Below the pieces are notes generated by a model, which worked only from the letters and a program-made list of their open reading frames with translations, did no database searches and was not told the origin of the DNA. A DNA stretch of 64,000 nucleotides, taken from positions 62,001 to 126,000 of the IMG/VR virus record IMGVR_UViG_3300047320_000285. One strand, written 5' to 3'. Shown here piece by piece: positions 1 through 64,000 of this stretch; position 1 is the first letter of the stretch; the number at the start of each line of letters is the position of its first letter. A program made the translations under genes and the position numbers.

Positions 1-2
1 AG

Positions 3-224
3 TGGGCGCAAACGCTGGAGAATCCGTATCCGACCTGCCCGTGCGGCGGACGGGGTCAGACTGACGAGATGCGCAAGAACACTGCGACCTTCCGGTATGA
101 GTCCCAGTTTTACGCGGGGTGTTTCCCCATCATGCCAAAGCTCATCGGTGACGATGGTTGGACCGGCTTTGCATTTAACTACCAATTCGTCGGTGGCATT
201 AACAATCTGGCGTTTGGTCTCTAG
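3..224 (+). CDS. 3' end of a hypothetical protein (partial at window edge)
   Basis: Open frame 3 ends in TAG at 222-224, just before the RBS of the next gene. Confidence 0.6.
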   Translation, partial: WAQTLENPYPTCPCGGRGQTDEMRKNTATFRYESQFYAGCFPIMPKLIGDDGWTGFAFNYQFVGGINNLAFGL

Positions 225-236
225 GAAAATAACAAG

Positions 237-1004
237 ATGAATATCGGCGATGTCCCGACTCTCGATGAGTCGGATGTATTCAAGTGGGTGGCCAACCAAG
301 CGTACTGCCCGCGCAACCTGCTGGCGTTCGTGATCCGTAACGGCATCCCAGAAGCAGTCGCCGACGAGACGATCGTGGCGGATACGGTGCGCTGTTTGCT
401 GGAGTTGCACGCACAAGAAATCTCCGGCCTGAACACGGGCTTCTCTCATGCCTCGCCGCGCGAGAAGCAGGTGAAGTTCAAGTTCATCGAAAAGTACGGC
501 CGGCCCATTGATTCGTTCCTCACGTGGTGGTACGACAAATATCAAACCGCGTGGAATCGCGGCGATGTCGGTGACGACGGTACACTCGACGTGATGTTTC
601 TCGAACCCGATCCGACCCACACCAAGGTCACGCACGCGATTTACATGTACCGTATGCGACCGATCGAATACTCAGGGATCGAATCGAAGCGTGATCTGTA
701 CACCCCCCGGGCATTTCCGGTGCCGGAGAAACCGAAGCCGACGTTCTGGCAGCGGTTTGTGGCGTCTTTGAAAGGGGATCCGATCAAAGACGCCATCAAG
801 AAGCTGCAGGAAGCACCGTCAGTCAAGCCGACGGTGTTGAATGTGACGTTCACGGGCGAGACCTCGACGGGACCCATGGTTATCAAGTTCGCCCAAGAGC
901 TGCTCGATCAGGCCAACGTCGCGGCCACCAATCCGTACGTGAAGCCGGACCCCAAGGTGTTCGGGGTGTTGCGTCGTAAAGCGATCGACGTCTACCAGTT
1001 CTGA
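237..1004 (+). CDS. hypothetical phage protein
   Basis: 255-aa ORF with upstream AGGA, followed by a hairpin terminator. Confidence 0.8.
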   Translation: MNIGDVPTLDESDVFKWVANQAYCPRNLLAFVIRNGIPEAVADETIVADTVRCLLELHAQEISGLNTGFSHASPREKQVKFKFIEKYGRPIDSFLTWWYDKYQTAWNRGDVGDDGTLDVMFLEPDPTHTKVTHAIYMYRMRPIEYSGIESKRDLYTPRAFPVPEKPKPTFWQRFVASLKGDPIKDAIKKLQEAPSVKPTVLNVTFTGETSTGPMVIKFAQELLDQANVAATNPYVKPDPKVFGVLRRKAIDVYQF

Positions 1005-1006
1005 CG

Positions 1007-1036
1007 TGTGCCCCGGCTTCGGCTGGGGCATATGCC
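1007..1036 (+). terminator. hairpin + TATGCC terminator-like element
   Basis: TGTGCCCCGGC-TTCG-GCTGGGGCATA stem overlapping TATGCC. Confidence 0.75.
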
Positions 1037-1053
1037 CTAAACGATTTCAGCAA

Positions 1054-1061
1054 TATATTAC
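1054..1061 (+). promoter_or_regulatory. phiKZ-type early promoter motif TATATTAC
   Basis: Exact TATATTAC in an intergenic gap after a terminator; the motif recurs at 47959 and 54739. Confidence 0.7.
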
Positions 1062-1168
1062 CGAAAAGAGCCTGTTAGAATTAATGAAACAGGTAGATGC
1101 TTTGAGGGGTGATGCCCAGTCATCTCTCACTTACACTAATCAACACTAAGATACAAGGAGTATGTGTC

Positions 1169-2032
1169 ATGACGACGATTGCATGGGACGGTAAGGTACT
1201 GGCAGTAGACAGCCGTAGTTCTTCCCCAGAGACTCGGCAAGAAGCTACCAGTGATCCCAAACGCACTCGCATCTGCTTTCATTGCGAACGTCCAGCATGG
1301 ACGGGTAGTGATGATTCGCAGAAGCTCGTGATTCTGCCTAAGGTCACATGGCGTGGTGAACGGATTCTCGCGGCAGCGGGCACCGGTATGGCACGCGACT
1401 GTGATCGGATCCGGCACGTAATGCAACGCCCGCCCGAAGGCCAGACGGAGTTCGAAAAGATCTGGGAAAGCTACAGTTCGTTGGCACCGCGTAAAATTGC
1501 TGGGATGCAACCATTTGGTGCCATCTCTGCACACTTCGTGGTGGTGACGGAAACACGTCTATGGGTGCTAGAGTTTGAAGGCAACTCGCTCAGTAGTTAT
1601 CTGGAACCGCGCGATGTCATGTTTGCCAAAGGCTCGGGTCGGGATGCTGCGATGTTGGCAATGACGATCATGGGGGCAACTGCCGCCAATGCGGTATGGG
1701 CAGCTCGGGCGATCGACCCGGCGACTGGGGGTCCAGTCAAGTGGGTCGATACCACCGAACAATTGGTGGAGGGCAAAATGACTCGGTCGCTGGAGCATGA
1801 AGAAGCACCGCTGAGTCGCGAAGAAGCGGCGGCGTATGTGCGCAGTGGTTTTACCGTTCGTCCGGAGAAACCTGAGCTGGTCGGCATCCACGAATCGGCG
1901 CCTTCGAAAGAAGAACCGCTGACCGCAGAGGTTGCGAGTCAGATTGCCGAACAGGCACGTAGTAATGGCAAACCGGCTGTCAAGAAAGTTGCCGTCAAGA
2001 AAACCCCTAGCAGGACTACAACCAAGAAATAA
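1169..2032 (+). CDS. Ntn-hydrolase (proteasome beta/HslV-like) protein
   Basis: RBS AAGGAG, then MTTIAWDGKVLAVDSR (N-terminal Thr nucleophile) and GSG...A..IDPATGG motifs. Confidence 0.7.
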   Translation: MTTIAWDGKVLAVDSRSSSPETRQEATSDPKRTRICFHCERPAWTGSDDSQKLVILPKVTWRGERILAAAGTGMARDCDRIRHVMQRPPEGQTEFEKIWESYSSLAPRKIAGMQPFGAISAHFVVVTETRLWVLEFEGNSLSSYLEPRDVMFAKGSGRDAAMLAMTIMGATAANAVWAARAIDPATGGPVKWVDTTEQLVEGKMTRSLEHEEAPLSREEAAAYVRSGFTVRPEKPELVGIHESAPSKEEPLTAEVASQIAEQARSNGKPAVKKVAVKKTPSRTTTKK

Positions 2033-2042
2033 GGAGTAGGTC

Positions 2043-2687
2043 GTGAGCGAGTTCATGTATTGTCGTGAGTGTAACACCGAGCGTACCGGTCCGGAGATCT
2101 GCTGGAAGTGCAATTCGGCGCTGGAGGAAGTCAAGCACGATCACTGGCATCCGCTGAATATGCCACCGCTTGAGAGAGTACGTGAACTCGCCAAGGAATG
2201 CGGCTATGCATGTGCAATGCATGGTTCGCAGGAACGCGATCTGGATGTGGTGTTGGTGGCGTGGACCGACGAGGCACTGACCCGTACCTATGCCGAAGTC
2301 ATGCACTACATCGCCGCCGGATTGATCGCAGAGAACGGTCTGCCTGCTAGGGTGGTGGAGATTGAAGCCAAGCCACTCGGTCGACATGCCTGTACCATTC
2401 AGATGAACGGCTGGTACAAAGCCATCGATCTGTCGATGGCGGCGTTTATCGCACCCAAGCTGACCAATGAGCAGGCACTGGATGTGCTCGAAGGTGCCGA
2501 CTACATCGATGGCAAGCCGAACTCCCGTGAACCTGACTGGCACACGTTTGGTAGCGATACGGTAGCGATCAGTCTGGATGGTCGCTTTACCCGCGAAGAG
2601 TTGTTGGCCGTCCTGCATTTCCATCCCGACAACCTCCCGGTCGGAACCACCATCGGCTGGCCTGAACCGAAGGAAAAGACAGCATGA
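2043..2687 (+). CDS. hypothetical protein with Zn-ribbon and nucleotidyltransferase-like motif
   Basis: CxxC...CxxC N-terminus and HGSQERDLDVV motif; RBS AAGGAG. Confidence 0.6.
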   Translation: MSEFMYCRECNTERTGPEICWKCNSALEEVKHDHWHPLNMPPLERVRELAKECGYACAMHGSQERDLDVVLVAWTDEALTRTYAEVMHYIAAGLIAENGLPARVVEIEAKPLGRHACTIQMNGWYKAIDLSMAAFIAPKLTNEQALDVLEGADYIDGKPNSREPDWHTFGSDTVAISLDGRFTREELLAVLHFHPDNLPVGTTIGWPEPKEKTA

Positions 2688-3100
2688 AAGAACGATTTGA
2701 TAGTCCGTTCGAGTCGGCCGCAGAAGCACAGGAAGTCATCGACACCAGTCGTCAACTGCAATCTGGCCATTGGATTAATTGGCAACAGTTCGGTTCGGAC
2801 GAGAAACAGTATTTGACACTAGATGGCAACTACACGTTCGCTGAGCTGATGGCCTTGATTCACTTTCATCCGGAGCTGATCAAGCGACGCGCAGAAGCGC
2901 AGCCTGAAGCCAAGAGCGACGAAGTGCGCGTGCTCGAATTGGCGACTCAGAAGCTGACTGAGATGCTGAACGAACTGCTCGAGGACTGTACCGAAGGCCA
3001 GCTTGTCGACGCACCATCGCGCAAGCTTTACATGAAGGCTCGTGCTTGCCTGCCTGCCGGTTACTCGATGTCGTTGACTAAAAAAGAGGGTAAGCCGTAA
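2684..3100 (+). CDS. hypothetical protein sharing a module with the upstream gene
   Basis: ATGA overlap; FGSD...LDG.T..EL.A..HFHP module shared with 2043..2687. Confidence 0.7.
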   Translation: MKERFDSPFESAAEAQEVIDTSRQLQSGHWINWQQFGSDEKQYLTLDGNYTFAELMALIHFHPELIKRRAEAQPEAKSDEVRVLELATQKLTEMLNELLEDCTEGQLVDAPSRKLYMKARACLPAGYSMSLTKKEGKP

Positions 3101-3372
3101 TGGCCCGCACCTCTTTTGCTCGCGCCCACCCTACTGCAATAGGGACAACGAAGCCGTTCATACGCGCAACGTTTCGCGATGCGGACGGTAACGTCTACGA
3201 CCCCAACACGTATATCTACGGTAACGAACGACGCCGTCTGAAAGCACTGCGCAGTACAGCGAGCCGTCGTGTTAAAGTGACCCTGCGGCGTTTGGGTAAG
3301 CAAGGTTTGCATGAAGCAGACGTGTTGCGCGCCGCGCTGGAGCTTAAACAACGGTTGCGTAACAAAGCCTGA
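3100..3372 (+). CDS. small basic hypothetical protein
   Basis: TAATG coupling with the upstream gene, GAGG RBS. Confidence 0.65.
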   Translation: MARTSFARAHPTAIGTTKPFIRATFRDADGNVYDPNTYIYGNERRRLKALRSTASRRVKVTLRRLGKQGLHEADVLRAALELKQRLRNKA

Positions 3373-3392
3373 TACAAATAAGGAGAACAAAG

Positions 3393-3707
3393 ATGCCGTT
3401 TGACCAGATCAAAAGTGACAAGAACCGCGACGGGTTCTGCTTCGATACGCTTGTGGCGCTGATCGAACGCGGTCCGCTGGAAGCCGGTGACGTTCCGTCA
3501 AAAGGTGGCTTGGGCGAGTTTCTCAAGCGCGGCTATGCCGTGCAGATTATCCAGAACGGTGCGACGGGCTACAGCGCCGCCACGCCGCTGGGTGCCCAGC
3601 TCTACATCAACCATGTCGGCGCAGACAATCTGAAAGAAGCGATTGCCAAGCGCAAAGCCCATTGGGCCATCATGAGCGCACAGCAGGCGAGCCGACCCAA
3701 GCCGTAG
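3393..3707 (+). CDS. hypothetical protein
   Basis: RBS AAGGAG, 104 aa. Confidence 0.75.
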   Translation: MPFDQIKSDKNRDGFCFDTLVALIERGPLEAGDVPSKGGLGEFLKRGYAVQIIQNGATGYSAATPLGAQLYINHVGADNLKEAIAKRKAHWAIMSAQQASRPKP

Positions 3708-3790
3708 CTCTGCAAGGAAGCATCATGAGACTGAAGGCCCTGAGACAGCCCCGGTGGATGACGTGGTTTAACAAGAAGGAGGAAAGTGCG

Positions 3791-4114
3791 ATGGCTTGGT
3801 ACGATGGCAAGATTATGCGTGAGGCAGATTTCAACGCAAAGCCAGAACCCAGTGACACCCGCTTTCAGTACGGTGACTACGTCTGGGTGCAATTTGTGGA
3901 TGGTGAGCGCTCAGAGCTGAAGTACACCGAAGTACCGGGTCGTATTGCGGGGATTCATATCCGCAAGGGCAATCAGGTGTTGTACGACGTGGCAGTCCCC
4001 ATTGCTGGCACGCCGTACTACGCAGTGGTCGAGGACTTGCAAGGCCAGATCATCGGGCGAGCACGCCCTTCGTTGGACCAATCCGGTCCGGCGGCCTTGA
4101 CGTTGGTTAAGTAA
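3791..4114 (+). CDS. hypothetical protein
   Basis: Strong RBS AAGGAGG before ATG 3791 (alternative start 3725). Confidence 0.65.
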   Translation: MAWYDGKIMREADFNAKPEPSDTRFQYGDYVWVQFVDGERSELKYTEVPGRIAGIHIRKGNQVLYDVAVPIAGTPYYAVVEDLQGQIIGRARPSLDQSGPAALTLVK

Positions 4115-4120
4115 AGCGTA

Positions 4121-4156
4121 TCCCCTAGGGCATAAAACGCCCTAGGGGGTTATGCC
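4121..4156 (+). terminator. hairpin + TATGCC terminator-like element
   Basis: CCCCTAGGGC-ATAAAAC-GCCCTAGGGG stem followed by TTATGCC. Confidence 0.75.
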
Positions 4157-4215
4157 GTAAAAAGTCCATCGCCTGCAATCATGCTGTGGACCTCTTCCCT
4201 TATTATCAATAACAA

Positions 4216-4737
4216 ATGATCGCCCCGAAACGATACCAATATCCAAAAGACCGCAAGCGCGCCGTCTACAGTCGTTGGATGACCATCAACCGACGCTGTG
4301 AAGACCCGCGTTCGTACGACTATCCCTACTACGGCGCACAAGGTTACAGCGTGGCTTGGGAATGGTCACGCCAGAATCCGGACGGCTATACCAACTTCGC
4401 GACATGGCTGGAGGCTCAGTTGAAGTTGCAAACCAACCCGCAGTGTCGCAATGTGACGCTCAAGCCCGGGGAGAAAGTCTACAGCGCGAATAACTGCACG
4501 TTGGCGACCCGTCAAGAATTGGTACAGGACGGAGGGCGCACGACCCTGACGCAGGCCAACGTGATTGCCTTGCGTGCTTTGAAAAAGCAGGAACCCAAGA
4601 TCCGTTTAACGGACATCATCGAACGACTGGGCCTTGATGTCTCGGTGCCGGTTGTCTCCAATGCTTTACGTGGTATTACCTTTCAGAACCTAGACCATCT
4701 GGAAGCCCCTTATCTGCCCGAGGAAGTACAACAATGA
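4216..4737 (+). CDS. HNH-homing-endonuclease-like protein, probably degenerate
   Basis: VYSRW..INRRCEDP.S.DYPYYGAQG..V..EW and YSANNCTLATRQE motifs; the usual IDRID strand is missing. Confidence 0.6.
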   Translation: MIAPKRYQYPKDRKRAVYSRWMTINRRCEDPRSYDYPYYGAQGYSVAWEWSRQNPDGYTNFATWLEAQLKLQTNPQCRNVTLKPGEKVYSANNCTLATRQELVQDGGRTTLTQANVIALRALKKQEPKIRLTDIIERLGLDVSVPVVSNALRGITFQNLDHLEAPYLPEEVQQ

Positions 4738-5303
4738 TCTCCCGTTTCGCACGCAATATCGCTACCCTGCAGATGCTGGCTTTTGTCATCCTGCTGATCT
4801 GGCGTCCCGGCCATTCGTTGATGCCGGCTTTGGCTTTTCTGGCAGGTGTTTCAGCAACCATCATTGTCGACCGGTTACGACCGGACACGGTCCCGCAGTT
4901 GGAGATTCTGCGCGTGCCACCGGAGGACGATGACATCGAACGCGGGGTGATGGGGATGGTGGGAACAGAAGAGATCTGGATGCGCTCGATCACCGGTATG
5001 GCGCTCGGTGTATTGATCCCGGGACCGGAGACGATTCTGTACGCTGCGATCAAACACTCAGACGGTCGAATCTTTGCGGTGTCCCGCCCGGGTCGTCATG
5101 GTCATGTGCAGCAGTTGATGGAGATGCTCAACTCCGCCACACCCGAAGACTGCACGCCGGAGCGTCAAGGCTTCGTCACATCACTGGGTTCTTGGATGTC
5201 CCGTGAAGACGCACTGAAGGTTGCGCGCATCAACGACCAAGTCGTCTTCAAGCATCCGTCAGTGCGTGAGTTGTATAGCGAAGACATGTGGGATGCCGTT
5301 TAG
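4734..5303 (+). CDS. membrane-anchored hypothetical protein
   Basis: Two N-terminal hydrophobic segments; C-terminal RHGH..QGFVTSLG..SREDA..LYSEDMW phage domain. Confidence 0.7.
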   Translation: MISRFARNIATLQMLAFVILLIWRPGHSLMPALAFLAGVSATIIVDRLRPDTVPQLEILRVPPEDDDIERGVMGMVGTEEIWMRSITGMALGVLIPGPETILYAAIKHSDGRIFAVSRPGRHGHVQQLMEMLNSATPEDCTPERQGFVTSLGSWMSREDALKVARINDQVVFKHPSVRELYSEDMWDAV

Positions 5304-5356
5304 TTTTACAGCGCCGGTTCATTACCTGACACCACTAACATACGAAGGATAACACC

Positions 5357-5677
5357 ATGGGTACCCTGAAGCGCGGCGAGTACGCCCCCCGTAACGAACA
5401 AGACGAACTCGACATCGAAACCCAAGCTCGCGCATTGCAACACTACGCGCTGGAGCGGGGTTACGTGGTGGAGTTGCTGATCAAGTCCAATCCGGCCAAG
5501 CCGGTCACCGGTGCCCACACACTGGGCGTGGCCATGCGTCGTGTTCGCGCGGGCAGTCCGTTGACAGCGTTCGTGGGGCTGTCGAACAAGCCGCTCTCCG
5601 ATCTGTATGCTGGTGAACCGGCAGAAGACATTCCGGTCGCCGCATTCACCGATGTATTCAAGGAGGAGTCAGCATGA
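5357..5677 (+). CDS. hypothetical protein
   Basis: RBS AAGGA, 106 aa. Confidence 0.65.
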   Translation: MGTLKRGEYAPRNEQDELDIETQARALQHYALERGYVVELLIKSNPAKPVTGAHTLGVAMRRVRAGSPLTAFVGLSNKPLSDLYAGEPAEDIPVAAFTDVFKEESA

Positions 5678-6846
5678 CTTCGTTTGAAGAACTGCGTGCC
5701 GAGATCAAACAGGACGTCACCGACGAACTGGGGGACCGGGCACGGCAACACGCCTTGATGGCTCGCCTGCTGGTGTATCTGGGCGGGAAGTTCAAGGAGT
5801 CCGATCCTACCGGCGAACTCGCGACGCTTATGAGTGAGTTCCAGACCAGCCACGAAGAGCGTGAGCGTGAGCGCTTTTCGGTGGAGGAGTATTTCAACGG
5901 CTTGGGTCCGGTCGGCAAACGGGTCCTGGAAGCCGTGCGTCTGAACCAGACCATCGCGGGTCGTCACCAGATCGGCGCGCAGATGCATACGCTCTTTAAG
6001 GAAGCCCTCGCGCCGTTCAGGATTCCGATCTTTAAGGATCCGACCGCCACGCACGAGCTGTACCACCTGATTCAGGAAATCAGCATGCGGGTGTTCGGTC
6101 AATCGGCGACGCTACAGATACCGAGCATTCCGATGCACATGGGGCAGATCCTACCGGAGAATCGGGTCAGCAATTTTTACAACGTCTCGGCTGAAGATAC
6201 CATCACGCGTGAACCGTATTCGCTGGTGATGCTGTATGCGGAGATCGGCAAAGCGTGGGTCTGTGTGGACATTCGTTCCACCGGCCGGGCCCAGCTGATG
6301 TACTACCACAGCGCGGAAGATGTGTGGCTGTTTAACGTCGGCGAGTTCGTGCTGTTCGACATGGTCAAGCATCTGAAGGCAGAATGGGCGAAGCTCGAAA
6401 CCCAGATCGCTGACAAGCTGCCCAATGCTCACGTCAGTCTGCCGGAGACGATGGAAGCGCTGCAGGTGAAAGTCGATCGCGTCTTTGACAACGAACATCT
6501 GATCCCGGATGACGCACGCTATTACTTCCGCGATAAGCGCTTCCCGACCTCCAAGATCGTGCTGCGTATCAAGGACCTGCAAGTCAATTTGATCAACACC
6601 CGTGGCGATTACCCCAGTCGCAACATGTACCTGATTCGAGGGATCGAAGAGGTGATGTCGACGCGCGTCAAGCTTGAGGAACTGAGCCCGCTCGTGCAAA
6701 AACAGGTAATCGACGCAGTGGAAGATGTGCTGGATGGCTACATTGGCAACTACATCGATCCGAAGCCGAAGGAACCGGTGACGAGCACCCCGTTTAAGTT
6801 CCAGAACCCGGTGTTCAATCTGTACGTCGGCCGACCGAAGGAGTGA
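5674..6846 (+). CDS. hypothetical protein
   Basis: RBS AGGAGG, 390-aa ORF. Confidence 0.8.
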   Translation: MTSFEELRAEIKQDVTDELGDRARQHALMARLLVYLGGKFKESDPTGELATLMSEFQTSHEERERERFSVEEYFNGLGPVGKRVLEAVRLNQTIAGRHQIGAQMHTLFKEALAPFRIPIFKDPTATHELYHLIQEISMRVFGQSATLQIPSIPMHMGQILPENRVSNFYNVSAEDTITREPYSLVMLYAEIGKAWVCVDIRSTGRAQLMYYHSAEDVWLFNVGEFVLFDMVKHLKAEWAKLETQIADKLPNAHVSLPETMEALQVKVDRVFDNEHLIPDDARYYFRDKRFPTSKIVLRIKDLQVNLINTRGDYPSRNMYLIRGIEEVMSTRVKLEELSPLVQKQVIDAVEDVLDGYIGNYIDPKPKEPVTSTPFKFQNPVFNLYVGRPKE

Positions 6847-6933
6847 CCCCATGCTGCAACGTGATCCATTCTTTATTGCTTTGGTGGCTTCGCAGTTGCT
6901 TTAACGGGGCTGTGGCATAGAAAATCTCGGCGA

Positions 6934-6941
6934 TATATTCT
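6934..6941 (+). promoter_or_regulatory. degenerate early promoter motif (TATATTCT)
   Basis: Context AAATCTCGGCGA-TATATTCT resembles the 54739 site; lies upstream of the adhesin gene. Confidence 0.45.
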
Positions 6942-7052
6942 AATCGTGAGCTGCAACCTAAACAGCTCCTTTCTTTCGTGGGATTGACAGGATTACGGGG
7001 GTTCTGTCTCTTACTGACCATCCCCGATTATACTAGGAATAAGAATACAATC

Positions 7053-8930
7053 ATGAAGAAGAATATCATCGCAGTGGCAATTTTGGCTTCACTTGCTGTA
7101 TCGTCGGCATACGCAAATTGCGGTAATGGTGGTAGCAACGGGAATGGTTGCGGGGGCGAACAAGGACCGGCAGGCCCGCAAGGTCCCGCCGGTCCTCAGG
7201 GTCCGCAAGGTGTTGCGGGTCAGAACGGCAAGGACGGCGCGTCGGTTACTGGTGTCAGCATCAATGGCACTTCAGTCACGACAACGCTCTCCAATGGTTC
7301 GTCGGTGCAAGGTACGGTCACGGGGGTGGCTACGACTGCACAGCTGAACAGCACGAATAGCAACGTCGCGACGAACACGTCGAACATCACGACGCTGCAA
7401 GGTCAGGTTAGCCAGCAAGGCGGTGCAATCGCCGGTCTGCAGGTTAGTAGCGCCACGCACCAAGAAGTCGCTGACACGGCAGCCGGCACGCTGGCTGCCG
7501 CCAACGCCCACACGGATGCATCAGTGGGTGCAGAAGCGGCGCGCGCGAAGGGCGCCGAAGCAGGTCTGCAGTCGCAGATCAACGGCGTGAGCGGTACCGC
7601 CAACCAAGCGCTGGCGAATTCGAAGGACGCGCAGGCAACTGCGGGTCAAGCGAAGTCGATCGCGCAAGGCGCCGCGGCCACGGCTAACCAAGCCGAAGGC
7701 ATTGCAGTCGGTGCTGCTATCACAGCGACGGGTGCAGCGATCGTTGCCGGTCATGCAGAAGGCGTTGCTGAAAGTGCGGCCGCACAAGCCAAGTCGGCTA
7801 CGGCTACGGCGAACCATGCTGACTCAGTCGCCGGTCAAGCACTCGCAGCGGCGAAGGATGCCGACACGGATGCCGATGCGGCAGGCAAGGCAGCCGCACA
7901 CGCCCAAGGCACGGCAGACACAGCGCTGGCTTCGTCGGCACAAAACGCCAAGGACATCAAGTCCGAAGCGCAAGCCCGTGCAGCAGGCGATGCCGCCACG
8001 CTGAAGTCGGCCAATAGCTACACGGATTCGGCCGTGGCGAACGGGGTGTCGCAAGCAGAATCATACGCTGATGCTGGCGATGCCAAGACGCTGAATTCTG
8101 CGAACAAGCATGCGGACCAAGCCGCTGCGGCGGCCTACGTCGGTGCAGTCGCGACCTCGGCAGCTTACACGGATGCGACGGCGTCGAAGACGTTGAAGTC
8201 GGCGAATTCGTACACCGACAAAGCAGTTGGTGCCGAGTCTAGCCGCGCCCAATCGGCCGAAGGTCAACTGCAGTCCAACATCAATTCGGAATCGACTCGC
8301 GCGCAGACGGCTGAAGCTGGTCTGAACACGAAGATCGACAACGAAACGACGCGGGCGACGACAGCCGAAGCCGGGCTGCAAACCCAGATCAACGGGAACA
8401 GCCAGTCGATCACGCAAATCCAGTCGAACATGAACAAGGGCCAGATGGGTTCGGGCGCGCAAGTGCAATCGAACAACTCGGTGGCACTCGGTGCAGGTTC
8501 GGTGGCTGATCGTGACAACACGGTGTCGGTGGGTGCAGCAGGTGCCGAGCGTCAAGTGACGAACGTGGCAGCAGGTACGGCCGACACCGATGCGGTGAAC
8601 GTCGCGCAAGCTCGCTCGTACGCCCAGACGTCGTACCAGCAATCGACTGCTTACACGGATCAACGTGTGAACGCGCTGCAGAACTCGTTCGACAGCTTCA
8701 AGAAGGACACCTACGGTGGTCTGGCTTCGGTGCTGGCAATCGCGGGTCTGCCGCAACCGATCCAGAACGGCAAGTCGATGATCTCGGCGGCTGTCTCGAA
8801 CTACCACGGCGAGCAAGGTATTGCTGTCGGTATCTCAACCGTCCAAGGCAACTTCGTGATCAAGGCCGGTGTCTCCACGTCCACGCGCGGTGATGTCGGC
8901 GCAGTCGCTTCGGCAGGCTACCAGTTCTAA
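7053..8930 (+). CDS. YadA-family trimeric autotransporter adhesin with collagen-like segment
   Basis: Signal peptide [21 protein letters not shown]; (GXY)n; ANSYTD stalk repeats; [24 protein letters not shown] head-neck; beta-anchor ending GYQF. Confidence 0.9.
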
Positions 8931-8943
8931 GGGTAGCTTGAGC

Positions 8944-8977
8944 GGGAAAGGGGCCTTCGGGTCCCTTTTCTTTTTTT
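8944..8977 (+). terminator. canonical intrinsic terminator
   Basis: AAAGGGGCC-TTCG-GGTCCCTTT stem followed by a long T tract. Confidence 0.85.
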
Positions 8978-8997
8978 GTCCTTTCGAAGGAGTCAGG

Positions 8998-9378
8998 GTG
9001 AAACTGACGATGGATCAAGCGAACGCCTGCCTCGAAATGGGCGGTGCGTTCTTGCGTACTCTAGATTGTATCAAGCTGTTTCAGGACAAGCGCTTTAGCG
9101 GTGGGCATCTGGGTACGGCACTCTACTTCCTCGGGTGGGGTGTGTTCAACGTGTTCTTCTATCCGTCCCTGAATCAGGTGTGGAGTTTCTGGGCAGCGAT
9201 TGCGTTGATGGCGATGAACGGTTTGTGGTTTGTGATGGCAGTCCATTACAACTACTTCCACGACGGTCGACGGGTCTACACCCCGCAAGCAGTATTCGGT
9301 GGCCTGTTGCTAATCGGCATGCTGTACGGGATGTTCTTTCGGGATGGCTGGCAGATGCTTAGCTGGGTGTATCGATAA
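8998..9378 (+). CDS. small multi-TM membrane protein (PQ-loop/SemiSWEET-like)
   Basis: RBS AAGGAG before GTG; 3-4 hydrophobic helices; KLFQDK..SG...W..FN.FFY pattern. Confidence 0.55.
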   Translation: MKLTMDQANACLEMGGAFLRTLDCIKLFQDKRFSGGHLGTALYFLGWGVFNVFFYPSLNQVWSFWAAIALMAMNGLWFVMAVHYNYFHDGRRVYTPQAVFGGLLLIGMLYGMFFRDGWQMLSWVYR

Positions 9379-9388
9379 GGAGAGCAAG

Positions 9389-9682
9389 ATGAGTTTCAAT
9401 TGGCCGTTGGACGATCGTCGGCGCGAGATGATTGGTTCGGTATTGAAAGTGCGCGGCAAAGAGATGGCAGAACTCGGTCACAACATCCGCACGGATATGC
9501 CGATTCGTGACCTGACCGAGTCGGACAAAAAGCGCATGCTGGAAGACATCATGATCGGTGCCACCAATCTGGCCTCGGCGTTTGGCATGGTGATTGCAGT
9601 GGGACCGAAAGTCAATCCCGCTGCGAAAGATGGCTATCAATTACAGGCAGTCGAGATCACTACCCGGGCTAAACTCTTTTAG
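9389..9682 (+). CDS. hypothetical protein
   Basis: RBS AAGGAG before ATG 9389. Confidence 0.7.
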   Translation: MSFNWPLDDRRREMIGSVLKVRGKEMAELGHNIRTDMPIRDLTESDKKRMLEDIMIGATNLASAFGMVIAVGPKVNPAAKDGYQLQAVEITTRAKLF

Positions 9683-9690
9683 GAGTCGTT

Positions 9691-10248
9691 ATGCGGCGTA
9701 TCGGCACCGTAACCGCGTTCTACAGTTACAAAGACTTCCTGAGTAATCACTACCGCTGTCGCTTTACGGTTCATGGCGTGAGCTTTAACTGTCTCGAGCA
9801 ATTCATCATGTACTGCAAAGCCATGTGCTTTGGGGACACCGAGATTGCCCGGCAGGTACTGGAAGCGAATCACCCGCAAGACCAGAAGATTCTCGGCCGT
9901 AAGGTGAAGGGTTTCGTGCGGCACCTCTGGTACCAGAAGATCGAGCAATGGTACGTGCAGGGCGTGATTGCGCGCTACGAGCAGAATCCGCATGATCTGA
10001 AGCTGTTGCTCGCGACTGGTGATACGGTACTGGTGGAAGCCGCCAAGAACGACGGGATCTGGGGCGTCTGTATGGATGAAACCGATGACGACATCCAGCA
10101 CGAGTGGAAATGGCGTGGCACCAACCTATGTGGGAAGGGCCAGCAAGCGGCTCGTGAACACTTTAAACGACAAGGAATTACTCATGCGACACATGTTGAT
10201 AGTCGGTTCGGTGCGAGCTATCAAGCTCTTGGTAGTGCCGTTCATTGA
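9691..10248 (+). CDS. NADAR (YbiA-like) family hydrolase
   Basis: FLSNHY..F, EQFIMYCKAMCFGD, K.LGRKVKGF, LLATGD..LVEA...DGIWG, W.G.NL.G motifs. Confidence 0.9.
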   Translation: MRRIGTVTAFYSYKDFLSNHYRCRFTVHGVSFNCLEQFIMYCKAMCFGDTEIARQVLEANHPQDQKILGRKVKGFVRHLWYQKIEQWYVQGVIARYEQNPHDLKLLLATGDTVLVEAAKNDGIWGVCMDETDDDIQHEWKWRGTNLCGKGQQAAREHFKRQGITHATHVDSRFGASYQALGSAVH

Positions 10249-10278
10249 CCTGCGTCGCGTCATGAAACGGAGGTCCGA

Positions 10279-10719
10279 ATGCGGGCATTGCGCTTTGCGC
10301 TAGAAGGGGAGCCACCACCCGAGTTACCAGTGCTGTCAGTTGACTTCGACGGCACGGTGCACTCTTACGAGTGGGGTTGGCAAGACGGCACGATCTATGG
10401 CACGGTGATCCCGGGTTTCTTCGAATGGCTGATGAGCGTCTACGAGAAATTCACCGTGGTGATCTTCTCGACGCGTTCGGCTGAAGCCGACAAGCTTGAA
10501 GACATGGCACGCTGGCTCAACGAACAGTGGATCATGTGGCGTCATGGTGAGCACGGCGATAGCGACGCACCGGAAGAAATCCCGGTGTCGTTCAGTGCTG
10601 ACAAGCCCAAAGCGCATGTGTCGATCGATGACCGCACGATTCGCTTTGAAGGCAAATGGGATGCGGAGGAATTGCAGCCCGAAGCACTGGCGGCGTTCAA
10701 GCCGTGGACGGAGCGTTAG
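10279..10719 (+). CDS. HAD-superfamily phosphatase
   Basis: Motif I DFDGT, motif II FSTR, motif IV KP.A..SIDDR. Confidence 0.8.
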   Translation: MRALRFALEGEPPPELPVLSVDFDGTVHSYEWGWQDGTIYGTVIPGFFEWLMSVYEKFTVVIFSTRSAEADKLEDMARWLNEQWIMWRHGEHGDSDAPEEIPVSFSADKPKAHVSIDDRTIRFEGKWDAEELQPEALAAFKPWTER

Positions 10720-10721
10720 GA

Positions 10722-10752
10722 TAGTGCCGGCCTTCGGGTCGGCTGCTATGCC
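10722..10752 (+). terminator. hairpin + TATGCC terminator-like element
   Basis: GCCGGCC-TTCG-GGTCGGC followed by TGCTATGCC. Confidence 0.75.
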
Positions 10753-10813
10753 GTTAATCAATTTTTAACGATCTAAGTCCATGTAGTGTAGGCATTGCGT
10801 CTAAGGAGCTGAC

Positions 10814-11161
10814 ATGGAACCGATCACCTGTCCTCAGTGCGGTAATGACGTCCGCTTCCAAGATCTCGAATACGGTCAGGAAGAGGAACACTACAGCGGC
10901 TTTCGATGTCCCCATTGCGGGGGTGTAGGAATACGCATGAGTGTGTACAAGGAAGAGCCACTGCCGTGCTTTACCTATCCATACTTCATGCCGTTTGACC
11001 TTGCTGGAAGATTGCAGTTTGTCAGTGGCGAATGTCGGCGAGATGCGTTTACGTTTGTTTCCAAAAGCGGCGTCTCCCGACTGGATCGTGAACTGGTCAC
11101 ACAACTCAGGGCCTTACCCGAGCCTGAGGAAGAACCCGATTTCATCTGCTACTTTCACTGA
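10814..11161 (+). CDS. Zn-ribbon protein with C-terminal EPDFICYFH tag
   Basis: RBS AAGGAG; CPQC...CPHC. Confidence 0.75.
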   Translation: MEPITCPQCGNDVRFQDLEYGQEEEHYSGFRCPHCGGVGIRMSVYKEEPLPCFTYPYFMPFDLAGRLQFVSGECRRDAFTFVSKSGVSRLDRELVTQLRALPEPEEEPDFICYFH

Positions 11162-11235
11162 CTCCTGACCCTTCCCGGTATTGGGAGGGGTCTTATGTTG
11201 TACGCTGTACTTAAGATAACCAAGAAGGAAAGACC

Positions 11236-11559
11236 ATGGAACAACGTAGAAGGCGCCGCAGCAAACCACGCAGTGAGCGCAGTGAACCCGCCGCCAAGAA
11301 GGTGTCGTTTATCCAGCTCATGAGCTGGGAGGCGGAGTTCGCGGCGAGCGGCCGGGAAAAAGTGGAGCAGTATGGCGCAGCTTTCTGCAAGGATTTCGAG
11401 ATTGACGACGCACGACTGATGCAAGCGCCGCCGATTGTGGCGCGACAAATCATCTTCGGTCGTTACGTCACTACGGATACGAGGTATCATCAAAATGCAC
11501 ACCCCGCTGTCGAGGACCTCGCAGAGCTATATCCGGAAACAACGGTGAACGAGTCATGA
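11236..11559 (+). CDS. hypothetical protein
   Basis: RBS AAGGA; Arg-rich N-terminus. Confidence 0.7.
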   Translation: MEQRRRRRSKPRSERSEPAAKKVSFIQLMSWEAEFAASGREKVEQYGAAFCKDFEIDDARLMQAPPIVARQIIFGRYVTTDTRYHQNAHPAVEDLAELYPETTVNES

Positions 11560-12188
11560 GAGAAGACGATCAACTTGTGAAAGATTGGCGAGCCAAATAC
11601 GCCAGACATCTACGCAATGCAAAAGCGCGCGGCATTGTCAGTAATCTTTCGTTTGAACAGTACATGGCAAAAATCAAGGAAGGAGGAGTAATTCTTCCGG
11701 AGCAAGTTGGTCGTCGCTCCGATCAAATGCAGTTAAGTCGTGTCGGGGACGAAGGTGCGTATGACGTAGATAACTGTCGTTTTATTACCAGTCGTCAAAA
11801 TCATCAAGAAGCTTTTATTAACGGTCGCTGTGACAATGCTTTGTTAAGAACCGCAGAAGCTCGTCGTGGCGCTACTATGGAGACCCATCCTTATTTGGCC
11901 GAGATGGCGAACAAGCTGAGAGGACGGACCAAGGAAACTCACGAACACCTCGCTATTGTCTCAGCTAAAACCGCTGAGAATCAAAGCAAAGACTTTTCCA
12001 TCTGGACTCCAGATGGCATAAATCACGAAGGCAGGGATCTGAAAAGGTTTTGTATAGAACGTAATCTGAATCCTCGTGGTATGAGTCGGGTTTGTCGTGG
12101 AGAAAGAAAACAATACAGGGGGTGGACTGGTCAGTGGCTAGAACCAACTCCTGACTTTTCAGGATTCTTCCATGAACCCGAAATCTAA
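11556..12188 (+). CDS. free-standing HNH-like homing endonuclease with 18-aa repeats and NUMOD1-like HTH
   Basis: RVGDEGAYDVDNCRFITSRQN nuclease-like motif; GRTKETH repeats; AT-richer codons; paralog of 45687..46331. Confidence 0.7.
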   Translation: MREDDQLVKDWRAKYARHLRNAKARGIVSNLSFEQYMAKIKEGGVILPEQVGRRSDQMQLSRVGDEGAYDVDNCRFITSRQNHQEAFINGRCDNALLRTAEARRGATMETHPYLAEMANKLRGRTKETHEHLAIVSAKTAENQSKDFSIWTPDGINHEGRDLKRFCIERNLNPRGMSRVCRGERKQYRGWTGQWLEPTPDFSGFFHEPEI

Positions 12189-12567
12189 TACTGCTCAATC
12201 TTACATATTGTCGATCCGGACCCCGCTGGAGGAGTTCTTCCGACGGCAACGGCTTGATCCCCGGATTGACCAGATCGACTGGTACACCATCGACCGCATG
12301 ATCGAACACACGTGGTATGCGTTGATCTATCCGAACACCACCTTTAGCGGCCTGATGAATCTGGCGTGTCGCTTAAAAGATCGTGAGCATCCGTACGCCA
12401 TGAGCGTGCTGAACTTCGGTCATTGGGTGAAAAACGAACTCGAGCAGTTTGATCTGTTCGCTGATGACGTCTACGTGAGCACCTACCATTACGCAGGCAT
12501 GCATGGGCGGTGGGCGATTCGGATTAAACGCGGCTTTGAAGACCATCTCAGACTGACGGTTTATTAG
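12172..12567 (+). CDS. hypothetical protein
   Basis: 131-aa ORF with phage-like codon usage. Confidence 0.65.
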   Translation: MNPKSNTAQSYILSIRTPLEEFFRRQRLDPRIDQIDWYTIDRMIEHTWYALIYPNTTFSGLMNLACRLKDREHPYAMSVLNFGHWVKNELEQFDLFADDVYVSTYHYAGMHGRWAIRIKRGFEDHLRLTVY

Positions 12568-12576
12568 GGAGGTAAC

Positions 12577-12966
12577 GTGACGGATCTGTTGTTAGTGGAC
12601 TTTCATGAGACCATGCCGGTCTTCCGAGAAATCGTCGAACAGATGCACGAGTGTGAGTCAGACGAGGATGAAGTGATGGAGATGCTCATCACCTATCTGG
12701 ATAGTCTGGAGCTGGTGGACCAAGGACTGGACGCCTATGCGGAGCGGATCTGGGAAGACCACATGATCGCGGGCTGTCCGCAAGACGGGGCGAGGTTAAT
12801 CGAAGGCGCCATGATGCTCGGTAACCATCTGTTCGATGTGTTAAAGCGAGCTGATGTCTACGATGCCGAGGGTTGGCTCGGTGGGCTGCACTTCGAAGGC
12901 TGGCGGGGCCGCAACAAGACGGTCGCGGTATTCAAGCGTGATCCGGAGGAGGAACGTTGCTGCTAA
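12577..12966 (+). CDS. acidic hypothetical protein
   Basis: RBS GGAGG before GTG. Confidence 0.75.
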   Translation: MTDLLLVDFHETMPVFREIVEQMHECESDEDEVMEMLITYLDSLELVDQGLDAYAERIWEDHMIAGCPQDGARLIEGAMMLGNHLFDVLKRADVYDAEGWLGGLHFEGWRGRNKTVAVFKRDPEEERCC

Positions 12967-12967
12967 A

Positions 12968-13003
12968 GCATAGCCCTGCCCAGAAGGGCAGGGCAAATAT
13001 GCC
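12968..13003. terminator. GCATA-hairpin-TATGCC element (bidirectional form)
   Basis: GCATA GCCCTGCCC-AGAA-GGGCAGGGC AAATATGCC. Confidence 0.75.
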
Positions 13004-13053
13004 GCTTCTTTTTTTGGTGATCTTATGACAATTCTCTTACCAACGGGGTACCT

Positions 13054-13971
13054 ATGTCATTGCAAGATCAATTGGCTGCACTCAATACTTCGGTCGAAGG
13101 AGTGGGCACCGCCATTGCTGCCAAGGATACCGCCTTGGAAAATCAGGTCACCACACTCGGTAACACGGTGAGCAACATCGCGCTGGTGCGCGGATTGTTC
13201 AACGCGCTGCAAGTTGCTGCTACGGGTCTGGACGCGAACGTCAATGTCCAAGCCCAAGAGATGGTGCTCAAGGATGGCGCCGGTCACGTGGTCGTGATTG
13301 CTAACGTGAACGTGACGGCGGCGACCAAAGCCGCTGGTCAGGCAGGCACCGGTGCTAACAGTCTGGACACCGGCAACTTTGCCTCGAATACGTGGTATGC
13401 GTTGTTTGTGGCGTATAACTCGTCGGGTGCGACCGCCTGTGCGTTGTTGTCCCTGAGTGCGACTGCGCCCACGCTACCGGCAGGCTTTACGTTCTACACC
13501 CGGGTGGGCTGGATTCGTACCGACGCCACCGCCAACGCTCGCCCGCTTGCCTTCACGCAAAAGGGTGCGCAAGCTCGCTACAAAGTCACCCCCGGTTCGA
13601 ACGTTGCAGCGATGCCAATTATCGCTTCAGGGGCCGCAGGTGACTGCACGATCCCGACGTGGGCGCCGCTGGACTGGCGACCGTTTGCACCCCCGACGAC
13701 GATTGACTTGACGTTGCTGACGGGTTCGAACGGTAATGCCTGTACGGTGATGGTGGCCCCGAACAACAATTTCGGGGCGTGGAACTCGGTGTCGAACCTG
13801 CCACCAGTGATGCATTCGAACGTGGGCTCGTACCTGTTCACGGACGATAACATCGCAGTGGAGTCCACCAACATCTACTGGGCCTCAAACGCGGGGGCTC
13901 AACCCCCCACGCCGGGGACGTCGGGTAATTCCGGCATTCTCTGCGTGATGGGCTGGACGGATAACATCTAA
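13054..13971 (+). CDS. tail fibre-like virion protein
   Basis: Ala/Gly/Thr/Asn-rich; LSLSATAPTLPAGFT..RVGWIRTD fibre motif; TATG 27 nt upstream; N-terminus shared with 35324..35824. Confidence 0.65.
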   Translation: MSLQDQLAALNTSVEGVGTAIAAKDTALENQVTTLGNTVSNIALVRGLFNALQVAATGLDANVNVQAQEMVLKDGAGHVVVIANVNVTAATKAAGQAGTGANSLDTGNFASNTWYALFVAYNSSGATACALLSLSATAPTLPAGFTFYTRVGWIRTDATANARPLAFTQKGAQARYKVTPGSNVAAMPIIASGAAGDCTIPTWAPLDWRPFAPPTTIDLTLLTGSNGNACTVMVAPNNNFGAWNSVSNLPPVMHSNVGSYLFTDDNIAVESTNIYWASNAGAQPPTPGTSGNSGILCVMGWTDNI

Positions 13972-13980
13972 CATGCCCAC

Positions 13981-14016
13981 GGCATAGGACCCGGCCAGCA
14001 GGCCGGGCTTTATGCC
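13981..14016. terminator. GGCATA-hairpin-TATGCC element
   Basis: GGCATA..CCCGGCC-AGCA-GGCCGGG..TTTATGCC. Confidence 0.8.
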
Positions 14017-14063
14017 AATTACTTTTTAGTGAACCACATCATGGTCTGGTAATACCGGGTTGC

Positions 14064-14423
14064 ATGATTTTTCGAACCTATATCATCACTCGGAGCAGTT
14101 ATGGAAGGTTCATACTGGGGAGTAGCATCATGTCTGACGTCGTGCTCGTTCCGTTCCGTCTGCATGCACGGGTAAGTGTGGTGAGCCAAGTTCGTCAGGA
14201 CCGACTGACGCGACCGGAGATGTTTCCACTGGTCGCGCATGTGACTGAGTCCCTCACAGAAGGGCCGCCAGCAGCGCTTAAGCAGGAATTGGAAAACCAG
14301 CTGTTGAATGCTTTTACTCAAGTGTTTCTCAATCGACTTAGGGAGGACGCACGATTGAGGCAGAAAATCGGTGGGACCAAGTGGCAGATACAGATTCACG
14401 AGTATAGCTACAAACGGGTGTAA
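14064..14423 (+). CDS. hypothetical protein (start uncertain)
   Basis: ORF track; the internal ATG with GGGGAG RBS may be the true start. Confidence 0.55.
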   Translation: MIFRTYIITRSSYGRFILGSSIMSDVVLVPFRLHARVSVVSQVRQDRLTRPEMFPLVAHVTESLTEGPPAALKQELENQLLNAFTQVFLNRLREDARLRQKIGGTKWQIQIHEYSYKRV

Positions 14424-14463
14424 TACGCGTTTAATACGATAATCAAAAATTCAGGATTGAAAG

Positions 14464-14817
14464 ATGCCGTACGTAATCGAAGCCGCTAAGAATGGTCACG
14501 ACGATCGCTATATCGGTCAAAGTGATGTCACGCAGCACATGTACTGGACCCGCAGCTTGCGCATGGCGTGCAAGTTTGAGGATCTGGACCTGTTGCGGCG
14601 GATGTTGGACAACATCATGGACGACGAACACAACCGCGACATTTCCGTCTTGGTTGCAGCGTTCGGCCTGATGAACAAGCCGGGTCCGCATTCAATGATG
14701 TTAATGATTCGTGAAGTCCTCCCAGATGGGTCACTGGGAGACTTTTGCGATCAACATGGGATCCGTTATCAGATTAAGAAGGAGCCTCGGGTAGTACCGA
14801 TTCCTATTCCTGCGTAA
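14464..14817 (+). CDS. hypothetical protein
   Basis: RBS AGGA, 117 aa. Confidence 0.7.
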   Translation: MPYVIEAAKNGHDDRYIGQSDVTQHMYWTRSLRMACKFEDLDLLRRMLDNIMDDEHNRDISVLVAAFGLMNKPGPHSMMLMIREVLPDGSLGDFCDQHGIRYQIKKEPRVVPIPIPA

Positions 14818-14852
14818 CGATCGGACTACCCTCTAACAAGAGGGGATGAATA

Positions 14853-15326
14853 ATGTCGCAGTTCTGTGTCATTAGCTTTCGGTTCTGCACGGGTGCGCCG
14901 AAGTATCTGGTGGCGCGCAATGGTGTACTGGTTGACTGGACCTTCGATCTGTCGAAGGCCGCGCAGTATGAGGGCATGCTTGATGCTGATACCCATTACC
15001 TGTGGGTGGTCGAATGTCTCAAGGGCGGGAATACCACGGCCAAGGTCTATCCCGAAGTACTTGCCCCACTGCATAACAACCAGTTCAGCTTGATCGAACT
15101 GGCGATTGACCGCGTCGTACTGGGTCCCAAAAAGACCGAGCACATCGCCCTGCGGCGGGTTCATATTGACTTACTCTCTATCACAAGGAAAGCGTTCCAT
15201 GTCTTACCGGATAAGAATCACGCGACCCGAACACCCGCAAACGTTACTCCGCATCAACCGCGACGAGAAATACCTCGTGCAGAGTTACCAAGAAGTGTAC
15301 CGTGGAAGAGAAGCGTCGGAGTTTGA
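14853..15326 (+). CDS. hypothetical protein
   Basis: RBS GAGGGG; the 3' part overlaps the next gene. Confidence 0.6.
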   Translation: MSQFCVISFRFCTGAPKYLVARNGVLVDWTFDLSKAAQYEGMLDADTHYLWVVECLKGGNTTAKVYPEVLAPLHNNQFSLIELAIDRVVLGPKKTEHIALRRVHIDLLSITRKAFHVLPDKNHATRTPANVTPHQPRREIPRAELPRSVPWKRSVGV

Positions 15327-15711
15327 CTTCGTTGACTTCGCCAAAGCCATCGTGCAGCAATTGCGCGATGCACGCCACGACAGTGAGACGTCTGCGGCTA
15401 AAATAGCGTGGGCGTTCAAAGTCGCGATTCTGCGCTTCGAGCCGTGGAAGAAATACGAACCCACGGCCGAAGAAATCGAGCAGGGTTATCTGCCGATGCT
15501 CGATGAAGAAACCGCGCCGGAAGATTGGGAACGGCGGATGATTACCGGGGCGACCTTGGACATCCTCGGCGGCGGGCATGTGTTTGAAAGTTACCCGTTC
15601 GAGATCCCGGCGGATTTCGATGTGGCAACTTTGGCGCCGCTGGAGTACGTCCACAGCAAAGCCGATCCAGCGCAGTTGCAAGCGCTGGTGGCGAAGTTCC
15701 GTAAGCAGTAA
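15199..15711 (+). CDS. hypothetical protein
   Basis: RBS AAGGA before ATG 15199. Confidence 0.7.
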   Translation: MSYRIRITRPEHPQTLLRINRDEKYLVQSYQEVYRGREASEFDFVDFAKAIVQQLRDARHDSETSAAKIAWAFKVAILRFEPWKKYEPTAEEIEQGYLPMLDEETAPEDWERRMITGATLDILGGGHVFESYPFEIPADFDVATLAPLEYVHSKADPAQLQALVAKFRKQ

Positions 15712-15775
15712 CGCAGGACGGGTGGCGTAAAAACCCACCCGCGTGACATTTTCCTTATACTACTAAGAAGAGCTG

Positions 15776-17500
15776 ATGATGAGCAACCTGTCTGCAAAAA
15801 GCCTGTCCCAACTCAGTACCTTGATCAAGACTGCTGACCTCACCGCCTTGGAACTGACCTATACGGGTCCGGGTCTGGACGAACGTCTGGCGGCGACACC
15901 GTTGACCGAACCGCTGCACAAAGTCATCAATGCCGTGTTGCGTGATCAGAAAGGTCGTACTTCGCTGGAGATCCACGAAATCGTCAAGGAGCGCGGTTTC
16001 ACGGAACAGGATGTGCGCGTGTGCATGCAGAACATCTATAAGCGCAAACTGGTGATTACACTGCCCAGCGAGATCGGGCGGATCGCGTACCGCATGGCAG
16101 GTCGTGGGGAGTTCTGGCCCGATGACATTGTCTCGCCGACCCCGGCTGTGACGTCGGCGATGGCTAACAAGCTGTCGAAGAAGAGCATCGAGCTGCCCGC
16201 GTTCGATGCGAAGATCGATCCGAACAAGGACATCGTGCCGGGGGACCGGATTGAACTGGCCATCTGGAAGTTGTTTGGTGATGGTGAAGGTCGCCGGATG
16301 CCAGAGATCGTCGATGCGCTCAAGCCGTATCAGTACGACCCCAAGCGCGTCAAAGATGCCATGCGTCGTTTGTCTACGCTGCGCTGGTTCGAGTTCACCA
16401 CCGGTCACAGCAGCGTGACCTACAAGCTGAAAGAGGGAATCCCCATGCCGTATGGTACAACTTCATTGGAAGCCGCTCCGGTGGATATTCCGGCCCCGGT
16501 GTTGGATCTGCAAAAAGACGGCATTCGCCGCACGCTGTGGAAGATCATGTCGGACTTCAAGCCACGCACCAACGTGGAGATCGCCGAGATCCTCGCGCCG
16601 ATGTGTGATTCGACTGCGTATCTGAAGTACGAGATGATGCAGCTGGTGAAGCTTGGTTGGTTCCTGCGTAACGAAACCAACCACCCGGTGAACCAGTATC
16701 TGATCATCATCTATACGCTCAAGGACTCGATCAAGCGTCCGGACGCCGAGCCGCTCACCGCGAAGAGCAAGTTCTATCGGGCGCCGACCCTGACCTCTCT
16801 CGAAACGCTCGACGCGATTCATGCGGCGATCAACGACGGCCAGCCAGATCTTACCTCGATGATTGGCTCAGCACCGGCTCAGGCTTCGTTGTTGCCGCCT
16901 GCGGCCAGCGAGCCGGGGGACCTGAACGTCGCGCGCAATCTGGGTCTGCAAGCGACCAACGTGCATCAGTTCCGTCACCCGGATGCGAATCCAGCAGCAG
17001 CTGAAGCCGCAATCCGTACCTCGAAGCTCTCCGCAGGGGCGCGTGAGTTTCATGCGCTGCACAGCAATGGCATCGTCCCGCAGACCACCGGTTACAGCGT
17101 CAAGGAACCGGTGATTGCGGATGGGCTGATCATCACCGCACCGGCAGACGGTCCGCTGCGTAGTAATGAGGTGCAGCTGAAGGATCGCGCCATCCTTCAC
17201 AACCCGCCCGAGTGGGTAGGCATGGACGAGATGGTCAGTGCGGTGCAAGCGATCAAAGATGCGATGCCGCTGGTCGAGCACTGTGTCTATATCCGTGGCA
17301 AGCGTATCGATGCGGATCAGGCCGATGCGCTGGTGGAAGAACTCAGCGACCTTGGCATGGGTGATGAGCGCCAGATGATCCAGTCGCCGCTCGTGAAGGT
17401 CAAGCTGGAAATTGCCGGGATGGAATTCAGGCTCGATGAAGTCGACCAGATCGTGCTGTACCTGAAGAGCGAAGGCTTCGGCAAGAGCCGCAAACACTAA
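15776..17500 (+). CDS. protein with three tandem winged-helix-like repeats (putative DNA-binding)
   Basis: Three repeats of I/L..W.L..D..GR...EI...L......V...M..L....WF. Confidence 0.7.
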   Translation: MMSNLSAKSLSQLSTLIKTADLTALELTYTGPGLDERLAATPLTEPLHKVINAVLRDQKGRTSLEIHEIVKERGFTEQDVRVCMQNIYKRKLVITLPSEIGRIAYRMAGRGEFWPDDIVSPTPAVTSAMANKLSKKSIELPAFDAKIDPNKDIVPGDRIELAIWKLFGDGEGRRMPEIVDALKPYQYDPKRVKDAMRRLSTLRWFEFTTGHSSVTYKLKEGIPMPYGTTSLEAAPVDIPAPVLDLQKDGIRRTLWKIMSDFKPRTNVEIAEILAPMCDSTAYLKYEMMQLVKLGWFLRNETNHPVNQYLIIIYTLKDSIKRPDAEPLTAKSKFYRAPTLTSLETLDAIHAAINDGQPDLTSMIGSAPAQASLLPPAASEPGDLNVARNLGLQATNVHQFRHPDANPAAAEAAIRTSKLSAGAREFHALHSNGIVPQTTGYSVKEPVIADGLIITAPADGPLRSNEVQLKDRAILHNPPEWVGMDEMVSAVQAIKDAMPLVEHCVYIRGKRIDADQADALVEELSDLGMGDERQMIQSPLVKVKLEIAGMEFRLDEVDQIVLYLKSEGFGKSRKH

Positions 17501-17555
17501 CGCGCGCACCGGTCCCGCTCCCAGCGGGACCTTTGTGCCTGACAAGGAGAATACC

Positions 17556-18995
17556 GTGTCTGATGACAACAAAGGCTTACCGGAACTCAAGCGGCCGTTC
17601 CATGAGACGCTGAGTGTGAACGACCGACTGGATGTATTGGAGTTCCGCCGCCGGACGGACGTCGAGTATGTGGACGATCCGTTCAACATCCAACTGTATT
17701 GCGGACCGACGCGGCAGTCCAATCTGGAATCGATTCGCCAGATTAACCACCGCCATGACACCGAACGCCATGCGACGCTTGACGACAAACGCATTCCGCG
17801 GCTGATGAATGAGCTGACACAAGCGGAGATCGATGAGTTGAATCGCCCCGATCGCAAGCTGCGGATGTCAAGCCTGTCGGGCGCGAACTACAGTCCGATC
17901 CTCACGGACGACAACCTGACGCTTAAGGAACGTATCGACTTGGCCGTCTGTTGCTACGGACTGTACACGGCGGGTACATCAGAACCCAACGAGGTACTGG
18001 ACCCACGCGCACACGAGTTCTGGATTGGCGATGTGTCCGCTGCCATGGATAACTTGCGCGTGCCACGGTTGCGTAGCGAGATGACGGAGGAACAAAAGCT
18101 GAAGCTGGCGGAACTGCGCAAGCCACCGAAGTTTGTCGACTATCTGGATTTGTTCAAGTCGACAGCCTCGACACCAGATCCGAAGCTCTATGATCTTGCA
18201 CGGGAACTTGCTCGCAAGCATCCGATTAGGATTGCGCCGCGCCCTATTCGTCCGATCGGTGATATCGAGGCAGTGCCGTTTGACTGGCCGATCCGACATC
18301 GTGGGGAATTTGACCATCCTATCCAGTTGTCACATGTCTCGCTGGGCAATGGTCCGAGCACGTTTAAGACGATCAAAAGGCGTCCACGTGGCGCTGGGCA
18401 TCCGAATTTCGTCATCGATGACGGTCCGTTCTGGAATTTTCAGGAATTCAGTCAACAGGACCTCATGGCTCGTCTACCGGCTGAGTGGTCGTTTGAGACA
18501 AAATTGCGTTTCAAACATCACTACGGTCCCGAGATCGTGCCTTCCTTTGCGAGGACGGTACCGAAGATCAGACACGACGATTCGTTGGAGATGTTCCATG
18601 CGAAGATGTCCAACCGTCCTCGTAACGGTCTGCGTGTGGGTCGCTGGATTATTGAACAAGCGTATGCTCAACAAGGCTACGAGGTGGGTCCCGTTGTATG
18701 GATGAATCCTCGGCAAACGGGTAAGACTTATCTGAACTTGGCCTTTCAATGGGCGCGTCGTACACGTTGGGGTAGCCCGACTTGGCCACGTACGAGCTGT
18801 GGATTTTTCCTTCACGCGGCCTATGATCTGCGTAATTCGCGCGAATCGGATCATTTCTACTTCTACGATAACCCGTGGCGGAATTTGATCGAATTGGTTC
18901 GCGCGGATCTTTTTCATCACACTTCACGAATCGACTATGATAAACCCAACCGAAGAAGTCAAAGTACATCACGTCATCCGTATCGCCGCCCTTGA
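17556..18995 (+). CDS. hypothetical protein with internal duplication
   Basis: RBS AAGGAG before GTG 17556; duplicated R(I/V)PRL..E(L/M)T segment. Confidence 0.65.
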   Translation: MSDDNKGLPELKRPFHETLSVNDRLDVLEFRRRTDVEYVDDPFNIQLYCGPTRQSNLESIRQINHRHDTERHATLDDKRIPRLMNELTQAEIDELNRPDRKLRMSSLSGANYSPILTDDNLTLKERIDLAVCCYGLYTAGTSEPNEVLDPRAHEFWIGDVSAAMDNLRVPRLRSEMTEEQKLKLAELRKPPKFVDYLDLFKSTASTPDPKLYDLARELARKHPIRIAPRPIRPIGDIEAVPFDWPIRHRGEFDHPIQLSHVSLGNGPSTFKTIKRRPRGAGHPNFVIDDGPFWNFQEFSQQDLMARLPAEWSFETKLRFKHHYGPEIVPSFARTVPKIRHDDSLEMFHAKMSNRPRNGLRVGRWIIEQAYAQQGYEVGPVVWMNPRQTGKTYLNLAFQWARRTRWGSPTWPRTSCGFFLHAAYDLRNSRESDHFYFYDNPWRNLIELVRADLFHHTSRIDYDKPNRRSQSTSRHPYRRP

Positions 18996-19215
18996 TACGG
19001 CGGCCAATCCGATCCGGACACACAACGGTGTAGCTGACGAGGATTTGGCCGATTACATCGAAAGCCACAAACGTATCCGCCCGAGCGCGGCGTTGTTTGT
19101 GGACGGTCAGTGTGTCTTTACCGGCACCATGCAGCAAGAGCAGATCGATCGGCTCTGTGAAGAAGTCAGCAAGCTGGCGTGGAAAGTCGACATCGTCACC
19201 AGACCGTACCGTTAA
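18937..19215 (+). CDS. hypothetical protein
   Basis: 92-aa ORF followed directly by a terminator. Confidence 0.55.
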   Translation: MINPTEEVKVHHVIRIAALDTAANPIRTHNGVADEDLADYIESHKRIRPSAALFVDGQCVFTGTMQQEQIDRLCEEVSKLAWKVDIVTRPYR

Positions 19216-19226
19216 AGTCTCCTCCA

Positions 19227-19256
19227 CCCCGGGCTTGTACAGCCGGGGCTTTTTTA
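19227..19256 (+). terminator. intrinsic terminator
   Basis: CCCCGG..CCGGGG stem followed by a T tract. Confidence 0.7.
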
Positions 19257-19280
19257 TACTTCCCTAGAATAAGGTCAAAC

Positions 19281-20030
19281 ATGTTTCTGTTCTTCTCGTT
19301 CTCCGGATACGATGCTTCGGGTGGCGCACACGACCTGATTGGTAAAACCATCGGTACCACGTGGGCGGACCTGACGACACTGCTCGATGCCAACCTTGAA
19401 GCGGAAGAGAGCGACCCGCACTTCCCACGGCGCTCCAACTTGCTCGAGTACGTGCAGGTGCTGAATATCGAGACGCTCGAAAAGCGTACCGCGGGTATTG
19501 ATGCCAAGCGCAACGATGAGGGCGTGTGGGTCGTGGAGGACTTCTGGTTCTTTACCGACGACGCCGTGCCGTTCCTCGAGGGCATCCCGTACACCCCACC
19601 CCCTCCGAAACCGAAACCGGTCCCGCCGCCCAAACCCCAACCGGCTGACTATATCTACTACAAGCTGAGCGCGGTAGCACTGGTGCGTCAGTTTGAAGGC
19701 GGTAAGGTCGCCGAGCAAAAGCGTTTTGCGTTTATGTGCAAGCGCCCGAAGGACAAGCCGTTCATCGAATTGCTGGATCAGCCCTGCGAAGCTATCATCG
19801 ACATGGTCACCAAAGCATTCCTGCACCGCCATGGCGAGCGTCTGAATGAAGTGTACGGTCGGATGACGTGGCATGTGCAGATCGCGGGCTACAACTCCAA
19901 GCCGTGGGTAGACTACAGTCCGAACTTCGGTGAGTTCGAAGCCTTGCCGGAGACGCAGGTTGATGCCCTGCAGAAATCCAACCCGACCTACGAGGAATTC
20001 GATGTCCAACGACCGAACGACGGATCCTAA
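19281..20030 (+). CDS. two-domain hypothetical protein with proline-rich linker
   Basis: AAGG RBS; PPPPKPKPVPPPKPQP linker. Confidence 0.75.
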   Translation: MFLFFSFSGYDASGGAHDLIGKTIGTTWADLTTLLDANLEAEESDPHFPRRSNLLEYVQVLNIETLEKRTAGIDAKRNDEGVWVVEDFWFFTDDAVPFLEGIPYTPPPPKPKPVPPPKPQPADYIYYKLSAVALVRQFEGGKVAEQKRFAFMCKRPKDKPFIELLDQPCEAIIDMVTKAFLHRHGERLNEVYGRMTWHVQIAGYNSKPWVDYSPNFGEFEALPETQVDALQKSNPTYEEFDVQRPNDGS

Positions 20031-20208
20031 ACTGGATAGTCTGGCCCGTCACATCGGCGGGCAAGGTTTCACTCCGGAAGAGAAAGCCGACTTTCGGGAA
20101 GAGTACCGTAGTTGGCCAGTGCAAGAACTAGCAGCGGCTTACGTCCGCGAAACTTTCAAGGCACAGCTGTTGCTCGAGATTCTCAGCACACGCGTGATTA
20201 TTGAATAA
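20002..20208 (+). CDS. small hypothetical protein
   Basis: RBS GAGGA before ATG 20002. Confidence 0.6.
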
Positions 20209-20225
20209 CAATAAGGAAGACTATT

Positions 20226-21161
20226 GTGAGCATTCTCTCTGACCGTCAGATCAAAGCGCTGTGCACAAAACCCACCCATACGACGTTGGTGGATAATTGG
20301 GATACTCGCGAGGTTTTCAGCGAGAATGGTTACTGGGTCGATCCGGCTACTGGTTCGACCTTTCGCCGCGATGCCGACCTCCGAGCACAGCCATTGGTTG
20401 GCGAACCCAGCCGCCCTACCATGATCGAACCGTTTGTGCCGAATCAGGTGAAAACGCTGATTCGGCTCTGCGAGGATTTCCGAGTATCATTGATGCGTTA
20501 TGTCGATAATCCGCCCCGGCATCACGATCAGAGCACGGTGCCGGTGGCATCGGTCGAACGTGCTAAGCGGATCTTGGTCGACCCAACATGGCTGTGGCGA
20601 GATAAAGAAAAGTCGTTGATGGCGCACGATGATCTTCCTTTTCCGAGCCGCACACAAGACGGTGCCTACAAGGCCGGCTTTGTGGAGAATGAAGAACGCG
20701 TCATCTCGTATGGCCTGACGTCCTACGGCTACGATGTGCGACTGGGTCGCAAGTTCAAGATCTTCACTAACATCAATTCCACGGTGATCGATCCGATGAA
20801 GATGTCGGATGACTGCTACGTGGACTTTGAAGGTGACGTCTGTATCATCCCGCCCCACAGCTACGTGCTGGGTCACACGATCGAATACTTCCGGATGCCC
20901 AAAGACGTGGTCGCGGTGTGTCTGGGCAAGTCGACGTATGCGCGCGCGGGCGCGGCCATTAACGTTACGCCGATCGAACCCGGCTTTGAAGGTCAAGTCG
21001 TGATCGAGATCGCCAACCAGACGCCGCTACCCATGAAGGTCTACGCCAACATGGGGATTGCGCAGTTTATGTTCCATCGGGGTGAGCCCTGTATGGTGTC
21101 GTACGCGGATCGTGGCGGCAAGTATCAGGGTCAACAAGGCGTTACGACAGCGAGGGTGTGA
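20226..21161 (+). CDS. dcd: dCTP deaminase with two N-terminal insertions
   Basis: [56 protein letters not shown] motifs. Confidence 0.92.
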
Positions 21162-21163
21162 AC

Positions 21164-21325
21164 ATGGCGAAGAATAAACGTACTCCGTGGACGAAGGAGC
21201 AGGTCGAGGAATTCGTGGCATGGCACGATGCTCGACTGAAGGAACTGAACTATCCGCCAGAACTGGTTAAAGAACTGACGGATGCTCGTGAACGCTGGTT
21301 ACCCGTCCCAACCGTGGGTGTTTAA
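21164..21325 (+). CDS. small hypothetical protein (53 aa, below ORF-track cutoff)
   Basis: GAGGG RBS; MAKNKRTPWTKEQVEEF...; fills the gap between dcd and 21336. Confidence 0.55.
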   Translation: MAKNKRTPWTKEQVEEFVAWHDARLKELNYPPELVKELTDARERWLPVPTVGV

Positions 21326-21335
21326 GGAGGCTGTC

Positions 21336-21698
21336 ATGTTTCTGCATTACTGGCAAATCGCCAAAGCGATGGATGCGGCCAAGGCGACGAATCCTCGCAC
21401 CCTCGTCGGAGCCCGGGTCAATTACCAATTCGTCCACGACTCAGACGACACGGAGGCTGGTCGGAATAACGGCTTCTGTGGTTTGTTTGGTTGGGTGTAC
21501 GAACATACGAATCCGGAAGCCGATGATACCGAGCCGATGGACTTGGTCATTGCGTTCGATACCACCATCGACGAGTTCTTTGTGACCCAGTCGGTGAAAG
21601 CAGTCTTTGCTCGTGAGCAGTTGGCGGGCGACTCAACCAGTCTCAACCAAGCCGAACACGCCAAATTGATCGATAACGTGGTCTTCGGTCCCGAGTAA
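21336..21698 (+). CDS. hypothetical protein
   Basis: RBS AAGGAGG before ATG 21336. Confidence 0.75.
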   Translation: MFLHYWQIAKAMDAAKATNPRTLVGARVNYQFVHDSDDTEAGRNNGFCGLFGWVYEHTNPEADDTEPMDLVIAFDTTIDEFFVTQSVKAVFAREQLAGDSTSLNQAEHAKLIDNVVFGPE

Positions 21699-21765
21699 CT
21701 TTACACTGAATACGGTCCTGTAAATCCCAGTTGCAGGCCGTTTTGATTAAACAAGGAGAGTCACA

Positions 21766-22266
21766 ATGTCTGAAGCCGTGAAGCAAGTGAATATCGAATA
21801 CGCGATCAAGGGCTACTACCTGCGACTAGTGCGCCTCGACGCCACCGGCGCAGTACGGGAAAGCGAGCCGTATAGCTTCTTGCGCAAGAAGCTCGGTACC
21901 ATTGAATCCGGCCCCCTGAATGAGCCCGGTGAGTGGACCAGCGGTTGGGATTACTCGATCGAAGAGATGACGACGTCGGCTTATCTCTTCCCGGATCCGG
22001 ATCTGGCGGCGGCCGAAATCAAGCGCTTGGCGGAACTCCCGATGGCGCTCGATACCGATAACCCGGATCCGGAAGACAAGACTGGTTGGTTGGTGCCGCA
22101 TCCGGACATGCAGGCCGTGCTGGATAAAGACTACATGCACGAACCAGTCCATGTGCGTTTTGAAATCATGCCTGTGCTGGAGATTACACCGATGCCCGTG
22201 GCAAACTACAGCTGGACCTTGCAAAAGGCTGATCTCGAAGGCAATCCGATTCCGAAGGAGGCATGA
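21766..22266 (+). CDS. hypothetical protein
   Basis: RBS AAGGAG. Confidence 0.75.
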   Translation: MSEAVKQVNIEYAIKGYYLRLVRLDATGAVRESEPYSFLRKKLGTIESGPLNEPGEWTSGWDYSIEEMTTSAYLFPDPDLAAAEIKRLAELPMALDTDNPDPEDKTGWLVPHPDMQAVLDKDYMHEPVHVRFEIMPVLEITPMPVANYSWTLQKADLEGNPIPKEA

Positions 22267-22745
22267 TGAACATACGCAAAACGCCGACGGCGGAAGCCAT
22301 CGATCGGATGGACAAGGAACTCGAAGAACGGATCGATAAGTACGGCTTTACGTTCATGGGGGTGTTCTCCACCGAAGACCAGACAGGTACCAATTTCGTG
22401 TACACGATCGGGTTGACTGAAAAAGGTTTGCCCGAAGTGTTCGTCTCAGGTAACTTTGCTTTGCAGTCGCTGCAACATCTCGCGGGTACTGTGGCTGAAG
22501 AATTGGTCCAGCATGCGCTCAATGGCACGCAGCCTGTGTTGGGGATCCGGACCGAGTTGTTCAATCTGCCCGTCGAGCTGCGTTCGGTGCAGAACGTGAA
22601 TAAACTCAACGGTGCCACTCGCTTCTACGGCGACCGTGTGCGGGTGATCCAGTTGGTCTGGTCGGACGATCAAGGCAACATGCCGCATGAAGCTGGGTAC
22701 GATCACGAGAAATTCCCGCAAGAGATCTTGCCGGCCATACAGTGA
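22263..22745 (+). CDS. DUF4262-like protein
   Basis: I.KYGF...GV...FVYTIGL...GLPE..V.G and QLVWSD..G..P motifs. Confidence 0.7.
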   Translation: MMNIRKTPTAEAIDRMDKELEERIDKYGFTFMGVFSTEDQTGTNFVYTIGLTEKGLPEVFVSGNFALQSLQHLAGTVAEELVQHALNGTQPVLGIRTELFNLPVELRSVQNVNKLNGATRFYGDRVRVIQLVWSDDQGNMPHEAGYDHEKFPQEILPAIQ

Positions 22746-22754
22746 GGAGGCGTT

Positions 22755-23075
22755 ATGATTGAGTTGCAAGAAGCCATTAACACCGGCACACTTGTGAAGT
22801 GGTTTGAAGCACATGCCGCCACACCCGCAGTATTAATGCGTCAATACGCCAACTTGTTGGCCGCGGTTGCGAAAGAATTTCCGGGCATTGCTGAAGTCGC
22901 TATCGGCGCGGAACTTGGTCAGTATCACGGAGTGACCGGCTACATGTTCTTCTACACATTCGAGAACGGGAACTTCAACCTGTTCGCACAGCTGAATGCG
23001 GATAGCAAGATCGAATCCATCGAACGTGTTAGTGGCGAGCACCGTCAAACGCCCGGCATGGGGGCATCGCACTAG
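22755..23075 (+). CDS. hypothetical protein
   Basis: RBS GAGGAGG. Confidence 0.75.
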   Translation: MIELQEAINTGTLVKWFEAHAATPAVLMRQYANLLAAVAKEFPGIAEVAIGAELGQYHGVTGYMFFYTFENGNFNLFAQLNADSKIESIERVSGEHRQTPGMGASH

Positions 23076-23083
23076 GTTCTTTC

Positions 23084-23112
23084 TGCCCGCTCTTCGGAGT
23101 GGGCTGTATGCC
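23084..23112 (+). terminator. hairpin + TATGCC terminator-like element
   Basis: GCCCGCTC-TTCG-GAGTGGGC followed by TGTATGCC. Confidence 0.75.
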
Positions 23113-23194
23113 CGTTTTATTTCACAGCCTCGCACCATTACGTGGTGATGTCCCAGATCACCAGTCACACTTCCCTAGACTAAGGAGAAAGAAG

Positions 23195-23530
23195 ATGAAT
23201 GCCAAGAAGATCAAGTACACCAATCTGGATGTGCTACTGTCCAAACTGGAGACCAATCTCGAGCGGCTGCGCTTCGTGAAAGAAGCAGCCGAGCAAACGG
23301 AAGTCGAAGCCTTTATGGAAATCGACTTCGGGTTGCTGAATCTGGCCAACGAAACGCTCACGATGGTGACCGCCATGAGCATGTATCACCTGCACAATTC
23401 GGATGGTGCACAGACGTACGCGGCCACCGGTGAAGCACTAGGGGTTGGCTACGAGCGCATCCGCCAAATCGCGATGGAAGGCCGTGACAAGGTTACCATC
23501 CACAAAACCCGTCGTAACCGAGGAGAGTAA
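23195..23530 (+). CDS. protein with C-terminal sigma-70 region 4-like HTH
   Basis: RBS AAGGAG; QTYAATGEALGVGYERIRQI resembles the T.EE.G..LGV.RERIRQI consensus. Confidence 0.65.
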   Translation: MNAKKIKYTNLDVLLSKLETNLERLRFVKEAAEQTEVEAFMEIDFGLLNLANETLTMVTAMSMYHLHNSDGAQTYAATGEALGVGYERIRQIAMEGRDKVTIHKTRRNRGE

Positions 23531-23531
23531 C

Positions 23532-24344
23532 GTGCAAAACGAAGCAATCTTTGCGGCTGCCCAAGCAGCTGAGCTGACCCGTGTCAAGACGTGCTGCGAA
23601 GGCGTCGAGAACAAACTCTGTTCCACCGATGAATGGAAAGGCAATCTCGGGCCATTCGCGGCACAGATCGAGCGACGGACGATGGAACGTGCCATTGCGT
23701 TTGTCGAACGCGGCAGCTTCCTGCATGACGACGCCCCGGCCGCTCGCATGGCGCGTGAATGCGCTAAGGAAATGCGTAAGCAACTTCTGTCGTCCGATTA
23801 CGTGTTTGTCACCCCGACGACCTTGCAAAGTGCGGCTAAGGATCTGCTGAGTCCGATTGGTAGTTCGCTGAGTAGTCCGAGCAATCCGGCGCGCATGACC
23901 GAGGAGTATCGTCCCGACTTTGTGGCAACTCCGACACTCCCGCTCGAAGCACCGGTCGTCGCTAAACCAGAGGTGGCGATCGCGTGGTCAACGGCCATCA
24001 TGCTTTTCCGCACCCATCTCACGCAGAAGTTCCTCCGCGCCGGTATGCATGTGCTGGACATCGAAAAGATGCTCAAGGAAGCCGAAAAGACCTACTCGGC
24101 TGAGGCGGACGAGAAGCTGCAACAGCTGCTGGCAGAAGCGAACGTGTTGGCCGGGCGGTGGCCGCCGGATATTAAAGAACGACCCGACCATCCGATGGAT
24201 CCGATTCTCGGTGAGGAAAAACCTGCTGCGTTGCACGTGCACACCACAGATACGTCGGGTGACTTCACGTACGAGGCTAAAATCGCTGTTGTTGCCGAGA
24301 AGAAAAGCAAGATTGGTGAAGATGGTGTCCTGAAGAACGATTAA
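23532..24344 (+). CDS. hypothetical protein
   Basis: RBS AGGAGAG before GTG 23532. Confidence 0.7.
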   Translation: MQNEAIFAAAQAAELTRVKTCCEGVENKLCSTDEWKGNLGPFAAQIERRTMERAIAFVERGSFLHDDAPAARMARECAKEMRKQLLSSDYVFVTPTTLQSAAKDLLSPIGSSLSSPSNPARMTEEYRPDFVATPTLPLEAPVVAKPEVAIAWSTAIMLFRTHLTQKFLRAGMHVLDIEKMLKEAEKTYSAEADEKLQQLLAEANVLAGRWPPDIKERPDHPMDPILGEEKPAALHVHTTDTSGDFTYEAKIAVVAEKKSKIGEDGVLKND

Positions 24345-24353
24345 GCAGTCAGC

Positions 24354-24390
24354 GTCATAAGCCCCCGCCCGAAGGCGGGGGCGTTTATGC
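24354..24390. terminator. bidirectional terminator between convergent genes
   Basis: GTCATAA GCCCCCGCC-CGAA-GGCGGGGGC GTTTATGC. Confidence 0.8.
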
Positions 24391-24405
24391 TGGTTCTTTT
24401 TTCGA

Positions 24406-25980
24406 TTAAATGCCCGGCCCGTACAGGTTCACGGTGAAGCTCACCGCGTAGCTAAGCGGCGCTGACAGGGTGATGGTTACCACGCTGCCATTGGTGGTGA
24501 GGGTGGCTGTCACAGCACCCAGATTCTGCGCACAACGGAACACCGGTACCCAGTTACCCCGACTGCACGCTTCAAAATCCAAGGCGGTATAAGAGACACT
24601 GGTTTTGCCGGCAGCAATCGTCAGGGTCGGGGGATTATAAGTTTGCGGGATGATCCGCGCTTTCGTCGTCCCGGACAAGAAGGTCGTCCCGACGGGATTG
24701 AGGTTATGAATTCGGCACGCTGAGATACCGCGCGAGTTACTGTTCTGGACTTGGATAACTCCGGTTTTAAACGGTGCCAGCGTACCCGCCCCCGCGGCGT
24801 CGACAACGTCGTTCAGATCCAGTCCTTCGATATAGCCCGCTTTGATGGCAAAGTCTTGGGCTTCGCCTGCAATCACAGTGGCGTTACTCTGTAGCGCGTC
24901 CCAGCCGCTGGCGACCAGCTTAAGTTGATAGACGCTGGAGTCAGTCGGCACCAGGTTGATAAACGCATTGCCCAGTCGCTCACAGGCAACCCGATTCCAG
25001 ACCGAGCCTACCGTCAAGCCGGCAGTCGTGGTGCTGGCCAAGCGAGGGTCGAAGGTGTTAGACTGATACGCAAAATACGGGGTGTAGCCACAGAAATAGT
25101 CATCGAGATCGGCATGCACGCCCATTGAGCCGTTCTTGGGCAGGTAAAACGCTGCGCGCTGTTCAGCGTTGCTCGAACAGTTGGTCCACTTCCAGTCACC
25201 ACCGGTGCTGAGAATACACCACGTCGCATAGTTGCCACTGCTGCCCAGATTGTCCAGCGAGCTGTGACCGTTGTTACACCACGCGGTATAAGGAAAGCGC
25301 ACACCCGACACGAAGATGTCTTTGGCATCAAACTTGTGATTGCCCCCATTGCCAAAGATAATCCCGTCCATCTGGCAGCCGACGTTACCGGGCGCCGCAC
25401 CGGCTTGTCCGGGTCCGGTAATCTGGAAGCCCCGGTATTTGGCTGTGTTCAGTGGCGCGTGAGCGGAATAGACTGACAACGCAGCGGCGCCCGCACCCAG
25501 ATCGGACTTCCATTTAAGCGTCACACCATCGGCACCACCCCCAGCGCGAAAGGATTCACAGATCAGATGATGATCGACCAAGCTCAGCTCGGTGCCCGTA
25601 CAGTCATAGTTGCCCCGCACCAATTTGACGTTAGGGGTCAGAGGGGAGTCAAAGGCGGCCTGCATAGCGGCACCGGTCAGCGAGCTACCGGTGTAGTCGG
25701 CACCGTACCATACACCACAGTGGTAGTCATTGTAAATGGAGCCGGCGATGGCACCGCCTTGGGAAAGGTCAAAGATCTGCTGAAAGTCGCTGGCATCGAT
25801 GTAGGCATTGGCAAAGGTGATGGTCACGCCAGCCGCGGGCTGCAGCATGGCCCCGGGATCAAAACTGAGATAGCCACTCAGGGTAAGGTTAGTGGATACA
25901 GGGGTGAGGCCTGAGAGTTTGGTGAGGGTACTGGGAATACTCACGCTGGTAACTCCTTGTAAAGCGGATTCAACCATCAT
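24406..25980 (-). CDS. tailspike / beta-helix depolymerase-like protein
   Basis: WYGADYTG....AAMQAAFD motif that typically opens pectin-lyase-fold spikes; Gly/Asn/Ser-rich. Confidence 0.65.
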   Translation of the reverse strand: MMVESALQGVTSVSIPSTLTKLSGLTPVSTNLTLSGYLSFDPGAMLQPAAGVTITFANAYIDASDFQQIFDLSQGGAIAGSIYNDYHCGVWYGADYTGSSLTGAAMQAAFDSPLTPNVKLVRGNYDCTGTELSLVDHHLICESFRAGGGADGVTLKWKSDLGAGAAALSVYSAHAPLNTAKYRGFQITGPGQAGAAPGNVGCQMDGIIFGNGGNHKFDAKDIFVSGVRFPYTAWCNNGHSSLDNLGSSGNYATWCILSTGGDWKWTNCSSNAEQRAAFYLPKNGSMGVHADLDDYFCGYTPYFAYQSNTFDPRLASTTTAGLTVGSVWNRVACERLGNAFINLVPTDSSVYQLKLVASGWDALQSNATVIAGEAQDFAIKAGYIEGLDLNDVVDAAGAGTLAPFKTGVIQVQNSNSRGISACRIHNLNPVGTTFLSGTTKARIIPQTYNPPTLTIAAGKTSVSYTALDFEACSRGNWVPVFRCAQNLGAVTATLTTNGSVVTITLSAPLSYAVSFTVNLYGPGI

Positions 25981-26018
25981 AAACGGGGAGCCTCAGCTCC
26001 CCGGGCTTGCTTGTGCGA

Positions 26019-26774
26019 TTACTGGATCGCAGTTACCGTCCACGCATCGTCGACCAGACCGTTGTCGAAGACGAATTCGTACGGCAGATAGAAGTAACCA
26101 GCGTCACCCCAATCTGCACCCCACGAATTGCGCACGATCACGAGCTTACGGATACGATCGTAGCCGACAGCGAGAACCGCATGCCCTCCCATGCATTCCT
26201 CGGTGTCAACGTTCGGCATCGGTACCATCCCGTTAGCCGCCACTTCGTCCGACTCGAACGACGCGTAGACCGTGATCCCCATGACGATCGGAAAGCCTGC
26301 AGCCAGTGCATGCTCAAAGCTGGCCTGATCCACAGCCACGCGCTTGTAGGCGAGCGCGCGATGCTGCAGACCGTCGTTGAATGCTTCCATCGTCGGCACG
26401 TCTTTGAACTTCGCTTCATTGTACGGCCAAAGCGATTCTTGGCAGATCCCGTACTTCGCGATCAGCTTGATACCGTCACGGATCTGGGCTCCGCCGTCTT
26501 GGTCGACGTCACCTTCGTAGTTACGTTCGTTGAAATACACGAACAGCTCCGAGAGCTTGATGAAGGTTTCGCGCTGCTTGTTCTCATCGAACTCGACCGC
26601 GGCGACAATGGCAAAGCCCGTGCAACAGCCGAGCTGGTCTTGGTTCTGGATCGCGGAGCAACCCGGGCGCCAGTCCATCACGTCCGGCGTGTCTTGGGGT
26701 GCGGCGGCGTTGTAAAGGTGGTCACGGGCGTCGTGGCCATCACGCACGACGGCGTATTTGCGTTGTTGATTCAT
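26019..26774 (-). CDS. papain-like (C1A) cysteine peptidase
   Basis: DWR..., QDQLGCCTGFA (catalytic Cys), GGHAVLAVGYD (His), RNSWG..WGD.GYF (Asn). Confidence 0.92.
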   Translation of the reverse strand: MNQQRKYAVVRDGHDARDHLYNAAAPQDTPDVMDWRPGCSAIQNQDQLGCCTGFAIVAAVEFDENKQRETFIKLSELFVYFNERNYEGDVDQDGGAQIRDGIKLIAKYGICQESLWPYNEAKFKDVPTMEAFNDGLQHRALAYKRVAVDQASFEHALAAGFPIVMGITVYASFESDEVAANGMVPMPNVDTEECMGGHAVLAVGYDRIRKLVIVRNSWGADWGDAGYFYLPYEFVFDNGLVDDAWTVTAIQ

Positions 26775-26902
26775 ACTGAGACCCTGTGGAGGAACGAGCG
26801 ATAATGCTCATCTCATATAACTTATTTTTTGCCATAGTAAGGCACCTGTAAAAAACCACACAGACCTAGTGGTAACCTATGCAGTAGAAGTACCAACCAC
26901 CC

Positions 26903-27289
26903 GTGGAGGGGACTGTCATGATGTCGTGTATGTTCGGTGAGTGTGAGGCATTGCATCGCGAAAATCAAACGATTAGCTTTGCAGAACTCAAGCTCTTCCT
27001 CGAGGAGCGGTGTACTACTCAGGCCATCATGGTGCGCATCTTGGATCGCATGAACCAAGTGTGGGCCACCAATATCGACCTGACTGATCACGTGCTACTT
27101 ACGTATCAATCGTTCCGTGTTGTCCGAGACCCGACCAACGCCGAAGCGGTGAAGATTGAGTACTATGCAATGCCAAGCACCCGCACGCTGCCACGAGGCA
27201 CGCTGCCGTATGCCAGCACGTCGTTGCGCATTTCGTATAAAAAGATTATGGGCGTGTGGTCGGTTCAGCCGATGCTCGCCTACGCTTGA
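26903..27289 (+). CDS. hypothetical protein
   Basis: ORF track; GGAGGGG RBS before ATG at about 26918. Confidence 0.6.
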   Translation: MEGTVMMSCMFGECEALHRENQTISFAELKLFLEERCTTQAIMVRILDRMNQVWATNIDLTDHVLLTYQSFRVVRDPTNAEAVKIEYYAMPSTRTLPRGTLPYASTSLRISYKKIMGVWSVQPMLAYA

Positions 27290-27389
27290 GGATAACTCCA
27301 ACAAGCAAAACAAAAAGCCTGTGTGGCCGCCTCAGGGTTTTTTCCTGGGGTTGCCACCTTTTATGCCCTACGGAAACTAAGGAGATCTG

Positions 27390-27644
27390 ATGTTTGCTTG
27401 GCTTAAGAAAAACCTACTGCGCCGCAAGAATCGCGCACCCAAGTACGCGTCACCAGAATACTGGCGTGAGCGTTACGGGATTGAAGTACCGCCGTATCCG
27501 GATTGTCCGAGCTGCGACAAGAACAGTAACATCATCAGTGCGGGTGACAGTGGCTCGACGGGTGAAGCACGCTACTACTGTTGTAGCTGTCACGAGCATT
27601 TCTTCTCAGGCGGTTGGGGCAGCGGCATAGGGGCCCGACCGTAG
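27390..27644 (+). CDS. small Zn-ribbon protein
   Basis: RBS AAGGAG; CPSC...CCSC. Confidence 0.7.
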   Translation: MFAWLKKNLLRRKNRAPKYASPEYWRERYGIEVPPYPDCPSCDKNSNIISAGDSGSTGEARYYCCSCHEHFFSGGWGSGIGARP

Positions 27645-27658
27645 CCGGGCCGAGAGGC

Positions 27659-28015
27659 TTACGCTTTCATTGCCATGGGGATCGGGGCACCCGCGTTGTT
27701 CAGGGACACCGTGAACTTGAAACCCGCGGCTTTCGCTTCATCGAGCAGATGCTGCACGCGTTGCACGAGTTCGAGTTCGTCCCTGATGACGCGTTCAGCC
27801 TGACGTTGTTGCTTCTGCGCTTCTTCGGTAAAGCTGATACCGTCGAAGAGCTTATGGGCAAACTGAATCGCAGCCGAGCGGGGTGCAGCTTGAATGATCG
27901 GACCCAGTGCGGTACCGGTCGTATCGAGCAGACCGACCGCTTGGGCGATTTCGACTACACCCGGATCATTCAAGCGATTGCCCTGCGGGGTGACGTTCAG
28001 AATCGGTTCGGACAT
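27659..28015 (-). CDS. hypothetical protein (probable late gene)
   Basis: GGAG RBS and TATG 33 nt upstream; hairpin + TATGCC on the - strand downstream (27624-27651). Confidence 0.7.
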   Translation of the reverse strand: MSEPILNVTPQGNRLNDPGVVEIAQAVGLLDTTGTALGPIIQAAPRSAAIQFAHKLFDGISFTEEAQKQQRQAERVIRDELELVQRVQHLLDEAKAAGFKFTVSLNNAGAPIPMAMKA

Positions 28016-28057
28016 TATAAGACTCCAGTAAGTAGTTGGGGTTACCGCATAGCATTT

Positions 28058-28233
28058 GAGGGTATTGGGCTGGGTTGTGTTTAAGCGCGGCACTCGCGGG
28101 GAGTGGCCCACTGAGCCGGTTTACAGGTTTGGCCGGTCTTCCAAATCGGTGGAAAAGACCCGTTGGTAGGGATGGAGCCTTGTTCACTCCTGCCTGAATC
28201 CAACCCTTGGGCACAGTCCAGCGCAATACCCTT
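28058..28233 (+). ncRNA. putative structured RNA (multibranch, closed by a 28-bp stem), unknown class
   Basis: 28058-28085 pairs with 28206-28233 with one G-G mismatch and several G-U pairs; three or four internal hairpins. Confidence 0.6.
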
Positions 28234-28253
28234 TACTCCTTAAGAGAACAATA

Positions 28254-28559
28254 ATGAATCAAACTATCATGGTATCGAATCTGATTATTCTGTCTAACTC
28301 GTTCAGTAGTGCGGGTGGTGATGGCGCGCTGTTCCCGCATGCATGGGCGCTGCTCATTTGGTTCACGATCAGCGCAGTGGCTTTCGTGCTAGGTATGTTT
28401 CCGTGGATGGAGTGGAGCGATCAGCTCTATGCGCATCCGACTGCGAACTGGATGCACGAACACAACGCGCTGTATCGGCGCAAGCTGACTCTCTTGTTCG
28501 GCACAGTGTTGTTGATCTCCATTGTCAGTGCGGTTGTTCCACTTTACTTGGGGTTGTAA
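28254..28559 (+). CDS. small membrane protein
   Basis: Two hydrophobic segments. Confidence 0.65.
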   Translation: MNQTIMVSNLIILSNSFSSAGGDGALFPHAWALLIWFTISAVAFVLGMFPWMEWSDQLYAHPTANWMHEHNALYRRKLTLLFGTVLLISIVSAVVPLYLGL

Positions 28560-29282
28560 ATGAACGGCCGGGTTAAACGCATCGAACAAAACGTCCAAGG
28601 CCGTGACTTCGCCATTGGTGACATCCATGGGCATTTCAGCCGGGTTAAGCAAGTCTTGCAGTCCGTAGGATTCGATCCTGCGGTAGATCGATTGTTCTCA
28701 GTGGGCGATCTGGTGGATCGGGGGCCGGAGTCCGAGCAGTGCTTGGCGTGGCTCGACTACCCGTGGTTTCACGCCATCAAAGGCAACCATGAGGAACTGC
28801 TGGAAGCCTACACCTATGCCCAGATTAAGGGCGGCTACTACATGGAATGCGGGGGTGCGTGGCTGATCGGTAAGACCGAGGTCGAACGCATGGAATACGC
28901 GGTACGCTTCGCTGAGCTACCCTACCTGATGGAAGTCGAGACGACCCACGGTCCGGTCGGGCTAATTCACTCGAACGTGTTGCGCGATTCGTGGGAGTAC
29001 ACCAAGCAGCGCTTTCTCGGCTGTCAGGATCCCAAGGACTGGCAGACTATTCGCCAGATCTGTCTGTGGGAGCGGGAGCGCATCCTGCAGGAAGACCGTA
29101 CCGTGGTGGAAGATATCCGTGCCGTGGTGGTGGGTCACACCCCGTTGCCGCTCGCCACTGTACTGGGCAATGTGTATCACATCGACACCGGGGGCTGGCA
29201 CCGTGGCCATTTCACCTTACTCGATCTGACGACGTTGCAAACCGTACCACCGATGAAACCCAAGCTGGACTGGAGTAACTAG
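28560..29282 (+). CDS. Ser/Thr protein phosphatase (PphA/lambda NinI-like metallophosphoesterase)
   Basis: GDIHG, GDLVDRG, GNHE, H, VGHT and IDTG motifs all intact. Confidence 0.92.
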   Translation: MNGRVKRIEQNVQGRDFAIGDIHGHFSRVKQVLQSVGFDPAVDRLFSVGDLVDRGPESEQCLAWLDYPWFHAIKGNHEELLEAYTYAQIKGGYYMECGGAWLIGKTEVERMEYAVRFAELPYLMEVETTHGPVGLIHSNVLRDSWEYTKQRFLGCQDPKDWQTIRQICLWERERILQEDRTVVEDIRAVVVGHTPLPLATVLGNVYHIDTGGWHRGHFTLLDLTTLQTVPPMKPKLDWSN

Positions 29283-29291
29283 GAGAACAAG

Positions 29292-30035
29292 ATGAAACAA
29301 CGCTTTGCGCACTACGAGCGCAACAAGCATGGCCGTGATTTGGTGGTGGGCGACATTCAGGGTTACTTCGCTCGCCTGAAAGAAGAACTCAAGCGTATCC
29401 AGTTCAATCCGGAGAAGGATCGTCTGTTCTCCACTGGTGACATCGTCAACCGCGGCCCCGAATCGCACTGGTGTATCGAGTGGATGAACTACCCGTGGTT
29501 CCATCCGGTCACCGGTAACCACGAGCTGCGCGCGATCAACTACGGCTTTGGCTGGTGGAAAGACACGCAGGACTTTAACGAATGTGGCGGTCAGTGGATG
29601 ATCGACATGGCACCAGACGCGCGCAAGAAGTATGCGGAGCATCTGGATCAACTGCCGATCGCATTGGAAGTCGAGATGCCCAACGGCGACCTCAAAGGCG
29701 TGGTGCATTCGGAAGTGTACGCCAACGACTGGACCCGCATGCGCGAAGAGCTGGAAAGCCCCAAGCACGACAAGGAAATCTCCGCCGTGCGCAATCTGGC
29801 GATGTGGTCGAGGAAGAAGTTCGAGGGCGAGAACCCCGAGCACGTGGAGAACATCCACACGGTGTTCGTCGGCCACACCACGGTGCTGCGCCCGCGCATG
29901 CTGGGTAACGTGATGTATTGCGATACCGCAGGCTGGACCGAGAACGGCTACTTCGCGCTGATCGATATGGCGACGCTGGAATCCGATCCCCCGCCGACGA
30001 CGGCTTCGCACTGGGCGCGAGGTGCGCATGCTTAG
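29292..30035 (+). CDS. second PphA-like metallophosphoesterase with altered active-site motifs
   Basis: GDIQG, GDIVNRG, GNHE, VGHT, CDTAG. Confidence 0.85.
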   Translation: MKQRFAHYERNKHGRDLVVGDIQGYFARLKEELKRIQFNPEKDRLFSTGDIVNRGPESHWCIEWMNYPWFHPVTGNHELRAINYGFGWWKDTQDFNECGGQWMIDMAPDARKKYAEHLDQLPIALEVEMPNGDLKGVVHSEVYANDWTRMREELESPKHDKEISAVRNLAMWSRKKFEGENPEHVENIHTVFVGHTTVLRPRMLGNVMYCDTAGWTENGYFALIDMATLESDPPPTTASHWARGAHA

Positions 30036-30513
30036 CAGAAAAGTTAAAGCGCGGATTCGGTACAACAAGGTCAAACGGCTACATCGTCTCTATCCGGAGC
30101 GGTTGCCGAAGATCTTCATCTACTCGGAGCGTGGTCCAACGAGTCCAGTAACTTACACCAACGCCTATCACATCCAAGCCATGCGGGTGGAACGCAATGA
30201 AGAAATCTGGGCGATCATGCAGTTACCGAAGGCGATCGACTATCCGGGTCTGCGTGGTCGTCCGTCGTGGGAGAACCATCCGCTGAATTTCGGGCGGCCG
30301 GCTTGGAAGCCAGAACTCAAGATGCTGCTGTGGGAGAATGGTCGACCCTCATGGTCATCATCAGGTACGCGTGAGTTGAAGGTCGTGCCTCGCCATCATC
30401 ACCACCACTGGCCTGATTGGGCGTACGAAATCCCGTTCGATGGACTGACACCAATTCGGGTTTCCAGCGAAGGCGTGTACTTCCCGGCCCTTAATAAGGA
30501 ACGCAATACGTAA
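30022..30513 (+). CDS. hypothetical basic protein
   Basis: ORF track; GAGGTG RBS. Confidence 0.6.
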   Translation: MRMLSRKVKARIRYNKVKRLHRLYPERLPKIFIYSERGPTSPVTYTNAYHIQAMRVERNEEIWAIMQLPKAIDYPGLRGRPSWENHPLNFGRPAWKPELKMLLWENGRPSWSSSGTRELKVVPRHHHHHWPDWAYEIPFDGLTPIRVSSEGVYFPALNKERNT

Positions 30514-30845
30514 TGGCACAACGACGCTACGGGAGGAGCGGTGGCAAGCTCCTCAAACTCTGGATGCTGGAGCCAGAGGCACGCTTTAAAGAAACCATGG
30601 ATGAGGACTCCGACGAGAACAAATGGAATCCATGGAACTGGGCCGGTGGCTGTGCCGTGAAATTGCTGATACGGGCCTACACCGAAGAAGATGCGCGCGC
30701 ATTTGCCCAGCAGGCCGCGGGTGATGAACAAGATCATGCGCCAGAAGGAGTACAGGTCTGGCTCTCCCCCCAATACACCAGCTGCGTCGAGGTGATGAAG
30801 TACGGCACGCTCGGCGTTGTGCTGCGTCAAAGGCTACCTGACTAA
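30513..30845 (+). CDS. hypothetical protein
   Basis: TAATG coupling, AAGGA RBS. Confidence 0.7.
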   Translation: MAQRRYGRSGGKLLKLWMLEPEARFKETMDEDSDENKWNPWNWAGGCAVKLLIRAYTEEDARAFAQQAAGDEQDHAPEGVQVWLSPQYTSCVEVMKYGTLGVVLRQRLPD

Positions 30846-30846
30846 G

Positions 30847-31320
30847 ATGCGATTTCCTGAAACAAAAATAAGAGGTACGCCGGAGCTGATGATGAAGTAC
30901 CGGCGTCGATCCAAGCGTCATAAGCCCGACCGTTACGAACGCGAGCTGAGTAAGGTCGATAAAGAAGCCGGTATGCGTGGCTTGCATTGGTTCCGTTCTA
31001 AAGACGTGCCGGACAAGACCGGCCGCGGGCGGCGAGTTCGCATCAAGCAGTCGCGCTGCCTGCGTCCTAAAATGGCCAAGCGGGCGAAGTATCCGCACCA
31101 ACGCTTCTGGGCCAGTCGAACCTTCACCGTCTCGTGGGTGGAATCCTATCCGTCCAGTGTGATCAACATGTTCAAAGGCTGGATCGACGCCTTGGTGGCA
31201 CCACCAGCACCGGAACCCGGTCAGCTCTATCCGGTGGCTGTGGATGGTCTCACACCGGATACGAACAAAGCCACCGTCGAGTGGTCGATGAGTTACGGCA
31301 ACCCGAACACGTTGCACTGA
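30847..31320 (+). CDS. hypothetical basic protein
   Basis: ATG immediately after the upstream stop. Confidence 0.6.
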   Translation: MRFPETKIRGTPELMMKYRRRSKRHKPDRYERELSKVDKEAGMRGLHWFRSKDVPDKTGRGRRVRIKQSRCLRPKMAKRAKYPHQRFWASRTFTVSWVESYPSSVINMFKGWIDALVAPPAPEPGQLYPVAVDGLTPDTNKATVEWSMSYGNPNTLH

Positions 31321-31338
31321 TACAAAAAGATTGGGCGA

Positions 31339-31346
31339 CATATTAC
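31339..31346 (+). promoter_or_regulatory. early promoter-like motif CATATTAC
   Basis: One mismatch to TATATTAC, intergenic. Confidence 0.5.
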
Positions 31347-31390
31347 TCAAATGTAGTCCAATCCGAACACTTCCTTATACTGGAGTCACA

Positions 31391-31768
31391 ATGCCACATG
31401 AAAATCGTGTCTATCTGAGCTGGCGGGGTCTGCCGCTCCTTTATGTCGCTGAGCCGCTGGGCAAGTCCGTGCTCACGCTGGAGAACTACACCAAGTGGTA
31501 TCGGGTGCAGCTGGTGATGCCTGATGGTTCGGTGCAAGACGTGGAGTCTGGTAAGATACTGGAAGCCAACGATAAGATCTCCATCCACGGTTGGATGGAT
31601 CATCTGTACCATCCGAAGCTCCTGATTCAGCTGGCCAAGGATCTCGATGCGTGGACCGACGAACGGGCACTGGAAGCCGCAGGCGGCCGTTGGTTGCGTG
31701 AGCACGATGGCTTCCATGAACTTATCAAGCTCTATCCAGAGCTGGACTTCACCGGGGAGAATGACTGA
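31391..31768 (+). CDS. hypothetical protein
   Basis: CCTTATACTGGAG leader and RBS. Confidence 0.75.
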   Translation: MPHENRVYLSWRGLPLLYVAEPLGKSVLTLENYTKWYRVQLVMPDGSVQDVESGKILEANDKISIHGWMDHLYHPKLLIQLAKDLDAWTDERALEAAGGRWLREHDGFHELIKLYPELDFTGEND

Positions 31769-32100
31769 TGGCTCTTGAACTCCAGACCCTCGCGCGAGAC
31801 GAAGCCGCTAATCAGTGGGTCGAGAGTAACGTCTCGAGTTCTCTCGCCGAGAAGCTACGTAGCTGGGCACGTGGTATGCTCGACAAGTACGACGCTGATG
31901 ATCAGGCGCAAGTGGGTGTGTTGCTCACCGAACCGTGCCGACCGTTTGACTCGCAACAAGGTGTGCTCCCTTCGCGTGCGCATATCTACGCGTTGATTTT
32001 CACGTGGGACGACGGGCGTGAGCAAAAAGTACTGCGAGCAGCGCTGTACGTGAATGACGCCAACGAGATCATCGATTTCGTTCCTGTCGATAAGGAGTAA
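31768..32100 (+). CDS. hypothetical protein
   Basis: TGATG coupling, GGGGAG RBS. Confidence 0.75.
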   Translation: MALELQTLARDEAANQWVESNVSSSLAEKLRSWARGMLDKYDADDQAQVGVLLTEPCRPFDSQQGVLPSRAHIYALIFTWDDGREQKVLRAALYVNDANEIIDFVPVDKE

Positions 32101-32105
32101 GCGTC

Positions 32106-32471
32106 ATGGGTCGCAGACTTCGTCGGGCGTATGTGAATTACATCGCCGACCCTCATGCCGTGAAGGCCTTCGTGGAAAGTCACCAAGTGCGCGGCACGAA
32201 CCTGCAAAGCGAGATCAGTACGTTCGTGCAAAGCAACCTGAATGACTGGAGTAACCGTCCGCATCTGAAGGTCGCCTCTGGTTTGTCGGGTCCGCATCAG
32301 GTGGAGATCAGTGGTCAGCGTACCAAGGTCTATCGTTTTAGCATGGATCTGTTGGCGCCTGCCCGGGCCGACAAACTGGTGCCGGATACGCTGGAAAAGC
32401 GTGAGCTGTATTTCTCCACCAATGACCGCGGGCAACTCGTTGACGTGATCCGGGAGACTTTGGAAAGCTAA
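32106..32471 (+). CDS. hypothetical protein
   Basis: RBS AAGGAG. Confidence 0.75.
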   Translation: MGRRLRRAYVNYIADPHAVKAFVESHQVRGTNLQSEISTFVQSNLNDWSNRPHLKVASGLSGPHQVEISGQRTKVYRFSMDLLAPARADKLVPDTLEKRELYFSTNDRGQLVDVIRETLES

Positions 32472-33190
32472 TTGACGTGCGGGAAGGTCCCGTTGGTGAT
32501 GGCTGCCTGCAGTCGGGCAATGACCTCCGTGATCGCGTGATCGGCTTGGCTATTACCACCCGGCCACGCAGCAGGTTGGATCATTTCGACCTGCTGCTCT
32601 TGCAGGAACAGCGTGATTCCCATCGCGCCGTGGACGTAACCTTGACGCGGAGGCCAGTTGAAAAAGACGTCTCCCCCGCACACGGTCTGAACGGCATGCG
32701 CCAACTCTGCGCGATAGGCATCCCAGTATTCTTGGGTGCCACACAACGGCGGCTCGAACGCATACAGGTCACCGATGCGCTCAGATCCCAGATAGATTGG
32801 CGTGAGTAACGTACGTTCAGCACCCAGCGAGTGACCCTCGACGTTGATGATCACGCCGGCCGGAATGGTCTTCAGGACCCAGTTCCAGAAGTCCTGCATG
32901 CCTTGGTTCACACCAGCCGGGACCACGCCACCCTTTGGAGCTTTGGAGGGCGCCAGCCAGACGTCATCAAGGATGTCGATGTTACCGCCTTGGGAGAAGC
33001 GCGTGCCAGCAATGCTCAGATACCAGAGACCTTTGGCGTCTTTGGAGATCACAGCTTGATGGGTGAGATTCTGGTATTGGTCCACCAGTATCATGTCGAG
33101 CGCAGCAAAAGCCGCAGTCGCAGCGATGCGGTCCATCACATACGCAGCATTGGAACGTTGTGCTGCGTTTAAAGTCGCAAGGGGATTCAT
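32468..33190 (-). CDS. class 3 lipase-like alpha/beta hydrolase
   Basis: SIAGT, GHSLGA nucleophile elbow, AFEPP, D, C-terminal DH; AAGGA RBS before ATG 33190. Confidence 0.8.
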   Translation of the reverse strand: MNPLATLNAAQRSNAAYVMDRIAATAAFAALDMILVDQYQNLTHQAVISKDAKGLWYLSIAGTRFSQGGNIDILDDVWLAPSKAPKGGVVPAGVNQGMQDFWNWVLKTIPAGVIINVEGHSLGAERTLLTPIYLGSERIGDLYAFEPPLCGTQEYWDAYRAELAHAVQTVCGGDVFFNWPPRQGYVHGAMGITLFLQEQQVEMIQPAAWPGGNSQADHAITEVIARLQAAITNGTFPHVN

Positions 33191-33235
33191 GAGGATTCCT
33201 TTGTTAGTTAAAACATCATAGCAAGGATAACAATA

Positions 33236-33775
33236 ATGGCAACGAAAGCAGGCCGGGTCGAACTCAAGGACATCAAGGCTGGCAAGACATTCTGGAAAGC
33301 AGTGATCGATCCGGTGACCGGTAAGCGCTCGGCGTCGGCCATCCAGATCATCGATGGCATCCAGCTCGGACGTTTCAAACGCCCAGACCAAACACCCGTC
33401 GCCATGTGGTGGTATGGGCAACGCAGCCTTGACCCGCAAACCGGTCAGACCCTCAAAGCGCGCGTCGTGTGTGATCCGATGTGGAGTCCGCGCAACGAAC
33501 AGGACGAACCGATCTTCGACAAGCTGTTTGTCAATCGGGCGGCGGTGATGCGTTGGATCAAGCGCTACGAAAGCAACCGCATCACCACGCTGTGCGAAGA
33601 CCGTCGGGTGTTCGACTGTGGGGATCGTCCGTTGCGTACAGTCGCACGCACTCAGCCCGATCAACTGGATCTGGAGCAGCTGCCCGATCACCGTTTCCAA
33701 CACGCTGAGATCGCCTTCGCCAAGCACTACGGCGTCCCACGCTCGGCGAAGCTCAACGAAACCCCGCACGGTTAA
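33236..33775 (+). CDS. hypothetical protein (paralog pair member 1)
   Basis: AAGGA RBS; MATKAGRVELKDIKAGK. Confidence 0.75.
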   Translation: MATKAGRVELKDIKAGKTFWKAVIDPVTGKRSASAIQIIDGIQLGRFKRPDQTPVAMWWYGQRSLDPQTGQTLKARVVCDPMWSPRNEQDEPIFDKLFVNRAAVMRWIKRYESNRITTLCEDRRVFDCGDRPLRTVARTQPDQLDLEQLPDHRFQHAEIAFAKHYGVPRSAKLNETPHG

Positions 33776-33784
33776 GGAGTTACG

Positions 33785-34636
33785 ATGCCAACCAAAGCAG
33801 GCCGTCTTCGCATTGAAGACATTCGGGTCGGCCGAGTGATCTACGACGTCGGCATTGACTGGTCGACCTTCTCGGCGTTTGCTCGTCCGCTGAAGATCGT
33901 CGCATGGGCCCCGCACAGCTACAACGCGGGTCGGGACATCATGTTCACCACGCTCGAACCGGAAGGTAACTACCACGGTTTCCATTCGCGTCGCAACATT
34001 ACGCAGTGTGGATTCTACGGTACGTTCGATCAGGGTCGACCCGATTCGGAAATCATCGAACGCGAATCCACACCGATCAACTTCTTCGTCAACAAGCGGG
34101 CCGCAGAACGCTATATGGACCGTATGCTGGCTGACGGGACGTGGCCGTGGGAAAGACCTGCCGCGTTCGAAGCGTACGGTTACAAGCCCGTTAAACCGCG
34201 CCCGACGCCGGAGAATATCGGACCGGCCGCGCAGCGGGAAGTCGAAGCGATCTGGGGTCGGATCAATACCGAGCTGGCTGGCTCGCCGCTGACCGGGTTT
34301 TCGAATAAGGAACTCGTCTCGGTGATCGATCGCTACATCACCAAGCTGCTCAAGACCGATGCCAAGGGTCCGGTGATCACCATCGAGAGCTGGAAGCAGG
34401 AACCGGATGGTTCAGTCTCGTTCACGGTGACAGGTCCGCCTGAAGTGGTCGCAAGTATGCGAGCAGCTCAGCAACAGGCGGCCAGCATTGGCGTGGCCAA
34501 GGACCTCGAAGGTGACACGATACGTGAATCGTTCTCGGCACTCGACTCGCTCAGACGCCAGTTAATCGGCACACGTCACGAGTACGGCATAGAGCCCTCG
34601 CCCGAAGGCGAGGGCTCGGTCAAAGCTGGCGAGTAA
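33785..34636 (+). CDS. hypothetical protein (paralog pair member 2)
   Basis: AAGGAG RBS; MPTKAGRLRIEDIRVGR. Confidence 0.75.
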   Translation: MPTKAGRLRIEDIRVGRVIYDVGIDWSTFSAFARPLKIVAWAPHSYNAGRDIMFTTLEPEGNYHGFHSRRNITQCGFYGTFDQGRPDSEIIERESTPINFFVNKRAAERYMDRMLADGTWPWERPAAFEAYGYKPVKPRPTPENIGPAAQREVEAIWGRINTELAGSPLTGFSNKELVSVIDRYITKLLKTDAKGPVITIESWKQEPDGSVSFTVTGPPEVVASMRAAQQQAASIGVAKDLEGDTIRESFSALDSLRRQLIGTRHEYGIEPSPEGEGSVKAGE

Positions 34637-35321
34637 GGTTGGCGTAGGCGCCGTTCACGATATTGAAGCTGATCTGAATGGCGCCGTCCAGACAGCCTTG
34701 GTCCGTGCCGCCGGTACCGATACCCGTGGAGAGCGTCCCACGGTTGGCTTCGAAGGTCGCAGCCGAACCCTTCTGGCCCAGCAACATGTAGGCGCTTCGG
34801 TACGCGAAGTTGGCGTTCTGAAATACACCTGCGGTCGCACCAATGGACAGAATGGCGTTCACTGCAGCAGACAGGATCGGTGCCTTCATGATGCCAGCCT
34901 GCGGTTCATCGAAGGTGGTGAGCAGGAACAACTGACCCGTCGCCATCCCCGCGATGTCGGCGGCGAGTTGCGCGGAGCCGAACGCTGTGGAGGTGGGCGC
35001 ACCACCTGAAGATTCTCCAAACAAGTCATAGCCACGTGAGAAGGTCACGTTGCCGTACTTGTCAAAGAAGTTCAGGTTGTAGGAACGAAACGCAGTGAAG
35101 GTCTGCGTAGCGTTCTTCCACAAACCCTGCTTGGATCCGGTCACCTGATTCTGCAGCAGACCGAGCGAATACGCGACGAAGTCATTGTCGCCATGATACT
35201 GGGTCCACACACCCCCGACGTTACGCATCAGTCGGCGGACTTTGGTCCACGTGCCATTCACGTTCACCCAGACGTGCTTGACAATGGTCCATGTCCCGTT
35301 GACATTCTTGTAGGCCGGCAT
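34620..35321 (-). CDS. tail-fibre-associated protein with ILEI/PANDER-like domain
   Basis: Three N-terminal NV(N/G)G(T/V)WT repeats; RSYNL..., TFDEP and F.YRSAYMLLGQKG motifs. Confidence 0.65.
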   Translation of the reverse strand: MPAYKNVNGTWTIVKHVWVNVNGTWTKVRRLMRNVGGVWTQYHGDNDFVAYSLGLLQNQVTGSKQGLWKNATQTFTAFRSYNLNFFDKYGNVTFSRGYDLFGESSGGAPTSTAFGSAQLAADIAGMATGQLFLLTTFDEPQAGIMKAPILSAAVNAILSIGATAGVFQNANFAYRSAYMLLGQKGSAATFEANRGTLSTGIGTGGTDQGCLDGAIQISFNIVNGAYANLTRQL

Positions 35322-35323
35322 GG

Positions 35324-35824
35324 TTACACCTGATACCAGACGTCGCCGTTCTTACCACCCGACGGATTGGCTGAGGATACCGTCGTGGTGGGTCCGATCT
35401 GGCCAGTGCCAGCGATGGCGTTGTAAGAGGCGCCGTCGTGCTCCAGTACGAGGGTGGCGTTCGGTGGCAACACAACCGAAGTCGCGGCACCAGTAGCGTA
35501 GGCGGTGTTCAGACTCGCCGCCGTCAAGGTCCAGTTGTGCGTCGACGAGTTGAAAAACTTAAGCATCTTACCGATATTGGACGGCGACGCCGCCGGCAAC
35601 GCGCTCGAAATGTCAGCAGCCAATCCTCCGGCGGTCTGGTAGGTGTAACCAAACACGTCGGTGGTGCTGTTGGCGGGGTTCTTAAGCGCACCCGACGCAG
35701 ATACCACGACGAGTCCACGATCGTTGCCAGCCATAGCTTCGAGGCCGGCGTTCTTGCTGACGAGCGTGGTACCCACACCTTCGACTGCGACGTTAAGCGC
35801 ATCGAGTTGATTTTGAAGTGACAT
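35324..35824 (-). CDS. short tail-fibre-like protein
   Basis: MSLQNQLDALNVAVEGVGT N-terminus shared with 13054; ends VSSANPSGGKNGDVWYQV. Confidence 0.7.
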   Translation of the reverse strand: MSLQNQLDALNVAVEGVGTTLVSKNAGLEAMAGNDRGLVVVSASGALKNPANSTTDVFGYTYQTAGGLAADISSALPAASPSNIGKMLKFFNSSTHNWTLTAASLNTAYATGAATSVVLPPNATLVLEHDGASYNAIAGTGQIGPTTTVSSANPSGGKNGDVWYQV

Positions 35825-35892
35825 GAATAACCCCGAAACTTGGATGAACGAATCATACAATGCGGGCTTTATACAACAAGGAGAAAGTGGTA

Positions 35893-36717
35893 ATGCAGAA
35901 GCTTAACACACTGACCCAGACTGATCTGACGCTCGACGGTATTCTCAGCATCATTCGCGATACGGCCGCGATTGCTTTGCCCGAAGTGATCGACGCCATC
36001 ACGATGTTTATTCTGAAGGCGCATGACCCGGTACGCCCCGAAGTCGAGGATCTGCCGTCCACGCCGTGGATTGTACTGAAGGAACTCATCCATCCGAACA
36101 AGTACGTCGACATCGGGGACCAGCGTTTCTACCGTGGTTTCGCTATTCTCGCTGGCCGTGGCAAACATCTGTACGCCATGACCCGTGAAGAAGAAGATGA
36201 CTTCCTCGCCCGTGACGGGGTGGCGTGTTTCTTGCCGATCATTAACAACAAGATCTACGCGCTGGTACATGGGGTGCCGCTAGTCAAGTCGATACCGAAG
36301 GCTACCTTCGCGCGGCCCGATGCCCCGCATGACGCGATCCGCATTACGATTGAAGGGCCGGAGTATCACTGGTCCGACAAGAACCTCGCCAGCTTGCTGA
36401 TTTTCCAGTCGTTGGTCGGCGCAGGTTATCGCGATGTCACGCATCGGTCGTCGGACTTCCCCTCGGAAGCCTACCACGCTGGTTTCCGGGATCCGCTGGG
36501 GCTGGTCCAACAGCTGGAACAAAGCGACCGAGCGGCACGTCTCGCAGGTTCACTCCAGCATGCGCTGCGTAGCCGCAAGGTGATCATCGACCAGTTGCCC
36601 AACGTAGATGAGAATGGCGAAGCCAAGACCACACTCACCTACAAGGACGGCAAGCAAGTCGGCATCGGTGGTGGGGCGTTCTGGGATCGCCAACCGAAAG
36701 AAACCATGGCGGGCTGA
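35893..36717 (+). CDS. hypothetical protein
   Basis: AAGGAG RBS. Confidence 0.75.
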   Translation: MQKLNTLTQTDLTLDGILSIIRDTAAIALPEVIDAITMFILKAHDPVRPEVEDLPSTPWIVLKELIHPNKYVDIGDQRFYRGFAILAGRGKHLYAMTREEEDDFLARDGVACFLPIINNKIYALVHGVPLVKSIPKATFARPDAPHDAIRITIEGPEYHWSDKNLASLLIFQSLVGAGYRDVTHRSSDFPSEAYHAGFRDPLGLVQQLEQSDRAARLAGSLQHALRSRKVIIDQLPNVDENGEAKTTLTYKDGKQVGIGGGAFWDRQPKETMAG

Positions 36718-36721
36718 CAGC

Positions 36722-37123
36722 ATGACTGATGAAAATCGCCGATACGTCAACGGAGAACTGGTCGAGCTGATTATCAAACTCAGCTGCTGGTCGCCTAAGG
36801 CCAAGGTGTTCTATTCGATCAATCAGTGGTTGACCAAAGCCGTGGGGGTTATTTCCAACGTCTTGGGCAGCGAGGACTATCCGTCGTGGGCACAGGTGAC
36901 CTTGATTCGGCCTGAAGACGGCATGGCGGTCCAGATCAACGGGCAGCTATTCGCAGCCGGTATCAAGCTCTCAGCAGGACGCGGGCCATACACGGGGGAT
37001 CTACCGGCCGAGTACCATGACCAGCTGCCGACCACGGAGCAGTGTTGCTTTATTCCGTTTGTCGAAGACACCCTCGGGGTCCTCGTCGAGGGTACCCCAG
37101 CGATGGAGAAGCTGACGGTTTAA
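36722..37123 (+). CDS. hypothetical protein
   Basis: ATG just after the upstream stop. Confidence 0.65.
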   Translation: MTDENRRYVNGELVELIIKLSCWSPKAKVFYSINQWLTKAVGVISNVLGSEDYPSWAQVTLIRPEDGMAVQINGQLFAAGIKLSAGRGPYTGDLPAEYHDQLPTTEQCCFIPFVEDTLGVLVEGTPAMEKLTV

Positions 37124-37152
37124 TCTTGTGTGATTAACACAGGAGAGCAGCA

Positions 37153-37578
37153 ATGCCATCAGGCAACGGGATGTGGCAGTTTGTGGCAACGGATGGGACG
37201 CTCTATCCGACCACGCAGGATGACAAGTACGACATCCTGTTGCAGTATTCAGTAGACCCCACGTCCATGGAGGATTACTTCTGGAGTGGCTGGGATAAGT
37301 ATATGGACAGCGCGGTGGCCTTCTTTAAGGTGGCTGATCGGTCCCAGTTGCTGCTCTATTACTACAGCGATGTGGCGGGCACGATCCGTCTCATTGCAAC
37401 GCCGGTGGCACTGGACATCAACAACCAGTGGCAACCATGGCGGTATGAATGGGCGCTCTACTGTGAGCTGGACACGGGCCTCATTACCAGCGCGTCGCTG
37501 ATCATGAAGACCAAGCATCGGTTTCAAAGCGTTGCACCGATCTCACGGCTTCCGAGACAGCCGTGGGTGGATACCTAA
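37153..37578 (+). CDS. hypothetical protein
   Basis: AGGAG RBS. Confidence 0.75.
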   Translation: MPSGNGMWQFVATDGTLYPTTQDDKYDILLQYSVDPTSMEDYFWSGWDKYMDSAVAFFKVADRSQLLLYYYSDVAGTIRLIATPVALDINNQWQPWRYEWALYCELDTGLITSASLIMKTKHRFQSVAPISRLPRQPWVDT

Positions 37579-37582
37579 GCCC

Positions 37583-37614
37583 GTACGCCCCACCTTCGGG
37601 TGGGGTCGTATGCC
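37583..37614 (+). terminator. hairpin + TATGCC terminator-like element
   Basis: CCCCACC-TTCG-GGTGGGG followed by TCGTATGCC. Confidence 0.75.
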
Positions 37615-37898
37615 CTCTGTAAGAAAATGCAAGGAGCATAAGAAAAGCAATATTTACAGGGTCGATGTAAGGTATGGAGAGTCGTGAGACTGACCCAAAA
37701 GAAAAAGATGGGAACAAAGTTAGGGAAGGGTACCGGGAATCCAATTAGACCAAATTGATAACTATAGTACATATACAACCCACCGTGGGTTGCGGGGTCA
37801 TTGTAGGGCACGACGGAGGTGAGGAGGAACAAAACGCCAACGTTTTGCCGTTTCTCGAAACTGAAAAAGAAGAAAATTTATCAAATAAGGATTCTATC

Positions 37899-38321
37899 AT
37901 GAACGTAGTTAGCCATGAAGAACGATTGGCCACAGCCTTTTCGGCTGTTTATGAAGACCTGATCGTACGCAAAACGCTGCCCGGGACACTGGTGTTTCAA
38001 GTGTTTCCAATTGCTTGGAATATCACGACCCAAGGGTGCGGCTTCAGCGTCAACATTGGGGAAGGTCGCGACGACGGGGAACGAGTCCTGTTTCTACAGG
38101 CCCGTAAGCCTCAGTCGCCAGGTGTGGCTGCTGCGCAAAAGCACTACTTCCGTTATGGAGAGACGGTGAAACTCTCCTACCTGATCAGCTACTACCTTCT
38201 CGCAGCACGTGGGTTGATCAGTATCCCGGACTTGAATGCCAAGTATCCGGACATCACCGTTGACGATCGTATCAGCCTGAAGGAGGCGATGCTCTCATTG
38301 GACAACTATCTTTCTGCATAA
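37899..38321 (+). CDS. hypothetical protein
   Basis: TAAGGA RBS before ATG 37899. Confidence 0.7.
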   Translation: MNVVSHEERLATAFSAVYEDLIVRKTLPGTLVFQVFPIAWNITTQGCGFSVNIGEGRDDGERVLFLQARKPQSPGVAAAQKHYFRYGETVKLSYLISYYLLAARGLISIPDLNAKYPDITVDDRISLKEAMLSLDNYLSA

Positions 38322-38329
38322 CTACGCTC

Positions 38330-38674
38330 ATGGGGATTCTTGAGGTCTTTACGGGGCCTCAAGAGCCCCAGCGTGCCGTTGAGCTTGTCCGGCGTCAAGC
38401 CGGACATGTGTCCGTCTTCAAACACTTTATGGCGTTGCTGGGTCAAGGAATGCATGAACTTCGGTCGCAGGTCAGAGGAGAACTGCAGATCGAGGGGCTG
38501 TTTTATCTTACACCGCGACGCGATGTTGTAGAGCTGAGACTGCGGGTATTTCACTGTACCCCGAAAGGGCGCATCACGCATGCGTGCACCCTCACGTTTG
38601 AGCTTCGCTGTAATGAGTTGGGTCTGATTGAAGAGATCCTTTCATCCACCGCATTGCCCCCAGAGGAAGGGTAA
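38330..38674 (+). CDS. hypothetical protein
   Basis: Tightly packed ORF. Confidence 0.6.
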   Translation: MGILEVFTGPQEPQRAVELVRRQAGHVSVFKHFMALLGQGMHELRSQVRGELQIEGLFYLTPRRDVVELRLRVFHCTPKGRITHACTLTFELRCNELGLIEEILSSTALPPEEG

Positions 38675-38676
38675 TC

Positions 38677-39030
38677 ATGACGTTTCAAACTACGGATAAT
38701 AAGAAATTGAAAATCATTCGCATCGCAGTGATTCTTGGGGTCATTGTGGCTGCGTCATTACTGGTCGCGTCGCGATCGCATGCGAGGTTGTGTTCTCACG
38801 CACGCTTGGACCGATTTCTGGCGCACGTCCAAGAACGTGGGGGCTCTCTTGTGCGCTGTAAGGAAGGTGAGTGCGAGGACGTGCGGACCGGGGCTTACTT
38901 CGGTCGTAAGCCCGACGGCCTTTATCTTGTCTATCCAGACGGCACCATGGATGCTGAAGAGCTGCAAGAGCAGCGCGCATACCTTCAGCAGTTGATGCGA
39001 GATGAAGAGCGTGGGTGTGGGGTCAACTGA
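38677..39030 (+). CDS. secreted or membrane-anchored small protein
   Basis: N-terminal hydrophobic helix, Cys pairs. Confidence 0.7.
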   Translation: MTFQTTDNKKLKIIRIAVILGVIVAASLLVASRSHARLCSHARLDRFLAHVQERGGSLVRCKEGECEDVRTGAYFGRKPDGLYLVYPDGTMDAEELQEQRAYLQQLMRDEERGCGVN

Positions 39031-39097
39031 CGCTAAGCGCACGCGGGGGCCTTCGGGTCCCCGGTTATTTCTCACCCTTTCTTTTTTGGCCCTGATA

Positions 39098-39406
39098 ATG
39101 GAACGACGCCTGTCTGTAGCGGAAGGCCAGCACACGCTCGAGGTTCTGAAGCAGCTACTGATCAATGGCATGTTGGAGCATCGCATCACCAACCGGCTCA
39201 AAGTGCTCAGTATGTCGATTCAGTTGCGCACCCATAAACCGGTCGCCCTCGAACTCAAACTGCTGCGCAATGATCTGGAACCCCCCACCTACTATCTGGA
39301 AGTATTCAGTTATTTTCAGGATGGCAGTGGCCCGGCGCACATGGATCCCGACGTGATTGAGATGACCACGAATCCCGTAGGTTTTATTACCCATGTCAAT
39401 TGCTAA
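39098..39406 (+). CDS. hypothetical protein
   Basis: ORF between two hairpins. Confidence 0.6.
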   Translation: MERRLSVAEGQHTLEVLKQLLINGMLEHRITNRLKVLSMSIQLRTHKPVALELKLLRNDLEPPTYYLEVFSYFQDGSGPAHMDPDVIEMTTNPVGFITHVNC

Positions 39407-39410
39407 GCCC

Positions 39411-39436
39411 GCCACCCTCAGGGGTGGCTTTATGCC
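39411..39436 (+). terminator. hairpin + TATGCC terminator-like element
   Basis: GCCACCC-TCAG-GGGTGGC TTTATGCC. Confidence 0.75.
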
Positions 39437-39486
39437 CCATGATGTGGTGTAACTACACAGCGGCGTGAGAAGCGCTCGAGATCACT

Positions 39487-39807
39487 ATGATGAGTATCTT
39501 AAAATTTCTGACGCGACTCAATCCGTTGGGTCCGGGCTTCCAGAAAGTCATGAGCGACTGCTTTACGTCGTGGAATGGTGACTGGGATCCGAGCCGTCTG
39601 TTCGGCTATCTGTTTGCGATCGTTGTCTCTATCCAGTTCGTCGCGCAATCCGCCTACGACCTGATCAAGAACGGTCACTGGGATCCGATGAACTACTCGC
39701 TGGCAGCAGCGGGGATTGGCGGTATGTACGCGGCAGTCGCGGCGGGCGTACGTATCAAATCGCAAACCGAAAATCCGGCGGGTACACCGCCTTCAGACCG
39801 GGGTTGA
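39487..39807 (+). CDS. two-TM membrane protein (holin-like)
   Basis: Two hydrophobic helices, WDP.R and charged C-terminus. Confidence 0.55.
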   Translation: MMSILKFLTRLNPLGPGFQKVMSDCFTSWNGDWDPSRLFGYLFAIVVSIQFVAQSAYDLIKNGHWDPMNYSLAAAGIGGMYAAVAAGVRIKSQTENPAGTPPSDRG

Positions 39808-39940
39808 CCATGTATCTGTGCCTTCCGTTTAACTTTTTGTCGATGTTCTGGTGCGGTATTATGATGGCCGGCATGCGTCAGACGTTCTCGACCGAGCCAC
39901 CCAAGACCAAAAAGAAACAAGCCGACTAACCGGCTACGGG

Positions 39941-39969
39941 GCCTCGTCTGCGGACGGGGCTACTATGCC
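39941..39969 (+). terminator. hairpin + TATGCC terminator-like element
   Basis: GCCTCGTC-TGCG-GACGGGGC TACTATGCC. Confidence 0.7.
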
Positions 39970-40030
39970 CCTAGATTTTTTACAGTGCGAGACCATCTGA
40001 TGCAAACAGAACGCTAATAAGGAGAGCATC

Positions 40031-40786
40031 ATGACTACCGCTACTGTGGAGAAGCAAGTCCCTGTGGATCTGGATTCTAACGTTCCTTTGACTCACGTGG
40101 CCTTGGAAGTCTTTCTGCATGAGAAGCTGGACATGCCGTCAGCGGCCATCTACGAAACCCGTGCCTATATTTCGAATCTGTTACTCGGTCGTAACCAGAA
40201 ACCGACCATGACAGATTCGATGATGGCCGAGCGCATGTACCAGAACCACGAATTCGATCGCTTCTGGTACTACCCAGAATGGACCACGCACGACGATCGA
40301 AGCTACACGCTGCACGTGCGGGTGGTGGAGCGTGAAGGTCATGTGCCGAAAGCGGCCGCTTTTGGGGACCTGATCTTTACCGTGGAATGGGAAGGAGGGA
40401 TGCGCGGTAACTGTGTGCTGGTCAGTGGCTGGACCCGTGACATCGTTTCGAACTTCGATGGCTTTCGAGTATTCGACGATTGCCAAGGGTTTGAAAGCAA
40501 CCGGTGCTGGCCGTGGGTCGTACGTTTGCCGCGCGACATTCGGGCATGGGCAGGCAATGCCTCGGCCGATTACTACGAGAAGTTCTTGGCCTACGCGCAG
40601 GAACTGATGACGCGAAAGGTGGCCGAGGAAGTCATGGTCAAATTGGCACCCCATTCCACAGGTGGACCGGGTCGTCCCGAGAAAGTGCGATTGATTGTAC
40701 AAATGCATCGCGGCCCCGTGCAGTTGGCGGGTTTTACGACAGTCGCGGAATTCAACGAAGTCCTCACCAAGGAACAGCAACAATGA
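40031..40786 (+). CDS. hypothetical protein
   Basis: AAGGAG RBS, 251 aa. Confidence 0.75.
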
Positions 40787-41286
40787 CACGCGTAGCACTG
40801 AAAACGAATCACGGCACGATCACCCTCGAACTCGACGCCGACAAAGCCCCGAAGTCGGTGGCGAACTTTCTCGAGTACGTCAAGAAGGGCCACTACGACG
40901 GCACGATCTTCCACCGGGTGATCGATGGCTTCATGATTCAAGGCGGTGGCTTCACGGAAAAGCTCGCGCAGCAAAAGCCCACCGAAGCCCCGATCGCGAA
41001 CGAAGCCAACAACGGCCTGAAAAACGACGCCGGCACGATCGCGATGGCGCGAACCAACGACCCGCACTCGGCCACCGCGCAGTTCTTTATCAACGTCAAC
41101 AACAACGACTTCCTCAACCACTCATCGCCGACCCCGCAAGGCTGGGGCTACGCGGTGTTCGGCCGTGTCGTCGAAGGTCTGGAGATCATCGAGGCCATCA
41201 AGAAGGTCAAGACCGGCTCGAAGGGCTTCCATCAGGACGTACCGATGGACGACGTGGTGATCGAATCAGCCGTCGTCGTCGAATAA
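40783..41286 (+). CDS. ppiB: cyclophilin-type peptidyl-prolyl cis-trans isomerase
   Basis: [47 protein letters not shown]. Confidence 0.95.
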
Positions 41287-41333
41287 GCTTTCATCTCGTA
41301 GTCCCCTACTGATCAATAAGGAGAACAGGCAAC

Positions 41334-42464
41334 ATGAGCGACGCAATTATCAAATACGAACGCACCGAGCAAGGTGTGCGCATTGTTCCCGTGTATCGGG
41401 AAGAAACGAAGGACTACTTCGTCGATCTGTCGAAGATCGCGCCATGGCTCGTTGAAGTCGATGGCGTCGAAGTACAGACCGCAGCCCTGAAGATCGGCAC
41501 GCTTTTCGATCTGCTTGGCATCAGCCAGACGCAGTCGTTGCTCGACACCGGCGTGCTCGACATGACCGATTCGCTCGACCCGAACATCGCGCTCGAATCG
41601 ATCTTCGTCGAAGCGAAGTATCCGGACGGCACGTCGAAAGTCCAGCGCTACGAACTCGTGCACGATACGGGTGATCAGCAGGTCGGCACGCAGTTCACGT
41701 TCTTGGCACAGAACCATCGCCAGCTGGAAGTGAGCTACCACACCAACACGCTGCTCTCGCCGTCGGCTAACTCAGCGATGGATCTGCATGTCGCCGGTAT
41801 CATCAACCTCCAGCTGGGTCACTGCGAACTGGTGGCCTCGGGCGTGCAAGCGGGTACGGAACCCGACGTCGAACACGAAGTGATCGGCTATACGCTCAAA
41901 GCTTTCCGCACGAACTACAACCGTCGGCCGGTTGAGATTCCGGCAGTCTGGCCGGAAGGCGAAGCAGTGTTGAAGCAGCCGGAAGCCGAGCAGGAAGCAG
42001 CACCGGAAACACCGGAAGTGATCAGCGCGTTCTCGGGTAAGGAATACATGCCGGGTTACTTCAACCAAGGCAAGCACATCACGTCCCACGAAGTCGAAGG
42101 TGCGGCCAGCAACCTGACGATCACGGTCGGCGATGAACCGGCCGTTCCCGGCAACGCCAACCACCGCTACGACATCACGGGTTTCGATACCGACTCGAAC
42201 GCATCGGAATACGAAGGTTCGTTTGCGCGTGCGTTGTCGATTCTGTTCCAGAACGGTCCGATCCCGTCGCATGGCAATAACGGTGTGACGCTCGAAGCGT
42301 TGCTCGCCGTGGCAGCACATCGTCTGGAAGGTTTCCAAGCGGGTCCGTTCGCTTCGCAGGACAACGAAGACGCCCTCAGTCACATCAAGATGGCGCTCGA
42401 AGCTTTGCAGCGCCGGACTCGCAATCGCATCGCCCGTGAGGTCGAGGGCACCTATCAAGCCTAA
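41334..42464 (+). CDS. fusion of phiKZ-type major-capsid-like domain and Tad1-like anti-defence sponge
   Basis: C-terminus GNANHRY..I.FQNGP....NGVT.E.LL.V..HRL..FQAGPFAS.DN..AL.HI..AL.....RT.NRI.R.VEGT matches the Tad1 pattern; N-terminus RIVPVYR..., DLLGISQT..LL..GV.D.TD.LDP.I.L, IGY.L.A.RTN.NRR recalls phiKZ gp120-family capsid. Confidence 0.75.
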   Translation: MSDAIIKYERTEQGVRIVPVYREETKDYFVDLSKIAPWLVEVDGVEVQTAALKIGTLFDLLGISQTQSLLDTGVLDMTDSLDPNIALESIFVEAKYPDGTSKVQRYELVHDTGDQQVGTQFTFLAQNHRQLEVSYHTNTLLSPSANSAMDLHVAGIINLQLGHCELVASGVQAGTEPDVEHEVIGYTLKAFRTNYNRRPVEIPAVWPEGEAVLKQPEAEQEAAPETPEVISAFSGKEYMPGYFNQGKHITSHEVEGAASNLTITVGDEPAVPGNANHRYDITGFDTDSNASEYEGSFARALSILFQNGPIPSHGNNGVTLEALLAVAAHRLEGFQAGPFASQDNEDALSHIKMALEALQRRTRNRIAREVEGTYQA

Positions 42465-42473
42465 GGAGGCAGC

Positions 42474-42878
42474 ATGTCCGAGAGTGCATTGGAAAGAACC
42501 ATTCGCGAAGCGTTTGAAGATGGTACGTTAGCCGTCTTGCGTACCCCTGAAGAACTCGGCGAATTGCTGGTGAGTACCCCCGGTGCACCATCGGGTACCC
42601 GGACGTTTCTCGTTACCGCGGTGGATGATCTGAACGAGTTGTCACCGGTGGAGGTTTTGGCAGGACAGGTGTTTGAAGCTCGGCGTGCCATGGCTCGTCA
42701 AATAGCTGATGGGACGGTCCCCCAAGATCATCCGATGGCGCATCGGTATTCGGGTCCGGGTTACACCGATGGCGTACATGAGTCGCAGCAACGGATTCTG
42801 GGGCAGTCGGTGGAAGTCCGGGTGGCGCATGTGCTGAACGCTGCTAAATGGGCGGTCATCGAACAGGGGGATCACTGA
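42474..42878 (+). CDS. hypothetical protein
   Basis: AAGGAGG RBS. Confidence 0.75.
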   Translation: MSESALERTIREAFEDGTLAVLRTPEELGELLVSTPGAPSGTRTFLVTAVDDLNELSPVEVLAGQVFEARRAMARQIADGTVPQDHPMAHRYSGPGYTDGVHESQQRILGQSVEVRVAHVLNAAKWAVIEQGDH

Positions 42879-43165
42879 TGGCGTTGTGGGGTTTGGAATT
42901 CATGACACCGTCCGCATGGGGCAAGCGCTTTCCGGGTCGGCTTCCCAAGGCGTCGTCACTGGAAGCGATCACAGCACCAGATCGCCGCGCTCCGCCATCC
43001 ACACCCGAAGTCGCACCCGCGTTGCCTGCTTTGAAGGAATTGAATCAGGCCATCGAGCGTGCGGCCAAGGCGTGGAATCGCACGCAGTTGATTGACGCGA
43101 TGCGTTCGGTGAAGTACTGGACCCAGCAGGTAGAGCAGGCCGCCAAGATCGTAGACCTGACCTAA
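42878..43165 (+). CDS. hypothetical protein
   Basis: TGATG coupling. Confidence 0.7.
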   Translation: MALWGLEFMTPSAWGKRFPGRLPKASSLEAITAPDRRAPPSTPEVAPALPALKELNQAIERAAKAWNRTQLIDAMRSVKYWTQQVEQAAKIVDLT

Positions 43166-43175
43166 GGAGACCACC

Positions 43176-43469
43176 ATGCATGTGCTCAACACTTTCCCTA
43201 TTAACAACTGGGCCACCCCGACGTTATCGGAGCCGTCTATCCGGGTGCCGCAAGGCTCGGATCTGATTACGGCGTTTGATGACTTTGTGGGCGACATCCG
43301 GGTGGCGTATTGCGGCGACCCCACGCAGCCCGAGGTGATTGTGTACTTCCGGGTCTATACGGACGGGGCCATGATCGATCCGCGCGAGCTGAAAGAGTGG
43401 CGGCATCTGGCCAGCTTCTTTCATCGCGAGCAGAACAAGACCATGCATGTGTTCTACCGGCCGTTCTGA
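43176..43469 (+). CDS. hypothetical protein
   Basis: AAGGAG RBS. Confidence 0.75.
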   Translation: MHVLNTFPINNWATPTLSEPSIRVPQGSDLITAFDDFVGDIRVAYCGDPTQPEVIVYFRVYTDGAMIDPRELKEWRHLASFFHREQNKTMHVFYRPF

Positions 43470-43482
43470 AGCTTTATCTATA

Positions 43483-43976
43483 TAGAGGCGGCTGCCGCAG
43501 TCAGGTGTCCTTTAACAGTGCTTCGAGGCCTGCCGAAATCATCCGGCTGCGAAGGCTGCTTCTAACTGACATGAGCTGTTCAACGGCTCAGTGGCTCGAG
43601 GACTCACGATTTACTCGGGCTGATCCATTGTTCCGACTGGATCCCGTTACGGGGAGAACGACGGTAAATCGTACGGTAGGTGCGTAACACACCTGCAAGT
43701 TGTCCGTGTTAGTCCGAACGCGTTGCCTTAACGGCCTAGCGTGCTTGCCCCGCCGCGTATGCGGCACCTGTTGGGGCGCGTGTGATTGCCTGCGGTTCGT
43801 CCGCCGGGCGTTGCACTGGGCGGCTACATGCTGCCCGCGAAGCATGTGTGGCTGGCGAGCATGTCGGGCTGAATGTGCAGCCTCTAGGGTTCTTCCGTTA
43901 AACCGGAATATACGAGTGAGAGCCCCTGAGGAAGTGCATTCGAATCGTTCGAGACCATCCTCTAACCCCGTAGGGG
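43483..43976 (+). ncRNA. putative large structured ncRNA 1 (~490 nt), unknown class
   Basis: No RBS-supported ORF over ~590 nt; end pairing TAGAGG/CCTCTA; more than 10 helices including ACGATTTAC/GTAAATCGT; downstream terminator. Confidence 0.7.
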
Positions 43977-44003
43977 CTTTTTGATTCGTTCTATCGACGC
44001 TTC

Positions 44004-44040
44004 GTCATACGGGCCGAGCCTTCGGGCTCGGCTTTATGAT
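44004..44040. terminator. TCATA-hairpin-TATGA element
   Basis: GTCATAC GGGCCGAGCC-TTCG-GGCTCGGC TTTATGA. Confidence 0.8.
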
Positions 44041-44063
44041 GTCAATTTCTTTGTGAGACGACC

Positions 44064-44261
44064 ATGCCTGTCTTTGACATTACCAAAGGCCAGTTCCTGA
44101 CCCTGCAACAAGTCGCGGATAAACTGAAGCTGCGGCTGCCGCAATTGGGTAACATGATTGCCCAGCGGGCGTTCCCGAGTTCCGACAAGACGGTTAATGG
44201 TGTGCAGTACTGGAACCAACGTACTGTGCAAACGTGGCTGGGGAGCCAGCCAACTAAATAG
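44064..44261 (+). CDS. AlpA/excisionase-like small HTH protein
   Basis: FLTLQQVADKLKL...L..MI....FP......YW....VQ.WL. Confidence 0.75.
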   Translation: MPVFDITKGQFLTLQQVADKLKLRLPQLGNMIAQRAFPSSDKTVNGVQYWNQRTVQTWLGSQPTK

Positions 44262-44293
44262 ACCATTCGTATTCCCGTTTGAGGGGGTTCACC

Positions 44294-44515
44294 ATGTCGA
44301 CCATTCCGCTCAGCAGCACCCGGATGATCACGGCGCATCGCGTCATGGATAAGCTCAAAATCAGTCGTGCGATGTTACGCAAACTGATTGCCACCGGCCA
44401 GTTCCCTAAGTCCTCGAGTGAGGTGGGGCAGGCACGCTGGGAAGAGCAGACAGTCGACCAATGGTTGCGCTCCAACAAACAGAATCCCGTCACCCGTAGA
44501 AGAGGCGAACAATGA
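44294..44515 (+). CDS. AlpA-like small HTH protein
   Basis: V..KL.ISRA.L.KLIA.GQFPK.......RW....VDQWL; GAGGGG RBS. Confidence 0.8.
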   Translation: MSTIPLSSTRMITAHRVMDKLKISRAMLRKLIATGQFPKSSSEVGQARWEEQTVDQWLRSNKQNPVTRRRGEQ

Positions 44516-44814
44516 AAGGCACACGCGTATGGCCGGGTGATGACGGACGGCTGAACAGAACCGAGATCAACGCGCCGGGGGCGTATGGCAAACCGCATCC
44601 CCGCATGCTGGAGCGCTTACCGGCGCACTTACGTCAGGCTGACTCCCGCATGCTGTTCTGGGAAGTCACCGCCCCGGACGGCAGCAGCATTATCCTCAAC
44701 CCCGCGATTCACGAAGTCACGGAGTACGAGAATGGGACCATCACCGTATACCCATCGATTGTCACGCCGTCTTGGCACGGCTGGCTTGAATGCGGTACGT
44801 GGCGTTCAGTTTAG
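44512..44814 (+). CDS. DUF6527-like protein
   Basis: H.VTE..NGTITV.PSI....WHGWL..G.W. Confidence 0.55.
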   Translation: MKGTRVWPGDDGRLNRTEINAPGAYGKPHPRMLERLPAHLRQADSRMLFWEVTAPDGSSIILNPAIHEVTEYENGTITVYPSIVTPSWHGWLECGTWRSV

Positions 44815-44822
44815 GAGCAGCA

Positions 44823-45221
44823 ATGAATAATAAACCTGAGTTCATGAACTGGGCGCTGGAGTCGCTGGCGCACAAACCCCTCGCGATTGTGATCATGGGC
44901 AACCCGCGTTACATCGACGACCCCAAGCTTCGTGTGAAAGCCACCGCCCTGTATTGCAAGATCAAGATGTTCCTGCAAAATCGCTACGAGGTGCGTTTCG
45001 ATGCGGGCAAACCCTTCACGCTACCGGATACCCATGCCCAGCTGTGGGTCGCGCATTCGCGGGGGATCGATCGTCTGCAGTACGCCCCCAAGGGTATCAA
45101 GACGATTGCCTTGCAGACGCAGGACCACGATCAGCAGTACGAGACGGATGATCAGCGCGGGCGTGACCCGCTGCACTACGAATTGTCCGAGCAGGATGTC
45201 AAGGCCCTTATGTCTGCTTAA
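44823..45221 (+). CDS. hypothetical protein (AHSRG hydrolase-like elbow)
   Basis: AGGAG RBS. Confidence 0.7.
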   Translation: MNNKPEFMNWALESLAHKPLAIVIMGNPRYIDDPKLRVKATALYCKIKMFLQNRYEVRFDAGKPFTLPDTHAQLWVAHSRGIDRLQYAPKGIKTIALQTQDHDQQYETDDQRGRDPLHYELSEQDVKALMSA

Positions 45222-45234
45222 AGGAGTCAGGCGG

Positions 45235-45474
45235 ATGGATCTGGTAGTCAACAAGCGTTATTACGCTCAAGTCGAAGAGTTGCCCGAGTGGAAACTTACA
45301 CACTTGCACAATGAAGCAGTGCACGAAATCCGCCGGCTCGAAGCGCGGATGCTGCATCACGACAAGCTGCGGCTGAAATACCAGTCGCTCCCTATGTTGC
45401 GACGCCTGATTCTGGTGCGAGACACGTTAAAGGAACTCCTCGATGACCTCCTCTACTGGCAAGAAGCTGCCTAG
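45235..45474 (+). CDS. small coiled-coil hypothetical protein
   Basis: AAGGAG RBS; similar to the next gene. Confidence 0.7.
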   Translation: MDLVVNKRYYAQVEELPEWKLTHLHNEAVHEIRRLEARMLHHDKLRLKYQSLPMLRRLILVRDTLKELLDDLLYWQEAA

Positions 45475-45703
45475 CATTGACGTGCGGATTAACGGTAAGA
45501 ACTACCGCAACATCCGCACCTTCTCGCAGGCCCGCCTTGAACACATCCTGCAGTTGGCCAAGACGCAGGTGGACGACTACCGACGGTGCTACACGGACTT
45601 TGACGAACAAGCTGCCAAGAAAGCCTCTATTTTGGTCCATCTGAATGGACTGGAACAACGCGTGAAACTGATCGAAGAGGTGTTAAATGGGTTGGGAGGA
45701 TAA
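45443..45703 (+). CDS. small coiled-coil hypothetical protein (paralog of upstream gene)
   Basis: IDVRINGKNYRNI..F....LEH aligns with MDLVVNKRYYAQV..L....LTH. Confidence 0.6.
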   Translation: MTSSTGKKLPSIDVRINGKNYRNIRTFSQARLEHILQLAKTQVDDYRRCYTDFDEQAAKKASILVHLNGLEQRVKLIEEVLNGLGG

Positions 45704-46331
45704 GTACCGTAGACATACCTACGCGGCAGAACAACGCGGTATGGATACCAGCCTGACCTTCGATCAGTACATGACAAAGGTCAGGGAGGCTGGTATCGAA
45801 AACCCTGACCAGATCGGTAAGAGAGCGGGTCAGTTTCAGCTAGGGAGAGTCGGTGACGTCGGTCGTTATGAAGACGCTAACTGTCGCTTCATCACGGCTC
45901 GTCAGAATCGGCAAGAGTGTTTCCAGAACGGCCGTCATCTTGAAGGAATGAAGCGTCTATCGGAGCTTCGAACCGGTCAGACCAAAGATGTCTCGGAGTG
46001 GGCTAGAAAAATCTCGCAGACTCTTACTGGTAGGACGAAGGAAACCGATCCGGGTTTGGCAGCAATGGCTGAGAAATTGAGAGGCCGTACGGCAAGCACA
46101 GACCCTAGCTTGGCTTCGGCCGCTGATAAAAAATCACGCGATTTCGTCTTGGTCTCCCCTGATGGACAGATTCATGAAGGAAGAAACATAAGCGAATTTT
46201 GTCGAAGTCAAGGACTTTCTCAGGGAAAGATGTCGGATGTCTGTCGCGGAGACAGGCGTCAGCATAAAGGCTGGACCGGCCATTATCTCCCAGACGAGCC
46301 CGACTTCGTCTGTTATTTTCATGACGACTAA
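45687..46331 (+). CDS. free-standing HNH-like homing endonuclease (paralog of 11556..12188)
   Basis: RVGDVGRYEDANCRFITARQN; three 18-aa GRTKET-type repeats; NUMOD1-like HTH; ends EPDFVCYFHDD. Confidence 0.7.
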   Translation: MGWEDKYRRHTYAAEQRGMDTSLTFDQYMTKVREAGIENPDQIGKRAGQFQLGRVGDVGRYEDANCRFITARQNRQECFQNGRHLEGMKRLSELRTGQTKDVSEWARKISQTLTGRTKETDPGLAAMAEKLRGRTASTDPSLASAADKKSRDFVLVSPDGQIHEGRNISEFCRSQGLSQGKMSDVCRGDRRQHKGWTGHYLPDEPDFVCYFHDD

Positions 46332-46343
46332 CGGGAGTTTGCC

Positions 46344-46652
46344 ATGGGGTGGCGAAGAGGCCGCAAGATTTACGAGAGCCGTCCTGGGATGTTTATGTTT
46401 GACTGTCCCGGCTGTAAGTACGGGCATGCGTTCTACACCAAGGATGGTCCGGTAGTGAATGGCAAAGAACAGAACTGGACCTATAACGACGATGGGGATA
46501 AACCCACGATTTCGCCGAGTCTGGATGTGTGTCGCGATGACCCAGCCCATCACTGCCATTCGTTTATCCGTGATGGTATGATCCAGTTTTTAGGTGACTG
46601 CTTCCATTCTCTGAAGAATACGACGGTCGAGATCCCGGATTGGGATGACTGA
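46344..46652 (+). CDS. DUF6527-like Cys/His metal-binding protein
   Basis: F.CPGC..GH...W.YN.D.DKPT.SPSL....CHSFIRDG.IQFL.DC.H.L. Confidence 0.7.
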   Translation: MGWRRGRKIYESRPGMFMFDCPGCKYGHAFYTKDGPVVNGKEQNWTYNDDGDKPTISPSLDVCRDDPAHHCHSFIRDGMIQFLGDCFHSLKNTTVEIPDWDD

Positions 46653-46682
46653 CTGAACCACAACCTCTCTTCCTTTTCCGCT

Positions 46683-47438
46683 ATGACCTCTCTTTCGAAA
46701 CCGACCAATGTGTCGATTCCTCTGGACGGCAGTTGGCTCAACGTGGGCGAAGGCCCGTTGCGGCTGACGCTGGTGTCTTTCAACAACTCGATCCTCGTGG
46801 CGGCTAACGCCGTCGCCCCCGACAACACCTTCACGGGTGATGTCTTCGTGGCTAACCCGGGCAGTAACCATATCGACTTTGACGACGTCACGGTCTGGGT
46901 GAAGGCCAAGGGTACGCCCGATCAAACCAAGCCCATCAGCGTGCTCCTGCAGCCTCTGGTGGATGCACCGGTCAGCACCTCGCCCGAGACCCGTCAACCG
47001 ACGGCGACGCCGGCCGCGGTCGCCAAGACGTACTCGGCGGGTCAGTCGATCGGTGGCGCGTTTGCGATTCCGGGCGCGATTGGTAACGCGGCGGGCTTGC
47101 TGCGCTCGATCCTGATCAAATCGATGACCGTCCTCACGGGCGAACTCGATCTGTATCTGTTCTCGCAAAAGCCGAGCACGGGCTTTGCGGACGCCGCCGC
47201 ACTGGGTACGTTGGTGCCGGGCGATCTGGCGTTGCTGCTCGGGCTGTTCAAGCTGAGCGCAGTCGATTCGTCCTTGGGCGTGTCAGTGTATCAGCTCAAC
47301 GACATCAACCAGATGGTGGTGGCCGTGGGTGGCACGGTGTACGGGGTACTGGTGCCCAAGGGTGCCGTCGCGCTCGAGAACCCGACCGACATCACCGTGT
47401 CGCTGGGCATCCAGCAAGGCAGTGGTGGATACATGTAA
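46683..47438 (+). CDS. hypothetical beta-rich protein (possible virion component)
   Basis: 251 aa, Ala/Gly/Thr/Val-rich. Confidence 0.7.
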   Translation: MTSLSKPTNVSIPLDGSWLNVGEGPLRLTLVSFNNSILVAANAVAPDNTFTGDVFVANPGSNHIDFDDVTVWVKAKGTPDQTKPISVLLQPLVDAPVSTSPETRQPTATPAAVAKTYSAGQSIGGAFAIPGAIGNAAGLLRSILIKSMTVLTGELDLYLFSQKPSTGFADAAALGTLVPGDLALLLGLFKLSAVDSSLGVSVYQLNDINQMVVAVGGTVYGVLVPKGAVALENPTDITVSLGIQQGSGGYM

Positions 47439-47466
47439 AAATTTACGTCATCTCCGGATGATGTAG

Positions 47467-47903
47467 ACGCGCACCATGCCTCGTGCATAGGCGGTGACTT
47501 TCGCTCCCAAAGGCGAAGCACAGACCCAGTCATCGCTCATCGAGGTACCAGCATTGCTTCCGAAAGGGTGAAGGGTTTCGATAGCCCGAGCTGGTAGAAT
47601 GTGTTACCGGCCACGAGCCGCTACTCGTCGCTGGCTGCCTGACTAACCGCAAGGAGGTCGGACAGAACTCGTTCGTGTGGCCAATCCCACAACGAGTGAC
47701 TCGCAACACACACCTAAACCCCCGTCGCCAATCACGCGAGTCGGTCGGGCACGGTGAACAGAGTCAACCACTAACGTGTGTAAGGGGAGCCTCATCAACT
47801 CCGAGTAGGGCGTGGCGAAAGGCCTCGCCTGTTCAACCGAGCACATCAGGGCGAAAGTCGAGCGTTAGTGAATCGGTGGTACGCGCTTGCCCGCAAGGGG
47901 GTA
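47467..47903 (+). ncRNA. putative large structured ncRNA 2 (~440 nt), unknown class
   Basis: Nested helices (GCGGTGACT/AGTCATCGC, TACCAGC/GCTGGTA, ACTCGTT/AACGAGT, GACTCGC/GCGAGTC, CACTAACG/CGTTAGTG), GNRA tetraloops, end pairing, downstream terminator. Confidence 0.72.
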
Positions 47904-47906
47904 TTC

Positions 47907-47936
47907 GACCCGGCCCCCAAGGCTGGGTCTTATGCC
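47907..47936 (+). terminator. hairpin + TATGCC terminator-like element
   Basis: GACCCGGCC-CCCAA-GGCTGGGTC TTATGCC. Confidence 0.8.
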
Positions 47937-47958
47937 GTGTTCCAAAAGTTTTGAACAA

Positions 47959-47966
47959 TATATTAC
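47959..47966 (+). promoter_or_regulatory. early promoter motif TATATTAC
   Basis: Exact motif directly after a terminator. Confidence 0.7.
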
Positions 47967-47984
47967 CCCCGTGAGCAGACAACC

Positions 47985-48317
47985 ATGAACTGCTCTAACA
48001 CTACCATTATACCGGAGATTAGATCGATGAGTAATCAGCTTGCCGCGATTATGGCTAACTTCAAAGCGCTCCACGATCAAGTGGAGGCGGACGATAAAGC
48101 CAGCCGGCCAGTAGACGGGATGTACTGGATCGAGCGGGCAGGTAAGCGCACCAACTGCTGCTCGAACGACTATGTCCATGCGCACGGTCATGGCGGGCCG
48201 TGTAACTGCGGCTATCGCGATGCCGACTTCCGGGCGATTAGCGAAGTGATGGGACCCGAAGTGGCCTATCAAGCCTACCTCAATAACCTTGCCAAGAATG
48301 GAGTGAAGCATGCCTGA
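47985..48317 (+). CDS. Cys/His-rich hypothetical protein (start may be 48027)
   Basis: ORF after an early promoter; GGAG RBS before the second Met. Confidence 0.65.
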   Translation: MNCSNTTIIPEIRSMSNQLAAIMANFKALHDQVEADDKASRPVDGMYWIERAGKRTNCCSNDYVHAHGHGGPCNCGYRDADFRAISEVMGPEVAYQAYLNNLAKNGVKHA

Positions 48318-48624
48318 AATCGTCAGCGCATTTGACCTGTCCCAAGATGCGGACATGGCCAAGCAATACTGCAAGCGGCGTGAAGCCGATATGCATAAGC
48401 TCATGGAGACCATCTCCAGTTGGGAGGTGCGTCGTAGCGGCAAAGTGCTGCGCACGGTCTACCAAGGGCATTCGATCCTGCACGAGTTGGTCCCCGGCGC
48501 GTTGTTGGGCGGGGGTCGACCCTTGTGGGGAGAACTCTTGACGAACGGTGACTCGGAAGAGAGCCCGATTCGTTTCGAGACCTTCGAGAACTTTGCGGCG
48601 TATCTACTCGCCCGGTTCTGGTAG
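48310..48624 (+). CDS. hypothetical protein
   Basis: GGAG RBS. Confidence 0.7.
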   Translation: MPEIVSAFDLSQDADMAKQYCKRREADMHKLMETISSWEVRRSGKVLRTVYQGHSILHELVPGALLGGGRPLWGELLTNGDSEESPIRFETFENFAAYLLARFW

Positions 48625-48745
48625 TAGGAAAAATACGGTGCGGCTCCATCTGGTGCTGTACCGTATCAGTTGTCTTTAGTAGCAATAACACTATGCCTCG
48701 TACCAGCGCGGCTGTCACATTTACTTAAACAAGGAAGAAACAGCA

Positions 48746-49201
48746 ATGGCTTCGAAACGTGCACAAGCGTACATGAACGAGTTCCATGCCCGCAAACTCG
48801 GCAAAGGTCAGGCCAAGATCCTGAACTACTACGAGTACGAGAATCTCGAATACATCGAGACGAATTTTCGCGGTCAACTGAAGGTCCAGCTCTACCGTGA
48901 CGGCATGGAAGAGTTCAGCTACTGGCTTAACCAGAAGGAACGTCAGCCGCTGATTATCGGTATGCTCAAGGCTGGGCTTAAGCAAGCCATGATCGCCAAG
49001 ATCCTCAAGCTCTCGGGCAGCACGATCAACAAGGACGTGCGTTGGTTGCGTCTGAACACCGACAAGCTCGACAGCGTCACCACGCTGCGTGCGCTGCGCC
49101 CGGCCCGTTACGCGGATGCAGACGACGTGTTCCTCAAGCGTGTCGCGCGTGAACAGAATCGCGTCACCGGCATGCCGGCGGCCGTGATCGTGTTGCACTG
49201 A
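48746..49201 (+). CDS. HTH-containing protein
   Basis: AAGGA RBS; GLKQAMIAKILKLSGSTINKDV. Confidence 0.75.
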   Translation: MASKRAQAYMNEFHARKLGKGQAKILNYYEYENLEYIETNFRGQLKVQLYRDGMEEFSYWLNQKERQPLIIGMLKAGLKQAMIAKILKLSGSTINKDVRWLRLNTDKLDSVTTLRALRPARYADADDVFLKRVAREQNRVTGMPAAVIVLH

Positions 49202-49208
49202 GGTGGTG

Positions 49209-49361
49209 ATGGATAAGATCATCATCGAAGGCAACGGCAAGCGCATCGTGTGCGAAGTGATTGAATCGTTCGAAATTCCGGACGGTCCGACATGGCTGAG
49301 TGAACCGCGTGCGGAGATCATTATCGACCGCGAGGCCGCCGAGCGTCGTCTGGTGGATTAA
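49209..49361 (+). CDS. small hypothetical protein (50 aa, below ORF-track cutoff)
   Basis: GAGGTG RBS; MDKIIIEGNGKRIVCEV... Confidence 0.6.
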   Translation: MDKIIIEGNGKRIVCEVIESFEIPDGPTWLSEPRAEIIIDREAAERRLVD

Positions 49362-49375
49362 GACTGCGCCTTTTC

Positions 49376-49477
49376 CTGCTGCTCCTCACGGGGCAGCAGC
49401 TGAGGGTGTGTCGGGCGATACACCCATGACTGAGTTCCACTCACCCCTCCACCTAACGGAGCGCCGGGTGCAACTCA
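49376..49477 (+). promoter_or_regulatory. three tandem hairpins (terminator or structured leader)
   Basis: CTGCTGCTCC/GGGGCAGCAG, GGGTGTGTC/GATACACCC, TGAGTT..CACCC..CTCC/GGAG..GGGTG..AACTCA. Confidence 0.55.
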
Positions 49478-49494
49478 ACCCCCAGAGGGACATC

Positions 49495-50301
49495 ATGGTA
49501 ACACCGCAACAAGAGTTTGACAACGCCAAGAAATCTGCTCAGTCCGTTCATCCGGGCGCAGCGGATCATTTCGTAACGTTTGAGACGGCAGCAGGTATCT
49601 TCACGTTCTTCACCCAAGCGCATTATCAGTGGTTTGAAGAACTCCCCACGGGCTATCTCTCACCCGTCGATCAGAAGACGGGGCTGGCTAAACGGCTCCT
49701 CTTCCATACGGCGGGTGGTCGGCGTGGGACCGGGGTCGACCTGACGGTGGTGGTGCGTCAGGTGTTGAACTGGCTGGAGGAACAGTTTAAGGAACCGAGC
49801 TTCATTGAGGCCTTCGGTGAATTGAACTGGATGTCGGAGCCGACCGGAGGTCGTGAACCGCAGGAGAAACTCCTGACGGAATTCCTGACCTTTGGTGCTG
49901 CACGTCGTCGCGCACCCGGCGCACCGATCGGTAACATGATCGGCAGTCTGGCGGGTACCAGCGATGCTCAGGGTAAGGTGATCGGTGAAGCGATCAATCC
50001 GATCCACTTCCGCTGTGCTAATGGCGTGACGTTCGAAACGTCATCCGCCGAACTGAGGTTTGGATTTGGGCACTACACGGGCACGGTGGAGCTGCTGGGT
50101 CAGACGCAATTCTTTACGATCAAGTCCCCGATCGTCAAGTTGAGCGAAGTCATGCATCCGTTGGATGTGGTACGCGAAGTGACGTATCGACTGGGACGGG
50201 CGTACCCCTTCCTGAAGAAGGATCTGGTCTCCACCACGTGGAAGTTTGACAACGGTGCCATCGTGTTGGGCACTGAAGAGCACCTGAAACAACCGCAGTA
50301 A
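49495..50301 (+). CDS. hypothetical protein (paralog pair member 1)
   Basis: GAGGGA RBS before ATG 49495. Confidence 0.75.
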   Translation: MVTPQQEFDNAKKSAQSVHPGAADHFVTFETAAGIFTFFTQAHYQWFEELPTGYLSPVDQKTGLAKRLLFHTAGGRRGTGVDLTVVVRQVLNWLEEQFKEPSFIEAFGELNWMSEPTGGREPQEKLLTEFLTFGAARRRAPGAPIGNMIGSLAGTSDAQGKVIGEAINPIHFRCANGVTFETSSAELRFGFGHYTGTVELLGQTQFFTIKSPIVKLSEVMHPLDVVREVTYRLGRAYPFLKKDLVSTTWKFDNGAIVLGTEEHLKQPQ

Positions 50302-50365
50302 AGTAACACCCCTGCCCGAGGCGCCCAGCCTCGGGTTTTATACCGTGTACAACTGGAGAGAATAA

Positions 50366-51070
50366 ATGTTCAAGGATTCCGCTGTCATCAAGAGCGTCAA
50401 GGGCCGCCACAGCTTCGCCTGCTTCGATTTGCAATTCGTCGACCCGACCTCGGGCCAGTTCACCGACATCCCGGGCGGGGTGCTGCACATGGTCCAACGT
50501 GGTTCGGGCGTGCGCTCGGCGCTGTACTATCGGCTGGAAAACGTCACGTTCGATCACACGAAGCATGACGACAGCGTGGTGCGCGACATTCTGGTGAGCT
50601 TCCTCAAGGAGCTGTACAGCGCCGACGGCGTGCTGGGTGACTTCTTGCCGCTTTGCGGGCCGCACGATAAGGCGCTGATCAATCCCACGCCGGACGCTGA
50701 AGAGAAGGTGTTCTGGTCGCTCAGCCAGTATCTGTGGAACCACGTGACCTCGGAGCGCCACCGGACCTCGGTCTCGCTCACCGTCGACGAGTATAGCGGC
50801 ACGCGACTGACGTGCTCGTTCGGCAATGGCCTCGCATTCGTCATGTCTAAGAACAAGCGCGATCTGTATCGACGGCCTGATCGTCTGACGGGCAAGGTGC
50901 GCTTCTGTGGCGACACGTACCACTTCACGTTCTTCCACAGCGAACTCTCGGGTGAAAACCTCGAAAGCATGGTCAAGCCCGACCAGTGCGTGCAGCTGAT
51001 GATGGGTCACCTCGACCAGTATGCGCCGCTCTTGCGTGGACTGGAAATGGAACTGAAGTTCGCCGACTAA
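50366..51070 (+). CDS. hypothetical protein (paralog pair member 2)
   Basis: GGAG RBS; C-terminal half aligns with 49495..50301. Confidence 0.75.
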   Translation: MFKDSAVIKSVKGRHSFACFDLQFVDPTSGQFTDIPGGVLHMVQRGSGVRSALYYRLENVTFDHTKHDDSVVRDILVSFLKELYSADGVLGDFLPLCGPHDKALINPTPDAEEKVFWSLSQYLWNHVTSERHRTSVSLTVDEYSGTRLTCSFGNGLAFVMSKNKRDLYRRPDRLTGKVRFCGDTYHFTFFHSELSGENLESMVKPDQCVQLMMGHLDQYAPLLRGLEMELKFAD

Positions 51071-51080
51071 GGGGCGCGAC

Positions 51081-51425
51081 ATGACGATCGAATCGGTGCC
51101 GCTCTTTTGCGACGAAACTAACAACCCGGACATCGTGTTGGGTCTGCTCTTGCAACAGCTGATCAAGAGCAGTGACGTCGACGCTCAGACGTTGCGTACA
51201 CGGGTGTTGATGTCGATCAGTGCGCGGGTGGATTGCGAACACGAACTGCAGGAAATGCTCTGCAACCACCTCGATGATCCGGAGAAGTTCCCGGTGGTGC
51301 CGATGCGTGCGTTCGTACTGGCGCTGAAGTTGTTGGGGATGGATCAGGTGACGTTTGTGGTGGGTGCAGGTAAGAACGACCTTCCGGAATTGTCGCCGGC
51401 TCGTATCGATCTGGCGCTCGAGTAA
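51081..51425 (+). CDS. hypothetical protein
   Basis: AAGGGG RBS. Confidence 0.7.
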   Translation: MTIESVPLFCDETNNPDIVLGLLLQQLIKSSDVDAQTLRTRVLMSISARVDCEHELQEMLCNHLDDPEKFPVVPMRAFVLALKLLGMDQVTFVVGAGKNDLPELSPARIDLALE

Positions 51426-51506
51426 CAACGCCTGCTGCTGGGTCTTCACATCGAAGACCCAGTGGTAGACGCTGTTCTTTTTAGATTTCCCTATACTGAG
51501 GTAACT

Positions 51507-52097
51507 ATGACTATAAAAGATTCGAAGAACCACTTCGACAAGCTTAATCCGACACTGGTAAGTTTGTTGAGCAGTATCTGGTCAGTTGATAAGGCCCAAG
51601 AGGTCATTCTAAACGATCTGTTCAACGCGGCTCGTAAAGAAGCGGAGACCGATCGAGAGGTCTATCGGCAACTGACGTTGCTGCTGGAGTTCCGGCAGAT
51701 TAAGCTCAACGACATCACGGGACAAGTGGCGCGTGAATACCAGCGTAACTTCCAGCTGATCAAAAGCGTGACGTTTGGTAGCCGTACATCGCTGTCGACC
51801 CCGCGGCCGGTGGTGGCGACTTCCATGTCAGCGGAACTGGAAGAACAGCTTGACCGCCCGATCACTGAGACACTGGTGGTGAGTAAACGCCTGATGAACC
51901 GGATAAAGGAAGAGCAACTCGCTACGCTGCGTGAGTTGCTCTGGTGTAGCGAGCACGATCTGATGAAAGTGCCGAATCTGGGTCGGCTTTCGCTCAAAGA
52001 ACTCAAACAAGCTTTGTTGCGTAAGGGTCTGACCGTCGGCATGCTGGTCAGCCAGCGTCCGGCACGCAAATCGGTTAAGTGGGAAGGGGAGTCGTAG
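51507..52097 (+). CDS. protein with C-terminal RNA polymerase alpha-CTD-like domain
   Basis: LDRPI.E....S.R..N.IK.E.L.TL.EL...SE.DLMKVPNLGR.SL.ELK..L...GL..GM. Confidence 0.8.
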   Translation: MTIKDSKNHFDKLNPTLVSLLSSIWSVDKAQEVILNDLFNAARKEAETDREVYRQLTLLLEFRQIKLNDITGQVAREYQRNFQLIKSVTFGSRTSLSTPRPVVATSMSAELEEQLDRPITETLVVSKRLMNRIKEEQLATLRELLWCSEHDLMKVPNLGRLSLKELKQALLRKGLTVGMLVSQRPARKSVKWEGES

Positions 52098-52135
52098 CTC
52101 CATCTTGTGGGTTCTAACACAAGAGGAGAGTTCCC

Positions 52136-52492
52136 ATGCTAACGCATCTGTTGTTGATTGTCGTGCTGTGCTGCATCGTCTTGCAGTTCACCGACGCGCT
52201 CATGCAGTACGCTGTCTTCAAGAACAGCATCGAGACGGCCAGCGGGCTGATGCAGTGGGCCGTCGAGAAGTTCGGCTTGGCGCCGGCGATCATCACGACC
52301 AAGGTGGTGATCATTGCGGTGTTTATTGCACTGTACTGCTTTACCACCATTCCGTGGTACATCTACCTACTCGGCATCGGCTATTACTTATATCGATCCG
52401 GACGGGGTTTAGTATTATGGCGCTCGATTGTGGCCCAGTTGAAGAAACAAGATCAACCTGCTCAGCCGCCCCCACCGGCCCAATCGCCATGA
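52136..52492 (+). CDS. membrane protein (DUF5658-like)
   Basis: GAGGAG RBS; LQFTD.L..Y.......E...LMQW...KFG; three TM segments. Confidence 0.65.
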   Translation: MLTHLLLIVVLCCIVLQFTDALMQYAVFKNSIETASGLMQWAVEKFGLAPAIITTKVVIIAVFIALYCFTTIPWYIYLLGIGYYLYRSGRGLVLWRSIVAQLKKQDQPAQPPPPAQSP

Positions 52493-52590
52493 AGAAGGTC
52501 TTCGCGGCTATCGGGCATGCACTGGGGTACCTGCTGCGTACGCGCTTGATGCCGATGGATGATCCCTTCAAGCTCATGCGCTGATGTCTC

Positions 52591-52620
52591 GGCCAGCCTC
52601 ACGGGGCTGGCCTTTATGCC
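52591..52620 (+). terminator. hairpin + TATGCC terminator-like element
   Basis: GGCCAGCCTC-ACG-GGGCTGGCC TTTATGCC. Confidence 0.8.
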
Positions 52621-52687
52621 GTTGATTCAATAATTACCGCGCTGCCTTAGGGTATGCGGAGTACACTTTCTTCACACGAGGTAACAC

Positions 52688-54673
52688 ATGTCGAATAAAC
52701 GACAAGCTCGCGCCCGTCAAGCACGCTCGAACCTCTCCCTCGTTCGTCGTGATGGCGTGCCGCAGTCCAACGAAGAGTTCCGCCGTTCCACCACACAAGG
52801 AGAAATTAGGATGAACACGAAAACCGATGACACGCAGAAACCCGCCGCAGACGCAGCGCCGCTCGATACGCCGCCCAAGCCCTTCATTGCCGAAATCGGC
52901 AGCTATGCGGACAAACCCAAGTCCGATCCGGTTGGCAATGTTGACGCTTATCGCGCTCGTCGTCGCAGCGTGGATGTGGATGTCACCCAAGCAGGCGCAA
53001 CGATGCCGCCGTCACTGCCGAAGTTCGGTCAGATTCAGCAACGCCCGATGACCGTGTTCGAACTCGAACATGCATGGCCGTCGCTCTTTAACGAGCAGGC
53101 TAACGGTAACAAACTGATCGACGATCTGCGCGGAATGCAACATGCACCGGAAGCGCTCCAGCTGTATCTGTTCGCGGTGCAAAAACGCGTGATCGCTGCG
53201 GCCGGTGATGAACGGCCGCGTTACCTCGTGGTCGCACGACTGGCAGCTGAGCAAAGCACTGAAAGCTCGAAACCGGTGGTCCAGTACATGATCACTACTG
53301 AGCCGTTCGAGTCGCTGGTGATGACGGCTTCTCCTGTGCGTGCGATCGGTGTCTATCGTCTGCGCAGCGATGAAGACGTGGTGGTGAAGTACAAGCTCTT
53401 CGAGGAAACCGAACAGGCGGTGGAACAGCCGGCCGGTCCGACCGAAGAAGCTTCGGAAGGTACCGTCGCCGATACCGGCACGATGTTCGAGCGTTGGATT
53501 GCCTGGCCACGGTTCTTGGAACTGTTCGCCGCGTACTTCACGAACGACGATGTGTACCAAACGCTCTTCGAGAAGCTCAACGGCGCGATGCATTCCACCA
53601 AGGTTGAGACACCGGTAGCGATGCTGATGCGTAACCGCCTCAAACCCCAGCCTTCGTGCTTCCTCAAGCTGGCGGAAAGCGGCGACCGCAACCATCCGCT
53701 GGTGGTGATCGCGATGGATATGGTCGAATCGCCTATCGGCGCACAAATCACGTCGTCGATCGTCATCCCGTTGGAAGATGCCTCGACAGCGACGGTGAAG
53801 TCAGTGGTGTTGCCGCGACCGTGGTTGACGGTGGGTGAGCTGGCTAATCGCTGGCCGTCGATCTTCCACGAAGACGATCTCGGCAGCGCCGTGATTCAGC
53901 GACTGGGGGATCTGGAGAAGAACCAAGGTGAGGCGATCACCCTGCGCTTTGTGCCGACGGATAACGCACACGTGGCCACCCTGCAGGTCTTCAAGACTGC
54001 GGACCTGCCGAGCTTTTTCAACGTGCATGAACCATTTGTCACGAAGAACGGGCAGCCGGTGGAACCCGTCGATCTGATCCAGATCCACACCACGATCGTC
54101 GAAGGCGTGGAGCAAGCCGTCAAATTGGAAGTCTCGGACGCGTTCATGGCGAGCAAGCATGCGCCGAAGGGCACGGCGGAAGAAGTCGCCAGCCGTTTCA
54201 GTGCACGCGGTACGCTGCCCTCGCAGTTGACACCGTCGGATATGCGCAGTTTCGATCCGGTATCGTTCCAGTTGTTCGTCGATCAGGTCCGGCAGGCCGC
54301 GATTAGCCCGCAGGATCAGGAACGACTGGTGGCCTTCGTGGAATTCATTGCGAAGTGTCAGCAGATCGAAAAGACGCTGTTCTTCCATTGCACGGCATTG
54401 GGTCGGCAACTCGACATGATGCTGGGTGCAGGGCGCCGGCACTTCCCGGGCGCACAGCTGGGTGCGCCGCCGAGCGTGTTCGCACCGGGTGGACGTTGGG
54501 GTAACGGTGGCGGTTGGGCTCAGAAGGATCACCAGCAGCCTATCACCCCGGCTGCCGCGTCGTTTGTCCAGTCTAACCAACTGGCAAGTGATGTGGTGAT
54601 CAGTGTGTACAATGCAACCGGTACGTTGTTGGGTGTGTTCCAAGCGGCAGTGGCGCACAGCTATCCGGCATAA
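52688..54673 (+). CDS. large hypothetical protein with internal repeats
   Basis: GAGG RBS; repeats of (M/L)TV.EL...WPS(L/I)F.E. Confidence 0.8.
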   Translation: MSNKRQARARQARSNLSLVRRDGVPQSNEEFRRSTTQGEIRMNTKTDDTQKPAADAAPLDTPPKPFIAEIGSYADKPKSDPVGNVDAYRARRRSVDVDVTQAGATMPPSLPKFGQIQQRPMTVFELEHAWPSLFNEQANGNKLIDDLRGMQHAPEALQLYLFAVQKRVIAAAGDERPRYLVVARLAAEQSTESSKPVVQYMITTEPFESLVMTASPVRAIGVYRLRSDEDVVVKYKLFEETEQAVEQPAGPTEEASEGTVADTGTMFERWIAWPRFLELFAAYFTNDDVYQTLFEKLNGAMHSTKVETPVAMLMRNRLKPQPSCFLKLAESGDRNHPLVVIAMDMVESPIGAQITSSIVIPLEDASTATVKSVVLPRPWLTVGELANRWPSIFHEDDLGSAVIQRLGDLEKNQGEAITLRFVPTDNAHVATLQVFKTADLPSFFNVHEPFVTKNGQPVEPVDLIQIHTTIVEGVEQAVKLEVSDAFMASKHAPKGTAEEVASRFSARGTLPSQLTPSDMRSFDPVSFQLFVDQVRQAAISPQDQERLVAFVEFIAKCQQIEKTLFFHCTALGRQLDMMLGAGRRHFPGAQLGAPPSVFAPGGRWGNGGGWAQKDHQQPITPAAASFVQSNQLASDVVISVYNATGTLLGVFQAAVAHSYPA

Positions 54674-54716
54674 AAGCTTGAGTACGGGGACGCCTTCGGG
54701 TGTCCCCGTCTATGCC
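54667..54716. terminator. GGCATA-hairpin-TATGCC element
   Basis: ACGGGGACGCC-TTCG-GGTGTCCCCGT CTATGCC. Confidence 0.8.
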
Positions 54717-54738
54717 GTGTTCTAAAGAATCTCAGTCC

Positions 54739-54746
54739 TATATTAC
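54739..54746 (+). promoter_or_regulatory. early promoter motif TATATTAC
   Basis: Exact motif directly after a terminator. Confidence 0.7.
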
Positions 54747-54805
54747 TCTCTTGAACTTAGACAGAAGTCTGGGTTCTAACACTTCCTTTATACTTGGAGT
54801 TTATC

Positions 54806-55072
54806 ATGATTGCTCATATCCTCTCGATCGCTGCTATCGTTATCATCGTTGGCGGCATCTTCGGTCTGATCCTCTGGGCCCACTTCGCAGATCAACGTGC
54901 GTTCGATCGCAGTGGTCTGGATGTCTGCCACAAGACCTGCAAGAGCGTCGACCTGCTCGAAGAAGCCCGTCGCGCTGAACAACACAAGGCAACCCCGGGC
55001 GCAGCGGCAGCGCTGGGAAAGTTTCTGGGCGAGCTGCTCCTGAGCGCCGCCATTAAGCGTCAAGCCGCTTAA
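54806..55072 (+). CDS. small membrane-anchored protein
   Basis: GGAG RBS, N-terminal TM helix. Confidence 0.7.
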   Translation: MIAHILSIAAIVIIVGGIFGLILWAHFADQRAFDRSGLDVCHKTCKSVDLLEEARRAEQHKATPGAAAALGKFLGELLLSAAIKRQAA

Positions 55073-55113
55073 ATCACATAACCTCTTCGCAAACCAACCT
55101 ACGGAAAACTATC

Positions 55114-55461
55114 ATGAAAATCGCTATCGAACTGTACGCTGCGCTGACGATCGCCTTCAACCTGACGTTCATGGTGCTCGGCTTGTTCCCGACGCTGGCT
55201 CGCCACCCGGTGTACCTCGTGCGCCGCCTCACGCAGGTCTCGCTGATTAACGTCTACCAGATGCGCAATATGCGCCACACCAAGACGGTGTGGTTCAACC
55301 TCATGCAAGTCGCCTTCGTGATCCTCTGGGCAATTTGTTGTGGACTGGCCTTCGCGCATGGCTGGACGTTTGTGGGGGTGTCGCTGGTGATCGCGTTGGT
55401 CTATGTGCTCTACAGCGAAGCGTTGATCGCCTTCAAGCCGATCGACCAATACTGCTACTAA
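55114..55461 (+). CDS. small multi-TM membrane protein
   Basis: Three hydrophobic segments. Confidence 0.7.
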   Translation: MKIAIELYAALTIAFNLTFMVLGLFPTLARHPVYLVRRLTQVSLINVYQMRNMRHTKTVWFNLMQVAFVILWAICCGLAFAHGWTFVGVSLVIALVYVLYSEALIAFKPIDQYCY

Positions 55462-55569
55462 GCAGCAGCACGCCGGGACCAGTGAGGGTCCCGGCTGCCT
55501 TCGAATCATTTTCTTTTTGCTCAGTTGCCAATGCTGTGGAGTTCCCTCCACTAGCAGAACCAATAATGA

Positions 55570-56172
55570 ATGAGGTTGACCATGCAAACGCCAAGTCTTG
55601 TGGGTACTACCGTCTCGGGGATGTTCAATCTGCGTCTGATGTTACAGGACGCAACAACCGAAGAGCACGCTGACATCATCTTCAAACGCACGGAAGCCGC
55701 GTACGACAAGTATCGTGCGCGGACCAAGATCGGGCCGTTCACCCCGACCATCCGTGTGGTTCAGGATGCTGCGCAGCAAATGCGGCTCGAAATCGTGGCA
55801 CCTTATAACAGCCGTCCGGTTGCCAAGGTGCGGTTATCCACTCAACATGTAGGAGCTGAGACTATCTTGACCATTGCCGAACACAAACCGGTCCGCAAGG
55901 CCAAACCAGTGGGCCAAGCAAAACATATCAACGCCGGCTATTGTCTGAACGAGATCCGTCGTCAGTTGCGCCAAGACCCGGACATCGCGCCGCAAGTCAA
56001 GCGCCTGTCCAGTGATGCGAAAGCGCAGATCGAAAGCTTCCTCGATACCTGCCAGATGCGCAGCCAAGCCGTGGGGTTGTACACCCTCGACATGGATCTG
56101 AACGACGAGGGTTTGACGTTGGTCGCGTACGTGGATCACAAGCGTATGTGCGCGGTGTCGGTGTTCTTCTGA
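55570..56172 (+). CDS. hypothetical protein
   Basis: 200-aa ORF; GAGG RBS before the nearby second Met. Confidence 0.7.
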   Translation: MRLTMQTPSLVGTTVSGMFNLRLMLQDATTEEHADIIFKRTEAAYDKYRARTKIGPFTPTIRVVQDAAQQMRLEIVAPYNSRPVAKVRLSTQHVGAETILTIAEHKPVRKAKPVGQAKHINAGYCLNEIRRQLRQDPDIAPQVKRLSSDAKAQIESFLDTCQMRSQAVGLYTLDMDLNDEGLTLVAYVDHKRMCAVSVFF

Positions 56173-56209
56173 AGGTGTGGTTCACAATCCCTTTATACTG
56201 GAGTCAAAC

Positions 56210-56575
56210 ATGACGCGTGAAACGATTCGCTACGAGATGAGTTCGGACCAAGCGACCGAGCGCGATCTCGCAGTGCTGGACGCAGTGATTGCCTGCGGAC
56301 TGAATCTCTCCACGGGCGAGCTTAAGACGTGGTTGCTGATTGCCGACAAGGTGATCGATCAGGTGGCGCAGCGTGAACTGCAGCTGCATTTGCGTGAATT
56401 CATTGAACGCAGCGCACTCTACGCGAGCGATGAAAGTCTAGTGCATGATCGCCGTGCGCCGACACTGGGCATTGTGTACGTCCCGCAAACGCGCATTGCG
56501 TTGAGCTATGCGACCAGTCACGGTAAGTTCGAGATCGCCTTTGATCTCGACGCCATCGCCCAAGCGCGCTTCTAA
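56210..56575 (+). CDS. hypothetical protein
   Basis: CCTTTATACTGGAG leader and RBS. Confidence 0.75.
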   Translation: MTRETIRYEMSSDQATERDLAVLDAVIACGLNLSTGELKTWLLIADKVIDQVAQRELQLHLREFIERSALYASDESLVHDRRAPTLGIVYVPQTRIALSYATSHGKFEIAFDLDAIAQARF

Positions 56576-56598
56576 CCTCTTCTTACTGCTGAGCTGCA

Positions 56599-56994
56599 AT
56601 GTCTAAGAATCATCGTTTTCGCCGTCTCGACTTCGACAATCCGCCTACCAAAAAGCAACATCTGGATTACGAGAAGATCACGTATATCCAGTTCGCCCGC
56701 GTCATGCGCATGCTTATCCATGACAACGCAGCCTACGCCCGTGCCACTCGCAAGGTAGAGAGCTTCATGCCCGATGGCTTTCGCGAGTACTGCTTTTCGA
56801 TCCGCCCCTACGGTCGTGAAGCGCGGGTGACGGTGCTGAGGAAGCTCGACGAAGAGGGCAAGCAGTTGAATATCACGGCCAAGCTGCAAATGGAGTTCGT
56901 GCCGCACACTGACCCGGTAGAGTTCTCCGGCAAGGTGTTGCAAGAAGTCCGGGGCGGCCTGCAGGAAGTGGTGATCGACGATTATCTGGAGTAA
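56599..56994 (+). CDS. hypothetical protein
   Basis: 131-aa ORF before a bidirectional terminator. Confidence 0.7.
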   Translation: MSKNHRFRRLDFDNPPTKKQHLDYEKITYIQFARVMRMLIHDNAAYARATRKVESFMPDGFREYCFSIRPYGREARVTVLRKLDEEGKQLNITAKLQMEFVPHTDPVEFSGKVLQEVRGGLQEVVIDDYLE

Positions 56995-56997
56995 TCC

Positions 56998-57050
56998 GGC
57001 ATAAGCCCCCAGCCTTCGGGCTGGGGGACCTATGACCTCTCTTTTTTTTT
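56998..57050. terminator. bidirectional terminator between convergent blocks
   Basis: GGCATAA GCCCCCAGCC-TTCG-GGCTGGGGG ACCTATGAC...T tract. Confidence 0.85.
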
Positions 57051-57051
57051 G

Positions 57052-58311
57052 TTACGAATGACGCTTGGCGAGGATGTCCTTGGTCATCTGGAAGAGCTTG
57101 TACGTCTCTTCCGACGGCTCTTCGTGCTGGTAAGCCGCCGCAGCCTTGTTCAGGAAGCTCAGGATCTTGTAGTACAGATTGAACGAGTCTGTGAACATAT
57201 ACGACTGGATCATCATCACCGCACTTTGCATCTGCGTGATGCGGCTACCGAACGTGCCCAGCGCATTCAGGTACTGCGACGAAAGCGTCTGACGATGTTT
57301 GCTGTTGATACCTTCAGCTTCCATCTTGTCGCCTTCAGTCGCCAGATCCGTGGCGTCCTTGATGCCCGCATCCAGCTGCGCTTGCACCGAGGTCAGTACG
57401 CCACTCCAACGATCGAGCAACGGACCGGTGTCGTTCATCGAAATGCGCGTGATGACCCGCTCCAGCTCATCAGACATGCGCACCAGATCGTAGATCTTCT
57501 CGCTCGAGTTGGTGGCATCCGGCAAGCTTTCCTTGGCGTCGCGTGCGGCCCACAACGCCTTGAGCATCACGTCGGTGCTGTCGCGATTGCTGTCGACCAA
57601 CGACTTGGACTTCTCGTCGTAGAACATACCGGTGTGCTGCTCGGTGAAAGGCTCACCGTTCACGTCCTTCAGCTTGACCTCGGTGATCACCTTCTTGAAC
57701 CACTCGTCCAGCGCGCTCAGTTGGGTGCTGATCTCGGTCAGGGCATTGCCATGCTCGAGTTCTTTCACCAGCTCCAGCAAGCTCTTCATGTACGGGCCAT
57801 CGACGAAAATGTCATTCTCGGTCGGGGTCAGGCCATGGAAGAACTCGGTGTCAAGCTTGTGGGAGGTGACGACCTCCTTGAAGGTCTTGGCTTCCCGCAA
57901 GTCCTTGGCGTCCTGCGCAGCAGAGACCACCAAGCGCGCACTGCCTTCTGCCGCGTGGATCTGCTCCTTGGTTTCTTTGGCGTTCTTCTTGCCGCCGAAC
58001 AAGGACTTCACCCAATCCACGCACTTGCGGATGATCCGCTTGAGCAGCTCGTACGCCTGACGATACAGCTCATTCAGACGCTTGGCGAACGACTCGGTGG
58101 CGATGGTGTAGCGTTTCTGCTTGCTACCCACGCTGTAGTAGGTGTCGAGCAGGCCGTTGTGACCCAGTACCGGAATCGACTCGAGTGCCAGTTCCGGGGT
58201 GAGCGTTTTGTTCTCTGCCAGTTGCTCGGAGATCTGCACGAAGTCCTGCACGTTTTCGTGCAGGCTCTCGACTTCTCCTTGCTCGGCAGACGTGTCGAAC
58301 ACGTCGTCCAT
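57052..58311 (-). CDS. phiKZ-like internal head protein paralog
   Basis: Acidic propeptide with ALE and IATES sites, then a K...W.K..F amphipathic helix. Confidence 0.7.
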   Translation of the reverse strand: MDDVFDTSAEQGEVESLHENVQDFVQISEQLAENKTLTPELALESIPVLGHNGLLDTYYSVGSKQKRYTIATESFAKRLNELYRQAYELLKRIIRKCVDWVKSLFGGKKNAKETKEQIHAAEGSARLVVSAAQDAKDLREAKTFKEVVTSHKLDTEFFHGLTPTENDIFVDGPYMKSLLELVKELEHGNALTEISTQLSALDEWFKKVITEVKLKDVNGEPFTEQHTGMFYDEKSKSLVDSNRDSTDVMLKALWAARDAKESLPDATNSSEKIYDLVRMSDELERVITRISMNDTGPLLDRWSGVLTSVQAQLDAGIKDATDLATEGDKMEAEGINSKHRQTLSSQYLNALGTFGSRITQMQSAVMMIQSYMFTDSFNLYYKILSFLNKAAAAYQHEEPSEETYKLFQMTKDILAKRHS

Positions 58312-58320
58312 TACAGCTCC

Positions 58321-59706
58321 TTATTTCTTGGCGTTCTTGGCGCGCGTTTTGACGTCGTTCATACGCTTGAGCAGGTCTTCCTTGCGCCGTCGGATCCGCT
58401 CCACTTCGTCTTGGAACTTCGGATCGATGTCGGCCATCGTGTCAGCGCCGAACGTCTCGAAGATCTCAAGGACGTAGTCCATCACGATTTCCACCAACGT
58501 CACCGCGGCGTCGAAGTGATCCTCGATCATCGCGTAGCCGGCAGCCACGTCCTGAATCGACTTACCGAAAGCCCGCACCGCTTCGAGGGTCGCGCGATCC
58601 AGATACGTCTGCGCGGGCAGGTTACCGTTCTCGACGGTCTTCTCGTCGATCAGGGCACCCGGGTTGGTGAAGCGCTTCTCGGCTTCACCGAGCGACTTCT
58701 GCACGTCCTCGAACATCTTCAGGTATTCGTCACGATAGCGCAGTGCGAGTTCATACGGCATCGAATGACCGAGGTTGCTGGCGATCTGAATCGCCTTGTC
58801 GACGTCGTCCGGCAGCTTGGCGCTTGCGGAGGCATCCTTGGCTTCGATCGCTTTCTGACGCGCATGCGTCAAGTCACCCAACACTTTCTCCACCCGCGCG
58901 TTGGTCAAACCCATGGCTGAGTCGACCTGCTGGCTGAACTTCTCCAGCGACTCCCGGGTGTACGGGACAATCTGGTCGTGCGTACCCGGACCGGCCGGTG
59001 CCTCGGCGTGACTGGCGTCGACCTTGTGGGCTTCTTGTTGCAGCTCGCGGTATTCTTGGCCGACGCCTTCAGCGATTTGACGCAGGTAGTTGCTGGTGTC
59101 TTTCTCGCATACCACGCCGATCAGGGTCTTGATGGCTTCCATGTAGGGGCCATCGACCAGCATGTCACGCTGCGCGTTATTCAGCTTGGCACCGAACTTC
59201 TCATCGAGTTTGTCGACATCGATGATGTTCTTCATCATCTTCTTGCCAGCGCGCTCCATCGCGACTTTGTCGCGCTTGAGGATGCCGAAGATTTCTTCCA
59301 GCAGCGTCGACATGTCGAGGTAAGCCTTGTAGACTTCCTTGTGCAATGGCCGACGCCGCTTGGTGCCACCCTTGCGCAGCCAGACGATGAAACCCTGCAT
59401 CAGCGCTTGGGAAGCGGCGATGACTCTGGCAATCAGGGCCCAGATCTTCTTGAGCACCGTTTTGACCGTGTCCTTCACCGACTCGGTGGCGACTGCGTCT
59501 TCCGTCGGAGTTTGACCCGTCAGGAACAGTTGCACGTCACCCGCTCGGCAGGCTTCGTCGATCCCACCCAGCGCCTCGTCCAGTTCTTCGAGGGCGGCCA
59601 GCGTTTCCTGCTGCTCAGCGGCCGCGCCCAACGGGACAGCCACAAACATGCCGTCCACTACTTGGACGGTTTCGCCTTCGAGGGCGAGCTTTAACAGACG
59701 ACCCAT
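58321..59706 (-). CDS. phiKZ-like internal head protein paralog
   Basis: AAGGAGG RBS; MGRLLKLALEGE.V.VV.GMF.AVP...VATES. Confidence 0.75.
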   Translation of the reverse strand: MGRLLKLALEGETVQVVDGMFVAVPLGAAAEQQETLAALEELDEALGGIDEACRAGDVQLFLTGQTPTEDAVATESVKDTVKTVLKKIWALIARVIAASQALMQGFIVWLRKGGTKRRRPLHKEVYKAYLDMSTLLEEIFGILKRDKVAMERAGKKMMKNIIDVDKLDEKFGAKLNNAQRDMLVDGPYMEAIKTLIGVVCEKDTSNYLRQIAEGVGQEYRELQQEAHKVDASHAEAPAGPGTHDQIVPYTRESLEKFSQQVDSAMGLTNARVEKVLGDLTHARQKAIEAKDASASAKLPDDVDKAIQIASNLGHSMPYELALRYRDEYLKMFEDVQKSLGEAEKRFTNPGALIDEKTVENGNLPAQTYLDRATLEAVRAFGKSIQDVAAGYAMIEDHFDAAVTLVEIVMDYVLEIFETFGADTMADIDPKFQDEVERIRRRKEDLLKRMNDVKTRAKNAKK

Positions 59707-59716
59707 CTCGCCCTCC

Positions 59717-60844
59717 TTAAGCGGTTTCGAAATCGAACTTGAAGTCGAAATCCTTGAACCTGAATTCCTTGAACAAGTTCTGCATGTCGTGATCAAAGAA
59801 GCCGTCGAGTTCGGCGTTGATCTCTTCCACCACGTCTTTCTCGCCCTTGTGGGCGGACTTGGTGCGACTGAGCGCTTCCTTGCGGAACGCGATGATCTCG
59901 CCCACCAGCCCCCATGTATCGGCTTCGAAGCGGGTCATGTAATTCACCGCCGACATGTAGAGCTTGATCATTTCCCAGTAACGGCGCAGCACTTCAGTCA
60001 ACTGCCCATCAGCACCTTCCACGCCCTTATTCGCCAGCGCACTGGCTCGCTTGGAAATCTCGCCGACGATATGATCACACTTCTCGAGCGTGAGCTTCCA
60101 GTTGCCGGAGATCGTGAAGATGTTCAGCGTTTTGAGCCAGCCGGTCACGCCGTTGATGGTACCGATTTGCTCATGGATGTTCTCCGGGAAGGACGGCTTG
60201 TCGCTGTCGACCTTATCCATCGCCTCTTTGGCCACGCTCATGGCCGCATTCATCGGCTCGACGCACTCGGCGAAGACCTTACGCATCTTCTCGGCTTCGG
60301 CCAGTTGAGCCTCTTGGTTGCCCGGGGTGTTGATCACGTTGACAAACGAGTTGACCACATCGACAATCGCTTGTCGGTGGCCGTTATTCGACAACAGCGC
60401 TGTGATCTTGACGATGGCATCCTTGTAGCCGGGATTGGTCAAGACGGTCTTTTTCTCCACCGAGAGCTTGTCCCAGAACTTCTCACCCAGTCCGTCAGCC
60501 TTGATCACCGAGTTGACCTTGTCTTCCACCGTCAGCGGCCGGCGCTCGGTGAACTTCTTGGCGAGCAGCTCATACTGGCGCCGCACCTCCTCGGTCATGG
60601 TGCGGTCTTTGCTGGTGCGACCGGTGATATGGTTGATAAAGCCTTTGATAGCCGCCGCAATCGCAGCCGCAATCTTGGCAATCACTTCCCAGACTTTCTG
60701 ACCGGCTTTCTTGAGGGTCTCGCCAAACGCTTCGGTCGAGATCGCTTGGACGTCTTCGCCCATACCGATCGGCACGCCAATGAACATACCCTCGACGATC
60801 TCGACCTGTTCGCCTTCTAGAGCGACTTTCAACATACGGTTCAT
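59717..60844 (-). CDS. phiKZ-like internal head protein paralog
   Basis: MNRMLKVALEGEQVEIVEGMFIGVP...ISTEAFGE. Confidence 0.75.
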   Translation of the reverse strand: MNRMLKVALEGEQVEIVEGMFIGVPIGMGEDVQAISTEAFGETLKKAGQKVWEVIAKIAAAIAAAIKGFINHITGRTSKDRTMTEEVRRQYELLAKKFTERRPLTVEDKVNSVIKADGLGEKFWDKLSVEKKTVLTNPGYKDAIVKITALLSNNGHRQAIVDVVNSFVNVINTPGNQEAQLAEAEKMRKVFAECVEPMNAAMSVAKEAMDKVDSDKPSFPENIHEQIGTINGVTGWLKTLNIFTISGNWKLTLEKCDHIVGEISKRASALANKGVEGADGQLTEVLRRYWEMIKLYMSAVNYMTRFEADTWGLVGEIIAFRKEALSRTKSAHKGEKDVVEEINAELDGFFDHDMQNLFKEFRFKDFDFKFDFETA

Positions 60845-60847
60845 GGC

Positions 60848-61906
60848 TTAGCCTTTCAGTTTGATTTTCTTCAGTTCCTCGAGCTGAGCGCCCAGCTCGT
60901 CCTTCAGACCGGGGTACGTTTGGACCGTCATCTCGAGTGCGCGAATCCGTGTGCTGATAATCTTGTTCAGCGCGTTGATCGCCGTCCATTCGAGATCGAA
61001 CAGCTTGTTCAGCCCACTGATAATCTGTTTGACTGCGCGCCAATAAACGTTAAACGCCTGCGCCGACTGCTTCGCGGCTTCCGTGGCCGCCTCGGTGCGC
61101 TGACCAAAAAGTTCAGTCTGGAACTGCTCGAGACTCTTTTCCAGCTCGGGCAAGATGTCGTCTTCGTACTTGTTGAGTACGCCCGTGCGTAAGTTGCTAT
61201 GCAGCAGCTCATTCGAGGTCCGCAAGCTGGCGACGATCTCGTCGATCTTGATGGGGACTTCCAGTTCCTTCGCATCGATCTTCGCCGCGTGCTGCGTACC
61301 TGCGGTGCGAAGCGTCGCGATCTTGTCCAGCAGCTTTTGCACTTCACTATCGGGCTTGTGCGTAGGCTTCTGACCTTCGTTAAGCGCGTATTTGAAGTCG
61401 TCCTTCAACATACGCACCCCGTCGCGCAACAGCGTACGGGCGGTGGCGGACTCCGCGACCTTCTCGAGTTCCAGCAAGGCCTTGAAGTTATCCGAACCGC
61501 TCACCAGATCGTATTCGTCTTGATCGAACTGGGTACGGGTCGTGCCGTGGTTGTCGGCGTTCCAGACCGATTCGATCTTTTCTTCCGAGGTGGTGCGGCG
61601 CAGCTCGGTGACCGCTTTGAGCGCCAGGCCATACTCGCGTCGCACTTCATCGCTCAGCGTGCGGTTGCGACCGCCGCCGTGGCGGAACCACTTGATGAAG
61701 CCCTTGACCGCCGCGATGGCACCGGCAATCAGTTTCGCCAGCATCTCCCATGCTGCCTTACCGGCCGATTTGACGGCGTCACCGAATGATTCCGTCGACA
61801 GGGCCCGCACGTCCTCAGCTGCGCCAACCGGCACGGCCACAAACATACCCTCGATGACTTCAATGGTTTCGCCCTCGAGGGCGAGGCGCAGTGCGCGATT
61901 GTTCAT
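60848..61906 (-). CDS. phiKZ-like internal head protein paralog
   Basis: MNNRALRLALEGETIEVIEGMFVAVP...LSTESFGD. Confidence 0.75.
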   Translation of the reverse strand: MNNRALRLALEGETIEVIEGMFVAVPVGAAEDVRALSTESFGDAVKSAGKAAWEMLAKLIAGAIAAVKGFIKWFRHGGGRNRTLSDEVRREYGLALKAVTELRRTTSEEKIESVWNADNHGTTRTQFDQDEYDLVSGSDNFKALLELEKVAESATARTLLRDGVRMLKDDFKYALNEGQKPTHKPDSEVQKLLDKIATLRTAGTQHAAKIDAKELEVPIKIDEIVASLRTSNELLHSNLRTGVLNKYEDDILPELEKSLEQFQTELFGQRTEAATEAAKQSAQAFNVYWRAVKQIISGLNKLFDLEWTAINALNKIISTRIRALEMTVQTYPGLKDELGAQLEELKKIKLKG

Positions 61907-61920
61907 GATTGATCCTTGTA

Positions 61921-63057
61921 TCAGTCGCGCGGGCCACCGGCCCCACGCATGTGTTTCAGTTTTGCTGCATCCATTTTAAAGCGTCGATCGAGTTCGACGA
62001 TGCGATCCAGCACCGTTTCCCGATCCTTGTATTCGTCCATGGTGCGCTTGACCACCGCCTTCCAGAAGTCAATCACTGTGTCGGTCAGCTGGAAGACACC
62101 GCTGCGCAGCTGGTCAAGCATCGCCAAAGCCTTCAGGATAGGCTGCAATTCCTTCCAGAACGCCGCATAGCCGTCCAGCATGGTCTTGGCCTTAGTACGG
62201 AGTGCCTCATCGGTGCTCGCCCGTTCTGTAGCCTGTGTATGGCGCTGCGCCAGCTCCAGATCTTTCTCGATCAGTTCGATTTCTTTCTCCCACCGCATGA
62301 ATGTTTCCACGGTAGCCGAGCCGGAGAGCGTCTGAGCCATCGCCGCCAATACTGCGGCCAGCTTGTCTGGGTTCGCAGGCAGCCGATCAGTGCCTTTGTT
62401 CTTGTAGGCCACCGCAATCAGGTCGTGGATGGTCTGTAGTTTCTCAGGCAGACTTTCGAATTGAGCATGCACGGAGTCGATCTGCTTTTGCACGTTCTGG
62501 GTATCATCGTCTTGCAACGGGTGGCTGGGTCCGAGCTTGGCGAGTGCCACCAACATCGCACTGGCCTTGACCACTTCGCTCTGGTTGCCGGTGTCGAGCA
62601 TCTTCTCGACTGCTGCCACCGTCCCCAAGTAGGCCTTGGGGTCATCCAGCAAGGCGTGAGCGGTCGCAGACAGCTTGGCCGAATACTGCTTATCCAGACC
62701 ATCGGCTTTTGCCACTGACTCCATGCGCGAGTCCGGATCAGCATCTTTGAAGCCGCGGATGGTTTCTTCCATCACCTCGTACTGATGGACGATCTCTTTG
62801 TTGATCTTGCGACCCCGATCGCCCTTGACCTTGTTGAACAGCCACTTGGCGACACCTTTGATGGTAGCCAGCACCGCAGCGATCAGTTTAGCGATCTTGG
62901 CCCAGATGGCGCGAGCCACGCCTTCCACCTTCTCGCCCAACGATTCCGTTGACAGCGCGAGCATGTCTTCCTGCGCACTCAGTGGCACCGCAATAAACAT
63001 CCCTTCAACAATCTCGACCTGCTCGCCTTCCAACGCGAGCTTGAGCAAACGTCCCAT
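61921..63057 (-). CDS. phiKZ-like internal head protein paralog
   Basis: MGRLLKLALEGEQVEIVEGMFIAVP...LSTESLGE. Confidence 0.75.
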   Translation of the reverse strand: MGRLLKLALEGEQVEIVEGMFIAVPLSAQEDMLALSTESLGEKVEGVARAIWAKIAKLIAAVLATIKGVAKWLFNKVKGDRGRKINKEIVHQYEVMEETIRGFKDADPDSRMESVAKADGLDKQYSAKLSATAHALLDDPKAYLGTVAAVEKMLDTGNQSEVVKASAMLVALAKLGPSHPLQDDDTQNVQKQIDSVHAQFESLPEKLQTIHDLIAVAYKNKGTDRLPANPDKLAAVLAAMAQTLSGSATVETFMRWEKEIELIEKDLELAQRHTQATERASTDEALRTKAKTMLDGYAAFWKELQPILKALAMLDQLRSGVFQLTDTVIDFWKAVVKRTMDEYKDRETVLDRIVELDRRFKMDAAKLKHMRGAGGPRD

Positions 63058-63070
63058 TATGCGTTATCCT

Positions 63071-63802
63071 TTACCAACGTTGATGTGGGGGGAGCGAGAG
63101 CAGATCGGCGTGGGCCATCTTGGCACTCAGGTAATCTTCCCGGGTGATCGGTTTCACCGTGAATTCTTTGTCATCCTGCCACGAGGAGACGTGCTGCTGG
63201 TAGGGGCCTTCCACTTTCCAGAAGCCGCGGTCCAGATGGTGGTTCTTGCTGAACTTCACCCCGCCTTCTTTGGTGATCTCGGCAAAGAGTTCCACTTCGG
63301 TGTAAGGCTTACGACCCGAGCGGGCAATCATGCGAATCGAGCGAAAGAACATCTTACCCGCATTGATCGCGGCGTACTCGACGGTTTCCGGGCTGTAGGT
63401 GGTGAGCCACGTCTCGTCCGATTGCTTGGCGTCGTACACCAGCTTGTTATTGGGCTTAAGTGCCGCGTCGAACGGAAACGCGTAGAGTTTCCAGCCGCCC
63501 TTGTAGGCTTCTTCTTCCTTGGTGCCATCACTGGCCAGCACCCGGAAGTCACCATCGGCCTGAGCGTAACCAATAAAGCAGCCCAAAATCGTCGGGGCCA
63601 CGGTAATGCGCGGCACCGTACGGTCTTCACTCGGTGCCTGACGACGACCAATCAGCGGGATCCATTTACGGATCGACGTGTTGGTGGACATATGCAGCAG
63701 GAAATCTTGCTCCAGCTCAACCGGAGTAACGATCTCCACATTGCGCTGGACCTTCTCCGACGCATGTTCCAGCCATTTTTCCAGTTGATCAACGGAGTCC
63801 AT
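63071..63802 (-). CDS. conserved phiKZ-like phage protein (probable virion-associated)
   Basis: LLH.S......W.P.IG.RQ..SEDRTVPRI.VAPT.LGC..GY motif; AGGTG RBS; TATG 37 nt upstream. Confidence 0.7.
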   Translation of the reverse strand: MDSVDQLEKWLEHASEKVQRNVEIVTPVELEQDFLLHMSTNTSIRKWIPLIGRRQAPSEDRTVPRITVAPTILGCFIGYAQADGDFRVLASDGTKEEEAYKGGWKLYAFPFDAALKPNNKLVYDAKQSDETWLTTYSPETVEYAAINAGKMFFRSIRMIARSGRKPYTEVELFAEITKEGGVKFSKNHHLDRGFWKVEGPYQQHVSSWQDDKEFTVKPITREDYLSAKMAHADLLSLPPHQRW

Positions 63803-63855
63803 AATCACCTGCAAGTGAGGAAAATGTGAGAGGATTTACATAAAATCAGGCAACG

Positions 63856-63886
63856 GCATAAAGCCCGGGGATTTCGCCCCGAGCCT
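63856..63886 (-). terminator. hairpin + TATGCC element on the - strand
   Basis: GGCATAAAGC CCGGGG-ATTTCG-CCCCG on the + strand, downstream of a - strand gene. Confidence 0.6.
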
Positions 63887-63901
63887 TACGCGAGCCACGC
63901 T

Positions 63902-64000
63902 TCAGCGGGCTTGGAAGATCATCCGCAGCGACATGTAGTCGCAGTACTTCGCGCCCTTGATCGAACGAGCCATTTCCTTGGTCGCCGGGGACTTGAAACA
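63902..64000 (-). CDS. 3' end of a hypothetical protein (partial at window edge)
   Basis: Open frame CFKSPATKEMARSIKGAKYCDYMSLRMIFQAR-stop. Confidence 0.5.
   Translation of the reverse strand, partial: CFKSPATKEMARSIKGAKYCDYMSLRMIFQAR

Follow-up and report, generated by a model that had tools for sequence, protein, structure and literature searches.

The window, that is, the whole 64,000-nucleotide stretch of DNA analysed here, is part of IMG/VR contig IMGVR_UViG_3300047320_000285 (253,740 bp), a jumbo phage. Around the 176-nt element at 28058-28233 (+), a gene on the - strand and a + strand operon diverge. The - strand gene starts at 28015, has a GGAG Shine-Dalgarno and gives no Pfam or PHROG hit, while the first + strand ORF starts with an ATG at 28254, 20 nt after the end of the element, and is followed by two Metallophos/NinI-like phosphatases. 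The segments of the predicted fold and the adjacent genes, which are context and not part of the predicted RNA, are as follows.

27659-28015 (-): divergent upstream gene, 118 aa, no family
28058-28085 (+): P1, 5' arm of the closing stem, 28 nt
28086-28090 (+): J1/2 junction, CGCGG
28091-28105 (+): P2 hairpin, CACTC, loop GCGGG, GAGTG
28108-28152 (+): P3 arm, outer helix 28108-28113/28147-28152, inner helix 28116-28121/28131-28136, conserved loop containing ACAGGTTT, 10-nt 3' internal loop
28153-28161 (+): J3/4 junction, A-rich and then CCC
28162-28204 (+): P4 arm, P4a GTTGG/CCAAC, internal loop TA/GAAT, P4b GGG/CCT, P4c GGAG/CTCC with a 9-nt loop
28205 (+): J4/1, a single C
28206-28233 (+): P1, 3' arm of the closing stem
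28254-30035 (+): downstream operon, a 101-aa predicted membrane protein plus two NinI-like Ser/Thr phosphatases

The two phosphatases (28560-29282 and 29292-30035, +) are tandem paralogues, and the pair is conserved in all window-like relatives fetched. A papain-family cysteine peptidase (26019-26774, -; Peptidase_C1, E 4e-20) lies next to a 524-aa protein (24406-25980, -), whose N-terminus resembles a Xanthomonas phage tail-spike. The large proteins of the window phage have no tblastn match in 50,697 phage records and most have no PHROG family. Weak PHROG hits to a major head protein, internal head proteins and an RNA polymerase beta-subunit fragment (41334-42464, +; 59717-61906, -; 23445-24344, +), together with a faint PhiKZ_MCP hit in one relative (L090, introduced below), hint that this phage is distantly phiKZ-like.

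The earlier note, made from the sequence alone, described a multibranched element closed by a near-perfect 28-bp stem, and this observation was confirmed. The arms give 27 pairs and one G-G mismatch, and six of the pairs are G-U wobbles. The + strand folds at -82.7 kcal/mol against a mean of -64.9 for dinucleotide shuffles (z = -4.20; 0 of 200 shuffles as good), whereas the reverse complement reaches only -70.1 kcal/mol (z = -3.46). The gene context is also as the note described it.

Homologues and covariation of the predicted fold

A blastn search of the region against phage genomes gave one striking hit. The interior of the element (28085-28206) is 84% identical to an unannotated intergenic stretch of Burkholderia jumbo phage FLC9 (321,833 bp; LC667451.1, around 169,100-169,270 on the minus strand of the record), while the arms and all flanking DNA do not match; in FLC9 the interior is closed by a stem of entirely different sequence. 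A covariance model built from these two copies was used to filter pattern scans with the invariant blocks, which gave four more copies on IMG/VR contigs of 172-315 kb (L020, L059, L061 and L068). Contigs encoding homologues of neighbouring proteins added three FLC9-like copies found through a neighbouring protein (L075, L080 and L085) and three copies in relatives of the window phage found through the phosphatase (L087, L089 and L090). In total 12 distinct sequences are known, the 11 homologues all lying on jumbo-phage or phage-like contigs (FLC9, IMG/VR and Logan/ENA/JGI contigs).

Other searches gave no further copies. Strict two-anchor patterns found nothing in metagenome or genome collections, and an 18-mer of the P3 loop found only chance or coding hits. 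Among the latter, a 22-nt identity to the P3 hairpin (L036:2489-2530, L040:1074-1113 and L049:6479-6516, from soil metagenomes and a Dormibacterota MAG) lies inside what looks like one protein-coding gene family (reverse-strand reading ..PAKPVNRP..), and we judge it coincidental, as no other part of the RNA matches. blastn of the element against plasmids and of its core against E. coli genomes gave no match, so there is no obvious plasmid copy or E. coli host-RNA mimic. There is no second copy in the window. Searches of the phage collection with neighbouring proteins found only FLC9 itself, and a search for related loci with window proteins found only the window's own contig, plus one weak unrelated hit.

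On the model alignment of the 12 sequences, 99.1% of 453 pair-cells are standard pairs and 23 of 39 pairs have changes on both sides, with at least one compensatory pair in every helix. No shuffle out of 500 reaches these values, and sliding the 3' partners by 1-3 columns drops pairing to 31-50%, with 3-9 double-change pairs. The sample is small, 12 sequences in about 6-7 distinct lineages, and part of the alignment was fitted to the model. The analysis was therefore repeated with plain MAFFT plus RNAalifold, which recovered the same four helices with 17 compensatory pairs. Compensatory change at homologous loci was a test that the earlier note had set for its reading.

The junction and loop nucleotides of the four-way junction are nearly invariant. 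J1/2 is (C/U)GCGG in all 12 sequences and unpaired in both the model-based and the de novo consensus. P2 has 5 bp, its second pair occurring as A-U, G-C and G-U (four sequences each), and its RCGGG loop is invariant. In P3, the outer 6-bp helix has three pairs with compensatory change, the inner CCGG/CCGG becomes GGGC/GCCC in L089, and the loop contains a conserved ACAGGUU. J3/4 is AAAAG(A/G)CCC-like in all 12, and a single unpaired C separates P4a from P1 in every sequence. P4a is conserved, with a compensatory U-A to C-G change in L089, and is followed by a conserved UA/(R)AAU internal loop, whereas P4b and P4c are variable, P4c having at least three stem sequences. L089 lacks P4b-c altogether but keeps UA...AAU as a hairpin loop, while L090 retains only a short P4b hairpin capped with GCAA and also keeps these loop nucleotides.

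Of the three internal hairpins named in the earlier note, all can be drawn in this sequence, but only CACTC/GAGTG (P2) and GTTGG..GGAG/CTCC..CCAAC (P4) are conserved and covary. The third, GGTCTT..CCA/TGG..AAGACC, is broken by A-G and A-A oppositions in most homologues and is rejected; the helices supported there are CCACTG/CGGTGG and CCGG/CCGG of P3. A pseudoknot of H-type between the P3 loop and the 3' internal loop is compatible with the six sequences first aligned, but its duplex energies are no better than those of shuffles, so it remains only tentative. A contact between the GGG of the P2 loop and the CCC of J3/4 is possible. A kissing interaction between the P3 and P4c loops is rejected, because the P4c loop is not conserved. 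Superficial resemblances to the SAM-I leader, to type I-F CRISPR repeats and to anti-Shine-Dalgarno sequence appeared in single members but are not conserved across the family.

P1 is 20-31 bp long with 0-1 mismatches in all 12 members, although it has several unrelated sequences, and all ten of its innermost pairs show compensatory changes. In the window (28068/28223), L087 and L090 a single 1x1 mismatch sits at the same position with different bases (G-G, A-C and U-C, respectively), and it is absent from the FLC9-like stems. P1 carries 2-7 G-U pairs in every member, and the + strand folds 3-20 kcal/mol better than its reverse complement in all 12.

These data bear on two further readings. 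The long inverted-repeat arms, the presence/absence polymorphism among related phages and the sharing by otherwise unrelated phages could suggest an element acting as DNA, such as a cruciform, a protein-binding palindrome, a replication or packaging signal, or a MITE-like mobile element. This is very unlikely, as the arms are the variable part and the interior the conserved one, the opposite of a transposon; the arms change by compensatory substitutions and keep G-U pairs, which are C-A mismatches on the other strand; the internal helices also covary; the window has a single copy; and no flanking direct repeats or transposase were noticed. The least likely reading is that of a small protein, for example from the ATG/GTG-initiated frame of 17-23 codons running from P4 into the 3' arm. 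An ATG or GTG is present at the same place in the nine sequences examined that keep the long P4 arm, and one length difference in the P4c loop is 3 nt. However, that frame covers only the 3' third of the element, the P4c region is deleted or replaced in L089 and L090, and the 5' arm outside the frame covaries with the 3' arm. Every frame has a stop in some lineage, a 1-nt indel separates FLC9 from its relatives inside the conserved J3/4, and substitutions show no third-position bias. A protein search with the spurious 60-aa ORF over the L020 copy, intended to detect mis-called ORFs over other copies, found nothing in 5.8 billion sequences. The element is therefore non-coding and selected as a single strand of + polarity, most simply as RNA.

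Gene neighbourhoods of the element

The RNA is the best-conserved DNA of its locus: it is 86% identical between FLC9 and L020, where the flanking genes are about 66% identical or undetectable at the DNA level. The window phage shares almost nothing else with FLC9. The downstream genes also differ: a 101-aa membrane protein (predicted) in the window, L087 and L089, a phosphatase directly in L090, gp199 in FLC9, and a gp198 homologue in the other FLC9-like contigs, with no detectable homology or shared domain between these four. Moreover, gp199 lies downstream of the RNA in FLC9, but its homologue lies upstream of it in the relatives. The divergent upstream gene of the window is present in L087 but replaced by other genes in L089 and L090, while the peptidase is conserved near the locus in L088 (a relative of the window phage), L089 and L090.

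Among relatives of the window phage, the RNA and the 101-aa gene occur independently of each other: together (window, L087, L089), RNA alone (L090), probably gene alone (the P0010 contig, which has only an 83-nt gap) and neither (L088). The same 15-bp terminator-like hairpin with a T-tract is conserved at L088:2430-2480 and L089:1973-2012. In L088 it is followed directly by the phosphatase Shine-Dalgarno and start, and in L089 by the RNA plus the 101-aa gene, which defines an indel cassette of about 560 nt.

The inner P1 of L089 has the FLC9-clade sequence although its phage is window-like, which suggests exchange of the RNA between the two phage groups. A dCTP deaminase-like protein is 74% identical between the window phage (20226-21161, +) and an FLC9-like contig (L020:9117-9989), whereas most other proteins of the two phages have no detectable similarity, which suggests gene exchange between co-occurring jumbo phages. 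A multi-copy protein family with no Pfam or PHROG match shares a conserved 20-residue N-terminus (M-x-T-K-x-G-R-[IV]-x-L-x-D-[IL]-x-x-G-K-T-F-W) with divergent remainders (window 33236-33775 and 33785-34636, +; FLC9 gp205, L001:265-750; L020:6534-7094 and 7121-8314). It is present in both phage groups, within 2-5 kb of the RNA in each.

In every case the element lies in the sense orientation, 16-30 nt upstream of a same-strand start codon. Simple consensus scans revealed no terminator-like site after it and no sigma-70-like promoter before it in the window, L087 or L089. The 45 nt between the start of the divergent gene and the P1 5' arm (28012-28057) are conserved among the window, L087 and L090 (..ACATAGCAWTT immediately before P1) and could be a phage-specific promoter. 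In L089 the element sits 22 nt after the strong terminator-like hairpin, so that its promoter there is unexplained. The element fills an intergenic gap in the sense orientation and is thus presumably transcribed with the downstream genes, although this is inferred from sequence alone.

This arrangement also fits the main rival reading, a cis-acting leader (a riboswitch, a protein-binding operator or an antitermination-type element) controlling translation, stability or read-through of the genes immediately downstream. In the window-like clade the element always heads the phosphatase operon (four phages), in L089 it would form the 5' end of a transcription unit, and invariant junction nucleotides are typical of aptamers. 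On the other hand, across lineages it does not recur upstream of related genes, it changes sides relative to gp199, and no expression platform is visible, as the Shine-Dalgarno lies outside a fixed P1 and no terminator follows. A P1 of 20-31 bp is also far longer than the switching helices of known riboswitches. We consider a leader possible but rather doubtful, and a cis role cannot be excluded.

A candidate structured RNA family of jumbo phages

No match to any of the 4227 Rfam 15 models was found. The whole window gave no hits at gathering thresholds, and permissive E-value searches with the window, L059 and FLC9 copies gave only fragments of 4-15 bits against thresholds of 49-90. ARAGORN found no tRNA or tmRNA at default settings or at 80% thresholds, and at 60% only inconsistent calls on different strands and positions.

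Orphan structured RNAs of phages and bacteria found by comparative genomics (e.g., the classes catalogued in Weinberg et al. 2017, PMC5737381; ROOL, GOLLD, raiA) are likewise recognised only by conservation plus covariation, with complex multi-helix folds, invariant unpaired nucleotides and no assigned function. The present element is phage-borne like them, but much smaller than ROOL or GOLLD, has an unusually long closing stem and is so far limited to two groups of soil jumbo phages. RNase III processing hairpins in phage polycistronic mRNAs (T7 R0.3-R18.5 sites, lambda N leader) share the intercistronic or leader position in the sense strand and a stem of about two helical turns, and the mismatch kept within P1 in the window-like clade is reminiscent of the internal loops that steer RNase III. 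Those sites are, however, simple hairpins, whereas here the stem closes a conserved core of about 110-125 nt (about 90 nt in L089) that would be unnecessary for cleavage alone. P1 has the roughly 20 bp or more of near-continuous double-stranded RNA expected of an RNase III substrate.

In bacterial and phage Y RNA-like RNAs (YrlA), bound by Ro/Rsr, the 5' and 3' ends also form a long stem closing a branched, cloverleaf-like module, and some are phage-encoded. Here no T-arm or D-arm signature was detected, the stem has no conserved protein-binding sequence, and no rsr gene or TROVE/Ro hit was seen among the roughly 45 neighbouring proteins scanned, which do not cover the whole phage genomes. The phi29-type packaging RNA (pRNA, RF00044) is phage-encoded, about 120-174 nt, closed by a terminal helix and in parts more conserved in structure than in sequence. 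The present element has no RF00044 match, a four-way rather than a three-way junction and no conserved loop-loop complementarity, since the P4c loop varies freely, and the hosts and phage types are unrelated. A self-cleaving or otherwise catalytic RNA processing its own polycistronic transcript is improbable. The compact core with invariant unpaired nucleotides, the possible pseudoknot, the intercistronic position in the FLC9-like clade and the variable peripheral helices (P1, P4c), as in many ribozymes, would fit such a role, but there was no match, even weak, to any Rfam ribozyme model in three members, the pseudoknot energies are unconvincing and no conserved cleavage-site signature was identified.

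The earlier note's inference of selection on an unclassified + strand RNA, possibly an RNase III substrate or a leader, is supported by the compensatory changes and the lack of an Rfam match, and the element is best described as a new orphan structured-RNA family of jumbo phages. Its suggestion of a protein sponge has no support, as there are no repeated loop motifs. Between its alternatives of a free small RNA and a structured leader, the gene context leans against a leader dedicated to the phosphatase operon but does not decide.

The explanation we favour, though only at about even confidence, is a self-contained non-coding RNA module belonging to a previously undescribed family carried by two otherwise very dissimilar groups of soil jumbo phages. 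Conservation, covariation, strand, architecture and independence from flanking genes rest directly on the comparisons above; transcription itself, co-transcription with neighbouring genes, processing at P1 and partner binding are inferred. A stem of this length is not needed merely to close a junction. We infer that P1 isolates the fold from the surrounding, translated message and is probably also the site where a double-strand-specific nuclease (RNase III type) releases or trims the core, although a long P1 could serve other purposes, such as binding of a double-strand-binding protein. We further infer that the invariant core acts by binding a specific partner, either a protein or a small ligand, rather than by regulating one particular downstream gene.

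A more far-reaching view, which is possible but tentative, is that the element is the first representative of a new functional RNA class specific to jumbo phages, an aptamer or ribozyme-grade fold or the RNA subunit of a phage ribonucleoprotein. Its four-way-junction core would bind a phage or host factor, and it would be exchanged between unrelated jumbo phages as a self-contained RNA gene.

Jumbo phages are full of genes of unknown function, and almost nothing is known about their non-coding RNAs. The element described here is a compact, well-supported predicted RNA fold with riboswitch- or ribozyme-like conservation of unpaired nucleotides, kept by two phage groups that share almost no proteins, and gained and lost independently of its neighbours. 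One carrier, FLC9, is a cultured phage with a tractable host, Burkholderia glumae (PMC12388082, PMC11530567), which makes direct tests feasible. If the core binds a defined partner, the element would be either a new regulatory or anti-host device of giant phages, or a new RNA class for structural study.

What the first reader, a model, noticed from the sequence alone, without database searches (positions are those of the whole stretch)
41334..42464. Major-capsid-like domain fused to a Tad1-like immune-signal sponge
Seen: a two-domain protein with an acidic linker (EAEQEAAPETPE). The C-terminal ~115 aa reproduce the Tad1 signature (HxY..., FQxG, GV..E/DLL..V..RL..FQAGPF.S..N..AL.H...AL.....R...RI.R.V.GT). 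Established: Tad1 proteins sequester Thoeris gcADPR and several CBASS cyclic oligonucleotides. The N-terminal ~200 aa recall, from memory, an internal segment of the phiKZ gp120-family major capsid protein (RIVPVYR, DL.G.SQT..LL..G..D.TD..DP...L, GY.L.A.RTN.NRR). Inference: the fusion could be a capsid-mimic decoy that docks on capsid-sensing TIR/CD-NTase sensors and soaks up the signal at its source, or it could tether the sponge to assembling capsids. I know of no described architecture like this.
Basis: partly seen in the sequence, partly recalled or inferred. Interest (0 to 1): 0.85.

Follow-up and report, generated by a model that had tools for sequence, protein, structure and literature searches.

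The report
Capsid I-domain copy fused to Tad1
A giant bacteriophage encodes a protein joining a stand-alone copy of the outer "insertion" domain of its capsid protein to a Tad1 immune-signal sponge, and the same capsid-domain copy is repeatedly linked to sponges and a cyclophilin in related phages, suggesting it works as an address label for counter-defence cargo.

Summary
ORF 41334-42464 (+, 376 aa) is a real two-domain protein.

- **N-terminal domain (residues ~10-199):** a copy of the insertion (I) domain of phiKZ-type major capsid proteins (Pfam PF25620, E=5e-26). A profile of such copies aligns to phiKZ gp120 residues 252-470; the I domain is 248-472. It lacks the HK97 core, so it is not a capsid protein.
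- **C-terminal domain (residues ~230-376):** a Tad1 domain (PDB Tad1 E~5e-12, fold TM 0.84). All four gcADPR/dinucleotide pocket residues are invariant across the family. The two cyclic-trinucleotide residues are not conserved.

The architecture is only partly new. phiKZ gp184 is already known as a capsid-anchored, injected Tad1, but its anchor is unrelated.

What appears undescribed:
- The I-domain copy belongs to a large family of free-standing paralogues that lie outside the MCP clade.
- It is fused to Tad1 in either order, to Tad2, and to cyclophilin.
- Cyclophilin, I-domain and Tad1 are always adjacent or fused, in four different arrangements.

Best reading: a working sponge carried by an MCP/capsid-addressing module. 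Packaging and injection are not supported here. The linkers show no enrichment of protease sites, and 201phi2-1 gp106 carries no virion flag.

The parts
40786..41286 (+). Cyclophilin-type peptidyl-prolyl isomerase gene (166 aa), immediately upstream. It is the third member of the linked trio.
   Evidence: Pfam Pro_isomerase E=2.5e-50. The [13 protein letters not shown] motif is visible. The same gene lies directly upstream of the fusion in L004. It is fused to Tad1 in FLC9, L014 and L015, and fused to I-domain plus Tad1 in L002.
41318..41324 (+). Ribosome-binding site AAGGAGA, 9 nt before the ATG
   Evidence: Read directly from the sequence.
41334..42464 (+). Complete ORF, 376 aa: I-domain paralogue, acidic linker, Tad1 domain
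   Evidence: AF2 model with mean pLDDT 85.8 shows two folded domains.
41334..41930 (+). N-terminal domain (residues 1-199): paralogue of the phiKZ-type MCP insertion (I) domain
   Evidence: PF25620 profile positions 143-267, E=5e-26. Profile A3 aligns to phiKZ gp120 residues 252-470, E=3.7e-23; the I domain is residues 248-472 (PMC11297242). Foldseek against phiKp24 and phiKZ MCP. Lies outside the MCP clade in the tree.
41928..42020 (+). Flexible acidic, proline-rich linker (residues ~199-229; 8 D+E against 1 K+R)
   Evidence: pLDDT is 51-61 in this stretch. Composition and a single S/A-x-E site (APE, residues 223-225) are.
42021..42464 (+). Tad1 sponge domain (residues 230-376) plus stop codon. 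It includes an ordered N-terminal extension, ISAFSGKEY, and the pocket residues F334, N344, R361 and R365.
   Evidence: Pocket residues are defined in 10.1101/2023.11.15.567273.
42474..42878 (+). Downstream 134-aa gene of unknown function, conserved next to the module in distant relatives
   Evidence: 46.5% identity to FLC9 gp129 and 42% to the L002 neighbour. No Pfam or PHROG hit.

Best explanation
The gene encodes a long-form Tad1 counter-defence protein of a ~254-kb jumbo phage.

The C-terminal domain is a working Tad1 sponge. It sequesters the Thoeris signal gcADPR (3'cADPR), and probably some CBASS cyclic dinucleotides, in the dimer-interface pocket. It probably does not bind cyclic trinucleotides.

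The N-terminal domain is a member of an old family of free-standing paralogues of the capsid protein's outer I domain. I infer that it acts as an address label. It would use the same kind of I-domain contacts that pair MCP subunits across capsomers to place its cargo on the phage's own major capsid protein or on assembling capsids. Here the cargo is the sponge; in relatives it is a cyclophilin, Tad2 or other domains. This would put the sponge where capsid-triggered TIR or CD-NTase signalling starts.

Shown: the domain identities, the conserved pocket, and the recurrent linkage. Inferred: ligand binding, and any binding of the I-domain copy to MCP or capsid.
For: **Tad1 domain**
- Sequence matches: E~5e-12 to solved Tad1 and 2e-15 to phiKZ gp184.
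- Fold match: TM 0.82-0.84 to CbTad1.
- The equivalents of CbTad1 F82, N92, R109 and R113, whose mutation abolishes gcADPR and 2',3'-cGAMP binding, are F334, N344, R361 and R365. They are invariant in 16 fusions, and F334, N344, R361 and R365 are at least 90% conserved across 63 long Tad1 proteins.

**I-domain**
- Evidence as listed in the parts section.
- In phiKZ, I domains of neighbouring capsomers form dimers, which provides a plausible homotypic binding mode.

**Recurrent coupling**
- I-domain copies are fused to Tad1 C-terminally (14 proteins), to Tad1 N-terminally (P0152, P0166), to the unrelated sponge Tad2 (P0081; PF11195 at 35.8 bits against a cut-off of 25), and to cyclophilin plus Tad1 (P0014, P0016).
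- The trio is adjacent or fused in all six Tad1-bearing loci examined, in three arrangements. A seventh locus, L005, has cyclophilin and the I-domain copy one gene apart and no Tad1.
- Fusions arise at three or four places on the I-domain tree.

**Precedent and rationale**
- phiKZ anchors its Tad1 to the capsid.
- Type I Thoeris is reported to be triggered by the capsid.
Against: - No binding was tested.
- In a mature T=27 lattice every I domain is already paired, so there is no obvious vacant site.
- The free copy in 201phi2-1 (gp106) lies among non-structural genes. It is not flagged as a virion protein in a record that does flag mass-spectrometry-detected virion proteins.
- No small I-domain chain appears in any solved jumbo-phage capsid.
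- Some partners of I-domain copies are not sponges. One group is P-loop-like and others are unknown, so the module is not specific to anti-signalling.
- The window phage's own MCP could not be retrieved.
Confidence: 0.45

Rival explanations
1. Virion-delivered sponge, as for phiKZ gp184. The I-domain would take the protein into the procapsid, the prohead protease would cut the linker, and the free Tad1 domain would be injected with the DNA so that it is present before any signal is made.
For: - phiKZ gp184/Tad1 is a minor capsid protein of the inner vertex complex. It is cleaved by gp175 and is reported to be injected.
- Jumbo-phage head proteins lose long N-terminal propeptides after A/S-x-E.
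- This phage probably has phiKZ-style internal head proteins carrying an N-terminal ALE|GE motif.
- The window protein has one A-P-E site in its flexible linker.
Against: - S/A-x-E sites in the linkers of 16 fusions number 15, against 18.2 expected from composition. Six of the 16 have none, and the APE site is not conserved.
- The I domain is an external capsid domain, whereas injected cargo must be inside.
- Tad1 can lie on either side of the I-domain, which does not fit N-terminal propeptide logic.
- The N-terminus shows no similarity to the gp184 anchor.
- 201phi2-1 gp106 carries no virion flag.
Confidence: 0.2
2. Capsid-mimic decoy. The free I-domain would bind host sensors that recognise the exposed part of the MCP (for example Thoeris ThsB or CBASS CD-NTase partners). 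It would either block them or bring the sponge to the active sensor.
For: - The copy is fused to two unrelated sponge families, which suggests it takes part in anti-signalling itself.
- The capsid is implicated as a trigger of type I Thoeris.
- The copies are non-structural by gene context.
Against: - The copies form an old clade separate from MCP I domains. The best MCP match is 35-50% identical over a part of the domain only, which makes for poor mimicry.
- A mimic that binds an activating sensor would be expected to trigger it.
- Many copies carry no defence-related partner.
- There is no evidence that any sensor recognises the I domain.
Confidence: 0.15
3. The I-domain copy and the cyclophilin form a capsid-protein folding or assembly helper pair. 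Tad1 is only genetically hitched to that module, or uses the I-domain as a neutral scaffold, with no functional coupling.
For: - Cyclophilin and the I-domain copy lie one gene apart, with no Tad1, in L005.
- Free copies without any partner are the commonest form: 43 cluster representatives.
- Cyclophilin is always the N-terminal partner.
Against: - Independent fusions to Tad1 in both orders and to Tad2 are hard to explain by drift alone.
- The fusions are kept in a clade spanning 50-80% identity.
Confidence: 0.15
4. The Tad1-like domain is a structural or otherwise non-sponge domain in this lineage.
For: - The cyclic-trinucleotide residues are not conserved: R90 is Q342 and T97 is S349.
- The lid residue L119 is E371 and the loop residue R57 is I310.
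Against: - The four residues shown by mutagenesis to be needed for gcADPR and cGAMP binding are invariant.
- phiKZ gp184, which also lacks R90 and T97, is treated in the literature as an active Tad1.
Confidence: 0.05

Closest known systems
Tad1 (Thoeris anti-defence 1; CbTad1 PDB 7UAV/7UAW/8SMD, CmTad1 8KBB; Pfam PF24729 Acb2_Tad1_hairpin)
   Same: - Same fold: a beta-sheet plus two long C-terminal helices.
- 31% identity to CbTad1 in the structural alignment.
- The four gcADPR/CDN pocket residues are conserved.
   Different: - Canonical Tad1 is a single domain of about 120-140 aa. Here it is the C-terminal third of a 376-aa protein.
- The cyclic-trinucleotide residues R90 and T97 are replaced by Q and S.
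- The lid residue L119 is replaced by E.
phiKZ gp184 / Tad1 (PDB 8Y6V chain I; minor capsid protein of the inner vertex-binding complex)
   Same: - A jumbo-phage Tad1 with an N-terminal extension and a C-terminal Tad1 domain, 37% identical over 100 residues.
- It couples a sponge to the capsid.
- It also lacks R90 and T97.
   Different: - The gp184 N-terminal part is an acidic region followed by a small beta segment, and it is unrelated to the I-domain.
- gp184 sits on the inner capsid surface, is protease-processed and is reported to be injected. None of this is shown here.
- The linkers here carry no conserved cleavage motif.
I (insertion) domain of phiKZ-type major capsid proteins (gp120 residues 248-472; also phiKp24 MCP, PDB 8BFL)
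   Same: Homologous over the whole domain, with shared motifs at both ends and the same fold.
   Different: - It is free of the HK97 N-arm, P and A domains, so it cannot form a shell.
- It belongs to a separate paralogue clade.
Burkholderia phage FLC9 gp132 + gp131; 201phi2-1 gp106; Xanthomonas phage RTH11 WJJ55076
   Same: - FLC9 gp132 is a free I-domain copy. FLC9 gp131 is a cyclophilin-Tad1 fusion, 54% identical to our C-terminal part.
- 201phi2-1 gp106 and the RTH11 protein are free I-domain copies in cultured phages.
   Different: - The same three modules are split differently: I-domain | Cyp-Tad1, rather than Cyp | I-domain-Tad1.
- All of these are annotated only as hypothetical proteins.
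T4 capsid-targeting sequence fusions (IPIII CTS)
   Same: The concept of a phage-encoded address element that takes a cargo protein to the capsid.
   Different: The T4 CTS is a 10-residue N-terminal peptide removed by gp21. Here the address is a folded 190-aa domain that can sit on either side of the cargo.

Membership tests
Tad1 sponge family | Significant sequence similarity to experimentally characterised Tad1 proteins | tested here: met
   phmmer against the PDB: CbTad1 E=4.6e-12, CmTad1 E=3.4e-8, phiKZ gp184 E=2.1e-15. phrog_2428 E=5.7e-29. Precomputed PF24729 hit.
Tad1 sponge family | Tad1 fold: N-terminal antiparallel beta-sheet followed by two long helices | tested here: met
   The AF2 model has strands at 262-305 and helices at 320-336 and 342-367, with pLDDT above 90. 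Foldseek against CbTad1: target TM 0.82-0.84, E=1e-7.
Tad1 sponge family | gcADPR / cyclic-dinucleotide pocket residues (CbTad1 F82, N92, R109, R113) | tested here: met
   They align to F334, N344, R361 and R365. These are invariant in 16 fusions and at least 90% conserved in 63 long Tad1 proteins. The residues are defined.
Tad1 sponge family | Cyclic-trinucleotide pocket and hexamer residues (CbTad1 R90, T97) | tested here: not met
   R90 aligns to Q342 and T97 to S349. Neither column is conserved in the family. This feature is not universal in Tad1; phiKZ gp184 has E and N at these positions.
Tad1 sponge family | Binds gcADPR and inhibits Thoeris in vivo; homo-oligomer (dimer or hexamer) | not testable with these tools
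   This needs ITC or native PAGE, plaque assays and SEC-MALS. No multimer prediction tool was available.
phiKZ-type HK97-fold major capsid protein (PF25620) | Hit to the family profile above the gathering threshold | tested here: met
   88-91 bits against a cut-off of 27. However, only profile positions 143-267 of 635 are matched.
phiKZ-type HK97-fold major capsid protein (PF25620) | HK97 core: N-arm, P domain, A domain | tested here: not met
   The matches stop at the I-domain borders: gp120 residues 252-470, against the I domain at 248-472. The rest of the protein is linker plus Tad1. It is therefore not an MCP.
phiKZ gp184-type capsid-anchored, injected Tad1 | N-terminal capsid wedge homologous to gp184 residues 1-110 | tested here: not met
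   BLASTP aligns only residues 275-374 to gp184 residues 128-227 and finds nothing in the N-terminal parts. 8y6v_I is absent from the fold hits.
phiKZ gp184-type capsid-anchored, injected Tad1 | Prohead-protease (S/A-x-E) site between anchor and Tad1 | tested here: inconclusive
   There is one APE site in the window protein's linker. Across 16 fusions there are 15 sites against 18.2 expected, and six fusions have none.
phiKZ gp184-type capsid-anchored, injected Tad1 | Presence in virions and delivery into the host | not testable with these tools
   No proteome exists for this uncultured phage. The only indirect datum is that 201phi2-1 gp106 (a free I-domain copy) is not flagged as a virion protein.
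Free-standing MCP I-domain paralogues (undescribed; e.g. 201phi2-1 gp106, FLC9 gp132) | End-to-end similarity to 170-230-aa I-domain-only proteins and placement outside the MCP clade | tested here: met
   Free copies match query residues 15-200 in a single stretch. In the tree, 77 of 78 MCPs form one clade (SH-aLRT 94) and the copies lie outside it. The window clade is sister to the free copy P0021, with support 97. gp106 against profile A3: probability 98.5%.

The most novel reading that the evidence does not exclude
Free-standing paralogues of the capsid I domain are a general addressing module of jumbo phages. They would dock counter-defence cargo (Tad1, Tad2, a cyclophilin and several still unidentified domains) onto the major capsid protein, which is the very molecule that triggers TIR and cGAS-like sensors. 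Immune signals would then be captured at their source.

If so, the unidentified domains fused to I-domain copies (the P0047, P0088 and P0136 groups, and P0150) would be new anti-defence proteins that can be found by this association.
Probability: 0.2. Interest if true: 0.8.

Novelty: new variant of a known kind. Interest (0 to 1): 0.62.

Why it matters
Sponge proteins are usually thought of as small, free, soluble oligomers. phiKZ gp184 showed that a jumbo phage can tie Tad1 to its capsid.

This locus shows a second, independent way of doing so. The anchor here is derived from the capsid protein itself. The same anchor is reused for an unrelated sponge (Tad2) and for a cyclophilin.

If the I-domain copy really addresses cargo to MCP or capsids, three things follow:
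- It gives a testable model for spatially targeted signal sequestration.
- It gives a handle for finding new counter-defence domains by their fusion partner.
- It assigns a first function to a large family of hypothetical proteins present in cultured model phages (201phi2-1 gp106, FLC9 gp132, and copies in RP12, pEt-SU and RTH11).

Tried and rejected
- **The phage's own MCP or further paralogues in the window:** tblastn of both halves against the window found nothing.
- **Close relatives in deposited phages:** megablast of the region found no match. In protein mode, no record covered at least 80% of the query.
- **A stand-alone Tad1 in L005:** the 139-aa gene between cyclophilin and the I-domain copy is not Tad1. 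BLASTP and PHROGs gave nothing.
- **PHROG and Pfam scans of ten large window ORFs:** almost nothing, so the phage type rests on indirect hints.
- **Identity of the unknown N-terminal partners of I-domain copies:** only weak P-loop-like leads for one group and nothing for the others.
- **Neighbourhoods of free I-domain genes:** uninformative, with all neighbours unknown.
- **The best-scoring MCP, P0064:** it comes from a 213-kb contig of another lineage.
- **Literature:**
  - The Nature 2024 Tad1/Tad2 paper and Thomas et al. 2012 are not held. The gp184 cleavage site and the phiKZ Tad1 biochemistry therefore rest on secondary citations.
  - The preprint version does not mention phiKZ.
  - No paper links Tad1 with cyclophilin.
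  - The 'gp106' found in PMC10643120 belongs to PhiPA3, not 201phi2-1.
- **Local Pfam copy:** it did not report PF24729 for the C-terminal domain, although the precomputed tables do.
- **ISAFSGxEY as a protease site:** rejected, because this segment is ordered in the model and is part of the Tad1 domain.
Full report
**1. The observation**

The ORF at 41334..42464 (+) is real. It has an ATG start, encodes 376 codons with no internal stop, and has an AAGGAGA ribosome-binding site 9 nt upstream.

**2. The C-terminal domain is Tad1**

- *Sequence.* A phmmer search of the PDB puts residues 266-373 on Clostridium botulinum prophage Tad1 (7UAV, 8KBx; E~5e-12) and CmTad1 (E=3e-8). Residues 273-375 match phiKZ gp184 (8Y6V chain I) at E=2e-15. 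PHROG 2428 matches at E=5.7e-29. The precomputed Pfam family is PF24729, Acb2_Tad1_hairpin.
- *Fold.* An AlphaFold2 model built on a 63-sequence alignment has mean pLDDT 85.8. It shows a beta-sheet followed by two long helices. Foldseek superposes this domain on CbTad1 with target-normalised TM 0.82-0.84.
- *Ligand pocket.* The Tad1 paper (10.1101/2023.11.15.567273) shows that F82A/N92A and R109A/R113A abolish binding of gcADPR and 2',3'-cGAMP. It also shows that R90 and T97 hold cyclic trinucleotides at the hexamer's three-fold interface.
  - The offset between the PDB construct and native numbering is +1. Eight named residues check out under this offset.
  - On that basis F82, N92, R109 and R113 align to F334, N344, R361 and R365.
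  - These four are invariant in 16 fusion proteins and at least 90% conserved across 63 long Tad1 proteins.
  - R90 and T97 align to Q342 and S349, and neither column is conserved. phiKZ gp184 has E and N at these positions.
- *Conclusion.* I expect gcADPR binding, and perhaps dinucleotide binding, but not the canonical cA3 site.

**3. The N-terminal domain is the MCP insertion domain, not 'a capsid protein'**

- Pfam PhiKZ_MCP hits residues 13-138 at E=5e-26, but only on profile positions 143-267 of 635.
- PDB MCPs match at E=1e-11 (36ZA, 11BT), 8.5e-6 (phiKZ gp120) and 4e-5 (phiKp24).
- Foldseek aligns about 230 columns to the phiKp24 and phiKZ MCPs at E=1e-12 and 2.6e-11.
- The phiKZ capsid paper (PMC11297242) defines the I domain as residues 248-472. 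It is an elaboration of the HK97 E-loop, and it forms I-domain dimers between neighbouring capsomers.
- A profile of 33 free or fused copies aligns to gp120 residues 252-470 in one stretch (E=3.7e-23), and to nothing else in the PDB apart from other jumbo-phage MCPs.
- The N-arm, P domain and A domain are absent.

**4. The copy belongs to an old, widespread paralogue family**

- An exhaustive phmmer search with residues 1-205 found 469 cluster representatives. Many are 170-230-aa proteins that match residues 15-200 end to end. True MCPs of about 720-750 aa match mainly over the first 130 residues or so.
- In a maximum-likelihood tree of 155 I-domains, 77 of 78 MCP domains form one clade (SH-aLRT 94). 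The free, extended and fused copies lie outside it.
- The window's group of 13 fusions is sister to a free copy, P0021 (support 97-98).
- The N-terminal half is therefore not a recent duplicate of this phage's MCP. That MCP is not in the window and could not be retrieved.
- Free copies also exist in cultured phages:
  - Xanthomonas phage RTH11, a 179-aa protein.
  - Burkholderia phage FLC9 gp132.
  - By fold, proteins in 201phi2-1, pEt-SU, RP12 and Phabio.
- 201phi2-1 gp106 was confirmed as a copy by profile-profile comparison (probability 98.5%, E=2e-15).

**5. The fusion recurs, and the modules are shuffled**

The large-database search found the following:
- 14 I-domain-Tad1 proteins.
- Two triple fusions, cyclophilin-I-domain-Tad1 (P0014, P0016).
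- Seven cyclophilin-Tad1 proteins, including FLC9 gp131.
- Free I-domain copies.
- Many Tad1 proteins with other N-terminal extensions.

The contigs carrying these genes are mostly 230-330 kb.

| Loci | Gene order |
|---|---|
| Window, L004 | cyclophilin \| I-domain-Tad1 |
| FLC9, L014, L015 | I-domain \| cyclophilin-Tad1 |
| L002 | cyclophilin-I-domain-Tad1 in a single ORF |
| L005 | cyclophilin \| unknown 139-aa gene \| I-domain, no Tad1 |

- The surrounding genes are syntenic, so these are fusions and fissions in place.
- Further representatives show Tad1-X-I-domain in the reversed order (P0152, P0166) and a compact I-domain-Tad1 (P0186).
- P0081 is a Tad2-like domain fused N-terminally to an I-domain copy. 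PF11195 scores 35.8 bits against a cut-off of 25, and all four top PDB hits are Tad2 proteins, though at weak E-values. Its contig carries a chimallin gene two genes away.
- Tad1 and Tad2 are unrelated folds, so the I-domain copy has been coupled to immune-signal sponges independently.
- Other partners are a small P-loop-like domain and unidentified domains.

**6. What is already known**

- phiKZ gp184 is a minor capsid protein of the inner vertex-binding complex and is processed by the head protease gp175 (PMC11297242).
- Later papers call it Tad1, wedged into the capsid by its N-terminus, with the C-terminus released and injected (10.1101/2025.11.23.690004 and PMC13282480).
- A capsid-coupled Tad1 is therefore not new.
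- The gp184 N-terminal part is an acidic region plus a small beta segment. It shows no similarity to the I-domain.
- I found no paper that mentions an MCP-derived domain, or a cyclophilin, fused to Tad1.

**7. Mechanism**

- *Well supported by sequence and fold:* the Tad1 domain is a sponge for gcADPR.
- *Inferred:* the I-domain copy is an addressing module that binds MCP or capsids through I-domain-type contacts. The basis for this inference is:
  - its origin in the capsid protein;
  - the I-domain dimers seen in phiKZ;
  - its repeated use as a partner for different cargo on either side;
  - the phiKZ precedent;
  - the report that the capsid triggers type I Thoeris.
- *Against the specific 'packaged, cleaved, injected' version:*
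  - The flexible linker (residues ~199-228, pLDDT 51-61) carries only one S/A-x-E site, and it is not conserved.
  - Across 16 fusions such sites number 15, against 18.2 expected, and six linkers have none.
  - The conserved ISAFSGxEY segment is ordered and belongs to the Tad1 domain.
  - The I domain is external in the capsid.
  - 201phi2-1 gp106 lies between the nuclear-shell gene and a non-virion RNA polymerase gene. It lacks the 'identified as virion protein by mass spectrometry' note that this record gives to real virion proteins.
- The decoy idea and a cyclophilin/I-domain assembly-helper role remain possible.

**8. Verdict**

Its mechanistic ideas are untested, and its novelty claim is only partly right. 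The locus is a new variant of a known kind, a capsid-coupled Tad1. It also exposes a wider pattern that appears undescribed: free-standing capsid I-domain paralogues serve as recurrent partners of sponges and of a cyclophilin in jumbo phages.

Noticed in passing
window 6978-8930 (+): A 650-aa ORF ends in a YadA-like membrane anchor domain (PF03895, E=1.6e-14, above the gathering score). This is the beta-barrel anchor of trimeric autotransporter adhesins, which is unusual in a phage genome.
   Followed up: no
window 57052-63057 (-): A tandem array of four or five paralogous genes of 350-490 aa. They share the N-terminal motif LLK(L/V)ALEGE.V..VEGMF and have a weak phiKZ internal-head-protein hit (PF12699). 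The ALE|G motif fits the A/S-x-E prohead-protease motif, so these are probably processed internal head or ejection proteins.
   Followed up: partly
window 42474-42878 (+): A 134-aa gene directly downstream, with no family hit. It is conserved next to the Tad1 module in FLC9 (gp129, 46.5% identity) and in L002 (42%).
   Followed up: partly
L010 769-1674 (protein P0081): A Tad2-like domain fused to an I-domain copy, two genes upstream of a chimallin gene. This is a second, unrelated sponge family on the same carrier.
   Followed up: partly
L016 727-1293 (Pseudomonas phage 201phi2-1 gp106): This 'hypothetical protein' of a model nucleus-forming phage is a free I-domain paralogue (hhalign probability 98.5%). 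It sits between the nuclear shell gene gp105 and the non-virion RNAP gene gp107, and it is not flagged as a virion protein.
   Followed up: yes
proteins P0152, P0166, P0116, and the P0047/P0069/P0077, P0088/P0092/P0094 and P0136/P0193/P0198/P0154 groups: Other I-domain architectures were seen: Tad1-X-I-domain in reversed order, a tandem double I-domain (P0116), and three groups with unidentified 90-120-aa N-terminal domains. One of these groups is weakly P-loop/kinase-like.
   Followed up: partly
window 46344-46652 (+); also L002 2630-3043, L004 10198-10506, L005 4412-4735, L014 533-922: A small gene whose relatives carry Pfam PF20137 (BubE) recurs within a few kb of the cyclophilin / I-domain / Tad1 module in all lineages. 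A cpYpsA (SLOG-type nucleotide-binding) gene lies nearby in L005 and, faintly, in L002. The region may be a counter-defence island.
   Followed up: no
L008 2663-3316 (Bacillus phage AgentSmith gene 56): A 217-aa gene annotated 'putative major capsid protein' sits directly upstream of the real 716-aa MCP gene. It may be another partial MCP paralogue.
   Followed up: no

What the first reader, a model, noticed from the sequence alone, without database searches (positions are those of the whole stretch)
43483..43976. Large ornate non-coding RNA candidate 1 (~490 nt)
Seen: the largest gap without an RBS-supported ORF in a very densely coded region, bounded by a stop codon (43469) and a terminator (44004). 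The ends pair (TAGAGG 43483-88 / CCTCTA 43959-64; GTGCTTC 43518-24 / GAAGTGC 43931-37). Internal helices tile almost the whole length: TGAGCTG/CGGCTCA, ACGATTTAC 43606-14 / GTAAATCGT 43664-72 enclosing GATCCA/TGGATC and CCC/GGG, GTAGGTG/CACCTGC, GGACT/AGTCC, GCCCC/GGGGC enclosing GCCGC/GCGGC, GCGG/CCGC, GGGCGGC/GCTGCCC, GGCTG/CAGCC, GGGTTCT/AGAGCCC and TTCCG/CGGAA. Frequent G-U pairs favour the + strand. It lacks tRNA, tmRNA, RNase P and intron hallmarks. Inference: an undescribed large structured phage RNA in the size range of ROOL/OLE-type RNAs, acting as a scaffold, ribozyme or decoy for host defence proteins.
Basis: partly seen in the sequence, partly recalled or inferred. Interest (0 to 1): 0.85.

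Follow-up and report, generated by a model that had tools for sequence, protein, structure and literature searches.

The report
New large structured jumbo-phage RNA
The gap holds the gene for a roughly 560-base, intricately folded non-coding RNA from a family absent from Rfam 15 and found here only in one lineage of giant phages, usually at the end of their tRNA gene arrays; its function is unknown, as it is for the few other large phage RNAs of this kind.

Summary
The finding is real. Window 43483-44041 (+) encodes a conserved, non-coding, highly structured RNA. It folds far better than shuffles on the + strand (z -5.8) than on the - strand (z -2.2). It shows no codon periodicity and no conserved ORF. 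I collected 16 homologues in three groups. Compensatory base-pair changes are dense: 45 of 185 pairs in the window's group and 58 of 162 in the second group, against 8-19 in slid controls. G-U pairs far outnumber A-C, which fixes the strand. Rfam 15 gives no match in any group. The core is P1, a pseudoknotted P2/P3 unit, P4, an invariant AAGUUGU joiner, a multi-branched centre and a long arm with a conserved internal loop. In seven 28-327 kb contigs, including cultured Burkholderia phage FLC9, the RNA lies just 3' of a tRNA array; an eighth (L041) lies about 400 nt from the nearest detected tRNA. Several of these genomes also carry a divergent second copy. By context it resembles ROOL and GOLLD but is not a member of either. 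Its function is inferred only.

The parts
43470..43482 (+). Conserved AT-rich block (consensus CTTTATYWATATAG) just 5' of the first helix. It is a candidate promoter, transcription start or processing site.
   Evidence: Nearly invariant in all 8 clade-A loci, even where the upstream gene differs. It has no sigma-70-like match and is not the TATATTAC promoter type. Its function is inferred.
43483..43564 (+). H0, a long 5' hairpin found only in the window's clade. It occupies the place that a tRNA holds in the other clades.
   Evidence: Two stacked helices, 43483-43507/43540-43564 and 43511-43521/43528-43538. They are 90-92% canonical, and 9 pairs show changes on both sides. G-U outnumbers A-C 46 to 6.
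43572..43590 (+). P1 hairpin.
   Evidence: Predicted in every one of the 16 sequences, with different stem sequences such as UGAGCU/GGCUCA, CAGGCGA/UCGCCUG and GGGGG/CCCCC.
43593..43621 (+). P2 hairpin with a 13-nt, nearly invariant loop (GACUCACGAUUYA, 43601-43613).
   Evidence: All 6 modelled pairs show changes on both sides, and 99% of cells are paired.
43605..43610 (+). Pseudoknot, 5' strand (in the P2 loop). It pairs with 43668-43673; in this window the pairing extends to 43606-43614 with 43664-43672.
   Evidence: A-U changes to G-C at one pair in FLC9, L043 and L047. At the flanking pair, C-G, G-C, U-A and U-G occur in the four most divergent sequences. Slid controls reach only 5-36% pairing.
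43633..43664 (+). P3 hairpin, lying between the two pseudoknot strands.
   Evidence: The outer stem has 5 of 6 pairs with changes on both sides within clade A. The hairpin is recovered in all 16 sequences.
43668..43673 (+). Pseudoknot, 3' strand (AAUCGU plus the next base).
   Evidence: motif table.
43676..43696 (+). P4 hairpin with a 7-nt loop that holds a GNRA-like CGUAA or CGCAA.
   Evidence: All 3 modelled pairs covary. The stems differ in every lineage.
43697..43703 (+). J4/5 joiner AAGUUGU. It is invariant in all 16 members and in the 5 divergent second copies.
43711..43870 (+). Central multi-branched domain closed by P5 (43711-43717 with 43864-43870). It holds three inner hairpins. Its length varies between lineages from 88 to 288 nt.
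   Evidence: Helix map. P5 changes from UUAG/CUGA to CCAG/CUGG between clades.
43871..43941 (+). P10-P13 arm. P10 is GAAUGYGC with GUGCAUUC. A conserved 2x2 internal loop follows (GCAGCC 43877-43882 opposite GGAAGU 43930-43935), then P11, P12 and P13.
   Evidence: The same irregular hairpin is predicted in all 16 sequences. Eight pairs show changes on both sides within clade A. L047 compensates inside P10 (C-G to U-A).
43942..44002 (+). 3' tail. It holds the helix CGAAUC/GAUUCG (GAGUC/GACUY in clade B), a small hairpin at 43966-43976, and the conserved AUCGACGC (43993-44000). This whole section is absent from the short variant L047.
   Evidence: The fold of this part is the least certain.
44003..44041 (+). 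P16, a terminal G+C-rich hairpin with a UUCG loop followed by UUUAUG. This is the phage's generic terminator module and marks the likely 3' end of the RNA. TATG (44035-44038) matches the phiKZ late-promoter consensus.
   Evidence: The stem covaries. The same hairpin-plus-YUUAUG module occurs at 11192, 14009, 24384, 27360, 39429, 47929 and 52613. The TATG consensus is taken from PMC7618050.

Best explanation
SHOWN. Window 43483-44041 (+) is the gene for a stable, elaborately folded non-coding RNA. The core is about 480 nt, and a clade-specific 5' hairpin adds about 80 nt. The RNA belongs to a family that is absent from Rfam 15. With these tools I found the family only in one lineage of phiKZ-like jumbo phages, which includes cultured Burkholderia phage FLC9.

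The fold has these parts, in order:
- P1
- P2, whose conserved loop forms a pseudoknot with the strand that follows hairpin P3
- P4
- an invariant AAGUUGU joiner
- a variable multi-branched centre closed by P5
- a long arm (P10-P13) with a conserved GCAGCC/GGAAGU internal loop
- a terminal hairpin that is the phage's usual terminator

INFERRED (about 0.45). In the FLC9-like phages the RNA is the last product of the tRNA operon. Cleavage at the 3' end of the preceding tRNA would free its 5' end. In the window's clade a 5' hairpin replaces the tRNA. The terminal hairpins would protect the RNA, so it accumulates and acts in trans through its pseudoknotted core. It would serve as a folded scaffold, either alone or with a protein partner, as proposed for ROOL and GOLLD. 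Its most likely field of action is tRNA use or translation during infection.
For: Fold and strand
- z -5.81 on + against -2.18 on -.
- G-U outnumbers A-C in pairs 259 to 17 in clade A and 142 to 27 in clade B.

Non-coding
- Variable columns are spread 96/86/93 over the three codon positions. The flanking genes give 32/24/50 and 162/138/269.
- Internal gaps are mostly not multiples of 3, and no frame stays open across the homologues.

Conservation
- A gap of about 600 nt is kept in synteny in 8 loci whose flanking protein is only 48-79% identical.

Covariation
- 68 of 145 pairs have changes on both sides.
- In the 5' domain, 13 of 13 pairs do. 96.6% of cells are paired against 68% in shuffles, with 0 of 500 shuffles as high; slid controls give 32-51%.
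- My own count gives 21 of 27 pairs in the 5' domain and 21 of 46 in the 3' domain, against 4-9 and 7-9 when slid.
- Clade A gives 45 of 185 pairs against 8-11 slid. Clade B gives 58 of 162 against 10-19 slid.
- The pseudoknot covaries.

Not a known family
- Rfam gives nothing at the gathering score or at E<=10 for the window, nothing at E<=1 for three other members, and nothing for the second copies.

Context
- The RNA starts 3-100 nt after the last tRNA of an array, on the same strand, in FLC9, L036, L042, L043, L044, L045 and L047.
- The 3' hairpin is a module repeated across the genome.
- ROOL and GOLLD are likewise encoded in phages, 'often near tRNA islands'.
Against: - No expression data exist, so both transcript ends are inferred.
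- Only 16 sequences are known, about 10 of them effectively independent, and no phylogeny-aware test such as R-scape was run.
- No partner protein is indicated. The neighbouring genes have no informative matches.
- In the window's own clade no tRNA lies nearby; ARAGORN finds none in the 64 kb. The tRNA link therefore does not hold for the whole family.
- Nothing tests oligomerisation, stability or action in trans.
Confidence: 0.8

Rival explanations
1. It is an anti-defence decoy or sponge. The folded RNA, or its tRNA-like surroundings, would soak up or mislead a host RNA-targeting immune protein, just as phage tRNA arrays are thought to counter tRNA-cleaving defences.
For: The RNA sits in or beside tRNA arrays. 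In the window a protein with an Acb2/Tad1-hairpin domain (anti-CBASS and anti-Thoeris sponge families) lies 1 kb upstream. The jumbo-phage review links phage tRNAs to reversing tRNA cleavage.
Against: No part resembles a tRNA or any known target RNA. The Acb2/Tad1 match is marked weak at most loci. A conserved pseudoknotted core with invariant joiners is not what a simple decoy needs. No host defence system is implicated.
Confidence: 0.15
2. It is a new ribozyme. The invariant unpaired nucleotides (GACU in the P2 loop, AAGUUGU, the GCAGCC/GGAAGU loop) and the pseudoknot would form an active site, possibly acting on the co-transcribed tRNA precursors.
For: The strictest conservation lies in loops and joiners, not in helices. 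These motifs persist in the short variant L047 and in the divergent second copies, while the peripheral domains come and go.
Against: The RNA matches no ribozyme family. No conserved cleavage-site context was identified. Host RNase P and 3'-processing enzymes already mature phage tRNAs (general knowledge). Conserved joiners are equally expected for a protein-binding or ligand-binding core.
Confidence: 0.08
3. It is a cis-acting leader (riboswitch or attenuator type) that controls the downstream HTH genes at 44064-44515.
For: In all 8 clade-A loci the RNA lies directly upstream of the same 65-aa and 73-aa HTH gene pair, whereas the upstream gene varies.
Against: In the FLC9-like phages and in L047 the downstream gene is different; it is a homologue of window 48746-49201. 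The RNA there follows tRNAs and ends in the generic terminator, and L036 has a separate promoter-like site after it. At 480-590 nt it is far larger than known leaders.
Confidence: 0.06
4. It is a very divergent member of ROOL or GOLLD.
For: It shares their habitat (phage genomes, next to tRNA islands), size class and ornate, pseudoknotted character.
Against: Neither covariance model gives a hit, even at E<=10 with permissive filters on 851 nt or at E<=1 in three other members.
Confidence: 0.04
5. It is protein-coding, a broken gene read through the stop at 43685-43687 (ORFs 43310-43687 and 43700-43984), or a DNA-level element such as an origin or packaging site.
For: Frame 2 is open across most of the region apart from one stop. 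The region is G+C-rich, which yields long chance ORFs.
Against: Variation shows no 3-base periodicity. Of the internal gaps, 143 of 153 are not multiples of 3, and the open frame differs from one homologue to the next. The first ORF overlaps the better-supported 97-aa gene. The predicted peptides are Arg/Cys-rich. The excess of G-U over A-C shows that selection acts on a single-stranded + transcript, not on duplex DNA.
Confidence: 0.02

Closest known systems
ROOL RNA (Rfam RF03087)
   Same: Both are encoded in phages and prophages, often next to tRNA islands. Both are about 500-600 nt, have many helices and pseudoknots, have no known protein partner and have no known function.
   Different: The covariance model gives no match. 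The hosts and phage types differ: this RNA comes from phiKZ-like jumbo phages of Burkholderia-type hosts. Whether it forms ROOL-style homo-oligomeric cages is untested.
GOLLD RNA (Rfam RF01998)
   Same: Both are phage-encoded and linked to tRNA arrays, sometimes covalently to a tRNA. Both combine strongly conserved and more variable domains: GOLLD has a conserved 3' region and a variable 5' region, while this RNA has conserved 5' and 3' domains and a variable centre.
   Different: The covariance model gives no match. This RNA is smaller (480-590 nt against more than 800) and has a different domain order.
Stable 'species 1 and 2' RNAs of the phage T4 tRNA gene cluster (from my own knowledge, not checked here)
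   Same: Both are non-tRNA stable RNAs co-encoded with a phage tRNA cluster and presumably cut from the same precursor. Both have unknown function.
   Different: The T4 RNAs are only about 140 nt and are unrelated in sequence. This comparison is recalled from memory and serves only as a lead.
phiKZ-type transcription signals (promoter TATATTAC; late promoter TATG)
   Same: The window carries three TATATTAC sites, each about 20 nt after a hairpin-plus-YUAUGCC module. The RNA ends in such a hairpin followed by TATG.
   Different: These signals mark the edges of the gene and are not part of its functional fold. The RNA has no TATATTAC of its own upstream.

Membership tests
ROOL (RF03087) | Match to the family covariance model | tested here: not met
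   No hit at the gathering score, at E<=10 on 851 nt, or at E<=1 in FLC9, L043 and L047.
ROOL (RF03087) | Phage or prophage location near tRNA islands | tested here: met
   The RNA lies directly 3' of tRNA arrays in 7 contigs. This does not hold in the window's own clade.
ROOL / GOLLD | Homo-oligomeric cage assembly | not testable with these tools
   This needs SEC-MALS or cryo-EM of the transcript.
GOLLD (RF01998) | Match to the family covariance model | tested here: not met
tmRNA | tRNA-like domain formed by the 5' and 3' ends, plus a tag reading frame | tested here: not met
   ARAGORN finds none. No tmRNA model matches within the RNA. The 3' end is a terminator hairpin, not an acceptor stem.
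RNase P RNA | Match to a family model or presence of the conserved P4 core | tested here: not met
   No Rfam match of any RNase P type. I did not see the conserved core strings when reading the alignments.
Group I / group II introns | Match to the intron models; insertion inside a gene with exon continuity | tested here: not met
   No Rfam match. The element lies between complete genes or after complete tRNAs.
OMEGA / HEARO guide RNAs (IscB, TnpB) | Adjacent IscB or TnpB nuclease gene; match to the HEARO model | tested here: not met
   The neighbours are small proteins of unknown function and HTH proteins. There is no Rfam hit.
New family defined here | P2 loop RACUNACGRU pairing with AAYCGU after P3; then P4; then AAGUUGU; later YGCAGCC opposite GGAWGURCAU | tested here: met
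   All these motifs occur in the same order and with similar spacing in 16 of 16 members. Model R1 scores 75-128 bits for the members, and the next best hit scores 14.5 bits.
Generic phage terminator module | G+C-rich hairpin followed by YUUAUG, repeated at intergenic sites on the coding strand | tested here: met
   44003-44041 is one of at least 8 such sites in the window.

The most novel reading that the evidence does not exclude
The RNA, together with its divergent second copy in FLC9-like phages, is a new class of functional RNA machine. It would be either a self-assembling RNA-only particle like ROOL and GOLLD but with an unrelated fold, or a ribozyme whose active site is built from the invariant pseudoknot, the AAGUUGU joiner and the GCAGCC/GGAAGU loop. 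It would act on tRNAs or ribosomes during jumbo-phage infection.
Probability: 0.2. Interest if true: 0.92.

Novelty: new variant of a known kind. Interest (0 to 1): 0.72.

Why it matters
Very few bacterial or phage RNA classes exceed 400 nt and still lack a known function; OLE, GOLLD, ROOL and raiA are the main ones. Each has repaid study, most recently with the finding that ROOL and GOLLD form RNA-only cages.

This family would add another such class, with several practical advantages:
- It lies in a different phage world, the phiKZ-like jumbo phages.
- It has a clear modular fold.
- It has natural short variants (about 390 nt) that point to a minimal core.
- A paralogous second copy exists in the same genomes.
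- One member lies in a cultured phage, Burkholderia phage FLC9, in two stretches of the GenBank record that carry no annotation.

The repeated placement of large structured RNAs at the end of phage tRNA arrays, now seen in three unrelated families, strengthens the case that these RNAs share a role tied to tRNA or translation. That idea becomes testable in a tractable phage-host pair.

Tried and rejected
Searches that found nothing
- DNA searches of 50,697 GenBank phage records with the window RNA, near and distant modes.
- An 18-mer scan of JGI metagenome contigs gave 23 loci. All were chance matches by nhmmer.
- Two degenerate motif scans of 185,579 bacterial and archaeal genomes gave 0 and 37 loci. 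None was confirmed by nhmmer. The family was therefore not found in cellular genomes.
- One IMG/VR motif hit, L046, is a chance match inside coding sequence.
- Self-comparison found no paralogue of the target in the 64-kb window.

Relatives tested and negative
- Ralstonia phage FLC1-1B and Burkholderia phage BcepSaruman have tRNA clusters but no match to model R1.
- blastn with the FLC9 and L036 copies, and with the most conserved 43-mer, recovers only FLC9 among cultured phages.

Structural ideas dropped
- The UUCGAAU string at 43938-43944 looks like a tRNA T-loop. The flanking bases do not form a conserved T-stem, the string is missing from L047 and from the second copies, and the preceding bases are better explained as helix P10.
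- H0 as a decayed tRNA is suggested only by a MAFFT alignment to the FLC9 tRNA-Phe 3' half. No tRNA model matches it, so this stays speculation.
- CUGAUGAG at the 5' end of the second copies recalls the hammerhead core, but there is no Rfam hit and no GAAA element.

Protein and literature leads
- Neighbouring proteins gave no functional lead in PHROGs, Pfam or the ESM Atlas.
- Literature searches found no description of this RNA.
- A 2023 catalogue of about 10,000 unnamed candidate viral RNA structures could not be checked because its supplementary tables are not held.

- MAFFT Q-INS-i is not installed, so all alignments are sequence-based or fitted to a covariance model.

Full report
WHAT IS THERE

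The window is part of IMG/VR contig IMGVR_UViG_3300047320_000285, which is 253,740 bp long. The phage is phiKZ-like. It has proteins with a PhiKZ_MCP domain. It has three copies of the phiKZ-type promoter TATATTAC where 0.28 are expected (motif named in PMC7058600).

The finding lies between a 97-aa ORF that ends at 43469 and a 65-aa helix-turn-helix gene that starts at 44064.

IS IT MORE THAN CHANCE

Folded as RNA, the + strand of 43470-44040 reaches -258 kcal/mol, against -217 +/- 7 for dinucleotide shuffles. That is z -5.81, and none of 100 shuffles folds as well. The - strand gives z -2.18. The refined span 43483-44041 gives z -5.75.

RELATIVES

Homologues of the nearby 376-aa protein led to seven further contigs (L002, L004, L007, L008, L009, L034, L035). 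Each keeps a gene-free gap of about 600 nt in the same place, directly upstream of the same 65-aa gene. The gap aligns at 79% mean column identity although the flanking protein is only 48-79% identical.

A profile from these sequences found a distant match in L036, a 327-kb contig, and then in cultured Burkholderia phage FLC9 (LC667451, about 127.6-128.2 kb).

Degenerate motif scans of IMG/VR added L041-L045 and a short variant, L047. The set is 16 sequences in three groups:
- Clade A: the window and seven others.
- Clade B: FLC9, L036 and L041-L045.
- L047.

Scans of 185,579 bacterial and archaeal genomes gave nothing real. Among 50,697 GenBank phage records only FLC9 carries the RNA.

IT IS NOT CODING

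Across clade A, variable columns are spread evenly over the three codon positions (96/86/93). The flanking genes show the usual third-position excess (32/24/50 and 162/138/269). Of 153 internal alignment gaps, 143 are not multiples of three. The longest open frame shifts from one homologue to another.

The first overlaps the well-supported 97-aa gene, and neither is conserved.

THE STRUCTURE IS UNDER SELECTION ON THE + STRAND

- RNAalifold on ten sequences predicts 145 pairs, and 68 have at least one compensatory change on both sides.
- For the 5' domain in 16 sequences, all 13 modelled pairs show such changes. 96.6% of cells are paired, against 68.4% in shuffles (0 of 500 as high) and 32-51% when partners are slid.
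- I aligned the stretches between invariant anchor strings by sequence alone. On that alignment, 21 of 27 pairs in the 5' domain have changes on both sides, against 4-9 when slid. In the 3' domain 21 of 46 do, against 7-9 when slid.
- Over the whole RNA, clade A has 185 pairs, 94.7% canonical, with 45 changed on both sides against 8-11 slid. Clade B has 162 pairs, 90.3% canonical, with 58 changed on both sides against 10-19 slid.
- G-U cells outnumber A-C cells 259 to 17 in clade A and 142 to 27 in clade B. This is expected only if the + strand transcript is what folds.

These tests do not model phylogeny. The slid controls keep relatedness and are far lower.

THE FOLD (window coordinates)

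- H0, 43483-43564: a long hairpin found only in clade A.
- P1, 43572-43590.
- P2, 43593-43621, with a nearly invariant 13-nt loop.
- P3, 43633-43664.
- A pseudoknot between the P2 loop (43605-43610) and 43668-43673. One pair switches from A-U to G-C in FLC9, L043 and L047. The next pair reads C-G, G-C, U-A or U-G in the four most divergent sequences.
- P4, 43676-43696, with a GNRA-like loop.
- The invariant joiner AAGUUGU, 43697-43703.
- A multi-branched centre closed by P5 (43711-43717 with 43864-43870). Its length ranges from 88 to 288 nt across the family.
- The P10-P13 arm, 43871-43941, which carries a conserved 2x2 internal loop, GCAGCC opposite GGAAGU. The same arm is predicted independently in all 16 sequences, and L047 compensates inside P10.
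- A less certain 3' tail, 43942-44002.
- P16, 44003-44041.

P16 is not specific to this RNA. The same G+C-rich hairpin followed by YUUAUG recurs at seven or more intergenic sites in the window. Three of them are followed about 20 nt later by TATATTAC. TATG is also the phiKZ late-promoter consensus (PMC7618050). P16 therefore marks the end of the RNA gene and possibly the start of the next transcription unit.

- Eight of the thirteen listed helices are right.
- The two helices said to join the ends are not. TAGAGG pairs locally within H0. Its proposed partner CCTCTA mutates to CTCCTA without compensation. GAAGTGC is the 3' strand of P10.
- GATCCA/TGGATC is peculiar to this sequence.
- GGACT/AGTCC and GGCTG/CAGCC are displaced by P5.
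- The RNA extends about 65 nt beyond the stated end. The U-rich hairpin at 43966-43984 is internal: in clade B the equivalent hairpin has no U tract, and conserved pairing partners lie downstream of it.

CONTEXT

In FLC9, L036, L042, L043, L044, L045 and L047 the RNA begins 3-100 nt after the last tRNA of an array, on the same strand. In FLC9 it follows the encoded CCA of tRNA-Phe almost directly. L041 is the exception: its RNA starts about 400 nt from the nearest tRNA that ARAGORN detects. The window has no tRNA in 64 kb; there the hairpin H0 stands where the tRNA would be.

Downstream of the RNA, clade B has homologues of window genes 48746-49201 and 44790-45221. The loci are therefore related despite rearrangement.

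The neighbouring proteins gave no functional lead. There is no reverse transcriptase, no IscB or TnpB, and no Ro60.

COMPARISON WITH KNOWN RNAS

Rfam 15 (4,227 families) gives no match in any of these searches:
- at the gathering score on the whole window;
- at E<=10 on 851 nt around the finding;
- at E<=1 on FLC9, L043 and L047, where only the upstream tRNAs score;
- on the second copies.

The RNA is therefore not a detectable member of ROOL, GOLLD, OLE, raiA, tmRNA, RNase P, the intron families or HEARO. [quoted passage not shown]

I found no paper that describes this RNA. I could not check the unnamed entries of a 2023 catalogue of viral RNA structures.

MOST LIKELY MECHANISM

Shown: a conserved, structured, non-coding gene on the + strand, with a pseudoknotted core, bounded at its 3' end by the phage's terminator module, and physically linked to tRNA arrays in two of its three lineages.

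Inferred: it is transcribed with the tRNAs and released by cleavage at the 3' end of the preceding tRNA. In clade A it starts or is processed at the conserved AT-rich box before H0. Its terminal hairpins stabilise it, and it acts in trans through its conserved core.

I put about 0.45 on a ROOL/GOLLD-like role as a scaffold or particle connected with tRNA or translation. I put about 0.15 on an anti-defence decoy, about 0.08 on catalysis and about 0.06 on a cis-regulatory leader. The remainder is unknown.

The pattern of conservation says the core matters most and that the centre and the 3' tail are accessory. The joiners, the loops and the pseudoknot are invariant. The centre is variable and the tail can be lost.

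VERDICT

This is a genuine new family of large structured phage RNA. It belongs to the same broad kind as ROOL and GOLLD but is not related to them by any test available here. A cultured phage carries it, so it can be studied directly.

Noticed in passing
L036 9442-10001; L037 161-718; L085 1501-2007 (FLC9 LC667451 137440-137947, - strand); L086 ~4800-5410; L087 ~5940-6560 (-); L088 ~2430-3050 (-): At least four FLC9-like genomes (L036/L037, FLC9, and the contigs of L041, L042 and L043) carry a second, divergent structured RNA of about 500 nt. It shares the target's core motifs: a UUCACGAU loop, AAAUCGUACGG, GCAAGUUGU, and GCAGCC followed by AGRAAGU. On 5 sequences it has 143 predicted pairs, 92.6% canonical. 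47 pairs have changes on both sides, against 4-17 when slid. G-U outnumbers A-C 92 to 14. Rfam gives no hit. In FLC9 it lies in an unannotated gap between gp133 and gp132.
   Followed up: partly
window 47439-47950 (+): A second conserved gene-free block of about 510 nt lies 3.4 kb downstream, after the 251-aa gene. All 8 clade-A loci keep it. It folds with z -3.95, shares none of the target's motifs, and ends in the same terminator hairpin followed by a TATATTAC promoter.
   Followed up: partly
window 1029-1061, 47929-47966, 54709-54746; also 11192, 14009, 24384, 27360, 39429, 52613: A transcription punctuation module recurs on the + strand. It is a G+C-rich hairpin, then YUUAUG(C/A), and at three sites the phiKZ-type promoter TATATTAC about 20 nt later. 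It is useful for defining operons in this phage.
   Followed up: partly
L038 4003-5556 (FLC9 LC667451 ~128.1-129.7 kb): ARAGORN and Rfam find 8-12 tRNAs here. The GenBank record annotates none in this stretch. Instead it lists a 58-aa 'hypothetical protein' gp119 (L038 5149-5322) that overlaps tRNA-Gln, which is probably a false gene call.
   Followed up: no
window 41334-42464 (+): This 376-aa protein combines a fragment similar to the phiKZ major capsid protein N-terminal region with an Acb2/Tad1-hairpin domain (anti-CBASS and anti-Thoeris sponge families; the match is weak at most loci). In more distant relatives, including FLC9, it is fused to a cyclophilin-type prolyl isomerase.
   Followed up: no
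window 45687-46331 (+): This 214-aa ORF has a weak I-HmuI NUMOD-like match, typical of homing endonucleases. The other clade-A loci show no gene of this size at this position, so it may be a mobile insertion.
   Followed up: no
L039 6376-7417 (Ralstonia phage FLC1-1B): A gap of about 1 kb with no annotated gene lies downstream of this phage's tRNA cluster. Model R1 does not match it. It could hold an unrelated RNA in the same position.
   Followed up: no
L036 18733-18830: Between the last tRNA that ARAGORN calls (tRNA-Gln) and the start of the RNA lies a stretch ending in GGUUCGAGUCCC...CCGCCAC. It looks like the 3' half of a further, unusual tRNA that ARAGORN did not call.
   Followed up: no

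Follow-up and report, generated by a model that had tools for sequence, protein, structure and literature searches.

A new family of large structured RNAs in soil and rhizosphere jumbo phages, with a probable pseudoknot-type core arranged like that of group I introns

GOLLD, ROOL and OLE are large ornate RNAs of unknown function (PMC12286853). In group I introns, the consensus of the Rfam model runs through the core in the order GACUA, AA, the 3' strand of P3, cA, P8, UgAAGAUA and UAGUC. A non-coding RNA of a jumbo phage, here called ncRNA 2, can be set beside both. Its core runs in the order GACUC, AAG, GACACA, a P8-like hairpin, AAGCA and GAGUC, and is built like a group I core; the RNA itself is not called a group I intron. 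Within it lies an A/C-rich segment that an earlier note, made from this one sequence, had read as a 31-nt exposed loop (47705-47735). Comparison with related phages gives the segment a different role, and the evidence for that role is set out below together with the alternatives.

The window, meaning the whole stretch of 64,000 nucleotides that was analysed, comprises bases 62001-126000 of virus record IMGVR_UViG_3300047320_000285, and coordinates are counted from its first base unless they are given for the genome or for another contig. The source record is 253,740 bp long (~254 kb) and has direct terminal repeats, and is therefore assigned to a jumbo phage. The public sequencing runs found to contain the stretch are one rhizosphere metagenome and one soil metagenome, both of DNA, and no RNA-seq run is among them. 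A 650-aa tail-fibre-like protein (6978-8930, + strand) is 85% identical over its C-terminal half to a protein of the Burkholderia glumae jumbo phage FLC9, a likeness that suggests a common receptor-binding domain and a Burkholderia-type host, probably Burkholderia or Paraburkholderia.

The A/C-rich segment falls within a 546-nt gap that separates an open reading frame of 251 aa (46683-47438) from one of 110 aa (47985-48317), and neither of these flanking proteins matches Pfam or PHROGs. The fold predicted for the upstream 251-aa protein (pLDDT 82) is a double beta-sandwich of two domains; its structural matches are uncharacterised phage proteins only, and no sign of RNA binding comes from the predicted fold or from those matches. 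Directly 5' of the 251-aa gene there is always a BubE (DUF6527, PF20137) gene (46344-46652, + strand), even in a distant relative that lacks the RNA. A 214-aa HNH endonuclease (PHROG 2081; I-HmuI NUMOD-like; 45687-46331, + strand) is encoded between an 86-aa gene and the BubE gene in this phage only, its relatives having no such gene, and looks like the insertion of a free-standing homing endonuclease. Homologs of the 251-aa protein that are followed by the RNA carry a C-terminal extension of 4-5 aa, which the RNA-less homologs do not have, and the nucleotides that span the stop codon are conserved (YUGUAAA, four A/U, UAC). On the 3' side of the RNA, a conserved 151-aa gene (48746-49201, + strand) is assigned by one source to the CsgD family of DNA-binding regulators; a search with its product returned three clusters only. 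In relatives, the C-terminal domain of RNA polymerase alpha (PF03118) occurs in a protein encoded a few genes after the 151-aa gene (L004:6235-6759, L014:6459-6759), and the two neighbours may mean that this cluster helps the phage to control the RNA polymerase of its host.

Conservation places the putative 5' end of ncRNA 2 immediately 3' of the 251-aa stop codon and its putative 3' end at a conserved UUAUGCCG, giving an RNA of 499 nt (47439-47937, + strand). The 251-aa protein has 11 relatives in a collection of 5.8 billion proteins. All recovered loci of relatives at 60-84% identity have a gap of ~560-670 nt directly after the gene, and a relative listed without DNA (P0003) has a gap of 519 nt there; in L011 (44% identity), the sole distant relative for which DNA was recovered, the genes stand in the same order with neither gap nor RNA. 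Two further RNA sequences were recovered from members of protein clusters. ncRNA 2 is represented by 11 distinct versions, from the window and ten relatives, which are 434-518 nt long and 59-93% identical in pairs; all are located 3' of the 251-aa gene, and all belong to one clade of soil/rhizosphere jumbo phages. Gene callers place no gene in the RNA gap of any contig, and the genes 3' of the RNA differ from phage to phage, with products of 96, 101, 104, 107, 110 or 151 aa. A covariance model of ncRNA 2 built in this study has a single hit at each locus; it has no other hit in the window and no hit at all in the RNA-less relative. Searches of 50,697 GenBank phages by blastn and tblastn with the RNA and both flanking proteins yielded no homologs. 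No extra copies came from scans for the core-motif pattern in IMG/VR viral contigs, JGI metagenome contigs and GTDB genomes or from protein-guided scans, and a profile protein search added no new relatives.

That ncRNA 2 is a real and highly structured non-coding RNA, as the earlier note had proposed, is borne out by comparison. RNAalifold predicts 103 pairs from nine sequences, 44 of them with compensatory changes, and the z-score of the minimum free energy is -4.25 on the + strand versus -1.97 on the - strand. The RNA is assigned to the + strand because its conserved G-U pairs and GNRA loops are sensible on that strand only. Conservation peaks in the junctions and loops, and there are five GNRA tetraloops, four in the conserved core and one on an optional hairpin (H10). 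Neither the window nor eight homolog loci contain any Rfam family at the gathering score, or anything meaningful at E <= 10. A weak similarity of 47858-47933 to the Burkholderia anti-hemB RNA (15 bits, E = 0.83) was set aside; it covers the terminal hairpins alone and is chance-level. The conclusion that ncRNA 2 represents a new family of large, compactly folded phage RNAs is well supported.

The predicted architecture, all on the + strand, begins with a 5' hairpin (47443-47466), followed by the 5' strand (47467-47479) of a closing helix whose 3' strand (47874-47885) joins the two ends of the RNA; RNAalifold gives this helix 11 pairs, several of which occur as two to four pair types. Next come a hairpin domain with an invariant bulge, ACAGACCCAG (47490-47537), a three-way domain with a GAAA loop (47546-47596), the core, and a 3' multi-helix domain (47769-47870) that includes a CCUCAUCAA loop, an optional hairpin, GUUCAAC and a GAAA hairpin. 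Helices of the 3' domain are H8, in which 47769-77 pairs with 47862-70 (nine pairs, five changed on both sides); H8b, in which 47778-81 pairs with 47841-44 (four pairs, three changed on both sides); the hairpin H9 (47786-47802), in which a GGAG/CUCC stem, replaced by a compensatory GGCG/CGCC in L002, carries the conserved 9-nt loop CCUCAUCAA; and the optional GNRA-capped H10 (47808-47830). A GNRA hairpin (47890-47899) leads to a 3' module (47900-47966) consisting of a GC-rich hairpin, UUAUGCCG, 21 nt and TATATTAC. This composite, (U)UAUGCCG after a GC-rich hairpin, then ~21 nt and TATATTAC, is generic: five copies, always on the + strand, are found in the 254-kb genome at positions 63054, 109959, 116739, 134431 and 219134 (the second, third and first of which are window positions 47959, 54739 and 1054), and TATATTAC occurs three times in the window versus 0.28 expected. 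The module is not specific to ncRNA 2; its first part is probably a terminator or processing signal and its second a phage-specific promoter.

The only invariant part of the A/C-rich segment is CACACAC (47707-13), identical in 11 of 11 sequences, and it falls across two helices, A and C, that RNAalifold predicts unprompted. Helix A pairs the first six nucleotides of the segment, AACACA (47705-47710), with UGUGUU (47600-47605), 100 nt upstream, the counterpart of the 5' strand of P3 in group I terms. The upstream strand reads UGUGUC in most homologs and UGUGCC in L016; nowhere else in the alignment is there a segment that complements RRCACA in all sequences. Pairs are standard in all 11 sequences and two of the six are changed on both sides: 47605:47705 is U-A in the window versus C-G in ten homologs, and 47604:47706 is U-A versus C-G in L016. 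Helix C, which is P8-like, pairs CACC (47711-47714) with GGUG (47753-47756), 40 nt downstream, and would stack on helix A with no linker between them. GGUG belongs to a near-invariant RGUGAA (GGUGAA in ten sequences, AGUGAA in L016), and L016 has a compensatory change at 47714:47753 (CACU/AGUG, U-A versus C-G). The three double changes are independent of one another and set the register of both helices. The ten pairs of helices A and C are standard in 90 of 90 cells of the nine-sequence alignment and 100% paired in all 11 sequences; when the partner strand was slid by 1-3 columns as a control, at most 53 of the 90 cells paired. Among ungapped columns, 3.2% are changed in the window only and 3.8% in L016 only, and three matched complementary changes are therefore very unlikely to have arisen by chance, each of them being seen in a single lineage among 11 sequences of one phage clade.

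What remains of the A/C-rich segment, together with the 3' arm of the stem formerly drawn beside it, forms an A-rich internal loop (UAAA/CAC) and a variable hairpin (47715-47752), which in the window is CCC-CCG-UCGC [CAAUCAC] GCGA-GU-CGG-UC-GGG. A hairpin folds at this place in every homolog; CACC and GGUG are separated by an insert of 31-40 nt (38 nt in the window) whose sequence varies, and the inner pairs covary, four of them having changed on both sides. Helix A also encloses three hairpins (47607-47697), on which the folds of individual sequences agree: Ha (47607-34), Hb (47635-65), which has a conserved CUAACC-GNRA-GGAGG, and Hc (47667-97), which is absent from L004. The helices of these hairpins are 94-100% paired in a model-based alignment of the core, with 14 of 23 pairs changed on both sides. 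Over the entire core domain, that type of alignment has 96.5% of its cells paired versus 84.2% in shuffles, and 21 pairs changed on both sides versus 9.5; on each measure the observed value was never attained in 500 shuffles, and slid controls are at most 46% paired. Helices A and C are shown by covariation, as are the variable hairpin and the fold as a whole. As a separate observation, Hb has an invariant UAA/AG internal loop beside its CC-GNRA-GG tip (CUAACCGAAAGGAGG), a combination that we take to resemble the 11-nt tetraloop receptor CCUAAG...UAUGG, and Hb could dock another GNRA loop of ncRNA 2.

A third helix, B, would pair GACUC (47698-47702), which is P7-like and had served as part of the 5' arm of the earlier stem, with GAGUC (47761-47765), and because this pairing crosses helix A it would create a pseudoknot. 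GACUC lies 2-3 nt 5' of the 3' strand of helix A, and GAGUC lies 4-5 nt 3' of helix C; the two junctions measure 2 + 4 nt in the window and in L002, and 3 + 5 nt in the other sequences. The 5' strand is kept in 11 of 11 sequences, with GAUUC in L002 producing a G-U pair. The 3' strand is AAGUC in L004, where the inner pair of the helix is lost and where alone an outer C-G pair can be gained with a bulged A. In the ensemble of the window's RNA, helix B has a probability of 0.99, versus 0.73 for helix C and 0.001 for the earlier stem. The 11 sequences contain no compensatory change in helix B, only the G-U pair of L002 and the mismatch of L004, and so we infer helix B, and with it the pseudoknot, from conserved and predicted pairing. 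Folds constrained to contain helices A and C (-60.3 kcal/mol) or helices B and C (-61.5 kcal/mol) are near-isoenergetic, so that both together would add stability. Taken as a whole, the A/C-rich segment is probably the shared central strand of a pseudoknot-type core in a structured phage RNA of ~500 nt, with helices A and C stacked and helix B most likely crossing helix A. This core would join three domains, namely the 5' hairpins, the three hairpins enclosed by helix A and the 3' multi-helix domain, and would sit inside the 11-pair closing helix that brings both RNA ends together.

Since helix B lacks compensatory changes, the pseudoknot could instead be two alternative conformations, with helices A and B mutually exclusive and the RNA acting as a conformational switch, either co-transcriptionally or in dependence on a ligand or protein. 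The conservation of both strand pairs suits such a switch, as does the fact that helices A and B exclude each other in nested folding at nearly the same energy. However, the linker lengths and the strand order match the P7/P3/P8 pseudoknot of group I introns, in which the helices coexist; the two junction strands change length together; and the RNA is followed by a separate promoter-like module, so that no expression platform can be seen downstream. We consider a switch unlikely, and prefer the pseudoknot-type core in which all three helices would be present at once.

Given this core, ncRNA 2 might be thought a bona fide self-splicing group I intron, the P1 and splice sites of which have gone unrecognised. 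The likeness was checked by means of the consensus of the Rfam group I model (RF00028), which was also run on phage T4. Helices A and C, 100% paired with three compensatory changes, have the places of P3 and P8, and the conserved GACUC/GAGUC, with its ensemble probability of 0.99, would cross the P3-like helix as P7 does and resembles GACUA/UAGUC, covariation being absent from it in the 11 sequences. The similar sequences of P7, J7/3 and J8/7, the GNRA loops, and the C-terminal extension that distinguishes 251-aa homologs with the RNA from those without it also speak for an intron. Yet RF00028 has no match at E <= 10 in searches of 801 nt and 191 nt of the window, in eight homolog loci or in the entire phage genome, although the same model finds all three T4 introns (105, 40 and 36 bits). 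The 5' hairpin has a U-G at its basal pair only (in eight of nine sequences), the bases upstream of it cannot extend the helix, and there is no exon pairing that could stand for P1. Codons up to the stop of the 251-aa gene vary at synonymous sites, the genes on the downstream side differ among phages, and Ha has no A-rich J4/5 loop. Membership in group I fails because of the missing covariance-model match, P1, guide and J4/5, the intergenic location, the synonymous variation and the helix that joins both ends, and a true intron at this site appears very improbable.

The reading of the earlier note was that GACTCGC (47698-47704) and GCGAGTC (47736-47742) form a 7-bp stem that exposes the A/C-rich segment as a loop, available for downstream pseudoknots, for kissing contacts, or as a guide or template. 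Its letters are correct: both arms of the stem are present, the 31-nt loop is almost devoid of G and U (11 A, 15 C, 2 G and 3 T), and three complementary segments, GTGTGT (47776-81), GGGG (47784-87) and TGGCGA (47813-18), occur downstream. However, each pair of the stem has a probability of ~0.001 (~0.1%) in the partition function of the 499-nt RNA, and the single-sequence minimum free energy fold omits the stem, pairing GACUC (47698-702) with GAGUC (47761-65) and CACC with GGUG instead. The stem can form in this phage only, the aligned positions of every other homolog being non-complementary or gapped. Between the loop and the 76 nt that follow, complementarity exceeds chance only mildly: three register-distinct perfect 6-mers are present where 2000 dinucleotide shuffles average 0.55 (P ~0.02), and two of the three are the two registers of the ACACACAC (AC) repeat; 5-mers show no excess over shuffles in the same comparison (P = 0.59).

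The proposed partners fare no better across the family. While ACACAC is invariant, GTGTGT becomes GTGCGT, GTGCAT, GTGCGC or GTACGT in homologs, and its bases are divided between two covarying helices, H8 and H8b. GGGG is invariant and the CCCC of the loop is not conserved (TTTT, GCGC, CGGT and others), and the last two G belong to the covarying local hairpin H9. TGGCGA is part of H10, in place of which four of the nine aligned homologs (L002, L004, L015 and L016) have a gap, and in the others the bases aligned with TGGCGA do not complement the loop. ACACAC does take part in long-range pairing, as had been supposed, with the difference that its partner is upstream, at 47600-47605, and not downstream. 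Absence of covariation between loop and partners, and a loop conserved in neither length nor composition, had been named in advance as what would refute the proposal; both are found, and the specific proposal is therefore refuted on its own terms. As a guide or template, the conserved part of the segment would have to be exposed, and as a guide also variable among relatives, but it is base-paired with compensatory changes and is invariant. No match to RVT_1 (PF00078), Cas12f1-like_TNB (PF07282) or DEDD_Tnp_IS110 (PF01548) was found in the 253,740-bp record, and domains of a reverse transcriptase, a TnpB/IscB-type nuclease or an IS110 recombinase are likewise missing from the proteins encoded next to the RNA. 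The notion of an exposed loop, guide or template can be dropped on this comparative evidence, there being next to no likelihood left for it.

It is scarcely credible that the region is no discrete functional RNA at all, being a long 3' UTR, a terminator/promoter spacer or an unannotated 99-aa open reading frame, for although such a frame (47675-47974) overlaps ncRNA 2 and a generic terminator/promoter module is located at its 3' end, the 44 covarying pairs, indels that are not multiples of three, gain and loss of entire hairpins, the greatest conservation in junctions and loops, and the lack of a called gene in the gap of any contig all speak for an RNA.

Several known identities were tried and rejected. 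ARAGORN finds no tRNA or tmRNA genes in the window. An RNase P-like identity, an idea that arose from what we assume to be RNase P motifs (ACAGA...CCC and GAAAGUC), was abandoned because the order of the elements is reversed and there is no Rfam match. A riboswitch or leader for the downstream gene was discarded because the downstream genes vary and the promoter-like module intervenes.

A second conserved structured RNA, ncRNA 1, is located at 43470-44040 (+ strand), between a 97-aa gene and a 65-aa HTH_17 gene in all relatives. Its alignment has 80% column identity and yields 183 pairs in RNAalifold, of which 39 show compensatory changes. The 3' part contains a CCCC-GUA-GGGG hairpin followed by a U-run (~43961-43985), and then a second hairpin followed by UUUAUGAUGU. 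No Rfam match was found for ncRNA 1.

With regard to function, the compact tertiary fold that we infer for ncRNA 2, in which the invariant strand would nucleate the core, is consistent with a ribozyme-like RNA or with a scaffold that binds protein or RNA. ncRNA 2 may conceivably be a P1-less group-I-like ribozyme or a new class of ribozyme, intergenic and with an active site around the CACACAC strand, a tentative suggestion under which it might work with the second conserved RNA, of ~570 nt, 3.4 kb upstream. Alternatively, it may switch between helices A and B, serve as a scaffold for protein or RNA, or be an oligomeric ornate RNA of the GOLLD/ROOL type (PMC12286853). With the idea of a loop exposed for guiding, templating or downstream pairing dropped, what remains is a new phage RNA family whose invariant core shares its strand topology and junction letters with the catalytic centre of group I introns but lacks the substrate helix and the intron context. 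Should the RNA prove catalytic, a group-I-like fold would have been put to a use other than splicing, which would be rare; if not, the few large structured phage RNAs of unknown function would gain a tractable member of ~430-520 nt, for which L004 provides a natural minimal version (434 nt). The presence of two such RNAs in one early-gene cluster makes this phage clade a good system in which to study their function.

Compared with the RNAs that expose guides or templates (retron/DRT ncRNAs, omega RNAs, IS110 bridge RNAs and telomerase-type RNAs), the likeness of ncRNA 2 is superficial, consisting of an A/C-rich stretch beside structured domains; unlike theirs, its stretch is paired and invariant (CACACAC), and no cognate protein is encoded in the genome. 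With GOLLD, ROOL and OLE, ncRNA 2 has in common that it is a phage-carried non-coding RNA of 430-520 nt with many helices and pseudoknot-type contacts. It differs from them in having no tRNA neighbours and in being confined to one clade of soil/rhizosphere jumbo phages, and the covariance models of the three RNAs do not match it, Rfam at E <= 10 giving chance-level small hits only. Group I introns differ from ncRNA 2 in possessing P1, an internal guide sequence and the splice-site U-G; in having an A-rich J4/5, where Ha is a near-continuous stem of 10-12 bp in all homologs; in having a linker between the 3' strand of P3 and P8; and in enclosing a P4-P5/P6 pair between the P3 strands, where ncRNA 2 has three hairpins. 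ncRNA 2 is moreover closed over its entire length by an 11-pair helix, and follows a complete 251-aa reading frame without interrupting any gene. In its core, however, the 3' strand of a P3-like long-range helix is placed between a P7-like 5' strand and a P8-like hairpin, as in group I; the order of helix B 5' strand, 2-3 nt, helix A 3' strand, hairpin, 4-5 nt and helix B 3' strand mimics P7-J7/3-P3'-P8-J8/7-P7', with junctions of similar length; the letters are similar (GACUC/GAGUC beside the consensus GACUA/UAGUC, with AA(G) and AAG... junctions); and both RNAs have a stack of hairpins between the P3 strands and several GNRA tetraloops.
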